Shown: one piece after another, positions 1 to 64,000 of the stretch
Numbering within the stretch: position 1 is the first letter of the stretch
Layout: each line of letters starts with the position of its first letter
From: an uncultured Actinomycetes bacterium
Lineage (GTDB): Bacteria; Actinomycetota; Thermoleophilia; RBG-16-64-13
DNA: 64,000 nucleotides
Direction of reading: 5' to 3'
Assembly: GCA_963706025.1 (NCBI GenBank)
Contig: CAVPLM010000005.1
Coordinates: forward strand, 896,001-960,000
Made by a program: the position numbers and the translations under genes
Notes under the pieces: model-generated
Seen by the model: only the letters and a program-made list of their open reading frames with translations
Database searches by the model: none
Told to the model about the DNA's origin: nothing

Positions 1-139
1 ACCGGCTGATGCACGGCGCACGACCGACTCGCCCGTAGCGAGACGAACCGAGGCGCCGCTGACTCGCGGGGCGCGCCGCGCGCGACCACCCGCTGACCTG
101 CCCGTCGAGCGCGGCGGCCGGCGCCGGCCGCCGCGCCCT

Positions 140-1013
140 CTACCGCTGGCAGACAGGACAGATGTTGACGTCGCCTCCCCCGAGGGCCAGCTTCTCGATG
201 GTGCCGCCGCACTTCGCACAGGCGCGCCCGCCCATGCCGGGACCCATGGCCGGCACGTAGCCGCCCGGGCGTCGGTACAGGTCGCGCCACTGGTCTTTGC
301 CGCCCAGCCGCAGTCGCTCGTCCATCACGAAGCGGATAGCATCGAACAGCGCCGACCGCTCGTCGGGGCTGAGATCCGAGGCTCTGCGCTTGGGGCGGAT
401 CCCGGCCCGGTAGAGGACGTCCTGGAAGGTGCTGTTGCTGATGCCGACCACCACGGCCTCTTTCCCTACCAACACCGTCTTCATGGCTTTGTTGGCCGTC
501 TCCAGCGCCGCGGAGAAGCGCTCGAGGGTGAACCCGCCCGCGTCCGGATCGAGGGGATCGAGCGTCTCGGGAGCGAAGTCCCGCGCGACCAGGTAGTGGT
601 GGGAGAGTCCGGCATCGCAGGTAGCCGTGACGCCGCCCATGCTGGTGATCCTCACCGTCAAGAAGGAGCCGTCTTCGAAATCCAGCCGCAGGTGGTGTTT
701 CTCGGGAAGCGATCCTTCTTGCTCCCACAAGAAGATGTCCCCTCCGTATTCGGGACTGATGACCACATTCTGCCCATTGTCGAGCTTCATCAGCACGGTG
801 TTCCCCCGCGAGACCACCGACTCCACCGCGCCGCCGACGAGCTGTCCGTAGTCGCCGGCCTCTCTGTTCATGAAGCCGATCTCCTGGAGCCGCCCGGTAT
901 CGCCCAAGCGCGAACCCGGTGACGGTCCTTCCGGCCAGCTCGTGCCGCATCTGGCCCGCCAGAATGGCAGCTTCCGGCCCCTCAACGCTCACCGCTCTTG
1001 CGCCGGCGGCCAT
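140..1013 (-). CDS. Fpg/Nei-family DNA glycosylase-like protein (H2TH + zinc finger), one frameshift near 905
   Basis: ATG at 1013 after GGAGGAGGAG gives MAAGARAVSVEGPEAAILA..., then shifts into ORF 140..985, which has H2TH-like VVGISNSTFQDVLYRAGIRP and C-terminal CAKC..CPVCQ. Confidence 0.8.
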
Positions 1014-1223
1014 GACTCCTCCTCCAGCTTGCCGAGGACTACTGAGAAACCTCCACGTTCAGTATCAGTGTAACGAGCGGCTTGGTCCCGCGAAAGCCGA
1101 GTGACACCCGTTTGGCCGCGGTATGTCGGCCCACCGAGTGCGCGGGCGCTGAGCATCGCCCCGCGGGCGGTTGTATTATTGCCTCCAGAGAAGGATAGAA
1201 ACGGAACCCTGGAGGATCGCCCC

Positions 1224-1937
1224 ATGAGCCTCGGCCCGGACGCGAGCGATAGCATAGGCCAGGCGAACGACAGCATCAGTCTGGACGAGATGAAGAGACA
1301 GGCCGCCCGGGCAGCGTTGGCATACGTGGAGGGCGGCATCATCGGGGTAGGGACCGGTTCGACCGTCGATCACTTCATCGACATCCTCGCCACCGTCAAG
1401 GAGCGTATCGAAGGGGCGGTCTCGAGCTCGGAGGCCTCCACCGCGCGTCTCCTGGGCTACGGAATCCCGGTCTACGACTTGAATGCGGTGGGAGAGCTCG
1501 CCCTGTACGTCGACGGCGCTGATGAAGCCAACGCGGCGCTCCAGCTCATCAAGGGTGGCGGCGGGGCGCTCACCCGGGAGAAGATCGTGGCGGCGACCAG
1601 CCGGCGCTTCGTGTGCATCGCCGACGAAAGCAAGCTGGTCGACGTCCTGGGACGCTTCCCGCTGCCGGTGGAGGTCATCCCCATGGCCAGGAGCCACGTC
1701 GCCCGGGAACTGGTGAAGCTCGGAGGCTCACCGGTGTGGCGCGAGGGCTTCGTGACCGACAACGGCAACGTGATCCTCGACGTCCACGGGCTCGAGATCC
1801 GGGAGCCGGTCGAGTTGGAATGCCGCATCAACGACATCGCCGGCGTGGTCACGGTGGGTCTCTTCGCCATGCGCCCGGCGGACGTCCTCATCCTCGGGAC
1901 GCCAAGCGGTCCGCGGATCCTGGAGCCGCGGATCTAG
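1224..1937 (+). CDS. rpiA: Ribose-5-phosphate isomerase A
   Basis: Motifs [34 protein letters not shown]; GGAGGA before ATG 1224. Confidence 0.95.
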
Positions 1938-2034
1938 TGACCGCAGACAGGCGAGAGCGTCACGTGAGCGACGGCGCCAGGCGAGCGACGGCGCCAGGCG
2001 GGCGACGGGGCCCGGCCGAGAAAGGACGAGGGGG

Positions 2035-2616
2035 ATGACCCGGTACGTCTTCGATCCCGAGGAACTGCAGGAGGCCGCCGACCTCGGTCGGGGTCAGCCG
2101 ATGGGCCACAGATGGGACCTCATCTATGACGACCTGCGGCTTCACCACCCCGACTGTCTGCCCCGGGGCTACCGGTGGACCTTCAATACCGCCGGCAACG
2201 TCGTCTGCCAGATCGCTCTCATCTACGCTTCACCGATGGAGTATGTGGCCTTCTTCGGTACTCCCCTGGGCGCGACCGGCTTCTCAGGGCGGTACCCCTG
2301 GGCGGACGTATGGGATCTGATGGTCGATGGCACCATGCGGACGTTCATCCCCGGCCAGTTCGAGCCCACCGTCTACGGACCGGGTGACTCCGCTTATCTC
2401 CCGAGGGGGATGGGGAAAGGGGTCCAGTATGAAGCCCACACCTGGATGATCGACTACGCCCGCGGTCTTCCTGTGACCATGCTGCCGTTCGGAGTGCTGG
2501 CCCCCTGGTTCTTCGTCGCCATGGACGGACGCGCGGCCTGCACCCAGTTGGCGGAGTACGCACGCCTGACAATCGCGAACTTCCGGAGGAAGCCTGCCCC
2601 CGGCCTGCGGCCCTAG
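2035..2616 (+). CDS. ERG2/sigma-1 receptor-like (sterol isomerase family) protein
   Basis: YVFDPEEL, YASPMEYVAFFGTPLGATGFSGRY and WMIDYARG match family hallmarks. Confidence 0.8.
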   Translation: MTRYVFDPEELQEAADLGRGQPMGHRWDLIYDDLRLHHPDCLPRGYRWTFNTAGNVVCQIALIYASPMEYVAFFGTPLGATGFSGRYPWADVWDLMVDGTMRTFIPGQFEPTVYGPGDSAYLPRGMGKGVQYEAHTWMIDYARGLPVTMLPFGVLAPWFFVAMDGRAACTQLAEYARLTIANFRRKPAPGLRP

Positions 2617-2691
2617 CCGGCGACCCTGGAGGGCGAAGAAGCTCGGCAGGACCCTCTCCGAGACCGATCAGGGCATCTGGCCTCGACCATC

Positions 2692-3468
2692 CTATTTGTC
2701 GCCCAGGCTCTTTGCGTCGCCGGAACTGGATTCGTTCACGTCGGCCTGGGGGCTGCCGTAATACTCGAGGTCGCCGGAGCTGCTCAGGTCGGCCTCGAGC
2801 CGGTCGGTCACCCAGATGATCGCACTACCAGAGGAGCTGAGGCCGACCGTAGCCGAGGAGCTGCGTAGGTCGCCGGCCTCGTAGTCGCCGGAGCTGCTCA
2901 GCCTCGCCTCCTGGCTCGTTACCTGCCCTCCGCCGATCGTCACGCCGCCACTGCTGCTCAGCCTCACCTCCAGGGAGTCGGCCTCGAGCGAGGCCAACTC
3001 GACGTCTCCCGAGCTGGTCACGTCCACGGTCAGATCCCCGGCCGTAAGCGCCGATGCGGTGACGTTGCCGGAGCTCGTCACCTCTATCGATTCCAAGCTC
3101 TTGACGGTCAGGTAGTAGCGGATGGCCTTCTTGGGTCGCAGATCGACATCTTCCGCCTCCTGGATACTGAGCACGCCGCCGCTCACCGTCGTCTCGAGAT
3201 ACTGCAGCAGGTTATCCTCCGCCTCTATCCGCAGCGACTCCTGGTCCCCCACCTCGATGGTCAGGTCGCCCAAGGTTCTCAGAGCGACGCCGCTGATGCC
3301 GCTCACCGGGCGGTCTTCATTGGTGACGTTACCCGATCCGCGCACGTTCTCCCCGTTTCCCCCCACGTCGATCACGCAGGCGGTCACAGCCGCCGCGCAG
3401 AGGATCAGAAGGAGGATCAACAAGAGGACCGGCGTTATCTTGAAGACTGAACGCAGAGACTTGCCCAT
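2692..3468 (-). CDS. DUF2807/head-GIN-domain lipoprotein
   Basis: Signal peptide with VTAC lipobox, GSGNV..EDR, IEAEDNLL, repeated SSG beta-helix units. Confidence 0.85.
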   Translation of the reverse strand: MGKSLRSVFKITPVLLLILLLILCAAAVTACVIDVGGNGENVRGSGNVTNEDRPVSGISGVALRTLGDLTIEVGDQESLRIEAEDNLLQYLETTVSGGVLSIQEAEDVDLRPKKAIRYYLTVKSLESIEVTSSGNVTASALTAGDLTVDVTSSGDVELASLEADSLEVRLSSSGGVTIGGGQVTSQEARLSSSGDYEAGDLRSSSATVGLSSSGSAIIWVTDRLEADLSSSGDLEYYGSPQADVNESSSGDAKSLGDK

Positions 3469-3481
3469 GCTCTTCTCTCCT

Positions 3482-4059
3482 TCACTCTCCGTACCCCCGC
3501 CCGACGCTCCAGGCGTCGGCGATGTGCTCCCCCACCGCCCAGTAGCGGTTATCGGGCATGGTCAACACGAACGGCCGCAACTTGACGATGTCGGGCTTGC
3601 CGTCGGGGAGCAGGAAGCGCTCCTCCGTCCACGTGCCCACGATGTCGGCCACGAAAAGCTCGTGGCTGCCCAGGTCGACGGTCTGAAAGAGCCGGCACTC
3701 CAAGCAGAGCGGGCACTCGGCGATCATGGGGGCGTGCTCGAGCGACCCGCGGTACACGGTGAAGGGCGCGCTCTTATCCACCCCGCGGCCGGCCGACTTG
3801 AGGCCACACCAGTCGGTCACCGCCACCTGATCGACACTGGGGATGCAGACGCTGAACTGCCCGTGCTCGCGGATACCGGCGTTGGTGGCGTGTGCCTTGC
3901 CCATGCCGGTGACCAGGCGCGGCGGGTTGAACTGGCAACGGTTGACCCAGGCCACGGCCATGAAGCTGGGGCCACCCTCCAGGTCCGCCCCGACGAGGCT
4001 CATCGGCATCGGGTACAGAAAGCCCTGGGGGCCGAGATCGATCTTGTGGTCGGGTCCAT
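3482..4059 (-). CDS. Flavin reductase family protein (frameshift just after start)
   Basis: KIDLGPQGFLYPMPMSLVG, HAPMIAECPLCLEC, GSHELFVADI; ATG 4059 is out of frame by one base in a C run. Confidence 0.85.
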
Positions 4060-4108
4060 GCGCATCCTCCCTTCGGTCGTCGTCTTCGCCGGCGCTCCGC
4101 TCGTCTCG

Positions 4109-4654
4109 CTAGTCCACCAGCAGAAAGGCGTAGCGGTTCATGATCTGCGATCGGTCTGTGAGCACCTCGATCGGGTATCCCAGCTTCCTGGCAGTCGCGA
4201 ACACGTCCATGGCGAGGGCTTCCGGGGTCGGTCGGCGCGATCCCGGGTTGCGGCAGTCGGTGGGGCTGGGGACACACTCCGGGCACAGCGAGCAGTCGCC
4301 CGGGAAGAGGACGACGGTCTTGTAGAAGCCGGCAAGGAACACAGCCCGCTCCAACTCGAGCAGCTTGGTGTTGATGTCGCGCTTCCAACGGTGCAGTTCC
4401 TGCGCGGTATCCCCCGCCTTCTGCAGATGAATGACCAGCACCCGCTCATACTCCCGGAAGAAGTCCCGGCAGTCCGCCACCGAGGGAACGTTGGGCGGGC
4501 AGCACGCCTGGCACCCGTACTCGTCGCAGGCATAGGTGCATTTCAGCCGCACCCACTGGCCCACGACCACATCCGAGCCGGCGGTCCATCGATAGTCGGT
4601 GAACCCCGCCGCCGTCGCCAGTCGCTCGAGAACGTCCATGCCGACTTCGTCCAC
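4109..4654 (-). CDS. DUF2284 Cys-rich metal-binding protein
   Basis: WVRLKCTYAC..YG..ACCPP, GDCSLCPEC, CRNP..RPTPEALAMDV. Confidence 0.85.
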   Translation of the reverse strand: MDEVGMDVLERLATAAGFTDYRWTAGSDVVVGQWVRLKCTYACDEYGCQACCPPNVPSVADCRDFFREYERVLVIHLQKAGDTAQELHRWKRDINTKLLELERAVFLAGFYKTVVLFPGDCSLCPECVPSPTDCRNPGSRRPTPEALAMDVFATARKLGYPIEVLTDRSQIMNRYAFLLVD

Positions 4655-4885
4655 GTATTCATTCTACTGAATGACCCCCGTTCTACAAGAGTCTGTCGAC
4701 GCGCCGCTTCCTGTGACGGTCTCCCCGCTGACCGGGGGTGGTCCCGGCCACTGGATAGAAGCGTTCCGGGCGAAGTCATTGGGAAACCGAACCCAGCCTG
4801 TTGCCTCTTCAGGTCGCCCGCACTACACTGGAACGGGAGGCACCAGACAGTGCGCGGACGAGTAAGACCGACCGTTGTGAGACCG

Positions 4886-6950
4886 ATGGGGCCCGGCATT
4901 ATCCTGGGCGCCGTCGTTTTCCTGAGCGCTTTCCTGGTGATCGCGGCTGTTTCGCTGGCGGTGACGGTGCCGCGCCACTCACTCCCGCAGCCTATACTCC
5001 CGCCGCCTATGCTCCCGCCGCCTGGCCTTCCCCGACGTCCCCGCCTCCCATCCCTACTACGACGCCATCCAGGGCATGGCCGACCAGGCCATCATCGGCG
5101 GTTATGCCAACGGCAACTTCGGTCCCGAGGACCTGGTCATCCGCCAGCAGTTCGCCAAGATGATCGTGCTCACCCTGGGACTACCGGTGATCGGAAGACG
5201 ACTGGCAGGACGCCAGCAAGCCCTTCCTGGATCTGGACCCCGACGACCCGGCCAAGCTCTACCCCCATGAATACGTGGCCGTCTGCGCGCTAAACAACAT
5301 CACCAAGGGCACAAGCGACCCCACCAAGTTTGCGCCCCTTAACAAGATCACCCGCCAACAGGTGATCACCATGGTGGTGCGGGCCGCCGATAACCTGGCC
5401 CCCGGCACCTTGGAAGCGGTACCGGCCGACTGGAACGACGGTGTACTTTCCTACTCCGACCCCACCCACGGGCCCAACATCAAGAAGGCCGAGTACAACG
5501 GTCTGCTCGCCGGCATCCGGGCTTCGCTGGCCACCCCCGGGCTTACCGGCTGGAACACCGGAGCCAACGCCAGCCGGGGCGAGGTGGCCCAGATACTGTG
5601 GAACCTGCTTTCTCTAACGCGGCCCGAGCCGGCTTCCGGCGATCTGCTGCATTTCTGGTGGGAATGGGACGGCCCCTGGAAGAACGCCCACGTGGAGAGC
5701 GTGACCGCTATCGCCGGAGGGCCGGAGATCACGGGCCCGATCTATCGCACGCCCTGGGTAACGGGATCCAGCACCATCGTCGCCACCGGAGAGAACGGTC
5801 ATCTGCTCGTCTACACTGTCGCGGACGGCCGGCACGACTGGAGCCTCGTAGACGTCTCGACGGCGACCGGCCAGACGGTCGCACCCGGTACGCTGGTCGG
5901 ACCCCGCCGCGAGGTCCCCTCGACCGGACCCGCTACCCTCAACATCGCCGCTCTCAACTCCAGCGCTGACCTCCTGCACTTCCACGCAATCGCCGGTGGT
6001 ACCTGGAACTGCGTGAACGTCTCCATGGCCACCGGGCACAAGGTCGCCGCCCTGAGCGAGGACACCGTCGCGGTGATGTCCGGCAGCGCCGTCACCCTGC
6101 ACTTCTTCGGGCGCACTCCCGCCGGTGATCTGATCGACTTCCAGCGCCCGAGCGGCGGCGCCTGGCTGGCGGTGAACGTCTCAGCGGCCACCGGACTGAA
6201 GATCCAGGGCGCGCCCATGTTCTTCTCCGACGACACCCTGACCCCGTCACCCATGCTCACCTGGCCGCCGCCAGCCAGTGCCGGCGGGCTCCCCTACCAA
6301 GCTGCTCCTGTTCCACTGCACCAACAGGGGGGTGTGGAGCGTGGAGGACGTCTCGGCCGGTACCGGCATCAGCTATGGCGGATTCGCGATGAGCACCACG
6401 AAGGACAGCGCGATCGCGAACCGCCTCCTTGTAAGAGCCGCCAATGGCCACCTGTGGGAGCTGCGAGAGAAGCGCGCCGTCGGTGTCCGCCACTTCGGCG
6501 GCCACCGACATCTCCGCGGTCATCGGTGAGACACTTCACGTGGTTGTGCGAGGAGCATACCGTCTTCACCATGCCGACCCATCCGGCAGTGCCTGCCACC
6601 GAAACGCACTTCATGGGAATCAACACTGGCCGGCACCTGGTGGAGTTCTGGGCGGATGCTCAGGGGACCTGGCGGAAGGAGGACCTGTCCGATACCGTCT
6701 CGCAGCCGGTCATCCAGCAGCATCGACTGGTGGTCCACCTCAGCCCCCCGAGCGACACACAGAGGAACAACATGGGGATGAGCCCCGACGGTCATCTGGT
6801 CATCGTCTGGGGAGACCCCGGCACCCGCGCCTGGGAAGCGTTCGATGCCTCGGCCGCCATGGGCTACGAATAGCGGCCGGCTGGCATACCTCATCCTGGG
6901 TCGACGAGCCCGCCAATGACAACCACCTGGTAGCCATCGAGGGGGACTGA
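4886..6950 (+). CDS. Secreted SLH-domain protein with C-terminal lectin-like beta-propeller repeats (several frameshifts)
   Basis: Signal peptide, FPDVPASHPYYDAIQGMADQAIIGGY..RQQFAKMI, NASRGEVAQILWNL, then repeats of HLL.F....W...DVS spread over frames. Confidence 0.75.
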
Positions 6951-7014
6951 GCCTCTGAGCCTTCGCCGGCTCGGATCGGTGTCGTCCGGATGAATAGGGG
7001 AAGGCGTAGTGGGT

Positions 7015-8208
7015 TCAAGGGCCGAGCGCCGTCCCCGTGCCCCCCTTCGAGCTGCTCAACGTGAGGACGTCGACGGCGGCTATGGCCTCGGTCAGGTCCG
7101 CGCCGACTCCGGTGCGGCCGCCCCCCGGAGGCCCACCCGCCACCGGGGCAAGCGCGGCCAGCACCCGCGCGGTGGCATACGGCGAGGGCTCCTTCTTCTG
7201 ACCGAAGGAGAACTCCTCGAAGCCCTGGTAGCAGGAGCGCGGCGTCACCGTGCCGGTAGCTGGATCGACGTTGTAGGCGATGAGGCAGGCCGCGATCTCG
7301 GCTATCGCCCGCACGTCCTCGGGACGCGAGTCCCCAGCCCGCGCGTCATCGGCCGATGCGTCATCGGCTCGCAACTCGGTTGGAGCCCACAGCTCCGGAT
7401 AGCGCCCCACCGCATCCAGCGCCGTCAGCGCGTTGTACCAAGTAGCCGGCCACTTGACCCGCTTGAACTGCCTCCCGTGCCCGAACATGTAGGGCTTCTC
7501 ACTCCCCCGCTCGAGCCAGGCCCGCAGCGAGACCCGGGCCACGTCGATGAGCCACCCAGGCCGCTCCTCCGCGGGCAGGTAGGAGAACGCCCGCAGAGCC
7601 TGTAGCGTCACCAGCGGGCAGAAGTCCGCCTTGCGCCCGGGCCCGCGAAAGCTACTGGAAGGCTCCGGGCGGCAGGGCCAGGCCCGACCCTGGGCCAGGT
7701 CGGCTAGGTCGGCGCCCATCCGTTCCATGGCCCGCTTGACCCGAGGATCGCCCCTGCGGCCGAACCGCAAGAGCACCTCGACGATCGCGTGACTGTCACA
7801 CAGCAGCGAATGCCACGCCGGCTCGGACGCGCGCAGGCGGCCGAAGCTCTGGAAACGATCCTCCTCGTCCTGGTGGCACAGCATCGCATCGAGGACTCGC
7901 TCGACCCGCGGGTCCTCCCCGGCCGCGATCCCCATGTCCGCCAGGAGCCCGAGAAGATTCGGAGCGTAAAGCGGGCGGTCGTGCCCTGAGATCTCGTTCT
8001 CGGCCTCCCAGTCGGGAAGCCGCCCGAGCAGCGTGCCCACAGCCGGGTCCGCGACGACCGCCGCGTGCGCCGCCACCACCGCGGGGTCGTCTGCGGGCAG
8101 CCCGAGTATCCCCGTGAGCGTCAGCCAGCGCGCTCCCGGCTCAGGAGAAGCCAGGAGCCAGTCCACCGGGTCGGCGCCAAGGAGACGAGTGCGGGTCTGG
8201 GAGTCCAT
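7015..8208 (-). CDS. Prenyltransferase/squalene-oxidase-repeat-like alpha/alpha toroid protein
   Basis: MDSQTR..DPVDWLL start, HQDEEDRF, FGHGRQFKRVKWPATWYNALTALD, FSFGQKKEPSPYAT. Confidence 0.65.
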   Translation of the reverse strand: MDSQTRTRLLGADPVDWLLASPEPGARWLTLTGILGLPADDPAVVAAHAAVVADPAVGTLLGRLPDWEAENEISGHDRPLYAPNLLGLLADMGIAAGEDPRVERVLDAMLCHQDEEDRFQSFGRLRASEPAWHSLLCDSHAIVEVLLRFGRRGDPRVKRAMERMGADLADLAQGRAWPCRPEPSSSFRGPGRKADFCPLVTLQALRAFSYLPAEERPGWLIDVARVSLRAWLERGSEKPYMFGHGRQFKRVKWPATWYNALTALDAVGRYPELWAPTELRADDASADDARAGDSRPEDVRAIAEIAACLIAYNVDPATGTVTPRSCYQGFEEFSFGQKKEPSPYATARVLAALAPVAGGPPGGGRTGVGADLTEAIAAVDVLTLSSSKGGTGTALGP

Positions 8209-8496
8209 CAGATGCTTCTCCAGGCCTCCTTCATGGCGCCGGCCCCATCCCCACATCCCCACGCTTCGGCGATATCCTCCCCGACCGCCCAGCGGCGGTT
8301 GTCGAGCGTGGTCAGCGCGAGGGGCCGAAACTTGGTCGTCCTCGGTACGGTCGCGACTTCCCCTTCCATCATACCCGCCTCCGGGCCGGCGCTTTGCATT
8401 CCCCGTGTCCGAGCTTAGGCGGAAGCCATCGCGGGCATAGTTGTCCAGTAGGAGCTGCCCAATGAGAGCTCGTGTCAGGCTCAGCAAGGAGTGGCA

Positions 8497-9105
8497 ATGA
8501 AGATCGGCATAATCGGGGCAGGCACCGTGGGGGTCTCGCTCGCCAACGGGTTGGTCCGCCATGGGCACGAGGTCATGCTCGGCACCCGTGACCTTGCCAA
8601 GCCGGCGGTGAGGGACTTCGTCGCCTCTGGGGGCGGACGCGGCTCGGCCGGCAGCTATTCGGAGGCGGCAGCCTTCGGCGGCGTGGTCATCACCGCCTTC
8701 CCAGGGGCCCTGCTCGACGAGACGCTACCCGCGATCGGGCTGGAGAACCTTGACGGCAAGCTCATCATCGACGCGGTCAACCCGGTGATCCAGCGCGAAG
8801 GCCGGTATGTCCCAGCGTTCGGTGAGGACGAGTCGGCGGCGGAACGGATCCAGCGCGCGGTGCCGACTGCGACCGTGGTCAAGGCTTTCAACACCACCGC
8901 AGCTGCGCGCATGATCGATCCCGACCCGACGGATGGTCCCACAACGATGCCCATCGCCGGCGACGATGCCGCCGCCAAGGCCGTCGTGACCGAGTTGCTC
9001 ACCGACGCGGGCTGGAAGGTACGCGACCTGGGCGGGCTCGAGAAGGCCCGGCGCCTCGAGCAGCAGGTGGCCGACTGGGTACAGCGGACGTTTGCCGGAT
9101 CGTAG
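8497..9105 (+). CDS. NADPH-dependent F420 reductase family oxidoreductase
   Basis: MKIGIIGAGTVG Rossmann motif, IIDAVNP, VVKAFNT, AGDD; AAGGAG RBS. Confidence 0.9.
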   Translation: MKIGIIGAGTVGVSLANGLVRHGHEVMLGTRDLAKPAVRDFVASGGGRGSAGSYSEAAAFGGVVITAFPGALLDETLPAIGLENLDGKLIIDAVNPVIQREGRYVPAFGEDESAAERIQRAVPTATVVKAFNTTAAARMIDPDPTDGPTTMPIAGDDAAAKAVVTELLTDAGWKVRDLGGLEKARRLEQQVADWVQRTFAGS

Positions 9106-9265
9106 CGGCGACCGCGGCGCAACACAGGCCTAGGGTTCGCGCCCGCCGGCGTAGCCCGGTCTTGCGGTACCGCCTCCGAACGGAGCCAGCGCCGGAGCCC
9201 GTGGTACTACTCGACGGCCAAGGCCGAGCGCACGACCGCCTTCCCATTGCTCCCTGAGACCGACC

Positions 9266-11038
9266 TCAGTCGGCCCACCAGAAGGCCGGGGCGATCACCC
9301 TCATCATGTTCCACATCACCTGGGCCACCTCTTGCCGAGGCATCGGGGCGGTCCCATCGGCAGCGACCCCGTCGAGGGGAAGATCGAGGAGCAGGTCGTT
9401 GTACTGGGCGATGCGGGCGTTGGCCTTGTGCTCAGGCAGGAGATCGAGACCCCACGTCTGGGTGAAGGCAGGGGGAACGGGCAGCAGCGCCGAGGGGTGC
9501 AGCCTCTGCACGGCCCGCACGGTCATGGTGACCACGTGGCCCCGCTTGATCTCGGTGTAGGGCTTGAAGCTGCCGTCGTCGTAGCCTTTGACTATCTGGT
9601 TGACATAGGCCGTCCACACGAACTCGTGCGGGTAGAGATTGGTGAGGTCGTCGGCGCCCAGGTCGTTGAAGTTGACCGGTGGGGTCATGTCCTCCAGCAC
9701 GGAGAGACCCAGCGCCCCGTCGATCATCTTGGCGTACTGGGCACGGAGCACCGAGTTCGCCGGCCGGAACTGGGTGGTCCCATCGGTCTGCGGGTAGCCC
9801 CCGATGAGCCTCCGTTCCGCCAGTCCTTGGATGGCCGAGAAGTACGGAGCGCCCACCAGGACGTCATCAAAGAGCGGGAGAGTCACCGAATACACCTGCG
9901 TCCCGGAGCCGGGGCCGGTCGAGAAGACGAGCCTGCCCCGATCTATACGCGGATCGCTCGAAATGGCGACAAACTCGCTCAACTGGATCGTCTGGCGCGT
10001 GACGGTGTCGTAGGCGAACACCGCGGCGCTCTGACCGTCGTACTTCAGCCACGCCACCCAGCGTCCGTCGGTATCGATCCACTCGTCGGAGAGGAGATCG
10101 TTCGTGACCCTGGTGACCTCATCGGTCTTGATGCTGTAGACCCACACCTCCTGGTCTGCGTCGTCACCGGTCGCCCAGGCGATGGTGTTCCCGCGGAACG
10201 CCACGAAGATCTTCCGGCCCGGCGACTCCGCCGCCCCCACCGTCACCGCCGTCCTGCTTGTGAGGTCGAGCATCACGATGTCGGGGTTGCTCGACGGACC
10301 ACTCTCCCAGACCGCCCTTCCCTGGTCGAGGTTCACCCACGTGTACGCCACCGCATCGTCGGTCAGAACTTCCGTCTGCCCCGTGCCGATCGTGTACAGG
10401 AGCACCGAGGCAGGACCGCCGAGCGAAGGATTCTCCCGCATCCAGGCTACATAGCCCCCATCCACCACGGCCCCGTAGTCATGGGCCGGATCCGTGCTCA
10501 GCTTGGCGGCGGCCCCGTTCGCCCAGTTGTACAGGTGGATGTCGGTTTGGCCGCCCGGGGTCGACGAGTCGTTCCAGGCGATGTACTGCCCGTCGGTTGC
10601 GATACCGGCGAACTCAGAAGTGAGGGTCGTGATCAACCTCTCCTCGCCGGTCGCCAGATCGACCCCCCAGATCTTGTACGGCTTGGCCGAGAAATCCACC
10701 CAGACCAAGAGGTCGCCGGCCATAGCGTGGTAGTCGTGGTGGTCCGGCGCACCAACATGGGTGGAGACGACCCGGACTGCTTCGGTGAGCGAGTCGTAGA
10801 CGAACATGGCGTTGCCGGCCGGATCATCCCGAGCTGCGATCCAGGCCACCCGCCCCGCATGGACCGCGACTCCCCCGTTGTTGAGCCCCACGCTGTTGCT
10901 TACTATCTCGGACAAGAACGAGGGGGCAGCCTGGGCCGCGCCTCCGCCGACGCCGCAGACCACCGCGGTCGCCATCACCGCCACCAGTGCCACGACCATG
11001 ACCCAACGTCCCGCAGCCCCACACCTAACGGCTTTCAT
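9266..11038 (-). CDS. Secreted TolB-like beta-propeller protein with C-terminal SLH domains
   Basis: Signal peptide ending AQA, DG..VAW repeats, FDDV..PYFSAIQGLAERRLIGGY, RQEVAQVMWN. Confidence 0.85.
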   Translation of the reverse strand: MKAVRCGAAGRWVMVVALVAVMATAVVCGVGGGAAQAAPSFLSEIVSNSVGLNNGGVAVHAGRVAWIAARDDPAGNAMFVYDSLTEAVRVVSTHVGAPDHHDYHAMAGDLLVWVDFSAKPYKIWGVDLATGEERLITTLTSEFAGIATDGQYIAWNDSSTPGGQTDIHLYNWANGAAAKLSTDPAHDYGAVVDGGYVAWMRENPSLGGPASVLLYTIGTGQTEVLTDDAVAYTWVNLDQGRAVWESGPSSNPDIVMLDLTSRTAVTVGAAESPGRKIFVAFRGNTIAWATGDDADQEVWVYSIKTDEVTRVTNDLLSDEWIDTDGRWVAWLKYDGQSAAVFAYDTVTRQTIQLSEFVAISSDPRIDRGRLVFSTGPGSGTQVYSVTLPLFDDVLVGAPYFSAIQGLAERRLIGGYPQTDGTTQFRPANSVLRAQYAKMIDGALGLSVLEDMTPPVNFNDLGADDLTNLYPHEFVWTAYVNQIVKGYDDGSFKPYTEIKRGHVVTMTVRAVQRLHPSALLPVPPAFTQTWGLDLLPEHKANARIAQYNDLLLDLPLDGVAADGTAPMPRQEVAQVMWNMMRVIAPAFWWAD

Positions 11039-11139
11039 GGCCACCTCTCTTGTCTCGGGCAGAGTCAGTGCCCTCATCGTACCTGGGAGGGGGACGCCCG
11101 TAAAGCGGGCGCCTCCCATTTCGCGTGGGGCTTGTTATA

Positions 11140-11153
11140 CGAACATTTGTTCG
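11140..11153. promoter_or_regulatory. LexA (SOS) box 1, between -35 and -10 of the dnaE2 promoter
   Basis: CGAACATTTGTTCG fits CGAAC-N4-GTTCG, extends to a 10-bp-arm palindrome (11136-11157), and lies within TTGTTA(11132)-N18-TATAAT(11156). Confidence 0.9.
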
Positions 11154-11173
11154 TATATAATCACGCTCTCAAC

Positions 11174-11187
11174 AGAACGTATGTTCG
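11174..11187. promoter_or_regulatory. LexA (SOS) box 2
   Basis: AGAACGTATGTTCG just downstream of the predicted -10. Confidence 0.85.
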
Positions 11188-11249
11188 AAAAACCGACCAG
11201 ATCTTGATTGGATTCTTTTCATATTTATAAAAATGCAACATCTATTGCA

Positions 11250-14200
11250 ATGACACAGACCGACCCCCCATCCGGCAGCGGTCACGCCGGCGGCCGTCCA
11301 CCCAGCTCGAACGGAGGCCCGGAGGGCATGCCGCTCCAACGGTTCAACGTGCAGGGGATCCCGCCCAGTCACGACTACATCCGGCGGCCCGACACCGACC
11401 CCAAAGATGGCTGGGCCCGCGGACCCGCTGATCCCGGTCCTGCCCCCCGGCCTGGTCCCGTTCTTCAGCCGGGCGAGGCATCCACCCCGGCGGGTGAACG
11501 ATCCACTCCGGCAGACCCCGGCTCTGCCCGATCGGAGGCGCCGGGAGTACCTCCCTACGGCGGCATCCACAAGTTCGGCTACACCCGGCCGCTCAAGAAA
11601 CACGAGCAGCCAGCGGCCGCGGGCGCACCTGGGTCTGGCGCGACGGCCGGCACCGGCATCCCGGCTCACGCCCCGGTCGCCGCCGGCACTCCTGCTCCCG
11701 ACGCCTCCCCCGCTGTTTCGCCCGGCGTCTCTTCCTTCATCCACCTCCACGTGCACTCGAACTTCTCGTTCCTGGACGGCGGCAGCCGGATCGAGGAACT
11801 GGTCGCCCGCGCTGCTGAGTTGGGGCAGTCGGCTCTGGCCCTCACCGACCACGACGGCCTCTACGGCGCAGTCCGCTTCGCTAAAGCCTGCGCCAAGCGG
11901 GGCATCAAGCCCATCTTCGGGGCCGAGGTACGGGTGGAGTCGCTGCTCGCCGACAGCGGCCCCGAGGGAACAGTCGCGGCGCCGGCCGGCGTGGCAGGTA
12001 GCACCGCAGGCGCCGCGGCCGTGCCACATTCGCGCCCCGTCGACTCAGGCGCCGCCCCCGACGATCCTCACCATCTCGTGCTCCTCGCCGAGACCCGCGA
12101 GGGTTATGCCAACCTGTGCCGCCTCCTTTCCGCCGCCCATCTGGCCGATCCCGAACGCCAGCGCCCACCCGTCGTGACCCTCGAGTCGCTACGCGCTCAC
12201 ACCCACGGACTCATCTGCCTCACTGCCTGCCGTCACGGCGAGGTGGGCTACCTGGTCGACGCCGGCCGCCACGCCGACGCCCTCCACGCGCTCCTCCGCC
12301 TGCGCGAGATCTTCGGGCCCGATAACCTTTACGTAGAGCTTCAGTACTTCGGCTACGAACCTCACCAAGAGGCCCATGCCGGCCAGCACGGCTCTCCCGT
12401 GTATCAGAAGATCCCTGCCCACGGCGGCCGTCTCCGACATCGCCCCGCCGGCGATCATTGCACCAACTCGTCCGACCATCCGACGCCCAAGCCCTCGCCT
12501 CCGCCCTCCCTTCCGCCTCCCGCTCCTGGTTCAGGCCGAACGCATTCCTCAGTGCTTACCTCACCATTCCCTCTCGGTGCTACCACTGCCACCGAGTCCC
12601 ATTTTCTCCCTCTGCGCTATGATTGCATTGCAACCATAGTTGCAGAATGGCGGCCCTCTTTGCCTCCTAAATCTGTGGAAAACTCCTCGCGCCTCCCCCC
12701 GCTCGACCTCCGCCCCGATCTCCCTAAGGGCCACCCACAACGCCTCAATCCCTCGGACTATGATGTAGGGTTTCACCGAAACGGCCACCCCTGGCGTCTC
12801 TCCTGCCCCACCTACTGCCTCCACCTCACCCACCTCGCCCGCGCCTGCCACCTCCCCACCGTTCTCACCACAAACGCCCATTACGCAGGTGAATACGATC
12901 GCGCCGTCCATTTGATCTGTCGCGCCGCCGGCCACGATCAGCCTCTATCCAGCTACCCAGAGCCGATTCCCGGTTACAGGTGTTTAAAATCTTTATTCTC
13001 GCTTGAGACTTTAGTATCACCATTACTGAAGTTTCTCGATTTCTCTACTGAAGTAAGACCGGCCGCCGACGATTGCGCGGGAGTGCATATAGAACTAAAT
13101 GCAGAGACTATTGCGTATACGGAGGGCGGGCAAGAGGCCGGCACGCCCCCACCTTTAGCCGCAGCGATGTCCAGCGCAACTCCCGTGGGTCCCCTGGCAG
13201 CCCCCGCGCTCATCGCGCAGCGGTGCAACGTCGACCTCGAGCTGGGCGTCTTCCACTTCCCCAAGGTCGACGTCCCCGAGGGTGAGACCGCCTACTCGCT
13301 GCTCGCCAAGCGTTGCTTCCGAGGCATCGCCCGCCGCTACAGGCCGGTGCCCCCACGAGCCGTCGAGCTGCTCGAGAAGGAGCTCCGCATGATCCAGCAG
13401 ATGGACTTCGCCCACTACTTCCTGGTGGTGCACGATATAGTCAGGTGGGCCCACGCCAAGGGCGTGGCATGCAGCGGCCGGGGTAGCGCCGGCAACTCCA
13501 TCGTCTGCCACGCGCTCGACATCACCGCCTCCGAGCCCATCCGCCACAATCTGCTGTTCGAGCGCTTCCTCAATCCCAACCGCCGCGAGATGCCCGATAT
13601 CGACGTGGACTTCTGTTCCTCGCGCCGCGACGAGGTGATCGAGCACATCTACCAGACTTTCGGATCCGAGAACGTGGCCGTCGTGGCCAACGTCAACACC
13701 ATGTCGCCCCGCTCGGCGGTCCGTATCGTGGCCGAGGCCCTGGGCTTCGCCCCCACCGAGATCAACGCCCTGGCCAAGCACGTGCCCCGGCACGGGGACG
13801 CCGCCCGCATCCGCGAGTATCTGGCCGGCGCCTGGCCCGAACTGCGCGATTCGCCGCTGCAAGACGGCGCCCACCCTTCGCCGCTGCAGGACGGTGCTCC
13901 GCCGCAAGGCGCCCACGCCGTCGCCCCGGGGCAAGTTGGGGGGCGAAGCGCCCCGCCAGGCGCCCCGTCGCAGGGCGCTGCCCCGGGGCGCCCCGGCGGC
14001 CGCTACGCACGCTTCCTCGATCTGGTCGAGCGTCTCGACTCCTTTCCCCTGCACCTGGGCACTCACCTGGGGGGCTTCGTCATCGCCGACAGACCGATCT
14101 CTTTTTACGCCCCCCTCCAATGGGCCGCCAAAGGCGTCGTGGTCACCCAGTTCAACAAGGACGACGTCGCCGCCCTGGGCCTGGTCAAGATGGACATCCT

Positions 14201-16256
14201 CGGCCTTCGCACCCACTCGGCCGTCTCCGAGACCGTCCACCTCGTCCGGCAGCGCACCGGGCGCCGCATCCGTCCCTACGACCTCCCTCCCGACGACCCC
14301 GCCGCCTACGAGATCATCAGCAACGGGGGATCCATCGGGCTCTTCCAACTGGAGTCGGCCGGACAGCGCAACCTCGCCTCCCGCCTGCAAGAACGGGATT
14401 TCGACGACGTCATCGCCGCCATCGCCCTCTACCGTCCCGGTCCGCTGGAGGCCGAGATGATCGGGCCCTTCATCGACCGGCGCTGGGGTCTGGAGCCGGT
14501 CCGTCTCCCCCACCCCGCCATGGCCGAGGCGGTGGCCGACACCTACGGGGTCATCCTCTACCAGGAGCAGGTGCTCCGCATCGCCCAGTCGGTGGCCGGG
14601 TTCGACCTGGCCGACGCCGACTCCCTCCGCCGGGCCATGACCCGCGACCGCAGCCGGGAGGAGATGGCCAAGATCGGCGAGACCTTCATCGCCCGCGCCG
14701 TCTCCCGGGGAGTGCCGGAGGAGTCCGCCCGCGAAGTCTTCCGCCAGCTGGAGGGCTTCGCCGCCTACGGGTTCAACAAGAGCCACTCGGTGTGCTTCGC
14801 CGTCATCAGCTACGCGACGGCGTGGCTCAAGGCCTACTACCCGGCCGAGTTCCTGTGCGCCGTCCTCAACAACCAGCCCATGGGCTTCTACACCCCGCGC
14901 ACGGTGCTGAACGACGCCCGCCGCTTCGGGTTGGAGGTCCGGCCGCTGGATATCAACCTGTCGGGGCGTGGTTTCACGGTGGAGGATGAGATACCGCCTG
15001 ATGTGTGGGGCACCGGGGGTGAGTCAGACCTTCCGGGCGCGGGCGATGGGGCGACAAGTGACCCCGTGGGGGCCGTGAGAAACGTGGCGGCCACGCCTGC
15101 CGCCGGGGCGCCCGCCCCCTACGACCCCTTCGCTCAGGCCTGGACCGCCGAGCACGACTGGGGCCTCACCGAGGCCGATCTGGCCGAGCTACAGGCCGAG
15201 CAGGAAGGCGAGCAGGCCTATGCCGAGGCCCTGCGGGCGGCGCAGACACAGGTCGATGACTCTCACACGGCCGCGAACCTACATACGCCGGCTAAGGACA
15301 CCCGGTCTTCGGGGGCAAATCCTGGGGCCGTTTCGACCGGCAGCGCCGCCAACGGGGCGGCCAGTCCGGCACCAGGCGGTGAGCCGCCCCTGGACGGAGG
15401 CGTGGAGCCGGGCTCCTGCCTCGCCCCCAGTTGCGGCATCGCCCCGGATGCCGGCCGGGCCCTGCGGGTGGGGTTCTCCTACCTCAAGCAGATGGGCGAT
15501 CGCTCCCTGCACCGCATCGAGCAGGAACGCCGCCACGGCCCCTTTACATCCTTCGAGGACTTCTACCTCCGCACCCGCATCGACTACCCGGTGGCCGAAA
15601 ACCTCGTCCGGGTGGGCGCCTTCGACTCCCTGGAGCCCGACCGCACCGAACTGCTCTGGAGACTGCCTCTGCTGCACGATCGCCTGGAGGCGCTGGCCGG
15701 GTCGTCCGGAGGGAGGCGCGGCCAACTGCGGGCGTTCTTCTCCCCGCCCAGCCGCGCCGGCCTGGAGAGACACTGGAGCCTGGAGGACAAGGTCCGCTCC
15801 GAGCTCGAGCTCCTGGGGCTCACCGTGAGCTGCCATCCCTTGAAGCTCTACGAGGAGGAGCTCCGCCGGATGAGGGTGCGCATGAGCTACGAGCTCCCCG
15901 CCCTGGGAGACGAGGTGCCGGTCGTGGTGGCCGGAGTCTACGAGCGGGCCCAGAACCCCTGGATGCGCTCGGGGAAAAGGACCATGTTCCTCACCCTAGA
16001 GGACGCCTACGGCCTCTTCGAGTGCGTCTGCTTCGAGTCGAAGCTCGCCAAGATCGCTCCGGTGGTGGCCCGGGCCGGCTACTTCCTGGTCCGGGGCCGC
16101 CTGCAGAACAACCACAAGCGGGGCCTGGCCATCGTGGCCGAGGAGGTGCTGGATCTGGAGGAGGTCCTGGCGAGGAGGAGGGGCAAGCGGGCGCCGGCGC
16201 CGGAGGTTATTGCGCCGGGGGCGGGGACTACCGCGATACCGAAGAAGGTGGGGTGA
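11250..16256 (+). CDS. dnaE2: Error-prone DNA polymerase III alpha (DnaE2 type) with large insertions; start uncertain (11250 or 11328)
   Basis: PHP motifs HLHVHSNFSFLDG and ALTDHDGLYG; GRGSAGNSIVC, PDIDVDF, THLGGFVI, QFNKDD..VKMDILGL, YGFNKSHS, LNNQPMGFY; C-terminal OB fold; SOS boxes upstream. Confidence 0.9.
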   Translation: MTQTDPPSGSGHAGGRPPSSNGGPEGMPLQRFNVQGIPPSHDYIRRPDTDPKDGWARGPADPGPAPRPGPVLQPGEASTPAGERSTPADPGSARSEAPGVPPYGGIHKFGYTRPLKKHEQPAAAGAPGSGATAGTGIPAHAPVAAGTPAPDASPAVSPGVSSFIHLHVHSNFSFLDGGSRIEELVARAAELGQSALALTDHDGLYGAVRFAKACAKRGIKPIFGAEVRVESLLADSGPEGTVAAPAGVAGSTAGAAAVPHSRPVDSGAAPDDPHHLVLLAETREGYANLCRLLSAAHLADPERQRPPVVTLESLRAHTHGLICLTACRHGEVGYLVDAGRHADALHALLRLREIFGPDNLYVELQYFGYEPHQEAHAGQHGSPVYQKIPAHGGRLRHRPAGDHCTNSSDHPTPKPSPPPSLPPPAPGSGRTHSSVLTSPFPLGATTATESHFLPLRYDCIATIVAEWRPSLPPKSVENSSRLPPLDLRPDLPKGHPQRLNPSDYDVGFHRNGHPWRLSCPTYCLHLTHLARACHLPTVLTTNAHYAGEYDRAVHLICRAAGHDQPLSSYPEPIPGYRCLKSLFSLETLVSPLLKFLDFSTEVRPAADDCAGVHIELNAETIAYTEGGQEAGTPPPLAAAMSSATPVGPLAAPALIAQRCNVDLELGVFHFPKVDVPEGETAYSLLAKRCFRGIARRYRPVPPRAVELLEKELRMIQQMDFAHYFLVVHDIVRWAHAKGVACSGRGSAGNSIVCHALDITASEPIRHNLLFERFLNPNRREMPDIDVDFCSSRRDEVIEHIYQTFGSENVAVVANVNTMSPRSAVRIVAEALGFAPTEINALAKHVPRHGDAARIREYLAGAWPELRDSPLQDGAHPSPLQDGAPPQGAHAVAPGQVGGRSAPPGAPSQGAAPGRPGGRYARFLDLVERLDSFPLHLGTHLGGFVIADRPISFYAPLQWAAKGVVVTQFNKDDVAALGLVKMDILGLRTHSAVSETVHLVRQRTGRRIRPYDLPPDDPAAYEIISNGGSIGLFQLESAGQRNLASRLQERDFDDVIAAIALYRPGPLEAEMIGPFIDRRWGLEPVRLPHPAMAEAVADTYGVILYQEQVLRIAQSVAGFDLADADSLRRAMTRDRSREEMAKIGETFIARAVSRGVPEESAREVFRQLEGFAAYGFNKSHSVCFAVISYATAWLKAYYPAEFLCAVLNNQPMGFYTPRTVLNDARRFGLEVRPLDINLSGRGFTVEDEIPPDVWGTGGESDLPGAGDGATSDPVGAVRNVAATPAAGAPAPYDPFAQAWTAEHDWGLTEADLAELQAEQEGEQAYAEALRAAQTQVDDSHTAANLHTPAKDTRSSGANPGAVSTGSAANGAASPAPGGEPPLDGGVEPGSCLAPSCGIAPDAGRALRVGFSYLKQMGDRSLHRIEQERRHGPFTSFEDFYLRTRIDYPVAENLVRVGAFDSLEPDRTELLWRLPLLHDRLEALAGSSGGRRGQLRAFFSPPSRAGLERHWSLEDKVRSELELLGLTVSCHPLKLYEEELRRMRVRMSYELPALGDEVPVVVAGVYERAQNPWMRSGKRTMFLTLEDAYGLFECVCFESKLAKIAPVVARAGYFLVRGRLQNNHKRGLAIVAEEVLDLEEVLARRRGKRAPAPEVIAPGAGTTAIPKKVG
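13850..13897 (+). repeat. In-frame 27-bp tandem duplication within dnaE2 (SPLQDGAHP/SPLQDGAPP)
   Basis: ttcgccgctgcaagacggcgc recurs as ttcgccgctgcaggacggtgc 27 bp later. Confidence 0.85.
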
Positions 16257-16317
16257 GAGCCCAGAACGGTCGGAACCAATCGTCCCCGCAACCCTGGGGT
16301 GAATCGCGTCCCCTCGC

Positions 16318-17367
16318 CTAGCGATCACCCTCAGTGCCGATGAGCAAGTGCATCACGATGTGGACTAAGACGTCCTTTTCCTCGGGACGGCTCTCGGCCA
16401 TCATGAGGGTCAGAGCGACCAACGCGGCGTCTGACACGCGTGGAATAGCGTCGGGTCCGGCCAAGACGCCGTTTCGCTCCAGGAACCACAAGAAGAGGGC
16501 GGCGGCTATCCGCTTGTTGCCATCGACAAAGGGGTGGTCCTTGACGAGGAAGTAGAGCAGGTTTGCAGCCTTCTCTTCGAGACTCGGGTACAAGTCCTGG
16601 CTCCCAAAGGTCTGAACGACCGCGTTCAATGCGCCCCGAAGCGCCTCCCCTCTCTCCACGCCGAACAATCCCGAACCACCAAATCGAGAGCGTAGCCGAC
16701 CCACAACCTGTAGAGCATCACTGTGAGTGAGGACGTAGCGCACCTCGCGGACAGAGGTGGGCTTGGTGATGCGCTGATGATCGTAGTCGTCCAGGAGGCC
16801 GAAAGCGCGGTTGTACTCGCCAACGATCGCTAAGAGAGCCTGTGCCTCATCTCCGCCAAGGTCGACCCGGACAGAGGTGTCGGCGATCAGGCGCACCGTT
16901 TGGTTGAGGTCGCGCAGTCTCTTTTGGTTCAGCGTGTAGCCCCGTACGATATGGTCGCGGATGACCCCCGTAGCCCAGATGCGAAACTGTGTGCCCCGCT
17001 TTGAATTCACCCGGTAGCCGATGGAGATGATGGCATCGAGAGCGTAGAAAGCGACAGGCCGATCAGCACCAGCAATGTGCATTTTTTGCACATTGCCTTC
17101 CCGCTCCAGCTCACCTGATGCAAACACGTTGTTCAGGTGCTTGGTAATCACACTGCGCTCGGTGCCAAAAAGCTCTGACATCTGCTTCTGCGTCAGCCAG
17201 ATGTTCTCGCGCTCCAGACGAACGTCCAGAGTGACCGTCCCGTCGGGGGCGACGTAGAGTACTACTTCGCCGGCAGGCGTCCCCTTGGAGATAGCCTCGG
17301 GCTGGAGGGACGCAGCCTCTCCGATGCCTGCCGTATCTGCCCGCTCCGTCGTCCTGTCATCACCCAT
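16318..17367 (-). CDS. RhuM-family DNA-binding domain fused to Fic/Doc domain
   Basis: IWLTQKQMSELF, ITKHLNNVF..GEL, IISIGYRVNSKRGTQFRIWAT; Fic motif HPFVDGNKRIA. Confidence 0.9.
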   Translation of the reverse strand: MGDDRTTERADTAGIGEAASLQPEAISKGTPAGEVVLYVAPDGTVTLDVRLERENIWLTQKQMSELFGTERSVITKHLNNVFASGELEREGNVQKMHIAGADRPVAFYALDAIISIGYRVNSKRGTQFRIWATGVIRDHIVRGYTLNQKRLRDLNQTVRLIADTSVRVDLGGDEAQALLAIVGEYNRAFGLLDDYDHQRITKPTSVREVRYVLTHSDALQVVGRLRSRFGGSGLFGVERGEALRGALNAVVQTFGSQDLYPSLEEKAANLLYFLVKDHPFVDGNKRIAAALFLWFLERNGVLAGPDAIPRVSDAALVALTLMMAESRPEEKDVLVHIVMHLLIGTEGDR

Positions 17368-17549
17368 GGCTCTCCCCCGTTCGGTGTCCCCCGCGAAGAC
17401 GTCCGCCTCCCGATAATGCCAACTCCGACAATGCCAACTCTATAAGGGTAGCGCATGAGTCGGACGCTTCCGAACCATCATCGCAAACCGCCACGTGATG
17501 AGCATCGGACCGAAGGTGGAGATTGGCCCACAGCCTCCGCCACGGCCCC

Positions 17550-17825
17550 GGTGCTGGCCAGGAGGCGGGGGAAGCGGGCGCCGGCGCCGGCCGGGGGCGA
17601 CGGGCGATCGAGAACCGGACACCCGGAAGCCGTGCAACCGGCCAACAACCGTGAGGCACGAGTTAGTCAGAAACCCGCAGCCCCGGCGGGAGATGCCGCA
17701 GATTCCGGACGCCGTCGAGCTGCGCAGACGCCGGGAAGAGGAGACCTACGGGGAAGGCTCGGCCTCAGCCAAGAAGCGGCCGCCCGGGCGCAGGGACGAG
17801 GGCCATTCCAAGAAAGGTGGGGTGA
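17550..17825 (+). pseudogene. dnaE2 3'-end copy 2 (C-terminal tail only)
   Basis: Begins ggtgctggccaggaggcgggggaagcgggcgccggcgccgg (cf. 16163-16203) and ends ..ggtggggtga like 16256; its middle aligns to 21708-21923. Confidence 0.85.
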
Positions 17826-17870
17826 AGACTCAGGTCTTGCCCCGGAGGAGGTGAACACCGCGCTCCGTCG

Positions 17871-18242
17871 CTAGCCGCCGATGGGAAGCCGCCGAATCCT
17901 GATCCTTGAATGCTCAAAGACCACGACACTCCCTTGGGCAAGTTCCTCCGCGATCGAATCTAGATTGTTGAGAAGAAGAGCAAGCTGAGCTTCGGGGCGC
18001 CTGTTGATTCCACGCCTAAGAAGGATGACCGAAGGTTTCGGTCGGCCTAACAAGGCGAGCAGCGTGCCGAAATCAGTGTCTGCCGAAACCAGGATCCTGT
18101 CTTCTTTCTCGGCAAAGGCGAACACCTCATTGTCGCTCGCCGACTGCATACCAAAGTCGCGCACGTGAACGGAGTCATGTCCGACCAGGCTCAGACCGAC
18201 AGCGACACGAGACGAAATCGCGTTGTCCACGAGGAACTTCAG
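17871..18242 (-). CDS. DUF5615 PIN-like toxin (apparent CTG start)
   Basis: (L)[38 protein letters not shown]. Confidence 0.85.
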
Positions 18243-18469
18243 GAAGCCACCCGAAGCGGGAGTTCTCTCTCACGAACGCTCTCGGCCGCATAGTGAAGCG
18301 CCTGTTCAATGTCCTCGGGCTCCAAATCAGGGTAGCCATCGATGATCTCGCCGGTCGTCATACCTTCGGCCACCATATCGACCACTGTGGCCACAGGAAT
18401 CCGAAGTCCGCGTATGCAGGGCACCCCTCCCATTTGCTCGGGATCGGTGGTTATGCGTTCGAACCTCAT
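18239..18469 (-). CDS. DUF433 antitoxin
   Basis: [39 protein letters not shown]. Confidence 0.92.
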
Positions 18470-18754
18470 CGAATGTCCACCTCCACGCATCCATGCCGAA
18501 ACTCGCTCGCTAGCCAACAGTATAGCCTGGCCCGTGAACCTCCTACCGATCGGCTCGCCACCAGCCGACTGGCAGAACGGCACCGAGTTTCGAGTACACG
18601 TCTAGGTACATCTTGGCATCGGCGCCGCGCTTGACCCTCAATTCATATGGAATGAGTACTTTGCCACGAGACCCCGGCTTGTTAGTCCGACCAAAGATGG
18701 AGCTTGGCGGATTGGACCTGACCTTGCAGCCCGATGCCCACCTAATCCCGATTG

Positions 18755-21268
18755 TCATCCCACCTCATACCCCATGGCTCGATAGCCTCGCAGCCGACGC
18801 TCGTGCATGCGGGCCAGAACCGGCACGTCAAGGTCGGCATAGTCGTAGATCAGCACCTCCGTCTTGCCTTCATCCAGACGGTGGAGACGTCCGGCGTACT
18901 GCACCAGAGTCCCCCGCCAGGAGATGGGCAGAGCAAGAAACAGGGTGTCCAGGCGGGGGTCATCGAAGCCCTCGCCCAAGTAGCGGCCGGTGGCAACCAG
19001 TACGCGCTCCTCACTCGAGGGAATGTCCACCAGCCGTGCAGCGATCTCCCGGCGACGCTTCGCTCCCATGCCCCCATGCAGCGCGATCACGTTGGTCACG
19101 TGCGGCTGGAGCGCCGCGACCAGGACCTGCAGATGCTCCCGGCGTTCGGTCAACACAACAGGGGATCGTCCGCTTCTGACCGCAGCGACCACGTCTTCCA
19201 CCATGAGACTGTTCCGACCATCGTCGGCCGCCAGCGCCGAATACAGCTCCTGGATGCCCGGGACGGCAGTCGCGGGCGCAGTGCCTGGACCCGGCTGAGG
19301 ATGAGTGAATCCGGTGCGCCGTACGATCACTCGATGCCCAAAGGGTCTCTCTTCCGCCTGCTTTCGAGGATCGACCTGGAAACGGATGGGACCGCACTGC
19401 ATGAAGAGAATGGGATGGTGGCCGTCCTTTCGCGTCGGCGTCGCGGAGAGCCCGAGCACGTAGCGCGCGTGAGCGGTCTTCGCCACTTGCTCGAACGTCC
19501 CGGCCGGTACATGGTGGCATTCATCCACGATCAGTTGCCCGTAGCCTGCCACCAACTCGTCCACCTGGCCCCGACGGCCCAGGCTCTGAAGCAGGGCCAC
19601 GTCGATCACTCCCCCGGGCCTGCGCTTGCCGGCCCCGATCTGACCGATCTGGTTGGGATCTATGCCGAGGAACGCCGCCAGCCGTGCTTTCCACTGGTCC
19701 AGTAGCTGCTGACGGTGCACCAACACCAGCGTGTTTACCTTGCGCGCCGCGATCATGTGCGCGGCGACCACCGTCTTGCCGAACGCAGTTCCCGCCGACA
19801 GAACCCCGGTGTCGTGTGCCAGCATGGTCTCTGCGGCTTCTTCCTGATCGGGACGAAGCCTGCCCTGAAACTCGACGTCGATCGATCGGCCCTGAAAACG
19901 TTCGTCCGTCAGATCCAGGTGTACGCCTAACTCGGTCAGCAGCCCCTCCAGCTCCGCAAGGCAACCGCGAGGAAGAGCGATATGCTTGGGGAAATCCTCG
20001 GCGCACCCGATGACGCGAGCATGCCCGAACACAGGCAGGTGCATGGCCTGCGCACGGTAGAACTCGGGATTCTGGAAGGCACCCAGACGGATGATCCGAT
20101 TTCTTAGGGCCGGCGATAGGTGCTCTTTGGGGATGTAGACTTGATTCGCAAGCACGACCGTCAATGATTGGGGCAGGTCGGCAAGAAGCCCCGCCTTTCC
20201 CACTCCCGGGATGCGGGCGGAGACCCTCGACAGCCGCCAGGGCTCATCCGGCCACTCCTCCTCCGGCACGACTCGCACCCCCATGATCTGGTCCCGAGCC
20301 TCGGCCTCGGCAATCAAGGCCTCTAGCCGCTCGTGTGGCACCCGTTCGCACGAAGACAGGTAGGCGAACTGATCGTCATGGGGGACGAGACGGTCGTTGA
20401 GGAAGACCGTATTCCCCTGATCCCGCGCCCGCCGTTGGAGAGGCAGGGCTATGAGGTTCCCGAAGCCACCCAGAGGCAGAGTGTCTTGGCTCGGGAACAG
20501 GCGGTCGTACGAAGCCAGACCGATTTCCGGACGCGACTCCATGGCCCGGGTCAGGAGCAACGATCCCAGCTTTCGCGCCGACGCCGCAGGAGCGGGCTCT
20601 GCAAGGAAGACCCACAGGTGAGCGCCATTCCCGGAGCGGGACCGTTCCAGGGCGCCCGATATCCCCAACTCGCGACAGGTGGCGAGCAGAGCCGCGGCGT
20701 CGTCCTGCCAGTCCGCGCCATCAAGATCGATGGCCACGAGCCAGCAGGTCTCATCAGGCAGGAGTGGATAGATACCCACGACGAACTCGCGGTCGACGCT
20801 GCTCTCCAGACAACCACGCAGATGATCGTGGAGAACTTCGGGAGTAAGCGGCAAGAAATCACGATTAGGGCACGCGGCGCAACGGGTGCGGCGCTTGTCG
20901 CACAGGCCTCTCACCCATTCGCTGCTGCACGCGGGCTGGAAACCCGAACGGTCGGAGCGTTGATTCTCCCAGCGGCGGGCATACACGTCGGTTCGTCCGC
21001 GAAAGAGGCCGGCAAAGAGGGCGACCTTCTCCGCGGCGGACGAGTGACGCGTTACAGGTCCAGGGCGCGAGAGGCTGCGCAGGGGCGCCGGAGGTGAGGC
21101 TCCGGAAGCGGTGCCGATCTCGCGAGGTGAAACTGCCCGGTCGAGGTGCGCGTCGGCCCGCAGGTTTCGGGCCCGATCCAGAAGCTCCGCCCGCTCGCGT
21201 TCAAGAGCGGTTACACGTGCCTCGATGGCCGCCAGTTCGGCGGCTTTGTCCAGGGAGGAATTGTTCAT
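18755..21268 (-). CDS. TOTE-type AEP primase domain fused to SF2 DEAD/DEAH helicase
   Basis: LFRGRTDVYARRW, GIYPLL, AIDLD, ERSRSGNGAHLW, GNLIALPLQ; helicase GTAFGKT, DECHH, GLSATP, GEGFDDPRLDTL, QYAGRLHR. Confidence 0.88.
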   Translation of the reverse strand: MNNSSLDKAAELAAIEARVTALERERAELLDRARNLRADAHLDRAVSPREIGTASGASPPAPLRSLSRPGPVTRHSSAAEKVALFAGLFRGRTDVYARRWENQRSDRSGFQPACSSEWVRGLCDKRRTRCAACPNRDFLPLTPEVLHDHLRGCLESSVDREFVVGIYPLLPDETCWLVAIDLDGADWQDDAAALLATCRELGISGALERSRSGNGAHLWVFLAEPAPAASARKLGSLLLTRAMESRPEIGLASYDRLFPSQDTLPLGGFGNLIALPLQRRARDQGNTVFLNDRLVPHDDQFAYLSSCERVPHERLEALIAEAEARDQIMGVRVVPEEEWPDEPWRLSRVSARIPGVGKAGLLADLPQSLTVVLANQVYIPKEHLSPALRNRIIRLGAFQNPEFYRAQAMHLPVFGHARVIGCAEDFPKHIALPRGCLAELEGLLTELGVHLDLTDERFQGRSIDVEFQGRLRPDQEEAAETMLAHDTGVLSAGTAFGKTVVAAHMIAARKVNTLVLVHRQQLLDQWKARLAAFLGIDPNQIGQIGAGKRRPGGVIDVALLQSLGRRGQVDELVAGYGQLIVDECHHVPAGTFEQVAKTAHARYVLGLSATPTRKDGHHPILFMQCGPIRFQVDPRKQAEERPFGHRVIVRRTGFTHPQPGPGTAPATAVPGIQELYSALAADDGRNSLMVEDVVAAVRSGRSPVVLTERREHLQVLVAALQPHVTNVIALHGGMGAKRRREIAARLVDIPSSEERVLVATGRYLGEGFDDPRLDTLFLALPISWRGTLVQYAGRLHRLDEGKTEVLIYDYADLDVPVLARMHERRLRGYRAMGYEVG

Positions 21269-21294
21269 TGACGCGCACGATAGCGCATGAGCGG

Positions 21295-21923
21295 GCAGAT
21301 GGGCGACCGCTCCCTGGGCCACATCGAGAAGGAACGCCGCCGCATGGGGGTGCGCATGAGCGACGAGCTTCCCGCCCTGGGAGACGAGGTGCCGGTCGTG
21401 GTAGCCGGCGTCTACGAGCGGGCCCAGAACCCCTGGATGCGTTCGGGCAAAAAGGACGATGTTCCTGACCCTGGAGGACGCCTACGGCCTCTACGAGTGC
21501 GTGTGCTTTGAAAGCAAGCTGCCCCAGATCGCCCCGGTGGTGGCCCGAGCGAGCTACTTCCTGGTCCGCGGCCGCCTGCAGAACAACCACAAGCGGGGAC
21601 TGGCCATCGTAGCCGAAGAGGTGCTCGACCTGGAGGAGGTACTGGCGAGAAGACGGGCGAAACAGACACCGACGGTGACGGCCACCGCGGCCACAACTGC
21701 GGCGCGCGGCGACGGCCGATCGAGAGCCGGATACGCGGAAGCCGGACGAGCGGGGCGGGTCGCGCTGAACAAGAAGAGCCCCGGCCGGAAGATGCCGCCG
21801 ATCCCTGAGGCCGTCGACCTGCGTGGACGCCGGGAAGAGGAGACCTACGGGGAAAGCTCGGCCTCAGCCAAGAAGCGGCCGCCGGGGGCGGGAACGACCG
21901 CTATTCCGAAGAAGGTGGGATGA
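21295..21923 (+). pseudogene. dnaE2 3'-end copy 3 (internally deleted, long C-terminal tail)
   Basis: 21295-21341 aligns to 15488-15534, jumps to about 15864, then follows the OB-fold region to PGAGTTAIPKKVG*; one extra A near 21452. Confidence 0.92.
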
Positions 21924-22108
21924 GACAGGAAACAATCACAATAACTGAGACCTTCGATCAGCCCCGAAACACATACTGCTGGTGCCACTCCAGGAACTCA
22001 CCCTTCGGCCGCCGCCTGGCCGGCGACGACTACCCGGACAGTGTATCGGGTACCTCCATTCGCGGGATATGCTCGGGATAGCGGCGTCGCACGAAGGGAG
22101 CGTGGTCC

Positions 22109-23023
22109 ATGAGTCCTGAAGACACTTCCCAGGTCTTTATGATCGGCTCCTCGGACAGAGACGCGGCCGTCAGGAGCCTGTTTGAGAAAGCAGGCTTGGG
22201 CGATCTTTCCGGCAAGAGTGTGGCCCTCAAGGCCAACTTCAACAGCGCCGATCTCTTTCCGGCCTCCACCCACCCGGACACTCTCCGGGCCATAGTCACG
22301 CTGCTCAGGGAGGCCGGAGCGCGTGAGATCACCCTAGCCGAAAGAAGCGGCATGGGAGATACGCGCGAAGTCTTGGAGAGACTGGGGATCTTCGCCCTCT
22401 CTGAGCAGTTGGGCTTCAAGGTCGTCGTCCTGAACGACGAGCCCGCGGAGAGGTGGGCTCACATCGAGCGCGGCGGCACCCATTGGCTCCGGGGCTTCTA
22501 CCTGGCAAAGGTGGTCCTCCAGTCGGACATCGTGATCCAGACGTGCTGCCTCAAGACGCACAGGTTCGGGGGGCATTTCACGATGTCGCTGAAGAACTCG
22601 GTCGGCCTGGTGGCCAAGAAGGTCCCTGGAGGTCACTACGACTACATGTACGAGCTGCACGGCTCTCCATTCCAGCGGCTCATGATCGCTGAGGTCAACA
22701 AGTTCTACGCGGTGGATTTCGTGGTCATGGACGCGGCGAAGGCGTTCGTCAGCGGGGGGCCGGACAAAGGAGCAGGGGTTGAGCCGGGCCTGATGCTGGC
22801 CGGCAAGGACAGAGTGGCCCTCGATGCCGCGGGAGTGGCGATCCTCAGAGAGTTCGGGGCCTCGAGTTTGATGAAGAAGCCCGTCTTCGAGCTGGACCAG
22901 ATACGCAGGGCGGCAGAGCTGGGAGTGGGAACCGGGTCCGCATCGGCCATGGAGCTGGTGCCGCTGGACGAACAGAGTCGGGGAGCGGCCGACAGAATCC
23001 GAGCCATCCTCACGACGGAGTAG
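22109..23023 (+). CDS. DUF362 domain protein
   Basis: VALKANFNSAD..STHPDTL, CLKTHRFGGHFTMSLKNSVG, DRVALDA. Confidence 0.9.
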   Translation: MSPEDTSQVFMIGSSDRDAAVRSLFEKAGLGDLSGKSVALKANFNSADLFPASTHPDTLRAIVTLLREAGAREITLAERSGMGDTREVLERLGIFALSEQLGFKVVVLNDEPAERWAHIERGGTHWLRGFYLAKVVLQSDIVIQTCCLKTHRFGGHFTMSLKNSVGLVAKKVPGGHYDYMYELHGSPFQRLMIAEVNKFYAVDFVVMDAAKAFVSGGPDKGAGVEPGLMLAGKDRVALDAAGVAILREFGASSLMKKPVFELDQIRRAAELGVGTGSASAMELVPLDEQSRGAADRIRAILTTE

Positions 23024-23039
23024 CCGAACGTCGTCTGCT

Positions 23040-23231
23040 TCACACGATGCTCAGTTCACCGGCCTTGTGGACACAGGGGATCTGCCCGCAGGCCAGCTCT
23101 TTGTAGAGGTCGAGAAGGTTGGCGCCCAGCTCATCCAGGGTCTCGCCCTGGGTCCCGTAGTCCATATATTCCTCGAGCCGGCCGACGAGCATCCCATCTT
23201 CTTCGCAGTAGATGAAGCGCCTGGTCTCCAT
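23040..23231 (-). CDS. Orphan HicB-family antitoxin
   Basis: EEDGMLVGRLEEY.DY.TQGETLDELGANLLDLY; no hicA follows. Confidence 0.75.
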   Translation of the reverse strand: METRRFIYCEEDGMLVGRLEEYMDYGTQGETLDELGANLLDLYKELACGQIPCVHKAGELSIV

Positions 23232-23496
23232 GACCGTCCTGTAGCCCGAGCGCCCAGCCGGCATCACGATGACCTCGCGCGTCCTCGTCCGGCCGAGAGA
23301 TCCGTGCAGGTACTACGCCGGCCGACGCCCGAACAGTTATCTGCCTCTGGGTGGATCTTGTGGGAGACGCCCTCGGCTGTCCGTGCCAATCTCAGACCAA
23401 AGACCTACTGCCGCTCGTGGGACCAAGGCGTAGGCTTCGTGGTCCACTGCACGAGACGCCCCCTGCTCGGCAGTTAGGTAGTATTCTCTAGACCTG

Positions 23497-23727
23497 ATGT
23501 TCGAGGAGGCAGGTGTGTCGGTGGTCTTCAGGATCGAGCTCGAGCAGGAGACCGATGGGCGCTGGATCGCTGAGGTGGTCGAGCTCCCCGGGGTCTTGGC
23601 CTACGGCGCGACACAGGACGAAGCCATCGCGCACGTGCAGGCATTAGCCCTGCGTGTCGTCGCCGATCGTCTCGAGAACGATGAGGCCGGCAGCGAGCTT
23701 CTGAACATCTCATTCCTCGCTGCGTGA
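23497..23727 (+). CDS. hicB: HicB-family antitoxin
   Basis: IELEQETDGRWIAEVVELPGVLAYGATQDEA. Confidence 0.88.
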   Translation: MFEEAGVSVVFRIELEQETDGRWIAEVVELPGVLAYGATQDEAIAHVQALALRVVADRLENDEAGSELLNISFLAA

Positions 23728-23936
23728 CCGACTGGCCGAGCACTCAGGCCAAGACCGTTCTGGCCGCCCTTCTCCGCATCGGCTGGGAGGTCGAACGTCA
23801 GTCGGGTTCCCACCGGGTCCTTGCGAGACCAGGCTGGCCGCACTTGGTGTTCGCCTTCCACGACCGTGACGAGATCGGACCACGCATGCTCGCCCGCATC
23901 GCAAAGCACAGCGGATTGCGCCCGCAGGACCTGTGA
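23724..23936 (+). CDS. hicA: HicA-family toxin
   Basis: LLRIGWEVERQSGSHRVL..FAFHD.DEIGPRMLARI; GTGA overlap with hicB. Confidence 0.9.
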   Translation: MTDWPSTQAKTVLAALLRIGWEVERQSGSHRVLARPGWPHLVFAFHDRDEIGPRMLARIAKHSGLRPQDL

Positions 23937-23947
23937 ACGAGAGCAGG

Positions 23948-24439
23948 CTAGCCGGCTTTGGTCCCTCCCCCGCCGCCGTATTTCCGCATCTGCTCGCAGA
24001 CATAGCTCTCGGGGATGGGCTCCCCCACCATAGCCAGGAACATTGGAGCGGAAGTCGTTCCCAGGAACCGGAAACGTCGGGTCATGTCCGCAGTCTTGGC
24101 CTCGAAGTCGCCGAGCGAGCTCAGGTATCCGCCGAACCCGCCCGCGGTCTTGTCCAGTTCCAGCAGCATGGCGGCGTTGTCGGCGATGGCCTCGATCTTC
24201 TTGCGGTTCCTGATCACCCGAGGGTCGGCCGCAAGCCGGTCGATGTCGTCGGGAGTGAGCCGCGCGACCTTCTCGACATCGAAACCGCCGAAGGCCTCCT
24301 TGATCCCCGGCCATTTCGCGTCTACGACCTTCCAGTTGATCCCCGAGGTGAATATCACCTTGCTCATGCTCTCGAGGTAGCCGGCCAAGGACTGCGGCTT
24401 GTCGCCACGCGGATCGTGCATCCCGTCTTCCTTTCCCAC
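23948..24439 (-). CDS. DNA-3-methyladenine glycosylase I (Tag)-like protein
   Basis: IFTSGINWKVVDAKW..AFGGFD, VIRNRKKIEAIADNA, FRFLG. Confidence 0.8.
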   Translation of the reverse strand: MGKEDGMHDPRGDKPQSLAGYLESMSKVIFTSGINWKVVDAKWPGIKEAFGGFDVEKVARLTPDDIDRLAADPRVIRNRKKIEAIADNAAMLLELDKTAGGFGGYLSSLGDFEAKTADMTRRFRFLGTTSAPMFLAMVGEPIPESYVCEQMRKYGGGGGTKAG

Positions 24440-24767
24440 GTATGCCTTGCCGAGTGATGTACCCCGGGGCAGCCCAAACCACGCGCCCGGCGCCCGGCGC
24501 CGGTAACTGAGGCCTAGGGCAAATGCGTCGTGCGGGTTACGGCAAGGCCCAGTACAACCAAAGCCGGACGGAAGGGAGAATGATGTGCCGCACTGCCGGT
24601 GTCAGAGTCACCCCCGCGGCAGTTCACCGCGAGGCCCCAGATCGCAAGATCTCGCTCGGGCAAACCGGCGATCGCACACCCCGTGCCGCTAGGGTAGCCG
24701 ACTGCCCAACTCGAGGCTACAATCGGCCTGTACGACTCCACCGAGAAGCCGGAGAGGAGCCACCCGG

Positions 24768-25085
24768 ATGCCCGTCAACCTCTCTATCAAGAACGTGCCC
24801 GACGAGGTCGCCCGCGGACTCCGCAACCGCGCGGCCTTGAATCAACGCTCGCTTCAGGAGGAACTGCTGGAGATACTGAAGCAGGCGGCCAAAGACCAGG
24901 GTCCGGTCACGATCGACGACCTGTTGACGACCGCCCAGCGGAAGAAGCAGGCTCTCGACGAGGCGGCCGCCAAGGTTCGCGCGGCCCAGGACGCAGAGCA
25001 CGAGAGAATGGCCCGGCGCTTCGAGGACCTCGTGGCCGAACCCGATGACGCTCACCCGGGCGGACGATCCGGCGGGGAGATCTAG
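24768..25085 (+). CDS. Arc/FitA-like ribbon-helix-helix protein, no adjacent toxin
   Basis: NLSIKNVPDEV..LRNRAALNQRSLQEEL; TACAAT at 24718. Confidence 0.8.
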   Translation: MPVNLSIKNVPDEVARGLRNRAALNQRSLQEELLEILKQAAKDQGPVTIDDLLTTAQRKKQALDEAAAKVRAAQDAEHERMARRFEDLVAEPDDAHPGGRSGGEI

Positions 25086-25152
25086 TCGCCCGGCGGCTCC
25101 TCGGCCAAGACGATCGGTGGCCGACTCTCGCTCCGCGGAGTCTTGCGGTCGC
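25016..25152 (+). repeat. 137-bp direct repeat, copy 1
   Basis: Matches 27740-27876 with 4 mismatches by eye. Confidence 0.95.
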
Positions 25153-25153
25153 C

Positions 25154-25232
25154 GGCTAATTCGCGGGCGATGGCCTCGCGCACCAGTGCGGCCACGCTGA
25201 CTACATCGTATCGCCGGCGTTCGACGAACTCG
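25154..25232 (-). pseudogene. Remnant of RHH antitoxin similar to 30800-31174
   Basis: tcgcgggcgatggcctcgcgcaccagtgcggccacgctga resembles 31050-31089. Confidence 0.65.
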
Positions 25233-25287
25233 CATGAATAGTACAATCAGCGCTGTTAACCAGGAGTCTCCGGGAAGGAGCGGTCAA

Positions 25288-25596
25288 ATGGCCAAAGAGA
25301 TCATCCTCTACAACCTCGCGCCGGGCGTGACCGACGAGCAGTTCAAGGAATACGTGGACACCGAGAAGGGCCCCTACATCGACGGTCTTCCTTCGGTGAA
25401 GAGATATGAGCTGGTCAGGATCGACAGCAGTCGTTCGGGCGTGGTGCCCTTCAGGTACTGCGGGATCGTGCACCTCAACAGCCTGGAAGACTTCCTGAAC
25501 ATCGACACCAAGACCGAGGAATACAAGGCCTTCTCCGCCAAGATGGCGAGCATGACCTCGGAGATCCACGTGACTTTCGGGGAGGAGATCCACTAG
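25288..25596 (+). CDS. Small EthD/REDY-like dimeric alpha-beta barrel protein, copy A
   Basis: MAKEIILYNLAPGVTDEQFKEYV..LPSVKRYE; AAGGAG RBS; paralog at 32665. Confidence 0.7.
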   Translation: MAKEIILYNLAPGVTDEQFKEYVDTEKGPYIDGLPSVKRYELVRIDSSRSGVVPFRYCGIVHLNSLEDFLNIDTKTEEYKAFSAKMASMTSEIHVTFGEEIH

Positions 25597-25752
25597 AAAG
25601 GGTGACCGCCGAGGCCTCGCCGCGCTTCTACGTATCGGCCGGAAGGTAGATGCCCTACCCGCCGCAGATGGTCTTCGCATGCTGCAAAGGGACCGCCTGC
25701 CTCGGCCTCGAGGCAGGCGGTCCCACGAAAGAGGCGTCGCCGATCTGGTTCC

Positions 25753-27039
25753 CTACTTCGCCAGCCGCACCAGCATGGCCTTGGCGAAGGCTGCGTGACC
25801 GCGCCCGATCCACTTGACCACGTGCATGAAGGCGATCAGCACGAGCACTCCCACGATCACTGCGAACGGTATCCCCCACAGCGGGAACCACCACTCGTAG
25901 GTGACGCCTTCCCAGACGAAGGTCTGATCCCCAAGCCACCCGGTCCACGCCCACAGCGGAGTCGTGATCAGGCTGAGCCCCACGGCGATCCCGGTCACCG
26001 CAATGGAGAAGTAGATGATGCCCAGGGGCAGCATCAGGACCATGTAGGCCATGGAGAGCCAGGTACGGCCGTCCTTCACCCAGAACCAGATCCGCTCGAA
26101 GAAGCCGGCGTTGGGAGGTTCGGCCCGCGGCCTGCGCGGCATCCGCGTCCCCAGGAACAGCTCCACGACCCGTCCTTCGAACAGCGCCATCCCGCGTACG
26201 ATCCCCAGCACCAGCAGGAACAACGGCACGCCGATAATGAGGATCAGCAGACCCCCGGCGGTCGAGACCCCGGTGACCACGATGGTGAAGTAGGCGATGC
26301 CCGTACCCAGCGCGATGATCATGTAGACGAGCGCCTTGTAGACCGCCGGGTCGATGAAGACGCCGAAGATCTGCCGCCAGACGCTGGGCGGCCTCTCTGC
26401 CCCGGCCGCGGCGGTGGCCCCGGCCGCGGCCAGGCCGGCCTGGACGCCGGTCGGGAGGGGCGCGACAGGAGCGACGGGGGCGGGAGGCGCCACAGGAGCG
26501 GCTGGCGCGACCGGGGGCGCCGGTGCGACCGGCGGCGCCTGGGCCGGGCCGGCAGCCGCGGGGGCCGCCATCTCGGCGGCCTCGCCCGAGATCGGCACCG
26601 CTTCCACGGCGGGTGCCTCGTCCTGGACCACCGTCACCTCGGCCTGAGCCACAGTCTGAGCCTCAGCGTCGGTGGGGGCCGCAGTCGGACCCGCTGCCGC
26701 GACCGCAGCCGCTGCCGCGACCGCAGCCGCCGCCTCAACCACAGACGGTTCCGCGCTCACGGGCGCCGCGAGAACCTCAGCCCCGACGTCGACCGCAGCG
26801 GGCTCGGCGCCCAACGCAGCCGGCGCCCCGCTCACCGGCATCCCCAGGTACGCCGCCGCCACTTCCTCCGGGGTCCCGTAACCCTCGGCGACGGTCGCGA
26901 ACCGGCCTCCCGCGGCCATCTCCGCCTGCAGGTACTCCTCGGCATCGAACAGAGCGTCCTGCACCAGCGCCGGATCCGCACCCGCGGAACGCAGCGCCGC
27001 CTGCAGTTCCCTCAGATAGCTGTCTATGTCATGAGCCAC
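25753..27039 (-). CDS. Membrane protein with HAAS-like N-terminus, Ala/Pro linker and putative sensor domain
   Basis: IDSYLRELQAAL..DAEEYL..YGTPEEVA, four TM segments; coupled to PadR. Confidence 0.8.
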   Translation of the reverse strand: MAHDIDSYLRELQAALRSAGADPALVQDALFDAEEYLQAEMAAGGRFATVAEGYGTPEEVAAAYLGMPVSGAPAALGAEPAAVDVGAEVLAAPVSAEPSVVEAAAAVAAAAAVAAAGPTAAPTDAEAQTVAQAEVTVVQDEAPAVEAVPISGEAAEMAAPAAAGPAQAPPVAPAPPVAPAAPVAPPAPVAPVAPLPTGVQAGLAAAGATAAAGAERPPSVWRQIFGVFIDPAVYKALVYMIIALGTGIAYFTIVVTGVSTAGGLLILIIGVPLFLLVLGIVRGMALFEGRVVELFLGTRMPRRPRAEPPNAGFFERIWFWVKDGRTWLSMAYMVLMLPLGIIYFSIAVTGIAVGLSLITTPLWAWTGWLGDQTFVWEGVTYEWWFPLWGIPFAVIVGVLVLIAFMHVVKWIGRGHAAFAKAMLVRLAK

Positions 27040-27436
27040 GATGTCCCTCCAGAACGGCATCCACGAATTCACGAGTCCGGATCCACGATTCCTGCCACAG
27101 GCCGACCGCCTGCCGGCCTTCCTCGGTGATCTGGTAGTAGCGGCGAGGCGGACCCGTCACCGAAGGCTCCACCTCGCTCGTAAGCAGCCCCCCGGCCTCG
27201 AGCGACCGCAGCACCGGATAGAGCGTTCCCTGTTTGACCGGCAATCCCCCGCCGAAATCTCCGAGCTCCTTGGCGATCTGGTAGCCGTACAGCGGCTTGT
27301 CCGCGTGAGCGAGGAGCGCCAGGAGAGCGAGCGACACGATGCCCGAGCTCAGCTCCTTCTGGAACTTGCGCACGCTGGCCGACACGACCTCCGGCGTATC
27401 CTCATCGAACTCTTGTGTTGCTGGTGTATCTGTCAT
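27029..27436 (-). CDS. PadR-family transcriptional regulator
   Basis: YGYQIAKEL, QGTLYPVLRSLE..GLL, PPRRYYQITEEG. Confidence 0.93.
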   Translation of the reverse strand: MTDTPATQEFDEDTPEVVSASVRKFQKELSSGIVSLALLALLAHADKPLYGYQIAKELGDFGGGLPVKQGTLYPVLRSLEAGGLLTSEVEPSVTGPPRRYYQITEEGRQAVGLWQESWIRTREFVDAVLEGHRGS

Positions 27437-27557
27437 TCAGTCCCGCCTCCGATCGTTCCGGACCGGTTGGCTGCCGGCAGGCCGGCGAGCCCTTGCTGTC
27501 GTTGACGAGCCCTTGAAACCCTGCCCTCTGGCACGGGCCGTTGCTTGTCATGACCCC

Positions 27558-27585
27558 ACTATACTACTAAGTTCATAATAGTCAA
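27558..27585 (-). promoter_or_regulatory. Sigma70-type promoter upstream of padR
   Basis: TTGACT-N16-TATAGT on the minus strand. Confidence 0.6.
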
Positions 27586-27739
27586 GAGCTCGGAGTAGCG
27601 GAGATGGACGGACTGGTGAGGGAACGGCGAGAGGGTGGTTGCAGCAGAGGGGCGAGGAGGGGACGGAGCCCTTCTCTACGGACATCGGTCGGTCTCAGGA
27701 GGGAACCGACTACCAGGCGGACGACAGCTATTCGGAGAA

Positions 27740-27876
27740 GCGCTCCGAGGATCTCGTGGCCGAACCCGATAACGCTCACCCGGGCGGACGATCCGGCGGG
27801 GAGATCTAGTCGCCCGGCGGCTCCTCGGCCAAGACGATCGGTGGCCGACTCTCGCTCCGTGGAGTCTTGCGGTCGC
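27740..27876 (+). repeat. 137-bp direct repeat, copy 2
   Basis: Matches 25016-25152. Confidence 0.95.
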
Positions 27877-28831
27877 GTGCCATCTGCCAGATGGCCAGAC
27901 TGGCGAGCCCGGCGATGATGAGAACCATGCCGATCAGCTCATAGCGGTCGGGGCGTTCTCCCAGTTGGATCCAAGAGGCGACTACCCCGACCACCGGGGC
28001 GATCAGGCGCCCGAGTCCGGCGGTCCCCGCGGGAAGCTGCCGGAGGGTGTAGAACCACAGCAGTAGCGCCACCGCACACACAAGGACGACGTTGTACAGC
28101 AGCGCGGCCACAAAAGTGCCGGTCCACACCGGACCGGACTCCGCGGTCAGAAGCGCGATGACCACCAGCGGAATGGAGCCGAACAGCATCTGCCAGGCGT
28201 TCAGCCCGAGAAGATCCACCTTTCGGTCCCGGCAGAGGATCTTGGCGGCCACCGAGCTCGCGGCCGAGCAGACGCCGGCGGCGACACCGAGGATGTTGCT
28301 CATGGGGGTGCCTCCCGCGCTCCAGGGCGATAGGACGAAGACGAGACCGGTCAAGGCGAGCGCGACGGACAACCACTGTAGCCCCCGGACCCGTTCCCCC
28401 AGGATCACCCAGGACATGAGAAGAAGCCACATCGGCATGGTGTAGACAAGCACGGAGGTCTTGCCCGCCCCTCCGCTCTCGAGAGCCCACAGCGCCAACC
28501 CGATCGAACCCGTCATACCGAACAGACCCACGACGAGGGTGAGGGCCGAATTCGTGGGGCGCATCGACCGCCGAAGGACGGCCAGAAGGAGAAAGAGGAG
28601 TACCGCCCCGAAGAAGACGCGCATGGCGGCGAAAACGGCGGCGTCCGCGTAGCGTAGGGCCGTCTTCATGACCACCCAGTTGTAGCCGTAGATCAGGCCC
28701 GCGACTGCCAAGGCCCCCCAGGCCAGAGCGGAGGCTCGTCCGGGGGAAGGTACGGCGGGTTGCATCGAGGAGCGCATCACGCTGGAGCGCTGACCTCGCC
28801 GGCGCTCCTGCCAACGTCCACCCCACACCAA
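27806..28831 (-). CDS. EamA/DMT family transporter (true start probably near 28765)
   Basis: About ten TM segments, IYGYNWVVMK, GKTSVLVYTMP, ILGER. Confidence 0.9.
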   Translation of the reverse strand: MVWGGRWQERRRGQRSSVMRSSMQPAVPSPGRASALAWGALAVAGLIYGYNWVVMKTALRYADAAVFAAMRVFFGAVLLFLLLAVLRRSMRPTNSALTLVVGLFGMTGSIGLALWALESGGAGKTSVLVYTMPMWLLLMSWVILGERVRGLQWLSVALALTGLVFVLSPWSAGGTPMSNILGVAAGVCSAASSVAAKILCRDRKVDLLGLNAWQMLFGSIPLVVIALLTAESGPVWTGTFVAALLYNVVLVCAVALLLWFYTLRQLPAGTAGLGRLIAPVVGVVASWIQLGERPDRYELIGMVLIIAGLASLAIWQMARDRKTPRSESRPPIVLAEEPPGD

Positions 28832-28874
28832 CTACCGATCAACTATCGACCCCCCTCGCATGTGATAGACAGCT

Positions 28875-30087
28875 TCATCCTTCAGCATTGTAGGGGTCGC
28901 TCTCACCGATCGAGCGGTATGTAGCCTTGCGCAGAGCATCGGCTCGAGGGTCGTCCAGGTGCGTGCCCATCTGATTGGGCACGTAGCCGAAGCCGATCTG
29001 GTGGTGCGGGTCCGCGTAGCCGAAGGACCCTCCTGATCCAGGGGCGCCGTAGGAGCTAGGGTGTCCGAAGGCGTAGCCCGGACCCGGCTTGGAGAGACCG
29101 AGCGAAGTAGCGGGCCTCGACCTTCAGGCACTCATCCCGTGATCTGAGTGTAGGCAGCACCGCAGGCGCCGCGAGCTCCCGGAGCGTCTCTTCGCGGAGA
29201 CCGAGCTCTTTGCCGCCGGTCGCGAACTCGCTGTAGACGCGGGCCAGGGCAAGGGCGGTGCCGACGCCTCCTCCGGCGGGCACTTCGAGGTTCCGGGCGT
29301 AGACCCGCCCTCGTGCCTCTGTTTCCGGCAACTCCGATCCCAACAAAGCCCGCCGGAGATTCGAACGCGAGTTCATCCCCGCGAGCGCAAGAGAGGGTGG
29401 CATTGTGAACAGCGACAGCATCATGCGTGCGGCCCGCGGCCTGTGCATCGGTGCCAGCCTGCTGTCCGGGATCTCTTCAGGCAGCCGGATGTAGAAATCG
29501 AGTCCCAGCGGAGTAGCTATCTCATCCTGGAAGTACCGCCCTATGCTCCGGTGCTCGGGATCGGCTCGGCGCAGGAGCTCGCTCTCGTAGAATCCGATGG
29601 TGACGGCGTGGTAGCCCTGGCACATCCCCGGCTTCCAGGCCGGCTTCTGGCGGGCAAGCACGGCCGCCAACCGGTCGAGATCAGTCAGCAGGGCAGCGTC
29701 CAATGGCTCGTCCAAGACGAACAATCCGGCCTGATGTGACAGGAGCTGCCGGACCGTGATCCCCCCCTTGCCCTGTTGGGCGAACTCGGGCCAATACGTG
29801 CTCACCCGCTCGTCGTAGTCGAACAGCCCGCGCGAATGGGCAAGCGCCATCGCCAGAGCGGCCATGCCCTTGGTCGCCGAGAAAACGATGACCATGGTGT
29901 CTTCTTCCCAGGGTTCGCCGATCGCCTTGTCCCGGACGCCACCCCATAGATCGACGACTTTTTCCCCATGGTGATAGATACAACAGGCGGCTCCAAGCTC
30001 GTTGCGACGTTCGAAGTTGTCGGCGAAGGCTCGGTGCACCGCTTCGAAGCCTGGCTTGGTAAAACCCGATATGGCTTGAGTTGCCAT
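28875..30087 (-). CDS. Serine hydrolase, beta-lactamase/esterase family (frameshift near 29100)
   Basis: SATK, LLSHQAG, GYHA; second frame continues GSGGSFGYADP..GYVPNQM to TGA at 28875. Confidence 0.88.
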
Positions 30088-30362
30088 TTCTAGGCCTCCG
30101 TGGTTCGAAGTATGTCGCGCGTGAACTGCTTGGTCTTTTCGACCCCCGTCTCGACCAACGGACCTCTATTGCACTACTGCCGTAGATGAAAGCCCTCCCT
30201 GCATATCACCCTGCCCCTGTGCAGCACAAGAGGGAGAATTCGGAATTCCGCGGTAGAGGGGCTCAGACTCCTCGCCGGCGGTGTCTCGCCACCCGGTCCA
30301 AACAGCACCAGATCTTGACCGGGGGAGTCCTGAACGCGAATGAGGTGCAGCGTGTCGGGGGC

Positions 30363-30788
30363 CTAGAGCGCGCCCACCCATTCCAGGGGGTCGACCACCA
30401 GGACTCCCGGGATCGACGCGAAACCGGCATCGACCGTGAGGATCTCTCGCACACCCTGACGGCGCGCGACCGCGGCGTGGAGCAGGTCGCGCGCGGAAGC
30501 CCCAGACCCGCTGGGTATCCGCTCACCGAGACGTCTGGCTTCGTCGACATCGTCGAAGGTCACGGGCAGGATCCGCCGGACCGCGGCGGAGATCGCGTCG
30601 AACGTGGCCCGGATCTCCTTGTGCCGGCCGATGCTCCGGTAGCGATGGAGGACCTCCTGCAGAGTCTCGGCGCTCGTGATGAGCACCGCTCTATCGGCTG
30701 CACCGGCACGGAGGATATGGGCGCAAGGGTCTTTGAACCGACTCTCCGCTCCCATCGCGTATATGAAGATGGTCGTTTCCACGTACAT
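30363..30788 (-). CDS. vapC: VapC PIN-domain toxin
   Basis: YVETTIFIYA, TSAETLQEVLH, ARDLLHAA, ILTVDAGF. Confidence 0.85.
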   Translation of the reverse strand: MYVETTIFIYAMGAESRFKDPCAHILRAGAADRAVLITSAETLQEVLHRYRSIGRHKEIRATFDAISAAVRRILPVTFDDVDEARRLGERIPSGSGASARDLLHAAVARRQGVREILTVDAGFASIPGVLVVDPLEWVGAL

Positions 30789-30799
30789 GGCGCGTGGGG

Positions 30800-31174
30800 C
30801 TAGTCGCGGCGGTTTGGACGGGCGCCCCTTGGAGGGCGCGATGAGCGCTCGGGGGCGCTTGTCCGCGCGGGTCCGCCACCGCGCGCCTCTGCAGCTGCCG
30901 GCGCCGGCGCGGGCGAGACCGCGGCCTCGGTCTCGTAGCCGGCGTCCAGTTCTCGGACGAGATCGGCCGCATCCTCAGGCACCGGTACCCGGAGGTTCAG
31001 TCCTCTCTCCAGCACCTGTTCGCGCCAGGGGCGCTCCTTGTCCGCCAGCTCGCGGGCGATGGCTGTGCGCACCAGCTCGGCCACGCTGAGGTGGCCCGCC
31101 GCCGCCCGGCGCTCGAGCTGCTCGTAGGTCCGCTTGTCGAGCCGTAGTTCCAATCTGGCGTCAAGCTTAGCCAC
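30800..31174 (-). CDS. CopG/RHH antitoxin
   Basis: RLELRLDKRTYEQLERRAAAGHLSVAELVRTAI, upstream of vapC. Confidence 0.8.
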   Translation of the reverse strand: MAKLDARLELRLDKRTYEQLERRAAAGHLSVAELVRTAIARELADKERPWREQVLERGLNLRVPVPEDAADLVRELDAGYETEAAVSPAPAPAAAEARGGGPARTSAPERSSRPPRGARPNRRD

Positions 31175-31370
31175 TGGTCCTCGCCTTGTCCGTACAACTT
31201 TGGTACTACATTGTATCACCGCCGCCCGGCCTATCGGGGACATCGACGTACGAGGGTTCGGCCTCATCGACGTGAACACCCTCGCCGGGATATTCCGCCA
31301 TGTATCTCAGGCAAGTACTCCCTGTGCTCGTCCGACGCGCGTGGGCTCGATCCGCTCAACGAAGAACGCG

Positions 31371-31970
31371 TCAATGCGGTGTACCGACGCCCGCAAGCCG
31401 CGCCTGGCCTCCTCCAAGCCTTCGCTCTAGGACGTCCCGCACCAGTACGGACGTCGTATCACCCCGGCTCAAGAAGGTCCGCTGCCGCAGGAAGTCGTTG
31501 ACCAACGAGATGATCGACCAGTAGGAAGATGAACCGCTCACGTCTGGGTGCTTCTCGTATCTCTCAAACCACTCCGCAACGTCAGCCCAGCGCCAGATTC
31601 GGCTTCGTCCCGAGCCGACCCTTGTCGAGGGAGTCGGAAAGCCCCCCGGGCCTCTCTCACCCCGTATGAGTAGACGGATGCTCTCGTTCGTTCGCCCTAC
31701 CCGACGGGCGATATCCGCAATCGTGACCAGAGCGTCGGGCTCGACCCGCACCACCGTGGCACCGACCCCGGCGCTCTCGATGGTCTCGATCGCCGACACC
31801 ACGGCTTCCAGCAGGTCTTCCGCCTCTCTCGAGAAAGCAGCAAATGGGACCCCTGTCGATCGTCCGATGGTCGCATCGTCGGCGCCGGCAGCATAGAAGG
31901 CTTCGAGCATCTCCTCGGTCAGATCGTGGCCTTCAAGCTCAAGGATCAGCGTGAAATCAAATGCCTTCAA
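31371..31970 (-). CDS. HicB-like/HTH DNA-binding protein
   Basis: FSREAEDLLEAVVSAI, LVTIADIARRVGRTNESIRLL..GPGGFP, WRWADVAEW. Confidence 0.75.
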   Translation of the reverse strand: MKAFDFTLILELEGHDLTEEMLEAFYAAGADDATIGRSTGVPFAAFSREAEDLLEAVVSAIETIESAGVGATVVRVEPDALVTIADIARRVGRTNESIRLLIRGERGPGGFPTPSTRVGSGRSRIWRWADVAEWFERYEKHPDVSGSSSYWSIISLVNDFLRQRTFLSRGDTTSVLVRDVLERRLGGGQARLAGVGTPH

Positions 31971-31976
31971 CCTATC

Positions 31977-32213
31977 TCACCTTCTGGAACAGCGGCACGC
32001 GTCTACCACCTGGCGAATCCGCTTCGCGTGGCCGTGGGGATTCCTGGGCGTGCTCCACACCCCTATCTGGCACAGCCCAACGCCTGAGCGACCGCAACAG
32101 TACAACCGTCCCCACAGGTGCGTGTGACCGAACGCACGTACTACGACCTATCCGCGTTCCTCGGCGTACCTGATCGCATCCTCGACCTCCTTAGCCGGGT
32201 GCCTCTCGCTCAT
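31977..32213 (-). pseudogene. HicA-like toxin with in-frame TAG at codon 22
   Basis: MSERHPAKEVEDAIRYAEERG*VVVRAFGHTHLWGRLYC..VWSTPRNPHGHAKRIRQVVDAC; absent from the ORF track. Confidence 0.7.
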
Positions 32214-32664
32214 GACGGCCGCCTGACTGCTGGTGTTGTTATTATACCAACAGTTCTGTGTGACGCAAGAGACGCCCTGGGATTCGGACGTTCTGCCGCA
32301 TCGACTGCTGGTGAGTATCGATCAAGGAAGTAACCCCCGTCGACGAGGATGGTCGCCGGCACTGTTCACCCCCGAAGAGACAAACACTCGGGCTCAGCGA
32401 CGCCAGATCACGCGGGACGTCTGCTACCAAGGGGCCAGATAACGTGACTGGCTTGACGTGGCTCGAGCGATGGTCGCGGACTCAGAAGAAAGCCACATCG
32501 GACCAAAGGTCGAGATCGGCGAATTGGCCGGCACCGTGTGAGAGACGCCCGGGTCGATGGCCGGCGGCATCAAGGCTGACCCGACGGCGCCGACGCGCGC
32601 CGAACAGGCGCCGGTAGCAGAATCAGCGCTGTGAAACCAGGAGGTTCCGGAAGGCAGTAGTCAG

Positions 32665-32973
32665 GTGGCCAAAGAGATCATCCTCTACAACCTGGCGCCG
32701 CACGTGACCGACGAGGAATTCAAGGAGTACGTCGACACGGAGAAGGGCCCGTATATCGACGGTCTCCCCTCGGTGGAGAAATATGAGCTGGTCAGGATCG
32801 ATGACAGCCGCTCGGGCGTGATCCCCTTCAGGTACGTCGGGATCGTGCACCTCAAGAGCTTGGAGGATTTCAAGAACAAGGACACTCAGACCGAGGAATA
32901 CAGGGCCTTAACAGCCAAGATGGCTGGCTTGACCTCAGAGATCCACGTGACTTTCGGGGAGGAGATTCACTAG
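32665..32973 (+). CDS. Small EthD/REDY-like protein, copy B
   Basis: Same length as and highly similar to 25288-25596. Confidence 0.7.
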   Translation: MAKEIILYNLAPHVTDEEFKEYVDTEKGPYIDGLPSVEKYELVRIDDSRSGVIPFRYVGIVHLKSLEDFKNKDTQTEEYRALTAKMAGLTSEIHVTFGEEIH

Positions 32974-33237
32974 GGAGGCCGGAAGGCGAGGCCGGGCGAC
33001 ACGGGGACGGCCGACCGAACCTCATCGGACTCAACCGAGCGGCGTTTCTACGGCGCCCACGGGGGCCGACTACTCCCTCGCTGCGTGGCGGTCGCAGATG
33101 AGCTCCCCTCCGCTTGCCACGCACTCGGGGCTGGTCTCGAGGATGACGACGATCGTCTCCTTGGGAAGCCCGAAGGCTTCCGACGCTGCCTCTGTGAAGT
33201 CCCGGGCCGGCTTGCGCTTTGTGGCCAAGTCGACCGG

Positions 33238-33846
33238 CTACCGAGCCTCGCTCCCCAGGATACTCTCGAGCAGGCGGCGGAAATGGTCCAGCGGTTGGGC
33301 GCCCACCACTCTGGTCCCTCCGGTGAAGATATAGGTGGGAACGCCGGTGATGCCGAGTCCGCGAGCTTCCTCGTAGGCAGCCTCGCGCACGCCCGCGTAC
33401 CGGCCGGCGGCCAGCTCCTTCCGGAGGGCGACGGGGTCGAGACCCAGCTCCACAGCCAGATTGGCCAGCACCTCTGGATCACCGATGTCCTGGGAGCGGG
33501 CGAAGTAGGCGACGAGCGCCGCCCGGTGGAACTCCGGATGCTTGCCTGCATCGCGCGCGAACTCGGCCGCCTCTACCACCAGCCGCGAGTTGGAGAGGAG
33601 CCGGGGCGCTTCGAAGGGAAGGCCGAGTTCGGCGCAGCGCCGGCGCTGGCCCTCCTGGCTCTGCCCGATACCCGGGCCAAACAGGCGTTCGAGCAGCACG
33701 CCCTCGGGCGGCGTCTCGGGGTGGATCTCGTAGCTGACCCACGTGTCTTCCAGGGGGAATTCCTTCTTCAGCGTATCGACAATGCCCGTGCCGATGTAGC
33801 AGTAGGGTCAGATGTAGTCGGAGAAGATGCGCACCGCGATGGCCAC
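33238..33846 (-). CDS. DsbA/FrnE-family oxidoreductase, predicted selenoprotein (UxxC)
   Basis: GTG start gives MAIAVRIFSDYI-TGA-PYCYIG..EIHPETP..GITGVPTY..VGAQP; TGA at 33808-33810. Confidence 0.88.
33775..33795 (-). promoter_or_regulatory. Putative bacterial SECIS hairpin
   Basis: AUCGGCA-CGGGCAU-UGUCGAU stem-loop starting 12 nt after the UGA. Confidence 0.6.
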
Positions 33847-33904
33847 GTCTCTCACCCCCTTGCGGATAGTCCGTTTCGTCGGTCCTCGCTCAAAGTAGCA
33901 CCTA

Positions 33905-33978
33905 GAACTCATTTCAGAATGAAGTCTCGGCCGCGCCGATCGCACCCTGTCGGCAAAGCGTCATTCTGAAACGAACTC
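33905..33978. repeat. Short element with 18-bp imperfect terminal inverted repeats (MITE-like)
   Basis: gaactcatttcagaatga ... tcattctgaaacgaactc (15/18); left end recurs at 40404-40436. Confidence 0.6.
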
Positions 33979-34758
33979 TTGCTCCTCCATAGGGGGCCGG
34001 GGCGAAGTCTTCGCCTCGAGCGGACCGACGCTATCCAGAAGCGAGCCCTCCTCCACGCGGACCCGGCCGGCTTCGACGACCGCGTAGCGGTACCATCCCG
34101 GGGCACCGGTCCACTCCCACTCCCACGCGCAGGGATCGACCATGTAGAAGCCGTCCTCCCGGAGGCGAGCTAGAGGCGGCGTGTGGCCCACCACCTGCGG
34201 GCAGCCGGGCAACGGCCCAAGATAGGAATAGGGCCGGGGCCGAAACCAGAAGAGGCCGTTGTCGGCCAGCATGTCGTGCTCGCGCCAGTCGCGGACCGGG
34301 GGCTCACGCTTTACCAATGCGAGGAAGATCGCGTTCAGGTGGTCCGCCAGGCGGGCCGGATCGGACCCGCATTCCTCCGCGAAGACCCGCTCGTACTCTT
34401 CGGAGACGCCGGCGTGGGTGATGAGCACCCCCTCGATACAGGTGGCCACCTTCCAAGCTCTCGACCATTCGGGGGTCAGCGCCTTCTCCCGGAAGAAGGA
34501 CCGAAAGCCCGGGCTTTCAGCATTCTGGGGATACACCTCGAGATCCAAGAGCGCCGCCACGTCGTGGTTCCCGAAAAGCACCTCGGTGGCGTACGCCTCC
34601 ACCAAGGCGATGCAGCCGGTGGCATCCGGGCCCCGATCGACGAGGTCCCCGGCGTAGACGAAGGCGTCCCGCCCGGGCTCGAAGCCTCCATGGCGAAGGG
34701 CGTTCTGGATGAGCTCCGGGTATCCGTGAGCATCCGCTATGACGAAGGTGCGCATCAC
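33961..34758 (-). CDS. Calcineurin-like metallophosphoesterase
   Basis: DAHG, GDLVDRG, GNHD, THAG, VGHT. Confidence 0.9.
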   Translation of the reverse strand: MMRTFVIADAHGYPELIQNALRHGGFEPGRDAFVYAGDLVDRGPDATGCIALVEAYATEVLFGNHDVAALLDLEVYPQNAESPGFRSFFREKALTPEWSRAWKVATCIEGVLITHAGVSEEYERVFAEECGSDPARLADHLNAIFLALVKREPPVRDWREHDMLADNGLFWFRPRPYSYLGPLPGCPQVVGHTPPLARLREDGFYMVDPCAWEWEWTGAPGWYRYAVVEAGRVRVEEGSLLDSVGPLEAKTSPRPPMEEQEFVSE

Positions 34759-34769
34759 TTGACTCTACT

Positions 34770-35090
34770 TCAAGCCGCCTTCCTCGGGAAGACCGATAGC
34801 TGGATGAGTTCCTGCTGCCAGGCGAGACCTGCGCCGGAAACCCGTTCGGTCTCCAGGCGGAGGTCCTGCCCCAGGTCGACACCCGCCTGCTCGTGGACCT
34901 CGGCCTCGAGGATCTCGGCCAGGAGGCGCAGGCTAGCGGCCTCGGGATCGAGCTGCTTGGGCGCGGCTTTGGGTCTGCCGCCCAGCTTGGCGTGCATCAA
35001 AGCCTCGAAGGCGTAGCCCAGGAGCAGCTAGTCCTGGATCTTGGCGAAAGCACCCACCGGCATACGGTATGCGGTGCCGATCTCACGCAG
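34770..35090 (-). pseudogene. C-terminal remnant, ARPP-1/DUF6569-like
   Basis: GVDLGQDLRLETERVSGAGL..ELIQLSVF; in-frame TAG at 35028-35030; no 5' portion. Confidence 0.45.
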
Positions 35091-35174
35091 TCCCAGAGAC
35101 CATTGCGCCCGAGCCCCGCGCGACGGAGAATGGGCCAGTCCTGAACACCGCGACGAAAGCACCTTGAGACGACG

Positions 35175-36707
35175 TTGACCGCTCCAGACGAACTCACCGC
35201 AGCCCGGCAGCGGATCGCAGCGGCTTATGATCCGCGTCTGCTGGAGGATGCCGGCCACCGGCTGGCCGGACTGCTGGCCGAGCACCTAGCTCGGGTCGAG
35301 CGCTCGGAGGGTCCCGTGTTGCCCTGGGCGGAGCCGCCCGAGGGTATCCGAGGGGCGGCGGCGCTCCTGCAGACAGCTGCTCCCCGGGGGCCGGGTGGCG
35401 ACACGGGCCCCACCATCACGGAGGTGGCCGATCACTTCGCTCGCCTCGTGAAGATCATGCTCGAACGGGGGCTGAACCTGCACAACCCCCGATACATCGG
35501 TCACCAAGTCCCTGCGTCCGTGCCGATAGCCGGGTTGTTCGACGCGGTCGGTTCGGTCACCAATCAGTCGACGGCGATCTACGAGATGGGTCCCTGGTCG
35601 ACGGCAGTCGAGCAGGCCATGATCGGGGAACTGGGTGCAGCCATCGGCTGGGCTCCCGGCACCTTCGCCGGGGCCGTCACGCACGGCGGATCCCTCGCCA
35701 ACCTGACGGCCCTGCTGACCGCCCGGAATGTGGCTCTGGGCGACGTGTGGGAACGAGGATTGGCGCGCGAGGGACCGCTGCCGATCCTGCTGGCTCATGC
35801 CGACGCCCACTACAGTGTCGCTCGAGCCGCGGGCATTCTGGGACTGGGCAGCCGGCAGATCGTGCGCGTCGGACTGGACGAGCTGGGGCGCATGGATCCG
35901 CGCCGGTTGGACGAGGAATTGGCTCGCCTGCGCGCGCAGGCCCAGCCGATCGTGGCGGTCGTGGCGTGCGCCTGCGCCACGCCCACCGGGGCTTTCGACC
36001 CGCTGGAAGACATCGCCGACGTCTGCCACCAGCACGGAGTCTGGCTGCACGTCGATGCCGCCCACGGCGGCGCGGCTGTATTGAGCGACCGGCACCGGCA
36101 CCTGGTGGCCGGTTTGGAGCGGGCCGACAGCGTCGTCTTGGACGCCCACAAGATGCTCTTCATGCCCGCCCTCTGCGCGTTCGTGTTCTACCGCGACAAG
36201 AACCACCGTTTCGAGGCGTTCAGTCAGGACGCCCCCTATCTGTTCGACCCGGCCGCGCCCGGCTTGGCCGAATACGACAGCAGCATGAAGACGGTCGAGT
36301 GCACCAAGCGGGCGGCGGCGTTCGGGCTGTGGGGTGTGTGGTCGTTGTTCGGCCGGCAACTGTTCGCCGATATGGTCGACGTGACCTTCGCGCTGGGCCG
36401 CACCCTGTACGAGAAGCTATCTCCGGCGGAGGACTTCGTACCGTTGCACGAGCCGCAATGCAACATCGTGGCCTTCCGGCACATCCCGGCCGAACTGCGC
36501 GACGCCCCCAGCGACCGCTTGGGTGACTTCCAGCTCGAGCTCCGCCGCCGCCTCATCGAGTCGGGCGAGTTCTACATCGTGCCTTTCAAGCGCGACGGTG
36601 TTGGCGCGCTGCGCGTCACGATCATCAACCCGCTCACCACCTCCGCCCACCTCGACCAATTGATGGACGCCCTCCGGCGGCAGGGACGCCAGCTGCTGAA
36701 GAGTTGA
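35175..36707 (+). CDS. Group II PLP-dependent decarboxylase (diaminobutyrate/aromatic amino acid decarboxylase-like)
   Basis: YIGHQV, GGSLANLTALL, AHYS, TGAFDPL, HVDAAHG, DAHK. Confidence 0.92.
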   Translation: MTAPDELTAARQRIAAAYDPRLLEDAGHRLAGLLAEHLARVERSEGPVLPWAEPPEGIRGAAALLQTAAPRGPGGDTGPTITEVADHFARLVKIMLERGLNLHNPRYIGHQVPASVPIAGLFDAVGSVTNQSTAIYEMGPWSTAVEQAMIGELGAAIGWAPGTFAGAVTHGGSLANLTALLTARNVALGDVWERGLAREGPLPILLAHADAHYSVARAAGILGLGSRQIVRVGLDELGRMDPRRLDEELARLRAQAQPIVAVVACACATPTGAFDPLEDIADVCHQHGVWLHVDAAHGGAAVLSDRHRHLVAGLERADSVVLDAHKMLFMPALCAFVFYRDKNHRFEAFSQDAPYLFDPAAPGLAEYDSSMKTVECTKRAAAFGLWGVWSLFGRQLFADMVDVTFALGRTLYEKLSPAEDFVPLHEPQCNIVAFRHIPAELRDAPSDRLGDFQLELRRRLIESGEFYIVPFKRDGVGALRVTIINPLTTSAHLDQLMDALRRQGRQLLKS

Positions 36708-36759
36708 CGGCCCAAGGTCGCCGGGCCTCGGGCTCGCGATCACCGGAACTCGGGTCTGA

Positions 36760-37395
36760 CTAGCGCCTCAGCAGGGCGAAGGCGAAGTCGGGGCCGAGGC
36801 CGCGCACCCGAGCCGCAACGATCCACAGCATCGCCAGTGGCTCGAGATAGCGGGCGCCGGCCAGAGGACCCCAGTCCCACGATTCAAACCCAAGATCCTC
36901 GGCCAACCCGCACACCGCCTGGTTCGCCTCGGGATCGTCACCGCAGACCGGCATCACAGGGCGGAGGTCGCCGTAGCCGGGATAGGCGGAGTCCGTCATG
37001 TTCTCCCAGCCGGTGGAGTTGAAGGCTTTGACCACCCGGGCGCCGGGCAAGGCCTTGGCGATCTCTTCGGCGCCGGACGTGTCGTGACCCACGGTCAGCG
37101 TGAGACCGGGTCCGATAGGATTGGTGCAGTCGACGATGATCTTGCCGTTCAGATCACCGGCCGTCTTCCCAAACTCGAGCGCAGCAGCGTACGGTACCGC
37201 GAGGCAGATCACCTCCGCTCCCGCGACCGCTTGGGGAAGCCCCTGAACCTTCGCTGCAGGATAAGAGAGCCGAAACTCCTGTACCTCGCTCTTGCCCGGG
37301 TCGCGGACACCGAACACCACCTCGTGCCCCCGATCGGCCCAGACCAGCCCCAAGGTGCGCCCGACGGTGCCATACCCTACGACCGCGATTTTCAC
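36760..37395 (-). CDS. NADPH-dependent F420 reductase family oxidoreductase
   Basis: VVGYGTVG, IVDCTNP, SGAEEI, VVKAFNS, ARYLEPLA. Confidence 0.9.
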   Translation of the reverse strand: MKIAVVGYGTVGRTLGLVWADRGHEVVFGVRDPGKSEVQEFRLSYPAAKVQGLPQAVAGAEVICLAVPYAAALEFGKTAGDLNGKIIVDCTNPIGPGLTLTVGHDTSGAEEIAKALPGARVVKAFNSTGWENMTDSAYPGYGDLRPVMPVCGDDPEANQAVCGLAEDLGFESWDWGPLAGARYLEPLAMLWIVAARVRGLGPDFAFALLRR

Positions 37396-37516
37396 TTCTC
37401 GCCTCCTTCTTCAACGTGTTCGAGGTGTTCACCACGCCCCGAGGAATACCGGTGCGCGGACCCCGGACGCGTCCGGTCAGAGGATGATGCTCCCGAACCG
37501 AGAGGACGCCCCCGGC

Positions 37517-38404
37517 CTACCCCACGAGCAGCATCGGCGTCTTCTTGACCAGGTGTATGACGTTCTCCGTCACGCTGCCGAAGACCATTCTGCTGAGACC
37601 GGTGCGCCCCCGAGTCGCCATGGCGATCAACTGGGCCGGGTTGTCTTTGAGGAATGTGATGATCGTTTCGGCAGGATCCCCGGTCAGAATCTCGCTTCGG
37701 GCCTCGAGCCCGGCCTCCCTTATGGATTCCGCGACCCCATCCAGGTAGGCCTTCATTCTGGCCCGGTGCTCTTCTCTCTCCTGCAACGCCGACCGGCTCA
37801 CTGTTATGTAGTCCACGTCTTCAACGTGCAGCAGGACCAACTCTGATTCCTCACCCCTTTGCTTGGCGACTGCGATGGCATGAGGGATCACCGCTTCTGA
37901 CTGCTTGGAACCGCTCAAGGGAATGACCAGGGTCCTCCTGGGTAGCGTATCCAGTATGACTTCTTCACGCAGTTGGGACGGTACCAGCCAGATAGGAGCG
38001 TTCGAAGCATGGATGACTTTGGTGGCGACGCTGCCGAGGTCCCACGATCCGATCCCGGAACTACCATGCGTAGACATCATCACCAGATCTATGTCGTTTT
38101 CATCAACGTATTTGAGTATCTCTTCGGCCGGATGACCTACCACAACGTTACCCTGGGCGCGGATGCACTGCTCTAGAGTTTCATCGCCAGATCTATGTCT
38201 TATTTCCTCTGCTCCAGCGCACATGACTTCGGCCATGTGCTCCATATAGGCTTTCCGCATGGGCAGCTGTTCGGCTTCGTGCGGATCACAGACATGCAGC
38301 AGTTCCAGATCTATGTGCAACCGTCCAGAGAGCTCCTGAGCGTACTTGAGGACCACCTCGGCCAGCTCTGAGCCATCCAGCAAGACCAGCATTGTCTTAT
38401 ACAC
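37517..38404 (-). CDS. Universal stress protein, tandem Usp domains
   Basis: LLDGSELAE, MSTHGSSG..GSVA, MATRGRTGL..GSVTE. Confidence 0.92.
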   Translation of the reverse strand: MYKTMLVLLDGSELAEVVLKYAQELSGRLHIDLELLHVCDPHEAEQLPMRKAYMEHMAEVMCAGAEEIRHRSGDETLEQCIRAQGNVVVGHPAEEILKYVDENDIDLVMMSTHGSSGIGSWDLGSVATKVIHASNAPIWLVPSQLREEVILDTLPRRTLVIPLSGSKQSEAVIPHAIAVAKQRGEESELVLLHVEDVDYITVSRSALQEREEHRARMKAYLDGVAESIREAGLEARSEILTGDPAETIITFLKDNPAQLIAMATRGRTGLSRMVFGSVTENVIHLVKKTPMLLVG

Positions 38405-38578
38405 GGCAAGACCTCCCGAGAGTTCTCCTGCTGCAAGCGACGTGAAGCCAGGTACATCGTACAGCTTCTGCCGTCTTGGCAGCAGGCGGTGGATGGACTA
38501 TCGTCGATACGTTGGAGCGCAGCCCGGTGTGGGACCGGCAAAGCCTTGGGAAAGGAGCCCATCGTGGAGCGGAGAGCC

Positions 38579-38959
38579 ATGAACCCGTGGACCTGGCAGG
38601 ACGAGTTCGATTTCTCGCAGGCCATCGAGGTGTCGGAGGGCCGAAGGGTCGTCTACTGCGCGGGCCAGACCTCGGTCGACGCGGACGGGAGACCCCTTCA
38701 TGCGGGAGATATGGAGGCCCAGTTCCACTGCGCGCTCGACAACCTCGAGCGGGTCCTGGGCGAAGCGGGCCTGACCCTGGGCGATCTGGTGCGCCTGAAC
38801 TACTTCGTGACCGACGTCCCCGCCTTCCTCGCGGTTGTGCCCAAAGTCGGGGTCCGTCTGAAGGCGGCCGGCTGCAAACCCGCGTCCATGCTTATCGGGG
38901 TGGCCTGCCTTGCCTGGCCGGAGCTGGTGGTCGAGTTGGAAGCTACGGCGGCGGCTTAG
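38579..38959 (+). CDS. RidA/YjgF family protein
   Basis: FSQAIEV, YCAGQTS, LDNLERVL, LVVELEATA. Confidence 0.9.
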   Translation: MNPWTWQDEFDFSQAIEVSEGRRVVYCAGQTSVDADGRPLHAGDMEAQFHCALDNLERVLGEAGLTLGDLVRLNYFVTDVPAFLAVVPKVGVRLKAAGCKPASMLIGVACLAWPELVVELEATAAA

Positions 38960-38984
38960 CTCCGCGGCGCCGGCGGCCGAGCCC

Positions 38985-40289
38985 TCACTCTCCGCCCCTG
39001 CAATCATGGAGCAGCTGGAGGCACACTTTGCTGAGCAGACTCACCCCTATCGCAAGCGATCTCTCGTCGATATCAAACGAAGAGGTGTGATGGCCTCCCG
39101 CCATGTCACTACCGATGATAATGAACGCACCATGGCCACCCGTCTTGGCCACTTCTGCCAGGAACACGTTTCCGTCCTCGGCCACCCTGGACTCTACCCA
39201 GTCTCGTGCCTCTGTCAGTTCCGGTATCCCTTCCGCGCAATCCTTTATGACCTTCGCCAGGGTCTCCGACTGGGATGAGATCGGAGCTCTACCTATCAAT
39301 CGCTGCTCGGCCACGACACCCCATGTTTCCGCAGAGCCTTTGATGACCTGTCGCACTCGGTCGGTGGCATAGTCGTGGATCTCATTCCTGTCGGCCCAAT
39401 ATCCTAGTTCGATGGTCGCCTTGCCGGGAACGATCACCTGGGATTCCCCGGCCTTGAGAACCCCGACATTCAGACTGAACCAACCGTCGCTATGTGCACC
39501 GATACCATGCAGTGCAAGGGAGGCCGAAGCAGCCGCGAGAAGAGCATTCTTTCCACTCTGCGGTTCGTTGCTCGCATGAGATTCGGTTCCAAGGAAATCC
39601 ACTGCATACTTCGAGGTTGCCAAGAAGCCAGAGCGACAAGCAATAGTGCCCGTGGGTAACCCGAGCCCCAGGTGACAGCACACCATGTATCGGACGTCAG
39701 TCATCGCGCCGCGGTCTACGATCGCCTCGGCTCCCCCCATCGTCCCTTCCTCGGCCGGCTGAAAGATCAAGCGGACGGTCGCCTTCAGAGAGTCTCCAAG
39801 ACTCGCAAGAACCGCTGCCAGACCGAGACCGATGGCCAAATGACCGTCGTGCCCGCAGGCATGCATCAGCCCCCTGTTCGCGGAGGCAAAGCCTTGGGCA
39901 GCCGGCAGGTGAGACTGATCGTTCGACTCCTGGATCGGGAGGGCGTCCATGTCGAATCGGAACGCGACAACGGGTCCCGAGAGGGGGCCGATGTCGGCAA
40001 CAACAGCAGTCCCGCCGCTCAGCATGAGTTCCACGAGCCCCTTGTCCATGCCGCCAGCCATGGCCCTCTCGGCCGATTCAGCCACTTTGCTTTCGTCGCG
40101 GTAGTGGATGGCGGCCATGTTCATCGCTTCATCAGCAATCTTGACTCTGAAGCCGCGGCGACGCAGGAAATCAGAGACAATGCCGGCGGTTCTGAACTCA
40201 CCGAACCCGGGCTCGGGAAACCTGTGGAAATCCCTCCGGAGGCTAACGAGGTCCTGAGTGATAAACCCCGCGTTCCCGGCTTGTTCCAT
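38985..40289 (-). CDS. M20D amidohydrolase, AbgA-like
   Basis: RRDFHRFPEPGFGE, RFDMDAL, MHACGHDGH, FQPAEEG, GGHH..FDIDE. Confidence 0.9.
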   Translation of the reverse strand: MEQAGNAGFITQDLVSLRRDFHRFPEPGFGEFRTAGIVSDFLRRRGFRVKIADEAMNMAAIHYRDESKVAESAERAMAGGMDKGLVELMLSGGTAVVADIGPLSGPVVAFRFDMDALPIQESNDQSHLPAAQGFASANRGLMHACGHDGHLAIGLGLAAVLASLGDSLKATVRLIFQPAEEGTMGGAEAIVDRGAMTDVRYMVCCHLGLGLPTGTIACRSGFLATSKYAVDFLGTESHASNEPQSGKNALLAAASASLALHGIGAHSDGWFSLNVGVLKAGESQVIVPGKATIELGYWADRNEIHDYATDRVRQVIKGSAETWGVVAEQRLIGRAPISSQSETLAKVIKDCAEGIPELTEARDWVESRVAEDGNVFLAEVAKTGGHGAFIIIGSDMAGGHHTSSFDIDERSLAIGVSLLSKVCLQLLHDCRGGE

Positions 40290-40403
40290 GCTGTCCCCTC
40301 CCCTTCTTCTTCGGATCACAGTCGAGCTGCCTTCGTGTCCGAGATGGCTCAAAGAGCAGGCCCTGGACGGCGAGACGTCCATCCAGGCTGCCGATCCGCT
40401 CCG

Positions 40404-40436
40404 CCTACAACTCGTTTCAGAATGAAGCCGCGGCCG
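40404..40436 (+). repeat. 33-bp copy of the left end of the 33.9-kb element
   Basis: cctacaactcgtttcagaatgaagccgcggccg vs 33901-33933, 29/33 identical. Confidence 0.75.
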
Positions 40437-40447
40437 TCTAGAGCCGT

Positions 40448-42163
40448 CTAGGCCACCAGACCTTTGTCGTACACCAGCCTCCCGCCGACCACGGTAGCCA
40501 GGTTGGTGATGGTGTGGATCTCTTCCGGCGGGACCGACAGGATGTCGCGGTCGAGGACGCAGAAGTCCGCCAGCTTGCCCGGCTCCAGCGAACCTTTTCG
40601 CTCTTCCATGTGGTCCTGCCAGGCACCGCCCATGGTGTACAGCCGGATGGCTTCCTGGACGGTGATCGCCTGCTTGGGCCCGCGGACCGTCCCCGAGGCC
40701 TTGGACTTCCTGAGAACGGCCGCCTCCACTCCCTGCAGCCAATCAGGGCTGGTGACCGGCGCGTCCGACGACAAGCTCACGTGCACCCCTGCGTCCAGAA
40801 GTGTCCGCAGCGGGAACTGCCACTCCGAGCGCTTGAGACCGAGGGCCTTGTCCATGTCGTCGGAGAACACCCATTTCAGGATCGTCTGAGCGCCCACACC
40901 GATGTTGTTCGCGGCCACGCGCTGGATGTCTTTCTCGGTGATGAGGTCGCAATGGAGCAGGTAGTGCCGTAGCTCTTGGGAGTCCTGCTCCTGAGCCCCC
41001 AGGAAGGCGTCGATGCAGGCCTCGATCGCTTTGTCTCCCACAGCGTGGATGGCGCACTGGAAGCCGTTCTTGTGGGCGTAGGCCACCATCTTGAGGAGCT
41101 CGTCGTAGCGCTCCTTTTCGGTCGCCCCGGGCATCACCAGGCCACCGTTGCCGCCGTCCGGATAGTCCTCGTGCAGCCAGGCCGTCTTGGTCTGGGGGAC
41201 GCCGTCGGCGAACAGCTTGATCCCGCCGATCTTGAGCCACTCGTCGCCGAAGCCGCTGTGGATACCCACCACCGGTATGCTCTTCTCGAAGTCCGCGAGG
41301 GATATGGCCCCATACGTCCCGAAGAGGTAGAGGATGTTCATCCGCACCGACAACGCGCCCTCATTGTGAAGGTCGTTGTAGACGCTGATGCACTCGTTGT
41401 CCAGAAGCCCGCCCTGGAAGCCGCTACCGCCGGGCCCCAAGGCCGCGTCGGTGGTGCTGGTGATACCTCGGGAGTTCAGGTCCTCCATCATGGCCAGGAT
41501 GGCGTTCCGCTTGTCCTGCCTGGTCCATTGCGGTACCACCCGCATGACCAGGCCTTCGGCCGGAAGTTCGAGCAGCATGCCGGTGGGCTCTCCGGTGGCG
41601 GGGTCCTTGACTACCTCGGAACCCGGCTCGGTCTGTGTGCGCCGGTCGATGCCGGCCAATTCCAGGGCGCGGGTGTTGGCGACCAGCTCGTGCTGGGTGA
41701 ACGAGACCAGGTACACCGGGTTATGGGGAGCGACCTCGTCCAGGTCCCAGCGGGTCAGATGGCGGGAGGAATCGGCCAGACACTCGGCGAGATAGCCCTG
41801 GTCCCATCCGGCGCCCCTTATCCACTCGCCCGGCTTCAGAGTCGCCGCCTTGGCCTTGACCGCCGCTTTGATGTCTTCTATCGACTTGACCGCAGGGTAG
41901 CCGCAGTCCACGGTCAACGGAGGCCGAATCCCCCCAAACAAGGCGGCGTGCATATGGCAGTCATTGATCCCCGGAAGGACGGTCTTCCCCCCTAGGTCGA
42001 CCTTCTGGGTCGCGGGGCCTGCCAGCACCTCGATCTCGGCATCGGAGCCGACCGCAAGGATCTTGCCGTCCTTGACCGCCATAGCAGAGACGGTCGAATC
42101 CTTGGCGTCGACGGTGACTATCTTCCCGTTAACGTAGATAGAATCTGCGGCACAAACGGTCAT
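40448..42163 (-). CDS. Amidohydrolase 3 family (YtcJ/NfdA-like)
   Basis: PGINDCHMH, KLFADG, HAVGDKA, SSDAPV, KGSLEPGKLADF. Confidence 0.92.
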   Translation of the reverse strand: MTVCAADSIYVNGKIVTVDAKDSTVSAMAVKDGKILAVGSDAEIEVLAGPATQKVDLGGKTVLPGINDCHMHAALFGGIRPPLTVDCGYPAVKSIEDIKAAVKAKAATLKPGEWIRGAGWDQGYLAECLADSSRHLTRWDLDEVAPHNPVYLVSFTQHELVANTRALELAGIDRRTQTEPGSEVVKDPATGEPTGMLLELPAEGLVMRVVPQWTRQDKRNAILAMMEDLNSRGITSTTDAALGPGGSGFQGGLLDNECISVYNDLHNEGALSVRMNILYLFGTYGAISLADFEKSIPVVGIHSGFGDEWLKIGGIKLFADGVPQTKTAWLHEDYPDGGNGGLVMPGATEKERYDELLKMVAYAHKNGFQCAIHAVGDKAIEACIDAFLGAQEQDSQELRHYLLHCDLITEKDIQRVAANNIGVGAQTILKWVFSDDMDKALGLKRSEWQFPLRTLLDAGVHVSLSSDAPVTSPDWLQGVEAAVLRKSKASGTVRGPKQAITVQEAIRLYTMGGAWQDHMEERKGSLEPGKLADFCVLDRDILSVPPEEIHTITNLATVVGGRLVYDKGLVA

Positions 42164-42178
42164 CTCAATGTCTTCCTT

Positions 42179-42973
42179 TCAGGCAAGGTATCCGCCATCT
42201 TCGATAAGGATCTGGCCCGTGACAAAGCTCGAGGCGTCCGAGGCCAACCACACCGCGAGCCCTTTCATCTCTTCCGGCATGCCACACCGCCCGAGAGGCA
42301 GCAGCCGCGCGATGGTCCTTTCCACCTCTTCCACTTCGTCGGCCGGTGTCAGCGGAGTCCGGTGATAGCCCGGACAGATAGTGTTCACCCGTATTCCATA
42401 GGAACCATACTGCCTGGCGGCCGCCTTGGTCAGCATGATCAGCCCGGCCTTGGCCACCGCGTAGGCGGTCTGCGTGTAGACCCACTTGTCCTGCGCGAGT
42501 GGCCACATCCCGCCCACCGACGACATGGTGATGAAGTTTCCCCGGCCCCCCTCGATCATGACCGGGAACACCGCCTTCATCTGCAGGAACACCGCCCTCA
42601 GGTCCGCGTCCATCACCTCGTCCCAGTCTTCGACGGGCTTCTCGTGGATGAGCACGAAGCTCTTCTCCCGGATCCCGGCGTTGGCGAAGAACACGTCGAT
42701 GCGGCCGAACTCGCAGGTCACCTTCTCCACCATCGCCTGTATGTCGTCCCACTGCGTCACGTCGGCCGTTACCGCGAGATTGCGCCGGCCGTAGGCGGAG
42801 AGTGCTCCCAGCGTGTCCTCGAGCTTCTCTGCCGATCGCCCGACGCACACCACGTCCGCGCCATACTGGGCCACGGCTTCGCAGATGGTACGGCCCAGGC
42901 CCGAACCGCCTCCCGTCACCACCGCCACCCTGTCGGTCAGATCGAAAATGGGCCTATCGCCGGCCGCGTCCAC
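42179..42973 (-). CDS. Short-chain dehydrogenase/reductase
   Basis: TGGGSGLG, ANAG, YAVAK, IRVNTICPG, DGG. Confidence 0.93.
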   Translation of the reverse strand: MDAAGDRPIFDLTDRVAVVTGGGSGLGRTICEAVAQYGADVVCVGRSAEKLEDTLGALSAYGRRNLAVTADVTQWDDIQAMVEKVTCEFGRIDVFFANAGIREKSFVLIHEKPVEDWDEVMDADLRAVFLQMKAVFPVMIEGGRGNFITMSSVGGMWPLAQDKWVYTQTAYAVAKAGLIMLTKAAARQYGSYGIRVNTICPGYHRTPLTPADEVEEVERTIARLLPLGRCGMPEEMKGLAVWLASDASSFVTGQILIEDGGYLA

Positions 42974-43032
42974 GCTCCGATCCCCCCCCTGTAGATTTGC
43001 TGCCCGGTGTCCTCGCCGCGCCCTTTTCGAGG

Positions 43033-43740
43033 CTAGACGCCCAGATAGGCCTTGCGCACGTGCTCGCTGTGCATGAGCTCTTCGGCCGATCCTTCCACCT
43101 CGATGTTGCCGGTCTCGAGCACGTAGGCCCTCTTCGCCAGCTTGAGCGCCAGTCGCGAGTTCTGCTCCACCAGCAGTACGGTCGTTCCCGTCTCGTTTAT
43201 CTCCCGGACGATCTTCGCGATCTCGGTCACCATGAGCGGCGACAGACCCATGGAGGGCTCATCCAAGAGCAGAAGGCGAGGCCCGCACATGACAGCCGTG
43301 GCTATCGCAAGCATCTGCTGCTCCCCTCCGCTCAGGGTGGACGCCTGCTGCCGCGCACGCTCCCTGAGCCGAGGAAAGTGGCCCAGTATCTCCTCCAGGT
43401 CTTTGGCGGTGGCCTTGCGATCCTTCCGCAGGTAGGCGCCTATCTTGAGGTTCTCCGCCACCGACATGTACGGGAACAGACCTCTGTCCTGTGGGACCTG
43501 CACGATGCCCATCTTGACGATGCTCTGCGGCTTCTGCCCGTCGACCCGCGCGCCGTCGAACCAGATCTCCCCTCGAGCCGGAGCCTTGAGCCCGGATATG
43601 GCCCGCAGGATGGTGGACTTGCCCGCCCCGTTGCGGCCGATCAAGGTCACAATCTCGCCTTCCTCGAGATACATGGAGACACCCTTGACCACCTCCGCCC
43701 CCTCGTAGCGGACGGCCAGATCCCGCATTTCAAACCACAT
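43033..43740 (-). CDS. livF: HAAT ABC transporter ATPase
   Basis: GRNGAGKST, LSGGEQQM, LLDEPSMGLSP, LLVEQN. Confidence 0.9.
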   Translation of the reverse strand: MWFEMRDLAVRYEGAEVVKGVSMYLEEGEIVTLIGRNGAGKSTILRAISGLKAPARGEIWFDGARVDGQKPQSIVKMGIVQVPQDRGLFPYMSVAENLKIGAYLRKDRKATAKDLEEILGHFPRLRERARQQASTLSGGEQQMLAIATAVMCGPRLLLLDEPSMGLSPLMVTEIAKIVREINETGTTVLLVEQNSRLALKLAKRAYVLETGNIEVEGSAEELMHSEHVRKAYLGV

Positions 43741-44512
43741 CGGAATCGGCCCCCAGATAGGCTTCGATGACCGCGGGATCGGCCACACAGGCATGCGGCG
43801 TCCCCTCGACCAGCTTCTGGCCGTAGTTGAGCACGATGCTCGTGGCGCACAGACCCAGAACGGCCCGAACGTTATGCTCGACGACGATGACGGTGGTCCC
43901 CCTCAGACTGTTGAGTTTCTTGATGATGTCGATCATCGAGGTGGTCTCCTCCGCGTTCATGCCGGTGAGCGGCTCGTCCAGCAGCAAGAGGGTGGGGTCG
44001 GAAGCGAGAGCGACAGCCACGCACAACTCCCGCTGACTGCCATGAGGCAGATTCGTGCACAGCTCGTCCGCCTGGTCTGCCAGACCGACGAATCCCAGCA
44101 GCTCCATGCTGCGGTCGATGAGGTCCTGCCGCTTCCGGACACGCTGGTAGCTTCTTCCGATCACGGCCCAGGGCCCGTGCTCGGTATGCAGGTACGATCC
44201 GGCCAAAACGTTCTCGAGCGCGGTCATGCTCTTGAACAGCGCGTTCTTCTGGAACACCCGCCCTATGCCCAGGTGAGCCCGGCGGTGGGGTGGGTAACGG
44301 GTGATATCGTGGCCCCGGAACATGATCTTCCCTGCCGAGACGCGCAGGGTCCCGTCGATGAGGTTGAGCAGAGTGCTCTTGCCCGCGCCGTTAGGGCCGA
44401 TGAGGCCGAGGATCTCTCCCTCTTCCACAGCCAGGTCGACCTGGTCGACGGCGGCCAATCCCCCGAAATGCCGGCTCACATTCTGGGCCTCGAGCAGTGG
44501 CATCGCCATCAC
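43730..44512 (-). CDS. livG: HAAT ABC transporter ATPase
   Basis: FGGLAAV, GPNGAGKST, LPHG, LLDEP, VIEAYLG. Confidence 0.9.
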   Translation of the reverse strand: MMAMPLLEAQNVSRHFGGLAAVDQVDLAVEEGEILGLIGPNGAGKSTLLNLIDGTLRVSAGKIMFRGHDITRYPPHRRAHLGIGRVFQKNALFKSMTALENVLAGSYLHTEHGPWAVIGRSYQRVRKRQDLIDRSMELLGFVGLADQADELCTNLPHGSQRELCVAVALASDPTLLLLDEPLTGMNAEETTSMIDIIKKLNSLRGTTVIVVEHNVRAVLGLCATSIVLNYGQKLVEGTPHACVADPAVIEAYLGADSDVV

Positions 44513-45588
44513 CCGTTGGCCTGCTCGTCGTGAGCGAGCGCGACCGCCTCATCCGAAGCCGACCCGGCGACCACCACTCCCGAACCAGAGACCGGCGCGG
44601 CCGGTCCCGAGCGTCCTCGCCGCCTCCACTTCTGGATCTGGGCGGGGATCCCGACGAGACCCGCCGGCATGAAGAGCATGACGACGATCGCGATGGCCCC
44701 GGTGATCATCGGCTGATACTCCTGCATCGAGCGAGTGTTCTCGGCCAGCAGGGTGAGTACCGTCGTGCCCACGAGCGGACCGACGAAGTAGCTCTTGCCC
44801 CCCACCACCATGTACACGAGGAGATAGATCGACATGGTCACGCCGAAGCGCGACGTGGCGTCCGCGCTCAGGTTGTGTTGGTAGCCGGCGAACAGCGCGC
44901 CCGAGATGCCCGCCATGAAGGCTGCGAGCACGAAATTCACCATCTTGTAGCCGATGACGTTGATGCCTACCGCTCCCGCCAGAGTGTTGTCGTCCCTGAT
45001 GGCTCTCCACTGGAAACTGATGTAGGCGCGCTCAACGTAGTAGAGGATGAGCAGGGCGACCAGAACCACGGCCACGGCGATGTAGTAGAAGTTGTACGGC
45101 CTGTCCAGGTCGATCTCCCCTAGTATCGGGAGGTTCTGCGTCCCAGGGCCCGGCACTCCGGTGAGCCCCAGCGGGCCGCCGGTGAGAGAGTTCCAATAGA
45201 AAGCGACCAAGCGGAACGTCTCGGCAACTAGGAGAGTGAGGATTGAGAAGTAGATCCCTTTGACTTTCAAAAAGGGGTACGCCAGCAACAGGGCTACGAA
45301 AGCCGAGAACAACCCGCTGACGATCACGGCCGGCCAGAACGAGAAGCCTCCCTTCATCGTGAGGGTGGCATAGGTGAAGGCTCCTATGATGGCGAAGCCC
45401 ACCTGGCCGAGCGAGATCTCGTTGATGAGGGTCACGCTGCGAAGGCTGCTCACCAGCAGCACGTTGATGGCAAGCAGACACAGGACGGTCAGCCAGTACT
45501 GGTTGCCCGAGAGGATTTGGGGCATCAGGAACGCAACCACCGCTATCGCGACCCACAGGACGATCTTGCCCACGCCGCTCTTAGTCAT
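44509..45588 (-). CDS. livM: HAAT ABC transporter permease
   Basis: ISLGQVGF, KGIYFSILT, LTGGPLG, AIRDD, GPLVG. Confidence 0.88.
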   Translation of the reverse strand: MTKSGVGKIVLWVAIAVVAFLMPQILSGNQYWLTVLCLLAINVLLVSSLRSVTLINEISLGQVGFAIIGAFTYATLTMKGGFSFWPAVIVSGLFSAFVALLLAYPFLKVKGIYFSILTLLVAETFRLVAFYWNSLTGGPLGLTGVPGPGTQNLPILGEIDLDRPYNFYYIAVAVVLVALLILYYVERAYISFQWRAIRDDNTLAGAVGINVIGYKMVNFVLAAFMAGISGALFAGYQHNLSADATSRFGVTMSIYLLVYMVVGGKSYFVGPLVGTTVLTLLAENTRSMQEYQPMITGAIAIVVMLFMPAGLVGIPAQIQKWRRRGRSGPAAPVSGSGVVVAGSASDEAVALAHDEQANG

Positions 45589-46447
45589 GGCCGAGCAGTC
45601 CCTTGGGTCTGAAGAGCAACACCAGAATGACGATAACAAGCGGAGCCACCGACGCCACTGCCGGGCTAAAGAACACGGGTACGATGCCGTCGATGAGACC
45701 GAGTATTAGACCTCCGATCACCGCTCCGGGGATGCTACCCAAGCCACCCAGGACGATGATCACCAAGCCTTTGATCATGGGTAGTCCGCCCATGTAGGGC
45801 TGCAACTGAAGGATGGATCCGGCCAAGGCGCCGGCTAGTGCGGCGAGGGCACACCCGATCGCCATGGCCGACATGGACATCCTGTTGGGATTGATCCCTT
45901 TGAGGAAGGAGCCTTCGCGGTTCTGGGCGCTCGCCACCATCGCCAGACCCAGCCGGGTCCGTTTCAAGAAGAGGTAGAGTACCACCAGCGCGAGCACCGA
46001 GAAGGCGATGGCCAGGATCCGGTCTTTGGGGACCTCGGCTCCAAACAGGCTGAAGGAGCCGGAGATGAGGAAGGGAAGACTCTTGGTGTAGAGCCCGAAC
46101 GCGACGACCATCGCAGCCGACAGTATCAGGGTCAACCCCGTAGATATGACGATGGAACTGAGAACCACGTCGCGCCCGGGTTGGGGTCGGAACAGCCCTC
46201 GTTCCAACGCGACCCCGAAAGCCGCCATCATGACCATGGAGACGGCGATGGCCGGGTAGAGACCCAGCCCGCGGCCGACAAGGAAATACACACCGAATGC
46301 CCCGAGCATGTAGATCTCGCCGTGGGCGAGTTGGAGGATGCCCATGATGCTCAGGATCAACGTGAGGCCCAAGGCCATCAATACGTAGAGCCAGCCGAGG
46401 GCTATCCCGTTGACCGTTGCCTGCAACCAAAGATCGAGAGAGTCCAA
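45581..46447 (-). CDS. livH: HAAT ABC transporter permease
   Basis: ALGLTLI, LAHGEIYMLGA, VLGGLGSIPGAVIGG. Confidence 0.9.
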   Translation of the reverse strand: MDSLDLWLQATVNGIALGWLYVLMALGLTLILSIMGILQLAHGEIYMLGAFGVYFLVGRGLGLYPAIAVSMVMMAAFGVALERGLFRPQPGRDVVLSSIVISTGLTLILSAAMVVAFGLYTKSLPFLISGSFSLFGAEVPKDRILAIAFSVLALVVLYLFLKRTRLGLAMVASAQNREGSFLKGINPNRMSMSAMAIGCALAALAGALAGSILQLQPYMGGLPMIKGLVIIVLGGLGSIPGAVIGGLILGLIDGIVPVFFSPAVASVAPLVIVILVLLFRPKGLLGHD

Positions 46448-46601
46448 CCAGGCTCCTTTGGTGGAATCAAGGGAAGGCCGGTCATCCAGTTGCCCGCGCG
46501 GTCACAGCCGCCCGGGCCGTCTGAACCGGCCTTCCCTTACTCTAGTGCTCCCTAACGAAGCTCGGCATGAGTACGCGTGATACCGCGCGATACCCGGCCT
46601 A

Positions 46602-47915
46602 CTACTTAGCAAGCTCCAGGAACCCGACGAACTCAGCCACACCGTTCATGATGCGGGTAAGCGGGATGGGCCTGTAAAGCACCCGGTTCACACCGAACCG
46701 GTCGAGACCACCGATGTAGCCCGGCCCCTCCAGAGTCTGGAGGTCGCCGGCGTTGGTCATGCCCTCCATGGTCTTGACAACCGTCGCCGCATCCGTCGTC
46801 CCTGCCTTCTGCATGACCTGGATCATCACCCAGGGCATGTCATAGGCGTGAACGGCATCGGAGATGAAGGGGTCGTTCGGCCACTTGGCCGCCCAGGCGT
46901 CCATGAGCTTCTTGACCTCTGGGGTCGGGTTGGTGACGTCGATGCTGTTGCACATCACGTCGGTGAGCATGGCCGGGTCTTTGACGGTCACGACGACGAC
47001 GTCAGCACCTAGGGGCGAGTTCGATACGAACGGGCCCTTGAAGCCCAACTGACGCGCCGCCTTCAACTGGTCGTTCGCCTGCCCGCTGACCATGGCCCAG
47101 ATAACATCGGGCTTCGCCGCGTTGAGCTTGGTCATCACGGGGACGAAGTCCGTGGTGCCCCAGGGCCACTTCTCCACCGCGACTATTTCCATCCCACGCT
47201 CGGTCGCGTCGGCCGTCAGCATCTCGATCATCCCCTCATAGCCGATGTCGGGGGCGGAGATGGCTATCTTCTTGGCCTGCGGATACGTCTCGGCAAGGTA
47301 GTCGAGATCGGGGGGTCCAGTGTCGTCGTGGTTATAGAACGGACGGACCTGGAGCGGTTTGTCGGGCCCGACATCCTGCGGCGCACCCGGGATGTTCGCG
47401 TTCGCCTGCGCATACAACACGCCGGCCGCTTCGGTCACCTCGTTGATGGGCGCCATTTCCATCTCCAGAATGGCGCCGAGGACCATATCCACCTTGTCCT
47501 GGGTAACCAGCTTGCTCGCCGCGGTACTGGCGCCTTCCGCTGAGCCTTTGCTGTCTTCCAGGATGAGCTCGATCGTGTAGGTGTCGTTGCCGATCTTGAC
47601 ACCGCCCGCGTTGTTCACGTCATCGGCATACAGCTCCCAGCCGCGGGTGAACGCAAGGGCCACCACGGAGAGAGGACCGGACAAAGGCATGATCGTCCCG
47701 ATCTTGAGGGTCTTCATCTCTCCGGATGGGGCGGTGGTGGTCTCGCTGGTCGCCGGCGCCGTGGTGGCCGTAGTCTCGCTGCTCGTCGGGGCGGTGGTTT
47801 CCGGCGCGGCGCTGGTCGTCGTCTCTTCTTCGCCTCCGCAGGCGGCTACGCCGAACACCAGAGCAACCAAGGCAACAACGCACAATAATACGAGGATCTT
47901 CCTTCTTGGCATCAT
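46602..47915 (-). CDS. HAAT ABC substrate-binding lipoprotein
   Basis: VAAC lipobox, Thr-rich linker, LKIGTIMPLSGP, GTTDF. Confidence 0.9.
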   Translation of the reverse strand: MMPRRKILVLLCVVALVALVFGVAACGGEEETTTSAAPETTAPTSSETTATTAPATSETTTAPSGEMKTLKIGTIMPLSGPLSVVALAFTRGWELYADDVNNAGGVKIGNDTYTIELILEDSKGSAEGASTAASKLVTQDKVDMVLGAILEMEMAPINEVTEAAGVLYAQANANIPGAPQDVGPDKPLQVRPFYNHDDTGPPDLDYLAETYPQAKKIAISAPDIGYEGMIEMLTADATERGMEIVAVEKWPWGTTDFVPVMTKLNAAKPDVIWAMVSGQANDQLKAARQLGFKGPFVSNSPLGADVVVVTVKDPAMLTDVMCNSIDVTNPTPEVKKLMDAWAAKWPNDPFISDAVHAYDMPWVMIQVMQKAGTTDAATVVKTMEGMTNAGDLQTLEGPGYIGGLDRFGVNRVLYRPIPLTRIMNGVAEFVGFLELAK

Positions 47916-48246
47916 GCTTCCCCCCTGTGATTCCATGCTGTGCAGGACGTGTTTTCCCAGCAAACCTGTCGAGTCTTCGTCGGTCTACCTCCTTGAGCCG
48001 ACAACAGCTCCATCGTTACCAGGCATTGTACCCGGGACCGAAACCAAGCTAACCGTGCGCGACCGTCATCGGGTTGTTGATGCCGGTGATCCCGCGCAGG
48101 AGCACAGACCGCCCCTTAGGCGCATCGAACACCCTCGACTCGCATTTCACCACAAGCGCGAGCCCTGGAAAAGTATCCGAAAGTATGATTGTGCGCTCTC
48201 TCGCCCTAGCCGGCTCAAACGGCCCAACCTGCGAACCGAACGCTCC

Positions 48247-49488
48247 TCAGGGAGCGAGACCGACCTCCTGGCGCACGGTGTGGGTTATGGCCGTGCGAGA
48301 GCGCGCCCCGACCTTGGCCGCGATGCTGTGCATGTGTTTCTTAACCGTACACTCGGCGATAAACAGCGCCTGGGCGATCTCCTTGTTGGTCCCACCGGCC
48401 ATCACCCTGTCGAGTACCTCAATTTCCCGATCGGTGAGGGCAAAACGCTCCTTCAGCGGCTCGTTCCAGCGTCGCGCGACCCGGTCGCGGGGTTCGAGAG
48501 TGATGAGCAGACCCGGGTTCCCCTGATCGAGGGTGACCGCACGAGAGCTGACACCCACGTTGCAGCTTTCGGCGAGCGCATCGGGGTTGCTCAGGGCATG
48601 TCCGACGAACGAAGCCGCCCCCATCTCCGGCGAAGAGCCCGAGGGGCGACTCGCCCCCTGGGACGGCGACCATGCCCGGTCGCCCATCCCCTCGACCAGG
48701 CTGGGAATACCGTCGACCTGCCCTAGAGGCGAGCAGAGGTCCCGGGCGATCTCGTTGCAGTAGAGAACCCGTCCGCGTGTGTCGCACACGATCACACCTT
48801 TGTCTTCGGCAGTCTGCAGCACGGAAGCGACGCTCGCGGAGACGATCTTCTCCAGATGATTGCCCACGAAGGGCGCGATCATCTCCATGATGGCTGCTTC
48901 CTCTGCGGAGAAAGGATCCCGCTGCCGCGCGCGGTGGAGACAGAGCGCCCCGCGCGCTAACGGAGTGGACGACATGAACGCGACAAGGTCGTAATAGATC
49001 CCGCCGCTCTTCCAGAAATCGTTGTAGAACTCGGTGGAGAGCCAACTACTGTAGTCCACGACCTCCCTGAGGTCGAACACGGAGGGAATAGGAGAATGAC
49101 CCCGTGGCAGGCTGTTGCCTTTGATGAAGTCGGCCAACCTCGTCGGGTCAAGGTCGCAATAGTAGTCGGCATAGAGCTTCGGGAACGCCGGATCCTGGTT
49201 GTGGACGACGAACTCCAACTCTCTGGTGAGCGGGTTGCACAGGATGAGAGCGGCCTGCTCGGCCTGAAGCTCGCCGGAGATGCACTCGAGGAGCCGGCCG
49301 CAGCCTTCCATGTCGGCGGTGGCTGTGCTGATCTCCTGGAGGGTGCTGAGGATGCCCGCGCAACGCTCGGGGCTTACCGCGGTCGATCGTGCCGTCTTCG
49401 GCTGAGCGAGCGGCGAAGGCCCACGCGAAATCGGTCGCTTGCCCGGATGGGTGATCCCATCCAGCCCCGTCGTCGGCACTTTGGCCAT
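48247..49488 (-). CDS. LuxR-family regulator with N-terminal GAF/PAS-like sensor
   Basis: LTDREIEVL..GTNKEIAQALFIAECTVKKH. Confidence 0.88.
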   Translation of the reverse strand: MAKVPTTGLDGITHPGKRPISRGPSPLAQPKTARSTAVSPERCAGILSTLQEISTATADMEGCGRLLECISGELQAEQAALILCNPLTRELEFVVHNQDPAFPKLYADYYCDLDPTRLADFIKGNSLPRGHSPIPSVFDLREVVDYSSWLSTEFYNDFWKSGGIYYDLVAFMSSTPLARGALCLHRARQRDPFSAEEAAIMEMIAPFVGNHLEKIVSASVASVLQTAEDKGVIVCDTRGRVLYCNEIARDLCSPLGQVDGIPSLVEGMGDRAWSPSQGASRPSGSSPEMGAASFVGHALSNPDALAESCNVGVSSRAVTLDQGNPGLLITLEPRDRVARRWNEPLKERFALTDREIEVLDRVMAGGTNKEIAQALFIAECTVKKHMHSIAAKVGARSRTAITHTVRQEVGLAP

Positions 49489-49855
49489 CACACCCCACAA
49501 CCTGCTGGGAGCCTTAGCTGAGGAAATGACCCACAAGGCGCCTGGCGATCTAGCCCCCACTCGACCGCTGGGGCCACAATCGTTGCAGACGCCGCACAAA
49601 TAATCAAGGACATCCCGGCCCTGGATGGGGGCAGCCGATGGAATTGACGCTGCCCGGTATGGAATCGGTGAAAGGGACTGAGTAGAATGGATCTACGAGA
49701 GGCACGGGGGCACCCCGGCAGGTATCTCGGGTGATAGCCCTAGGCGCCGAGTCCACAGTCCGGGGTCCGCTACCTAGTGTCCTACCGCCCGGTCTTCCCA
49801 GGAGGGAGGCTCGGCGGGCAAGGAACCCGAACCGAGGTCGTGAAAGGAGCCGAGC

Positions 49856-50265
49856 TTGAAAAAGAAGACATATCCCCTCTTCTACGCGGGTCAGAAGGCC
49901 AAGTATGCCCGGTCGGTCGTGGTAGGCGACCTGGTCTTCGTGTCCGGCGCGACCGGCCGCTCTCTGAAGACCGGGGATTTCACATCCGACGAGATCAAGG
50001 GGCAGATGATGGTCGCTCTGGACAATATCCGGGGCGCCCTTGAAGAATGCGGCAGCTCCATGGACAACATAGTCAAGACGGTGATGTACCTCAAACGCCT
50101 GGAGGACTACGGCGTCATGCGGGCAACGGAAGAGGAATACTATCGGCAGTACGCCCCAGTCTGATCGACGAGCCTCCGGCCAGCACTTTCGTGCAGCCGA
50201 TGTCGCTGGCGCGCCCCAACATGCTCGTGGAGATCGACGTGGTGGCCTGCCTGAATGAGGAGTGA
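49856..50265 (+). CDS. RidA family protein (frameshift near 50156)
   Basis: YARSVVVGDLVFVSGATG; second frame PPASTFV..LVEIDVVA. Confidence 0.85.
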
Positions 50266-50281
50266 GCAGGATGGAGTGTCA

Positions 50282-52532
50282 ATGATCAGAGAAGAGGGTG
50301 TGCAGGTGCACCGGATGGGCGCCTGGTCTCCGGGGCCTGGCTGTCATGGCGGATGCGGACTCGAGTTCCACGTAAAAGATGGAAAGGTCATCAAGGTGGA
50401 AGGTGACCCCGAGCATCCCTGGTACCAAGGAAGGGTTTGCCCCAGGGCCCTGGCCATGACCCAGTTCATCTACCACCCCGACCGCCTGCGGCATCCACTC
50501 AAGAGGATGGGGGAGCGAGGAGAAGGCAAGTGGCAGGAGATCTCCTGGGAGGAGGCCTTCGACACGTGTGAGAAGCGTCTGCAGAGAGATCGCCGAGAAG
50601 TGGGGTCCCGAGTCGGTGATCTTCTCCCAGGGGACCGGCAGGGATGTCGGGGGACCGATCGTGATGCTGGCCTATGCATACGGTAGCCCTAACTGGACGA
50701 TGTGGGGCCTGTCGGGGCACTCGTGCTTCACCCTCGACTGGCTGCCGGCTATGTGATCCAGGGAGACTTCACCTTCCCGGACTACGCGCAGTTCTTCCCC
50801 GAACGCTACGAGAACTCGGAATACGTGCCTCCCAAGTGCCTCGTACTATGGGGTCGCTCGATCGGTCGCGGCTGTTCCGACCACTACACGGCGGATCACT
50901 GGGTGATCGACGTGATGCGACGCGGAGCCAAGGTGATCGTCGTCGACCCGCGGGAAACCTGGATGGCGACTCGTGCCGACCTGTTCTTGAGGATAAGACC
51001 GGGAACCGACAACGCCCTGGCCCTCGCTCTTATGAATGTCATGGTCACCGAGGATCTGGTCGACAGGGCCTTCATCGATGAATGGTGCCTAGGGCTACGA
51101 CGAGATGGCCGAGAGAGTGCGGGAGTTCACGCCCTGAGTGGGCGGAGCCTATCACCTGGATACCTGCGGAGAAGATCCGCGAGGCGGCGCGGATGTACGC
51201 GACAAACCGCCCCGCGGGTATCGAGATGGGGCGTCCGGTAGAGGGTGTTCCAGAGGGCACCCAGGCGACCATGAACATCCACAGGCTCATTGCCATCTCC
51301 GGAAACCTAGATGTGCCCGGTGGGAATGTCATTTGCCGCCCCGCCTATGGTGTGGCCACCTATCCGTTCTCCACTGAGGAAGTCATACGGCTTTACGGAC
51401 CCGACCTTCACTCGAAACTGAGCCAGAAGCGGATCGGCGCAGACAAATACCCCCTGGTCAAGAACTTCCGGGCCTGGGCCCAGGAGGACAGCCTTATCGA
51501 GCAGATGGAGACCGGCGAACCGTACGAGATCCACGGCTTGTGGATACAGGCCAACAACCCGCTGGCCAACCAAGCCCAAGATGTGAGACGCCACTACGAA
51601 GCTGCGAAGAAGCTCGATTTCAACGTGGTAGTCGACCTGTTCATGACCCCGACGGCCCAATTGATCGCTGATGTAGTTCTACCTGCCGCCACCCTCCCCG
51701 AAAAGGATTCGGTCTACTGCATCGGAGCCCCGCTCAATACCATCCACAAGATCATCGACGTTCCGGAGTGCAAGTCCGACTGGGAGATCGTCTTCACTTT
51801 GGCCAAACGCCTGAATCCTGAGGCGGTTCCCTGGGGGAACGTGAGGGAGATGCTGACGGACAGGATGAAGGCCTCCGGTTACTCCTTCGAGCAGTTGATC
51901 GAGAAAGTCTGGGATTTCGCTCCCAAAGGTCATAGGTGTGGCAGCCGCCCCTACCGAAGATACGAAGCCGGGCTGTTGCGCCCGGACGAGAAGCCGGGTT
52001 TTCGCACACCCACCGGCAAAGTAGAGCTCTACTGCTCCAGTTACGATGAATGGGGCTACGACCCTCTACCCTACTTCAAGAAGCTCGAACCCAGAGCGAA
52101 GAAGACACACCCGACGTCTTCAACGAGTTCCCGCTGATGATGATGACCGGACGGCGATCGCCCGTCCTGTTCCATAGCGAACACCGACAGATCCCCTGGC
52201 TGCGCGGATGTGACCCGGATCCGTTGGTGGAGATCAGCCTCAGACCGCAGCGGAGAAGGGGATCAAGACGGGAGACTGGGTGCTCATCGAAGGAACGATG
52301 GGAGAGTTCAAGAGGAAAGCCAAGGTCACTCCTATGATCGATCCTCGGACTGTGATGGTTCCTCATGCCTGGTGGTTGCCGGAAGAAGAGGATAGTAGCT
52401 CGAACCCATACAAGAGTATGGGACCTCAACTGCAATCAGCTGATCCCCATGGGCTACAACGATTCGTCCGGCTTTGGCGGTGGTCCTCTTTCCTATATGT
52501 TGGTAAGAGTCTCCAAGGCCGACGACATGTGA
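50282..52532 (+). CDS. Molybdopterin oxidoreductase, acetylene-hydratase-like (at least five frameshifts)
   Basis: GCHGGCG..VEGDP..CPR, YHPDRLRHPLKR, VVDPR, RPGTDNAL, DLFMTPTA..ADVVLP, TPTGKVE, HSEHRQ, HAWW. Confidence 0.85.
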
Positions 52533-52775
52533 GGACACCAGATCTGACTGAAGTGGTCAAAGAGGACGACCTAGAGGGGTATCCACAATGCCGCGCAGAG
52601 GACGATCATCCAGCCCCTTCCCAGTAGCCGGTCGACCCCACCGTCACCGAGGCGCTGTGCGCAGGTCGGAGGCCACCGGACCCAGTCCTCCTGTACACTG
52701 TGCCTCGCGCATTTTCTGCCCGGCGGCGGCGCCCGGGTTCGCCTTGTCACTCAAGCGCGATAGGAGGTTGACTTC

Positions 52776-53933
52776 GTGCGGACATTACGGAATGTCTTTC
52801 GACGCAAGCTGAGGGTCATGCTCACCATCTTCGGGATCACCATCGGCGTGCTGGCACTGGTGGTCATGGGCAGCATGGCCGAGAAGATCAACCTGCTCGT
52901 TTCCGGCGGCACCAAGTACTACTCCGACAAGGTGATCGTGGCGGCTGAGGGCTCCAACATGATGTCCAGCGGGCCGCTTTCTCTCGGCAAGTACGATGAG
53001 ATCAAGGCCGTTCCCGGGGTGGCCGAAGTCTCGGCGGAGATCGGCGCCCTGCTCGAGACCGACGCCTCTATCTCGTTCGGTATGCCCTCCATCCTTACGG
53101 GCAGCGACCAGCGCGGCCAGGAGCTGGAGAGCTTCGAGATCTCCTACGCGGAGGGCCGGGCTGTGCGTCCGGACGAGACCGGCGCCGTCGTCGTGGGCTC
53201 CGATCTGGTGAACAAACTCGGCGCCCGGGTGGGCGAATACGTCACCATACGGGGAGAGCAGTTCCTGGTGGTGGGGATACTCGACAAGACCCTGACCGCC
53301 CCGGACAGCTCGGTGTGGATGTCCCTCCCCGACGCCCAGCGGCTCTTCGTTCAGGACCTGCCGGAGATGATCAGGAGCCAGGTCGATCCGGCGGACCTCG
53401 TCACCTCGTTCGTCGTCTATCCCACCCCGGGCACCGACCCGGAGGAACTTGCCGTTGCCATCAACGAGGCCGTGCCCGGAGTCGAAGCTTCCGGCCCGAG
53501 CTTCTTCCAGGACCAGATCGCGAGCGCTACCCAGATCTTCAACGCCATCCTCTACGGCATCGCCATCATCGCCCTCTTCGTGGGTGGACTCTCGGTCATC
53601 AACACCATGACCATGTCGGTGAACGAGCGCACCCGCGAGATCGGGGTGCGCAAGGCCATCGGAGCCTCCGACGGCCAGATCGTGCGGCAGTTCCTGACGG
53701 AGGCCGGGGTCATCGGCCTGATCGGCGGGGTCTCCGGCCTGTTCTTGGGTTGGATCGCGGCCATCGTGGCCAACGCGCTGCTCGAGTCTTCCAACCTCAA
53801 CCTCTTCCAGGTCACTCCAAGGCTTGCCATCGGGGCGGTCGTGTTCGCCGTCGTCCTGGGCCTGGTGAGCGGGCTCTATCCCTCCCTGCACGCCGCCCGG
53901 CTGGAGCCGGTCGTCGCCCTCCGGTACGAATAG
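52776..53933 (+). CDS. MacB/FtsX-family ABC permease
   Basis: LTIFGITIGV, SVNERTREIGVRKAIGA, LEPVVALRYE. Confidence 0.92.
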   Translation: MRTLRNVFRRKLRVMLTIFGITIGVLALVVMGSMAEKINLLVSGGTKYYSDKVIVAAEGSNMMSSGPLSLGKYDEIKAVPGVAEVSAEIGALLETDASISFGMPSILTGSDQRGQELESFEISYAEGRAVRPDETGAVVVGSDLVNKLGARVGEYVTIRGEQFLVVGILDKTLTAPDSSVWMSLPDAQRLFVQDLPEMIRSQVDPADLVTSFVVYPTPGTDPEELAVAINEAVPGVEASGPSFFQDQIASATQIFNAILYGIAIIALFVGGLSVINTMTMSVNERTREIGVRKAIGASDGQIVRQFLTEAGVIGLIGGVSGLFLGWIAAIVANALLESSNLNLFQVTPRLAIGAVVFAVVLGLVSGLYPSLHAARLEPVVALRYE

Positions 53934-53939
53934 GAGCTC

Positions 53940-54626
53940 GTGATGCCAAGCGTCATCAAGGGAATAGACATCCATAAGCGCTACGTCATGGGCAAGGACA
54001 ACTTCGTCGATGCCCTTCGGGGAGCGTCGCTCGAGGTCGAAGAGGGCGAGATGATGGGGATCATGGGTCCCTCGGGCTCCGGGAAGTCCACGCTGCTCCA
54101 CATCCTCGGCTGCCTCGATACTTTGGACTCAGGGGAGGTGTGGCTGGCCGGGCGCCGGGTGGACCAGCTCGGCCGGCGCGATCTTGCCCTGCTGAGGCGG
54201 AACGAGGTGGGATTCATCTTCCAGACCTACAACCTGGTGCCCAGCCTGACGGCCATCGAGAACGTCATGTTGGCCGCGGAATACGCCGGGAAAGGGAGGC
54301 GCGAAGCCCGCGAAGCGGCGCAGAGCGCCCTCGCCCACGTGGGGCTCGCCGATCGGGAGCGGCACCGGCCCACCGAGCTTTCCGGAGGTCAGCAGCAGCG
54401 GGTGGCCATCGCCCGAGCCCTGGTCAACGGGCCCAAGGTCATCTTCGGGGACGAGCCCACCGGCAACCTGGATTCGGCCAGCTCTGCCGAGGTCGTCACT
54501 ATGTTGCACGGCATCAACCGCGACACCGGCACGACCTTTGTCATGGTCACGCACGACCCGGGAGTGGCGGAGACCTGCGACCGCGTGTTCCACATGCTGG
54601 ACGGGCTGATCACGAACTCCCACTGA
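53940..54626 (+). CDS. LolD/MacB-type ABC ATPase
   Basis: GPSGSGKST, LSGGQQQRVAIARAL, DEPTGNLD, VTHD. Confidence 0.93.
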   Translation: MMPSVIKGIDIHKRYVMGKDNFVDALRGASLEVEEGEMMGIMGPSGSGKSTLLHILGCLDTLDSGEVWLAGRRVDQLGRRDLALLRRNEVGFIFQTYNLVPSLTAIENVMLAAEYAGKGRREAREAAQSALAHVGLADRERHRPTELSGGQQQRVAIARALVNGPKVIFGDEPTGNLDSASSAEVVTMLHGINRDTGTTFVMVTHDPGVAETCDRVFHMLDGLITNSH

Positions 54627-54713
54627 GGGGCGGAAACGGCGCCCCGGTGGCGGTCCCGGCTCTGCCGGCGGTGCCGGACTACTCTTGGGCGCTCACTCGG
54701 CGAGGCGCGGAGC

Positions 54714-55571
54714 CTACGAGGTCCAGGTGTAGGCGACGATCGGGTTGTCCTCCACCCACGCCTCCATGGACCCATCGTAGATCTTGACGTTCGTGTATCC
54801 CAGCATCTGCGTGAGCAAGAACCACCAGGTGCTCGCGTAGCCACCGACACCGCAGTAGGTGATGACCTCCTGGTCCTTGTCCGAGCCTATGACGCCGGTC
54901 GCCATCTGCTCCAAGAGCTCGACCGGCCTGTACGTACTGTCCTTTTCCCACACCCAGATCAGAGGCAGGTTCCGAGCCGTCGGTATGTGTCCCCTCATGT
55001 CGGCAAAGGGGTCGACAGCCACCCCGAAATACTGGTCGGGGTCCCTCGCGTCGAGGATCACCGACCTGCCGATATGGTCCTTCACGTATTCGGTCGACAC
55101 GAACATGTCGCCATCGACGGCGCTGCTGTAGGGTATCGGAGTGACCTCGGGGGCTTCGGTCGTCGTTTCCCTGCCCTCTCTGTCCCACTTCGGATGCCCA
55201 CCGGCCAGGACGGCGACATTCCTGACTCCGGCATAGATGAGGGTGGCGGCGACTCTGACGGCATCCGCCAACGGATACGGCGGAGCCGGTGGCTCTTCCA
55301 CCCTGCCGACTATGACCACTTTGGACTCCGCCGTCAGTCCGCAGTCCCCTATCAGCTTGAGTAGATCCGCCTCGGGGGGTAACTCGAGGAGCAGCTTGTC
55401 GTCGGAATCCGCCCAGGCCGAGATCAGCCCGAAGGGGATCGAGATCGCACCCGGGATGTGGCCGGCTTCGTACTCCTCTTCCCACCTGATGTCGATGATA
55501 ACCAACCCCCCGCCGGGCAGTTGGGCTTCCAGCCATTCGGTGGAGACGATCGGGTCGATAGATCGTGCCAT
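54714..55571 (-). CDS. Two-domain rhodanese sulfurtransferase
   Basis: VSTEWL, YEAGHIPGA, GHIPTA, YCGVG, YDGSMEAW. Confidence 0.92.
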   Translation of the reverse strand: MARSIDPIVSTEWLEAQLPGGGLVIIDIRWEEEYEAGHIPGAISIPFGLISAWADSDDKLLLELPPEADLLKLIGDCGLTAESKVVIVGRVEEPPAPPYPLADAVRVAATLIYAGVRNVAVLAGGHPKWDREGRETTTEAPEVTPIPYSSAVDGDMFVSTEYVKDHIGRSVILDARDPDQYFGVAVDPFADMRGHIPTARNLPLIWVWEKDSTYRPVELLEQMATGVIGSDKDQEVITYCGVGGYASTWWFLLTQMLGYTNVKIYDGSMEAWVEDNPIVAYTWTS

Positions 55572-55719
55572 CCTCGTTAACCCCCTCGAGCGATCAGTGG
55601 CGCGTGACAACTGCAGATCTCAGACGCTTCAATCGTACCTCGCCAGGACCGCGGCGACCTCGTCCCCACAGACGCGCAGGACGACCGGCCAGAGAGGCTA
55701 TGTGTAGCAAGCTGTGTAG

Positions 55720-56013
55720 GTGTATACTATCTATGTGGCACTCTACAGAGCCCAGATACTCCTGGAGGATGACCAGCACGACCAGCTGGAGAGGCTGGCT
55801 CGCGACTCCGGCCGGAGCATGTCCGAACTGGTGCGCGAGATCATGGCTGAGTACTTCGCGCGCTCGTCAGAGGAAGAATCGGCGCGGCGATCTCTGGCGG
55901 CCGTGGACCAGCTCTCCGACCTGCGACGCGTCTTGGAGAGCAGGCACGGCCGGCTGCCTGCTTCGCTCCTGAACGAACTGAGAGAGGAGCGGGACGCGGA
56001 GCTGTCTCCGTGA
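55720..56013 (+). CDS. CopG/RHH antitoxin
   Basis: RAQILLEDDQHDQLERLARDSGRSMSELVREI. Confidence 0.8.
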   Translation: MYTIYVALYRAQILLEDDQHDQLERLARDSGRSMSELVREIMAEYFARSSEEESARRSLAAVDQLSDLRRVLESRHGRLPASLLNELREERDAELSP

Positions 56014-56049
56014 ACGCGGAGCTGTCTCCGTGAAAGCGGAGCTCTCCCC
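55994..56049 (+). repeat. 20-bp tandem repeat (two perfect copies plus one degenerate)
   Basis: acgcggagctgtctccgtga twice, then aagcggagctctccc. Confidence 0.9.
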
Positions 56050-56472
56050 ATGATGGTGCTCGATGCCGGGGTTGTCCTAGCGCTGGTGCTGCCTCTCCCC
56101 TTCTCCGACCAGGCTGCCACCAGGATCCGCTCGGCACGCTTGGTCCAGGAGGAGCTCTACGCTCCGGCCTTGCTCGAATATGAGGTCTGCTCCGCGCTCC
56201 GGCGAGCCGTTGCGCGCAGAATCCTTACCGAGGACGAGGCTGCCACCGCTCTTGATCTGATCGGCGCCATCCGCGTCCGCCCGATCACGCCCGCCTCCTC
56301 GCTCCATGCCCGTGCGCTCTCGTGGGCGGCCCGACTCAAGCACACGAAGGCTTACGACGCCCAATACCTGGCCCTGGCGGAGGAGATGGGCTGTGTTCTC
56401 TTGACGACGGACGGTCGTCTCGCTCGCTCGGCCCGGGCGGTCGGCGCCACCTGGGTCGAAGCACTCGGCTGA
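56050..56472 (+). CDS. vapC: VapC PIN-domain toxin
   Basis: VLDAG, APALLEYEV, AYDAQYLALA, LLTTD. Confidence 0.88.
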   Translation: MMVLDAGVVLALVLPLPFSDQAATRIRSARLVQEELYAPALLEYEVCSALRRAVARRILTEDEAATALDLIGAIRVRPITPASSLHARALSWAARLKHTKAYDAQYLALAEEMGCVLLTTDGRLARSARAVGATWVEALG

Positions 56473-56586
56473 GATAGAGCTCTCTCGCTTCGTTGGCCCG
56501 CATTCCCAGGGCCGCCCGACCGTAGCCGCTTCCAGCTCCGCGGCTGCGGCTTCTACCGTCGAGTCGCGAGGTGGACGCCCGCCCCG

Positions 56587-57420
56587 TCAGTCGCCCGAGA
56601 ACATGTCGAGCCTGGTGACGTTCGGCAGTTCGGCCAGCTTGGTGTGGATGAGATATGTGTAGGCGCCGATAGTGCTGTGCACCCGCTCCCCCTCCACCCG
56701 GGCAAAGAGCTCAGCCACGCAGTTCCCTTGGAAGAAGTTGAAAAGGAACGTCATCTGCGCGGTCAGTACCCCTTCGTTCCAATACAGGAGATAGACGCCG
56801 TCGGCGATCTTGAAAGCACGGTACTCCTCGGTGTCGGCCTGACCGGCCTGGGGCCCTTTGACCCCCATCCAGGTCTCGTAGACCCCGGTGAGGTAGATGT
56901 GCTCGTAGGCCACGTTGTGGGCGTAGGTGTTCAGAAACCGAGTGCCACCCAGCGAGAAGGGCGGGTGATACTCCGCCGGCCCCTCCGGTGTGACTTCCTC
57001 GACACGCGCACTCTCCACCGTGGAGACGATCCCTTTGTCGCCCATCTCTCCCATGACGACCGTGGCCACTCCTTTGGCCAGGTCCAGGGCCATCGCGACA
57101 GAACCCGTCTCAGTTGCCAGGTAGGAGACGAAGAAGATCTCGGGCGCGAGCTCGAAGGCTTCGTACGGAACGGCCGGGTGCCGGGCCGTCCCGGTGCCGC
57201 CCAACACCTCCACCTCCACTTCTTTGTCGCCGAAAACATGCCGCAGCCGGTCCGGCTTGTCGCGAAGAGCGAAGGTCAGAGTCTTGCCCGAAAGCCTATA
57301 TGAGTGGGGCGGCCGATTCTGCGCGTAGTCGAACTCAGGCTTGTCGGAGATGTTTTGCTTCAGAAAGGCCGAGCCCTGGGCCTCGAAGCTCTGCCGATCG
57401 TGTGCGTTTTGCTCGGTCAT
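56587..57420 (-). CDS. MoaF-like protein (phenolic acid decarboxylase fold)
   Basis: YEAFELAPEIFFV, AYEHIY, GQADTE, KIADGVYLLYWNE. Confidence 0.7.
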   Translation of the reverse strand: MTEQNAHDRQSFEAQGSAFLKQNISDKPEFDYAQNRPPHSYRLSGKTLTFALRDKPDRLRHVFGDKEVEVEVLGGTGTARHPAVPYEAFELAPEIFFVSYLATETGSVAMALDLAKGVATVVMGEMGDKGIVSTVESARVEEVTPEGPAEYHPPFSLGGTRFLNTYAHNVAYEHIYLTGVYETWMGVKGPQAGQADTEEYRAFKIADGVYLLYWNEGVLTAQMTFLFNFFQGNCVAELFARVEGERVHSTIGAYTYLIHTKLAELPNVTRLDMFSGD

Positions 57421-57488
57421 GGCGGTGATCCCTTTCTCGCGTGGTCGCAGCTCTGCGTCTGGTCGTGACTGTACGTGCGGTCGCAGCT

Positions 57489-58283
57489 CTAGGCCAGGGG
57501 CAGGTCGAACAGTCTCTTGGGGTTCTCCCAGGTCACCCGCTCGATCTCGCTCACCGGCATGCCGTCCATCTTCATCGCCCAGGCGGCCTTCACCAGGGAG
57601 AGGTGACCGGCGCCTCCGTAGCCCAGCTCCGAACCGATGATGATCTTGTCCCGGTCGTCCGGGTACTCACGGACGATCTCGGACGCCTCCTCCGCGGTGA
57701 GCTTGTCGTAGCAGATGCTGAGGCCCGTGACGCATCCGGACTTCAAGCGGATGGGGATGGTGTTCTTGCCGCTGTGGTCGAGGACCGCCTTCCCCAGCGG
57801 GTAGCCCTCCTCCTTGAGCACGTCGATGATCTGCGGGGTGACCTCCGGGGTCTGCGGCTCGCGGGGAGTGGGACTGTGCACGATGATGGGCAGGTCGTGA
57901 TCTTTCGCGATGGCCAACTGAGCCCGCAGGAGGTACTGCTCGTGGGCGTTGCCGGTGTCGAGGCCGATCTCGCCGATGCCGACCACCCGGGACTCCTTCA
58001 GGTATTCGGGCAGCTTCTCGAGACACTCGTCGTAACCTTCGCTGGTGATCCCGTAGAACGGCACGGCCAGGGCGACGTAGACATCGATCCCCATCGAGGC
58101 CGCGTACTTGACCATGTAGTCGAGCGTCTTCTCCCACAGCTCAAAGATGGTCTTGGGATAGAAAACGCCGCTCATCAGGTGGGGCGACGGAACGATGGCC
58201 GCCTCCACCCCACCCCAGGCCATCCGGAGGATGTCTTCCCCGGCCATCCGGTCCAGGTGCACGTGCGAGTCGAGCAGTCTCAT
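57489..58283 (-). CDS. TatD-family metal-dependent hydrolase
   Basis: DSHVHLD, GIGEIGLD, PIIVHSP, LDH, ENPKRLF. Confidence 0.88.
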   Translation of the reverse strand: MRLLDSHVHLDRMAGEDILRMAWGGVEAAIVPSPHLMSGVFYPKTIFELWEKTLDYMVKYAASMGIDVYVALAVPFYGITSEGYDECLEKLPEYLKESRVVGIGEIGLDTGNAHEQYLLRAQLAIAKDHDLPIIVHSPTPREPQTPEVTPQIIDVLKEEGYPLGKAVLDHSGKNTIPIRLKSGCVTGLSICYDKLTAEEASEIVREYPDDRDKIIIGSELGYGGAGHLSLVKAAWAMKMDGMPVSEIERVTWENPKRLFDLPLA

Positions 58284-58293
58284 CGTCTCCCTC

Positions 58294-60806
58294 CTATCCT
58301 TCCCACTTGGCGACTTCGATCAGTATCGAGTTAGGGGCGAAGCCCGCGACGTCTTTGGACAAGAACCTGTCCGAGGCCAACATGTTGACGCAACCGGCCC
58401 GGTCCACACTGCCGGGGACACCCGGTTGAATGGGGTCGTACTTGGCCGACGCTTCGTAGGCGTGGAGGGTGCCCGGCCTCACCCGGTGAGTCACGTGGGC
58501 CGCGCACAGGACCTGGGCCCGGTCGTTGTAGAGACGGATGACGTCGCCCTCCCTGATGCCTCTGAGCGGCGGCGTCATCGGGATGGATGCGGGCGGTCAG
58601 GTAGTAGTAGCCGTCGACCAGCATGCGGTGCCCGGGGATATCCCAGATCCACTCGGTATGGTCGTACATGGTGTGAAAGGAGAAACGGGGATGGGGCGTG
58701 ATGAGCTGGAGCGGATACTTCTTGGTCAGCTCCGCGCTCTCGTGTCCTTCCCAGCTCGGGATGTACCTCGGGACCAGAGGTCGTTCCGGATTGTCGGGAT
58801 CGAACTCCTTGAGACTCTGGGATTCGAACTCGATCTTACCGCTGAAGGTGGCAAGTTCTTTCCCTTTTTCCGTGTTGCGCTTGGGATTGCCGAGATCAGG
58901 GGTGTCACAGTCCCGGCCTTCATAGAACCAGCGTAACGCTGGAGTGGAGGTATAGGGTTCGGGCATGGGCACCAGATGATAGCCTTTGGCCTCGAACTCC
59001 TCCCACGAGACCAGGGAGGGCAGATCGGACCAGTCGAAGTACTTCTTGATCCACTCCTCCTCGCTGCGACCCTCGGTGTACTCCTGCTCCACCCCCAAGC
59101 GGGCGGCGATCTGAGAATAGATCCAGTAGTCGGACTTCGATTCCCACAGTGGCTCGATGCATTTCTGCATGTAGACGATCACCCGGCGGAAGTTGCTGCT
59201 GAAAGTGTCGGGGCTCATCCAGCCGCAGTTGCCGAACTCGGCGATGTCGTTCCTCTCCAGGTTGGTGCACGCCGGCAGGACGATGTCGGCGTACTGCGTC
59301 TCTCCGCACCACCAGCAATCCTGGTTGACCAGGAACTCCAGCTTCGGGCTCTGGTAGGCCCGCACCCATTTGTTCCCCTCCGCGAGGGTGCCGATGAACG
59401 AGCCCCCGTGCCGGTAGAACATCTTGATCTCGGAGTGGCCGGGCAGCGGGTACTCGTACGGGATGAACTGCTGCTCGAGCGATTTGGTGTTGAAACCCTC
59501 CCCCAGCCACTTGACCGGCGGATCGAGGATGCCGTCCGGGAAGAGGGTGCGGTAGATCCGCTGCTTCACCGGGTTGACGTGGATCGCGTCGCCCACCTGC
59601 TGCATGCCACCGTTCTCGAAGCCGGGGAAGCGGAAAGCGGAGTTGGAAGGCGAGCCCATAACCGCGCCCCAGATGTTCACTCCGGGCTTGCCCAGGCCCT
59701 GCATGGCCTGCAGCAGGACCATCAGCCGGGCCCACTCGTGGCCGTAGGCCTCGCGGCAGGCTCCCCCCATGCCGCCGCGCATGCCGGTGGAGAGGGTGGT
59801 GCGTTTGGAGGCCCATTCCCGGGCGAGCGCCCAGATGACCCGGGCCGGGATGTCGCACTTCTCCGCGGCCCACTCCGGGGTGCGGGCGACGCCGTCGACT
59901 TCACCGAGGACGCTCTTCTTGAACTCCTCGAAGCCGACGCTGTGGGTCGCCAGGTATTCCTTGTCGTACGTCCCGTCCCGCAGCCAGACGTAGGCGATGG
60001 CTTCGGCCAGGGCCGCGTCGGTGCCGGGTCGGGGAGCGATCCATTTGTCGGCCTGGATGCCGGCGGTGTAGTTGCAGTGAGGGTCGATGAAGATCATCTT
60101 CTTCCCGAGCTCCTTCAGCCACACCCGCCAGATGGCCGAATCCTGGCCGTTGTAGGCGCCCCGGTTGGTGTCGGGGTCGTTCGACCAGAAGACGATCAGG
60201 TCGGTGTTCTTCATCACGTCTTCGAGGAGGTCGAACTGCTCGGGTGGTCCCATCCTCCAGTAGAAGCCCCACACGTGGGCGGAGCCCCATAGCCAGCCCT
60301 CCCAGCTGTCGGGATTGTCGAAGTAGTCCGTGGCCCCGATCATCCTGAAGAAACGGTTGAGGGTGCTGCGGTGGGTGCCCATGCTCCCGGCGTTGTGGTG
60401 AGAGGAGCTCATGAAGGCTACCGCCTCCGGGCCGTAGTCCGGCGCGGATGCGCTTGAGCTCGTTGCCGACGATGTCGAGGGCTTCGTCCCAGCCGATGCG
60501 CACGTAGCCGGACTTGCCCCGGTTCTCGGGGTGGCGCTCGCCGTTGGGATCGAAGTCCGCCCTCCGCATGGGGTACTTGATGCGGTCGTCGCAGTAGACG
60601 CGGGCCTTCTCCGTCATGCCGTAGGGGGCGACGGTCTCCTTGCGCGGGGGGCTGAACTTCCTCCCCCCGGTCTCAATAGTCCAGGTGGGAACCTCTTCCT
60701 GCTCCCCGAAGACCAGCGGCCGGACGCGGATGATCTTGTCGTCTTCCACGTGGACGAGGATGGGGCCCCCGCCGTGGCCCAGGTTCGTGCAGACCCTCTC
60801 AGCCAT
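58294..60806 (-). CDS. Pyrogallol-phloroglucinol transhydroxylase-like Mo enzyme, large subunit (frameshifts near 60435 and 58570)
   Basis: GGPILVHV..KIIRVRP, SSHH, NPDSWEGW..WGF.WR.G, GGACREAYGHEWAR, QGLGKPG, PHPRFSFHT, PNSILIEV. Confidence 0.88.
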
Positions 60807-61746
60807 CAGCGGCCTCCCGCCCTGCCGGCGTTGCTGCGTTCGCCTCGGGCGCCGCCTCCGCCGCGCCCGCCGAGCCCTCCGAACCCTCGGGGTGGCTGTC
60901 GAGAGCGCCCTTCTTGCCCAGGACTATCTCCCCCAGGTACACGTCGATATTGGTCCTGACCGCGAACTCGCGGCTCTCGTACCCGTCGGCCTCGATCGTT
61001 ACGGTGAAGGTCTCGTCGGGCTCGAGCCCCTCGAACTCGAAATCGCCGTAGTTGTCGGCGAACACGGTCAGCGAGACCCCCGGGGCTTCCAGCGTGACTT
61101 CGGCTCCCTCGCCGCATCTGTCGCTGTCCCCGTAGACCACGGCTCCGGCGACGAACCGCTTGGGCAGGCCGATGTAGGTCACCTTGTCTCCCAGCCCATA
61201 CTCCGGATGCAAGGCCTCGGTCCGGCCCGACGCCACCAGCTTTGCCACCTCGCTCTCGGGGTCGTCGAGGTCACCGAAGATCAGGGCTCCAGTCGGGCAC
61301 GCTTCCACGCACCTCGGCTCTTTCCAGCCCCGATCCAGCAAGTGAGCGCAGAAGGTGCATTTTTGCGGGATCCGTCTTGCTTCGTTCCAGTAGATGACCC
61401 GGTAGGGACAACTGTTAACCAGTTGCTTCTGGCCCACGGCTTTTTCCGGATCGATAAGGATGATGCCGTCACCTCGCCGGTAGATGGCTCCGTCCTGGGC
61501 CGACTCGAGACAGGTCGCCTTCTCGCACTGGAGGCAGGGGATGGCCGTGTACGCCACCTTCACCTTGGGGTATTGGCCCCTTTCCTTCTCCACCAAGCGC
61601 ATCCAGTAATGGCCGGTCTGAGGCTGGGAAGCGGAATAGGGGAGGAAGTCATTGCCGCAGTGCTCGTCGCGGCAGGCCAGGAAACAGTTGTAACAGCCGT
61701 TGCATCTGGTGACGTCTACCACCATTCCGTATTTCTTCATGAGCAA
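60799..61746 (-). CDS. Transhydroxylase beta-subunit-like Fe-S protein with C-terminal Ig-like domain
   Basis: CNGCYNCFLACRDEH..ND, CPYRVIYWN, KCTFCAH..PRCVEACPT, DNYGDFEFEGL. Confidence 0.88.
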   Translation of the reverse strand: MLMKKYGMVVDVTRCNGCYNCFLACRDEHCGNDFLPYSASQPQTGHYWMRLVEKERGQYPKVKVAYTAIPCLQCEKATCLESAQDGAIYRRGDGIILIDPEKAVGQKQLVNSCPYRVIYWNEARRIPQKCTFCAHLLDRGWKEPRCVEACPTGALIFGDLDDPESEVAKLVASGRTEALHPEYGLGDKVTYIGLPKRFVAGAVVYGDSDRCGEGAEVTLEAPGVSLTVFADNYGDFEFEGLEPDETFTVTIEADGYESREFAVRTNIDVYLGEIVLGKKGALDSHPEGSEGSAGAAEAAPEANAATPAGREAADG

Positions 61747-61945
61747 CTCTTACCCATTCGACCACCCGTCTCGAACACCCTAGCCGCGGATCCGCAGCCA
61801 GCCTATCAGAACGGCTTCCTCGTCGTACCCAGCATGGTGGACCCAACGTCCGGCCGGCGACCGCGCGGACGGCTCGTCGGGATCTTCACGTGCCTGAGGC
61901 ACTCACCGTCCGTATATCCCCGCTTCCTGAAAACCAGACTGGTGG

Positions 61946-63761
61946 CTATTCTCCGATCTTGCCGAGGAGATTCCAGAGCATCTGAGCAACCTCGCCCCGG
62001 CTCGCGTTCTGGCTTTCGCTCCATCCGGACCCAAACCCCGTCAGTCCCGCCATCAGGCCGTTGTACTCAGCGATACGCAGGTTCGCTCCGTGCGGTTCGG
62101 GAACGCCCGCGAAGTAGCTCGGATGGCCCGGGGGCGGGTTCTGAAGCACGCCGGGCGCTTCGCTCACGGCCGCCCTCACGATCATACTCACGACCTGGTC
62201 TCGCCGGATGTAGTTCCAGGGAGCGAAAAGGCTCTGAGCCGGGTTGGTCCCGTTGGTAATGCCGTGGTCATAGGCCACCTGGACGTAGATGTGCGGATAT
62301 CCGAAGGCGTCGGGTGATCCGAGATCGAGAAAGCGCGTCTGGGTGGTTCCGGCCGGAGGAAGTCCCAAGGTGCCAACGATCATCTTGGCGAACTGTGCCC
62401 GCCTCACGGGATTCTGGGGGTCGAAGTACCGCTCGTCGCCGATCACGCGGGATCCGCTCACCACGCCGCCCCGATAGAGACCTTCTATAGCCTCCCGGTA
62501 GGGATGGAGCCAGGGCACGTCCACGAAGATGGGCTTTTCGGCGGTCGCTTTGAGGGCTACCCACAACTGATAGCCCTCCATCCCCCCCAGCCGGTTCCAG
62601 GCGACGCCGTCCGGACCGGCGAGGACGAACTCCTCATCGAACTCGTCGTCCGTCAGACGGACGGTGCTCCCGTCGATGATGTCGTGCGCCCAAACGTCAG
62701 CGACTCCCCCGTCGTCCTGGATCCAGGCGACGATGCCGTCGGAGACCTGAGCCCAATCGATCCGTCCTGGGCCCGCAAGCGTCTGGTCCGAGTCGGTCGA
62801 TAACCGGTGAAGCACGAGGGTGCTCAGTGAGCCCTGCTCAACAGACCACACCACATAGTCGTCATCGACCACCCTCACCATGTAGGGCAAGGGGAAGGAA
62901 CAGTTCTGCCCCGGTGGGGAGATGGCATAGACGGTGGTGGACTGCTCGTACATATCGTGGTAGTACACAGTCGTGGTGCCGTCGGCCGCCGAATGGAGCC
63001 AGACCCAATGACCGTCGCCAACCTGGCACCAGCCGTCGTCCTTGCCCCCATAGTAGTGGTAGGTGACCTCGTCCACCGTGTCGTAGAGATAGACCCAGCG
63101 CCCCTGGTCTCCCTGAGGAGCGTCATGCCAGCAGACGAATCTTCCGTCCGTGCTCACCCAGTCGAAGTCACCGTCGTCCCACGTGTTGCTGGTGAGCTGC
63201 CTGATCTCTTGGCTATCGATCAGGTAGAGGAATACCTCGAGGTCGTTCCCGTCACCTCCAGTCCAAGCTACGCAGTTGCCGGCGATCCGGGGACGTCCCT
63301 CGTCTTCGAGAGTTGTTGGTGAGGCGGGTAGTCTGGTCGGTGGCAAGGTTACGGAGGAAGATCTCGTAGTCACCGTCGGCTTTCGCACTCCAGACGGCGT
63401 ATGAGCCGTCCATGTCGGCCAAGCCGTCCTCGTACTCGTTGAAGGTAAGCTGGTCGACCGAGTCGGCCCCGATGTCGTACACATACAGCTCGGCCTGGGA
63501 ATCTTCGCCCGCGCTGAAAAGCAGGTAGTTTTCAGTCAACTTGTAGGGGAGGATGTAGGACGATTCGAACGGTACCTGAATCACGTTCCAGTCGACGGCG
63601 AGAGCGGGCCGCGGACTCCACGATCCTCCCTGTCCCCCCCAGACGGCCAGCAAGACGCCCGCCAAGACCGCGGCCATCACTAGCACGAGCCGTGTACCGT
63701 GGACTGGACAGCGACCTCCGGTCGCATCCTGATGGTCGACCATATCTCGGGACGGAATCAT
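61946..63761 (-). CDS. Secreted TolB-like propeller + SLH protein (frameshift near 63310)
   Basis: Signal peptide, QLT.N..ED repeats, FVDVPWLHPYREAI, RRAQFAKMI, NASRGEVAQMLWNL. Confidence 0.82.
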
Positions 63762-64000
63762 GGAGTGCCCCCTCTCCCCGCGTTCTTTGCGCCGCTCCAC
63801 AACAATAGCTCAAGATCGACTCGACAGCGACCATCGCCGCCTGTCTCCTAGCCAACTCCGGCCCTGTTGATCCCGACGGCTCCCATGTCTTACCCGGGCT
63901 GCTCCCCGGCATTGCGGGCACCGCACCCTTTGCGGTGATTCAGCAGGCACTTGTCCCCACCGTGCTACGCTTGCGCCGTCGACACCCGGCGGAGAGGAGT

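Follow-up and report, generated by a model that had tools for sequence, protein, structure and literature searches.

A DnaE2-like polymerase gene followed by displaced copies of its own 3′ end and unrelated cargo genes, consistent with serial homology-anchored insertion

The closest described systems are polymorphic toxin loci. In the account of Rhs elements by Jackson et al. 2009 (PMC2935791), 3′ fragments on the same strand, which belong to the gene's own clade, lie downstream of an intact gene, with other genes in between; the model put forward there is integrase-free homologous recombination via circular intermediates, and the displaced tips are described as highly variable toxin domains paired with their immunity genes, tip novelty being selected. 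For the Vibrio cholerae T6SS, Kirchberger et al. 2017 (PMC5361080) describe effector–immunity modules as being displaced sequentially through homology-facilitated illegitimate recombination. Defence hotspots that lie between core genes and have no integrase have been reported in E. coli (PMC10121019) and P. aeruginosa (PMC10250203), and small islets are reported to be transferred when the core genes beside them recombine (PMC13617665). Defence hotspots beside core genes often lack mobility genes, and the route by which they are filled is an open question. Tandem integrative elements, which occupy the 3′ ends of tRNA, tmRNA or protein genes and include cis-mobilisable remnants and tycheposons, use tyrosine or serine recombinases, a fixed att core and short duplications.

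The locus described here lies in a window of 64 kb, by which we mean the whole stretch of DNA analysed. An intact gene for a DnaE-family polymerase is followed by a RhuM-Fic gene, a copy of the polymerase gene's own 3′ end (copy 2), a DUF5615/DUF433 pair, an AEP-TOTE primase–helicase gene and another 3′-end copy (copy 3) (Table 1). An earlier note on this DNA had stated that no description of such an arrangement was known, which was too strong, as both the architecture and an integrase-free model are published for Rhs (PMC2935791) and for the Vibrio T6SS (PMC5361080). As in the Rhs loci described, the window has an intact gene, same-strand 3′ fragments with variable conserved lengths and genes in between, and so do four related assemblies (CAWJDT, L005, L019 and JAOSKU). 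Whereas the Rhs account has hypervariable tips, the ends displaced here are the most conserved part of the polymerase gene, to which the cargo (Fic, toxin–antitoxin, primase–helicase and others) bears no relation. With the T6SS modules as described, the locus would on our reading share a conserved upstream homology anchor, a non-homologous distal join, and older genes and 3′ remnants shifted downstream, and it likewise has no integrase among its ORFs; there, the anchor lies within the T6SS cluster and immunity genes are kept under selection, whereas the window combines an apparently SOS-regulated polymerase anchor with dead gene ends and mixed cargo. Like the core-gene hotspots, it places variable DNA with many defence and toxin–antitoxin genes next to a conserved gene, without mobility genes, but a stack of partial copies of that neighbouring gene is not among the features described in the accessible text of those reports (PMC10121019, PMC10250203, PMC13617665). 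Nothing relevant was found when the literature was searched for islands at this polymerase gene, and the combination of such an anchor with unrelated defence cargo appears to be new. We read the array as the product of serial homology-anchored insertion, each event displacing the old 3′ end downstream, and assign this inferred mechanism a probability of roughly 0.6.

Table 1 Features of the polymerase locus in the window
Feature	Coordinates	Strand	Evidence or remark
Two tandem LexA (Cheo-type) boxes, CGAACATTTGTTCG and GAACGTATGTTCG	11140..11187		Gap 5′ of polymerase gene
DnaE-family polymerase gene, DnaE2-like, intact	11208..16256	+	Pfam PHP, pol3 alpha, finger, HHH_6, OB
Copy 1, repeated 3′ part of intact gene	15488..16256	+	Sequence self-comparison
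Cargo 1, RhuM-Fic/DOC protein	16318..17367	-	Pfam Virulence_RhuM 1.9e-19, Fic 1.1e-12
Copy 2, displaced 3′ end, 276 nt	17550..17825	+	Ends at conserved stop
Cargo 2a, DUF5615 PIN-like putative toxin	17871..18230	-	Pfam 5.7e-25
Cargo 2b, DUF433 putative antitoxin	18239..18583	-	Pfam 3.5e-24
Cargo 2c, AEP-TOTE primase domain + SF2 helicase fusion	18755..21322	-	Pfam AEP-TOTE 3.1e-89, ResIII, Helicase_C
Copy 3, displaced 3′ end, 629 nt	21295..21923	+	Ends at conserved stop
DUF362 gene, first gene past array	22109..23023	+	Pfam 9.8e-42

Repeat alignments bear out the gene and its two displaced 3′ ends much as the earlier note had placed them, and add as corrections a gap, an indel and a longer tail in copy 3. 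The gene matches copy 3 in three blocks (15488–15534 with 21295–21341, 89%; 15851–16177 with 21325–21652, 88.7% over 328 nt; 16213–16258 with 21880–21925, 89%) and copy 2 in one (16163–16203 with 17550–17590, 90%), and copy 2 (17588–17825) matches copy 3 (21700–21923) at 76%. Likeness among the copies stops 2 nt past the stop codon. Copy 3 starts 769 nt ahead of the gene-end equivalent, lacks 333 nt in frame relative to gene positions 15535–15850, with the gap lying between two similar short motifs, is frameshifted by a 1-nt indel at a run of A close to 21452, and has a C-terminal tail about 192 nt longer than that of the gene. Copy 2 begins 94 nt before the gene-end equivalent and carries the long-tail allele; it is spread across three reading frames and is therefore decayed. 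Cargo 1 is convergent with the polymerase gene, and the spacers from the first two polymerase stops to the convergent cargo stops, 61 and 45 nt, are as previously given.

The gene and copy 3 differ at 54 positions, 35 of them at codon position 3, and the differing codons comprise 34 synonymous and 15 non-synonymous changes. Because the differences are mostly synonymous, copy 3 is a separate allele and not an assembly echo, as had been proposed. An artefact of assembly, whether a strain chimera or a repeat echo, is barely credible even though the window and many of its relatives come from metagenome bins and certain bins hold two full-length genes on separate contigs (L002/L008, L026/L030): the copies are 10–24% diverged and decayed, and their internal truncations abut unique cargo; a strain chimera would switch inside homology and not fuse the end of a cargo gene to mid-gene sequence; and the same architecture occurs in independent assemblies, including a single contig of 4.6 Mb.

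We compared 43 related assemblies, which are species-level representatives (no more than about 95% identical), over flanks of up to 10 kb. Additional 3′ fragments, the longest of 2.1 kb, are present in four of them: at least five remnants in CAWJDT (loci L001 and L036), three in L005 and one each in L019 and JAOSKU, the last lying about 42 kb from the gene if its 4.6-Mb contig is circular. The earlier note had named an invariant locus in relatives as evidence against its reading; instead, copy number and cargo vary among these arrays, and synteny downstream is poor. Measured back from the gene end, left boundaries fall at 1929, 734, 733, about 388 and 24 nt in CAWJDT, at 360, 2146 and 2058 nt in L005 and at 171 nt in L019, which with the 94 and 769 nt of the window gives at least 10 different positions between 24 and 2146 nt. 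Such scatter is not what would be expected from one att site. Only fragments 3 and 4 of CAWJDT coincide, sharing a left boundary and an upstream flank of about 470 nt that is 80% identical, and some junctions are therefore inherited units instead of independent illegitimate joins. The displaced ends comprise the conserved HHH/OB/tail region and are 85–99% like the gene. Across these species the final ~770 nt of the gene are its best-conserved DNA (89–93%, against 75–80% at the 5′ end) and would thus make a good homology anchor. Certain fragments are 99–100% identical to the resident gene across long stretches, which suggests recent events or ongoing conversion.

This near-identity also bears on whether the gene end was simply duplicated in situ, after which the copies would have diverged and undergone gene conversion while separate insertions landed between them. 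Fragments 2 and 3 of L001, fragment 3 of L005 and the JAOSKU fragment are 97–100% identical to the gene of their own genome, and the deletion and frameshift in copy 3 are typical of decay in place. We nevertheless consider duplication very unlikely. Cargo differs from unit to unit, so insertions would still be required; the differences of copy 3 are mostly synonymous, and its long-tail allele is common in other species. In a tree of the OB region (312 nt), which is weakly resolved and serves here as a hint, copy 3 groups with L003 and L002, apart from the window's own gene, with weak support (SH-aLRT 93/88).

The earlier note had reported that no integrase or transposase is present, and indeed none of the window's 57 ORFs (22 + 35) has a recombinase or transposase domain. 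The scan covered the window and the flanks of relatives, with 186 of 420 short ORFs (<170 aa) of non-array loci set aside. Among 318 downstream ORFs of relatives there was no tyrosine recombinase and one serine recombinase, a large one located 1 kb past the gene in L033; IS21 or IS110/IS3 elements occur in three assemblies. All-against-all clustering of 513 downstream ORFs, done with a possible new recombinase in mind, yielded no recurring novel protein common to the arrays, and two ORFs of about 324 aa in L005 are unrelated at E 1e-10. The window contains no tRNA gene or Rfam match, and a promoter scan gave nothing useful.

These results weigh on the possibility that the units are what remains, in decayed or cis-mobilisable form, of site-specific integrative elements, which would have inserted at the polymerase 3′ end with a replacement end carried in attP and whose integrases would have been lost or supplied in trans, by analogy with the tandem accretion known at tRNA genes. 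Direct repeats of the target 3′ end on either side of each unit are a hallmark of such elements, and in both cases a unit is bounded by a partial target 3′ end and repeated events push older ends outward. The repeat common to the gene and copy 2, around cargo 1, is 41 nt with 19 nt exact, a short length for RecA, and the identical boundary and related flank of CAWJDT fragments 3 and 4 point the same way, as does the L033 serine recombinase. The L033 locus was considered as an intact element and rejected, as it has no fragment and its gene homology with L035 extends to the stop. Integrative elements are a less than satisfactory fit to the remainder: the array has no recombinase of its own, the non-coding space within it is too small for an integrase pseudogene, the arrays have no recurrent unknown protein family in common, and boundaries at 10 or more positions, with fragments as long as 2.1 kb, leave no fixed att core. 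We therefore regard this explanation as unlikely, and no known integrative element accounts for the copies among the ORFs scanned.

Serial homology-anchored insertion would proceed as follows. Incoming foreign DNA would consist of the conserved 3′ part of the polymerase gene and the donor's downstream genes, and would recombine homologously inside the resident gene; its far end would be joined non-homologously, by homology-facilitated illegitimate recombination if linear or through a single crossover if circular. As the incoming 3′ end completes the polymerase gene, the gene would remain intact. The resident 3′ end, from join point to stop, would be shifted downstream as a dead fragment with the imported cargo in between, and repeated rounds would leave the gene followed by cargo and fragment in alternation. 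Because the fragments repeat one another in the same orientation, homologous recombination between them could later delete, swap or excise units; the predictions that follow are circles, deletions, recA dependence and variation in unit number between strains. The anatomy of the array fits the repeated uptake of units of 3′ end plus cargo that the earlier note proposed, and it is from this anatomy that we infer the recombination, its route and its direction. The stacked gene ends would then be a physical record of successive insertions, pointing to homology-anchored insertion as a way of filling such hotspots and showing that a process described for polymorphic toxin loci also reaches an ordinary conserved gene, here in a clade that has received little study (Thermoleophilia/Gaiellales-like metagenome genomes).

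Three candidate signs of crossover were set aside. Copy 2 looked like a hybrid, its first 41 nt being gene-like (90%) and the remainder like copy 3, but the allele of L016 aligns contiguously throughout copy 2, which can therefore be one ordinary long-tail allele. Fragment 4 of L005 looked mosaic (93% then 81%), but the low part is a hypervariable low-complexity insert, after which identity is back to 95–97%. When the window gene was compared with its relatives by segment, the best match shifted from segment to segment, the relatives (no more than about 95% identical) being too distant for breakpoints.

The identities proposed for the cargo (RhuM-Fic, DUF5615/DUF433 and TOTE) were confirmed by Pfam and PADLOC. 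Cargo 1 corresponds to the PADLOC candidate system PDC-S23 (E 1.5e-119) in a full-length match of residues 33–342 to profile positions 5–323 of 327, and the DUF5615/DUF433 pair is also found in L026, L018 and L004. The TOTE gene probably starts at ATG 21268, 27 nt from copy 3, and not at 21322; its N-terminal alignment with L023 and L025 begins at residue 19. TOTE conflict systems are defined by TPR, OB, TBP and Effector components (PMC12458937). Here the element consists of an AEP-TOTE domain fused to a helicase only, with no TPR-OB/CSD or TBP gene beside it, the neighbours being DUF433/DUF5615 and copy 3. The accretion of defence and toxin–antitoxin genes that had been suggested is too narrow a description, as the cargo also includes amidase, CBM96 and metabolic genes.

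Exact matches to GAAC-N4-GTTC occur only three times in the 64 kb, two of them in the tandem boxes upstream of the polymerase gene. Of the 41 sequences that include the PHP start of the gene, 39 have one or more boxes in the 900 nt upstream and 31 have two or more. These conserved tandem boxes support, in silico, the LexA/SOS control of the anchor gene that had been postulated. The polymerase ORF opens at 11208, and the start is likely to be ATG 11328, with GGAGG upstream, or ATG 11250; the database entry for the same protein has 1642 aa. The protein contains long Pro/Gly/Ala-rich inserts, which break its alignment to the NCBIfam DnaE2 model NF004225. On that model it scores 796.6 bits, below the cutoff of 939, and the clade relatives P0004 and P0044 score 797–798; on the DnaE1 model NF004226 it scores 805. 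Thirteen proteins that pass the DnaE1 cutoff score 1356–1476 bits on NF004226 and, where listed, 694–766 on the DnaE2 model. Judged by these scores, the window polymerase is not a replicative DnaE1, lying far under true DnaE1 proteins, for which the DnaE1 model gives 1395–1476 bits.

DnaE2/ImuC polymerases typically lack the C-terminal tau-binding domain and end soon past the OB fold. The window polymerase likewise has no tau-binding domain, its C terminus lying 34 aa past an OB fold that Pfam places at aa 1572–1648 of 1682; the DnaE1-model alignments of the nearest non-clade relatives end at about position 1063 of 1146. The partner genes of DnaE2/ImuC are imuA and imuB, which in Actinobacteria may sit elsewhere, and the 57 window ORFs scanned contain no Y-family or ImuA-like domain. 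Given the LexA-type boxes in nearly all sequences and a score far under DnaE1, we consider the polymerase SOS-regulated and DnaE2-like. The earlier label of dnaE2 thus finds partial support, from the regulation and from the distinction from DnaE1, the DnaE2 cutoff not being reached and the DnaE1 model scoring slightly higher.

A further possibility, which we think quite unlikely, is that the repeated polymerase 3′ ends serve as exchange sites in a cassette system that has no integrase, RecA recombination between them excising circles of gene end plus cargo and placing these in the corresponding gene of other cells. As RecA and the anchor gene would both be SOS-induced, DNA damage or phage attack would then trigger the shuffling of defence cassettes. 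If true, this would amount to an integron that does without its integrase, in a lineage where site-specific recombinases are scarce. Integron arrays are similar in that units are added beside a fixed point, older ones shift away and cassettes are promoter-poor; the window differs in having neither intI nor attC, its repeats being pieces of a coding gene with no Rfam or recombinase match.

The downstream survey took in this polymerase gene only, as the sole anchor compared. Displaced fragments carry annotations as separate 'OB-fold' or 'pol III alpha' proteins, which makes it easy to take them for genes. Short stand-alone homologues of the C-terminal region, left out of the fragment counts, number 84 proteins of 155–496 aa, about 20 of them on contigs longer than 45 kb, in a set that may mix orphan fragments with frameshift-split and contig-end genes.

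The final 769 nt of the polymerase gene reappear at two places further downstream, in the same orientation. The gene matches the second displaced end (copy 3) at 89% over 15488–15534, 88.7% over 328 nt at 15851–16177 and 89% over 16213–16258, and the first (copy 2) at 90% over 16163–16203; the remainder of copy 2 is 76% identical, across 239 nt, to the copy 3 tail. Copy 3 is without 333 nt relative to gene positions 15535–15850, an in-frame gap flanked by two similar short motifs, and one of its A runs is altered by a 1-nt indel. In translation its C-terminal tail is around 64 aa longer than that of the gene, and copy 2 carries the same long tail, with its reading spread over three frames. A conserved terminal peptide and stop codon are common to the gene and both copies, and their likeness ends 2 nt past the stop. 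Between gene and copy 3, 35 of 54 differences fall at codon position 3, and 34 differing codons are synonymous and 15 non-synonymous. Most of this divergence therefore arose under purifying selection, and the copies are different alleles and not an assembly echo, as an earlier note had proposed.

Four genes lie between the copies, each convergent with the polymerase gene (Pfam, PADLOC). Spacers of 61 and 45 nt, as first reported, separate the first two polymerase stops from the cargo stops, and alignment with homologues in two relatives (L023 and L025) places the likely start of the primase–helicase at ATG 21268, 27 nt from copy 3. None of the 57 ORFs scanned in the window has a recombinase or transposase domain, in agreement with the original description of the array, and no tRNA or Rfam match was found in the window. 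Two direct copies of a motif of around 13 nt, followed by a TATAAG-like box, occupy 17405–17450, within the 180 nt that separate the RhuM-Fic start from copy 2, and may be the operator and promoter of the cargo gene.

Features of the polymerase gene, its displaced 3' ends and the cargo in the window
Feature	Position	Strand	Basis
Two exact LexA-type boxes, short gap 5' of polymerase gene	11140–11187		GAAC-N4-GTTC search
Uninterrupted DnaE-family ORF	11208–16256	+	ORF calling, Pfam
RhuM-Fic	16318–17367	-	PADLOC candidate PDC-S23, E 1.5e-119
Copy 2	17550–17825	+	Sequence self-comparison
DUF5615 (PIN-like)/DUF433 pair	17871–18583	-	Pfam
AEP-TOTE primase fused to SF2 helicase	18755–21322	-	Pfam
Copy 3	21295–21923	+	Sequence self-comparison

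The polymerase has PHP, pol III alpha, finger, HHH_6 and OB-fold domains (Pfam) and ends 34 aa past the OB fold, and so is without a tau-binding domain. It scored 805 bits on the NCBIfam DnaE1 model and 797 on the DnaE2 model, each below its cutoff, and near-equal scores on the two models extend to its clade and nearest outside relatives; as calibration, 13 matches above the DnaE1 cutoff scored 1356–1476 bits on that model and, where listed, 694–766 on the DnaE2 model. Its long Pro/Gly/Ala-rich inserts are a clade trait, because relatives are 1400–1750 aa long. Low-complexity Pro/Gly/Ala/Ser-rich segments occupy 11208–11740, 12345–13200 and 14988–15455 (the N-terminal 170 or so aa, aa 380–665 and aa 1261–1416), and GC skew is strongly negative at around 12250–13000.

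Only three exact GAAC-N4-GTTC matches occur in the whole 64 kb, two of them directly ahead of this gene. Among the 41 sequences that hold the PHP start of the gene (40 loci and the window), a LexA-type box occurs at least once in the 900 nt ahead of the gene in 39 and twice in 31, so that SOS control of the polymerase gene is well supported in silico. The tandem boxes lie around 32–34 nt apart directly upstream of the gene; an exact box is absent in L017 and L030. No imuA or imuB was found among the 57 window ORFs. We conclude that the polymerase is DnaE2-like, under SOS regulation and distinct from DnaE1; the label of a full dnaE2 holds for the intact reading frame, DnaE2-like character and LexA-type boxes, and goes too far in formal family membership, given a score below the DnaE2 cutoff.

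Searching with the C-terminal 283 aa recovered 47 loci in 43 assemblies, all uncultured Actinomycetota MAGs (Thermoleophilia/Gaiellales-type). Two bins contain two full-length polymerase genes each, on separate contigs (L002/L008 and L026/L030), which could be paralogues or mixed bin populations. Extra 3' fragments occur in 4 of the 43 assemblies, leaving out a weak match in L003 (55% over 30 aa); the other 39 have a single copy within a visible flank of up to 10 kb. CAWJDT (L001 and L036) has fragments starting 1929, 734, 733 and around 388 nt ahead of the gene end, and a further remnant in which the terminal 24 nt of the gene adjoin 210 nt of downstream flank. L005 has fragments starting 360, 2146 and 2058 nt ahead of the end, the largest 2.1 kb; L019 has a single 94-nt piece; and JAOSKU has a fragment of around 660 nt (L038), which, if its 4.6-Mb contig is circular, as we infer, lies at a distance of around 42 kb from the full-length gene (L045). 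Downstream synteny among relatives is poor, and copy number and cargo vary between the arrays in the comparison that had been proposed; an EthD–sensor–PadR block is common to the window, L004, L039 and L042 at differing distances from the gene.

The three multi-unit arrays (window, L001+L036 and L005) contain 22 ORFs apart from the fragments, of which 20 run convergently to the polymerase gene (ORF tables). Single-copy loci, unlike these, have downstream genes on both strands. Toxin–antitoxin pairs, AbiEii, OLD-type TOPRIM and HigB-like genes make up one part of the array cargo, and amidase, CBM96 and unknown proteins another, and the genes around the JAOSKU fragment are metabolic; 'defence/TA' thus describes the cargo only in part. 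A Schlafen group 3-type helicase lies within 10 kb downstream of the gene in nine loci (L003, L004, L007, L012, L025, L029, L040, L042 and L047) and could be either a partly conserved neighbour or a common cargo gene. An assembly artefact is an unlikely source of the arrays, since cargo ends join internal gene positions at the junctions, the window's copies are decayed and the same design recurs in independent assemblies.

In the mechanism we propose, a linear one-sided event would have its left crossover anywhere within the polymerase gene and its right end would join illegitimately. A right join inside the 3' part of the resident gene would leave the resident end, from join to stop, as a displaced fragment; a join beyond the gene would leave no visible trace, which would explain the many single-copy loci. 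Single crossover of a circle would give the same picture. Conservation between species is highest in the last 770 or so nt of the gene (89–93%, against 75–80% at the 5' end; DNA), making this region a plausible anchor. Some fragments are 99–100% identical to the resident gene across hundreds of bases, which suggests recent events or gene conversion; a triggering role for SOS induction is speculation.

A single site-specific att site behind the units is improbable, given fragment starts scattered over a stretch of the gene exceeding 2 kb, fragment lengths of up to 2.1 kb and arrays in which no recombinase was found. The best point in its favour is that CAWJDT fragments 3 and 4 have a common boundary and a flank of around 470 nt at 80% identity; some junctions are therefore inherited as units, which also fits later spread of ready-made units through homologous recombination. 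The scan of relatives took in every called ORF (84) in the seven array loci and, in the other 40 loci, 234 ORFs of at least 170 aa (186 were shorter), 77 of which had no match at E 1e-12 and were rescanned at E 1e-4. It yielded no tyrosine recombinase and one large serine recombinase (473 aa; L033:11934–13352, minus strand). This gene lies 1 kb past the polymerase stop; L033 has no displaced fragment up to the contig end, 5 kb further on, and its homology with L035 continues to the polymerase stop. IS elements among the scanned ORFs were IS21 in CAWJDT, and IS110 and IS3 in L006 and L021. The IS21 (IstB and IstA; L001:19963–20727, L036:8021–9370) separates two displaced fragments and adjoins the right-truncated end of fragment 3. 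Clustering of 513 ORFs gave no unknown protein family common to the arrays. Polymerase fragments greatly outweighed all other dispersed direct repeats in a self-comparison of all loci, which is not a fair null because the loci are centred on this gene.

Stepwise, integrase-free displacement of gene ends is already known from polymorphic toxin loci. A study of Rhs describes core fragments 'of variable length' (PMC2935791), which the scattered starts, the long fragments and the failure to find a recombinase in the polymerase arrays match, and a study of Vibrio cholerae T6SS attributes similar arrays to a conserved anchor from which homology-facilitated illegitimate recombination proceeds (PMC5361080). 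The polymerase arrays, in contrast, are anchored on a conserved polymerase gene under SOS regulation, with a 3' end that does not vary, and their cargo, largely defence or toxin–antitoxin, has no functional relation to this gene. Searches of full-text literature, with few subscription journals covered, gave nothing relevant on the polymerase gene as an island, integration site or defence hotspot; the earlier note's claim of novelty thus appears to stand for the polymerase gene as anchor and not for the kind of process.

Further downstream in the window, a 137-nt direct repeat (97% identity; 25016–25152 and 27740–27876) lies on either side of the EthD–sensor–PadR block and may be another recombination scar of the same variable region. 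The EthD-like gene at 25258–25557 has a second copy 7.4 kb downstream (32635–32934; 84% identity), and a truncated 3-methyladenine glycosylase (Tag) fragment (23948–24439, minus strand; Pfam positions 34–122 of 177) is enclosed by a longer overlapping ORF (23601–24482).
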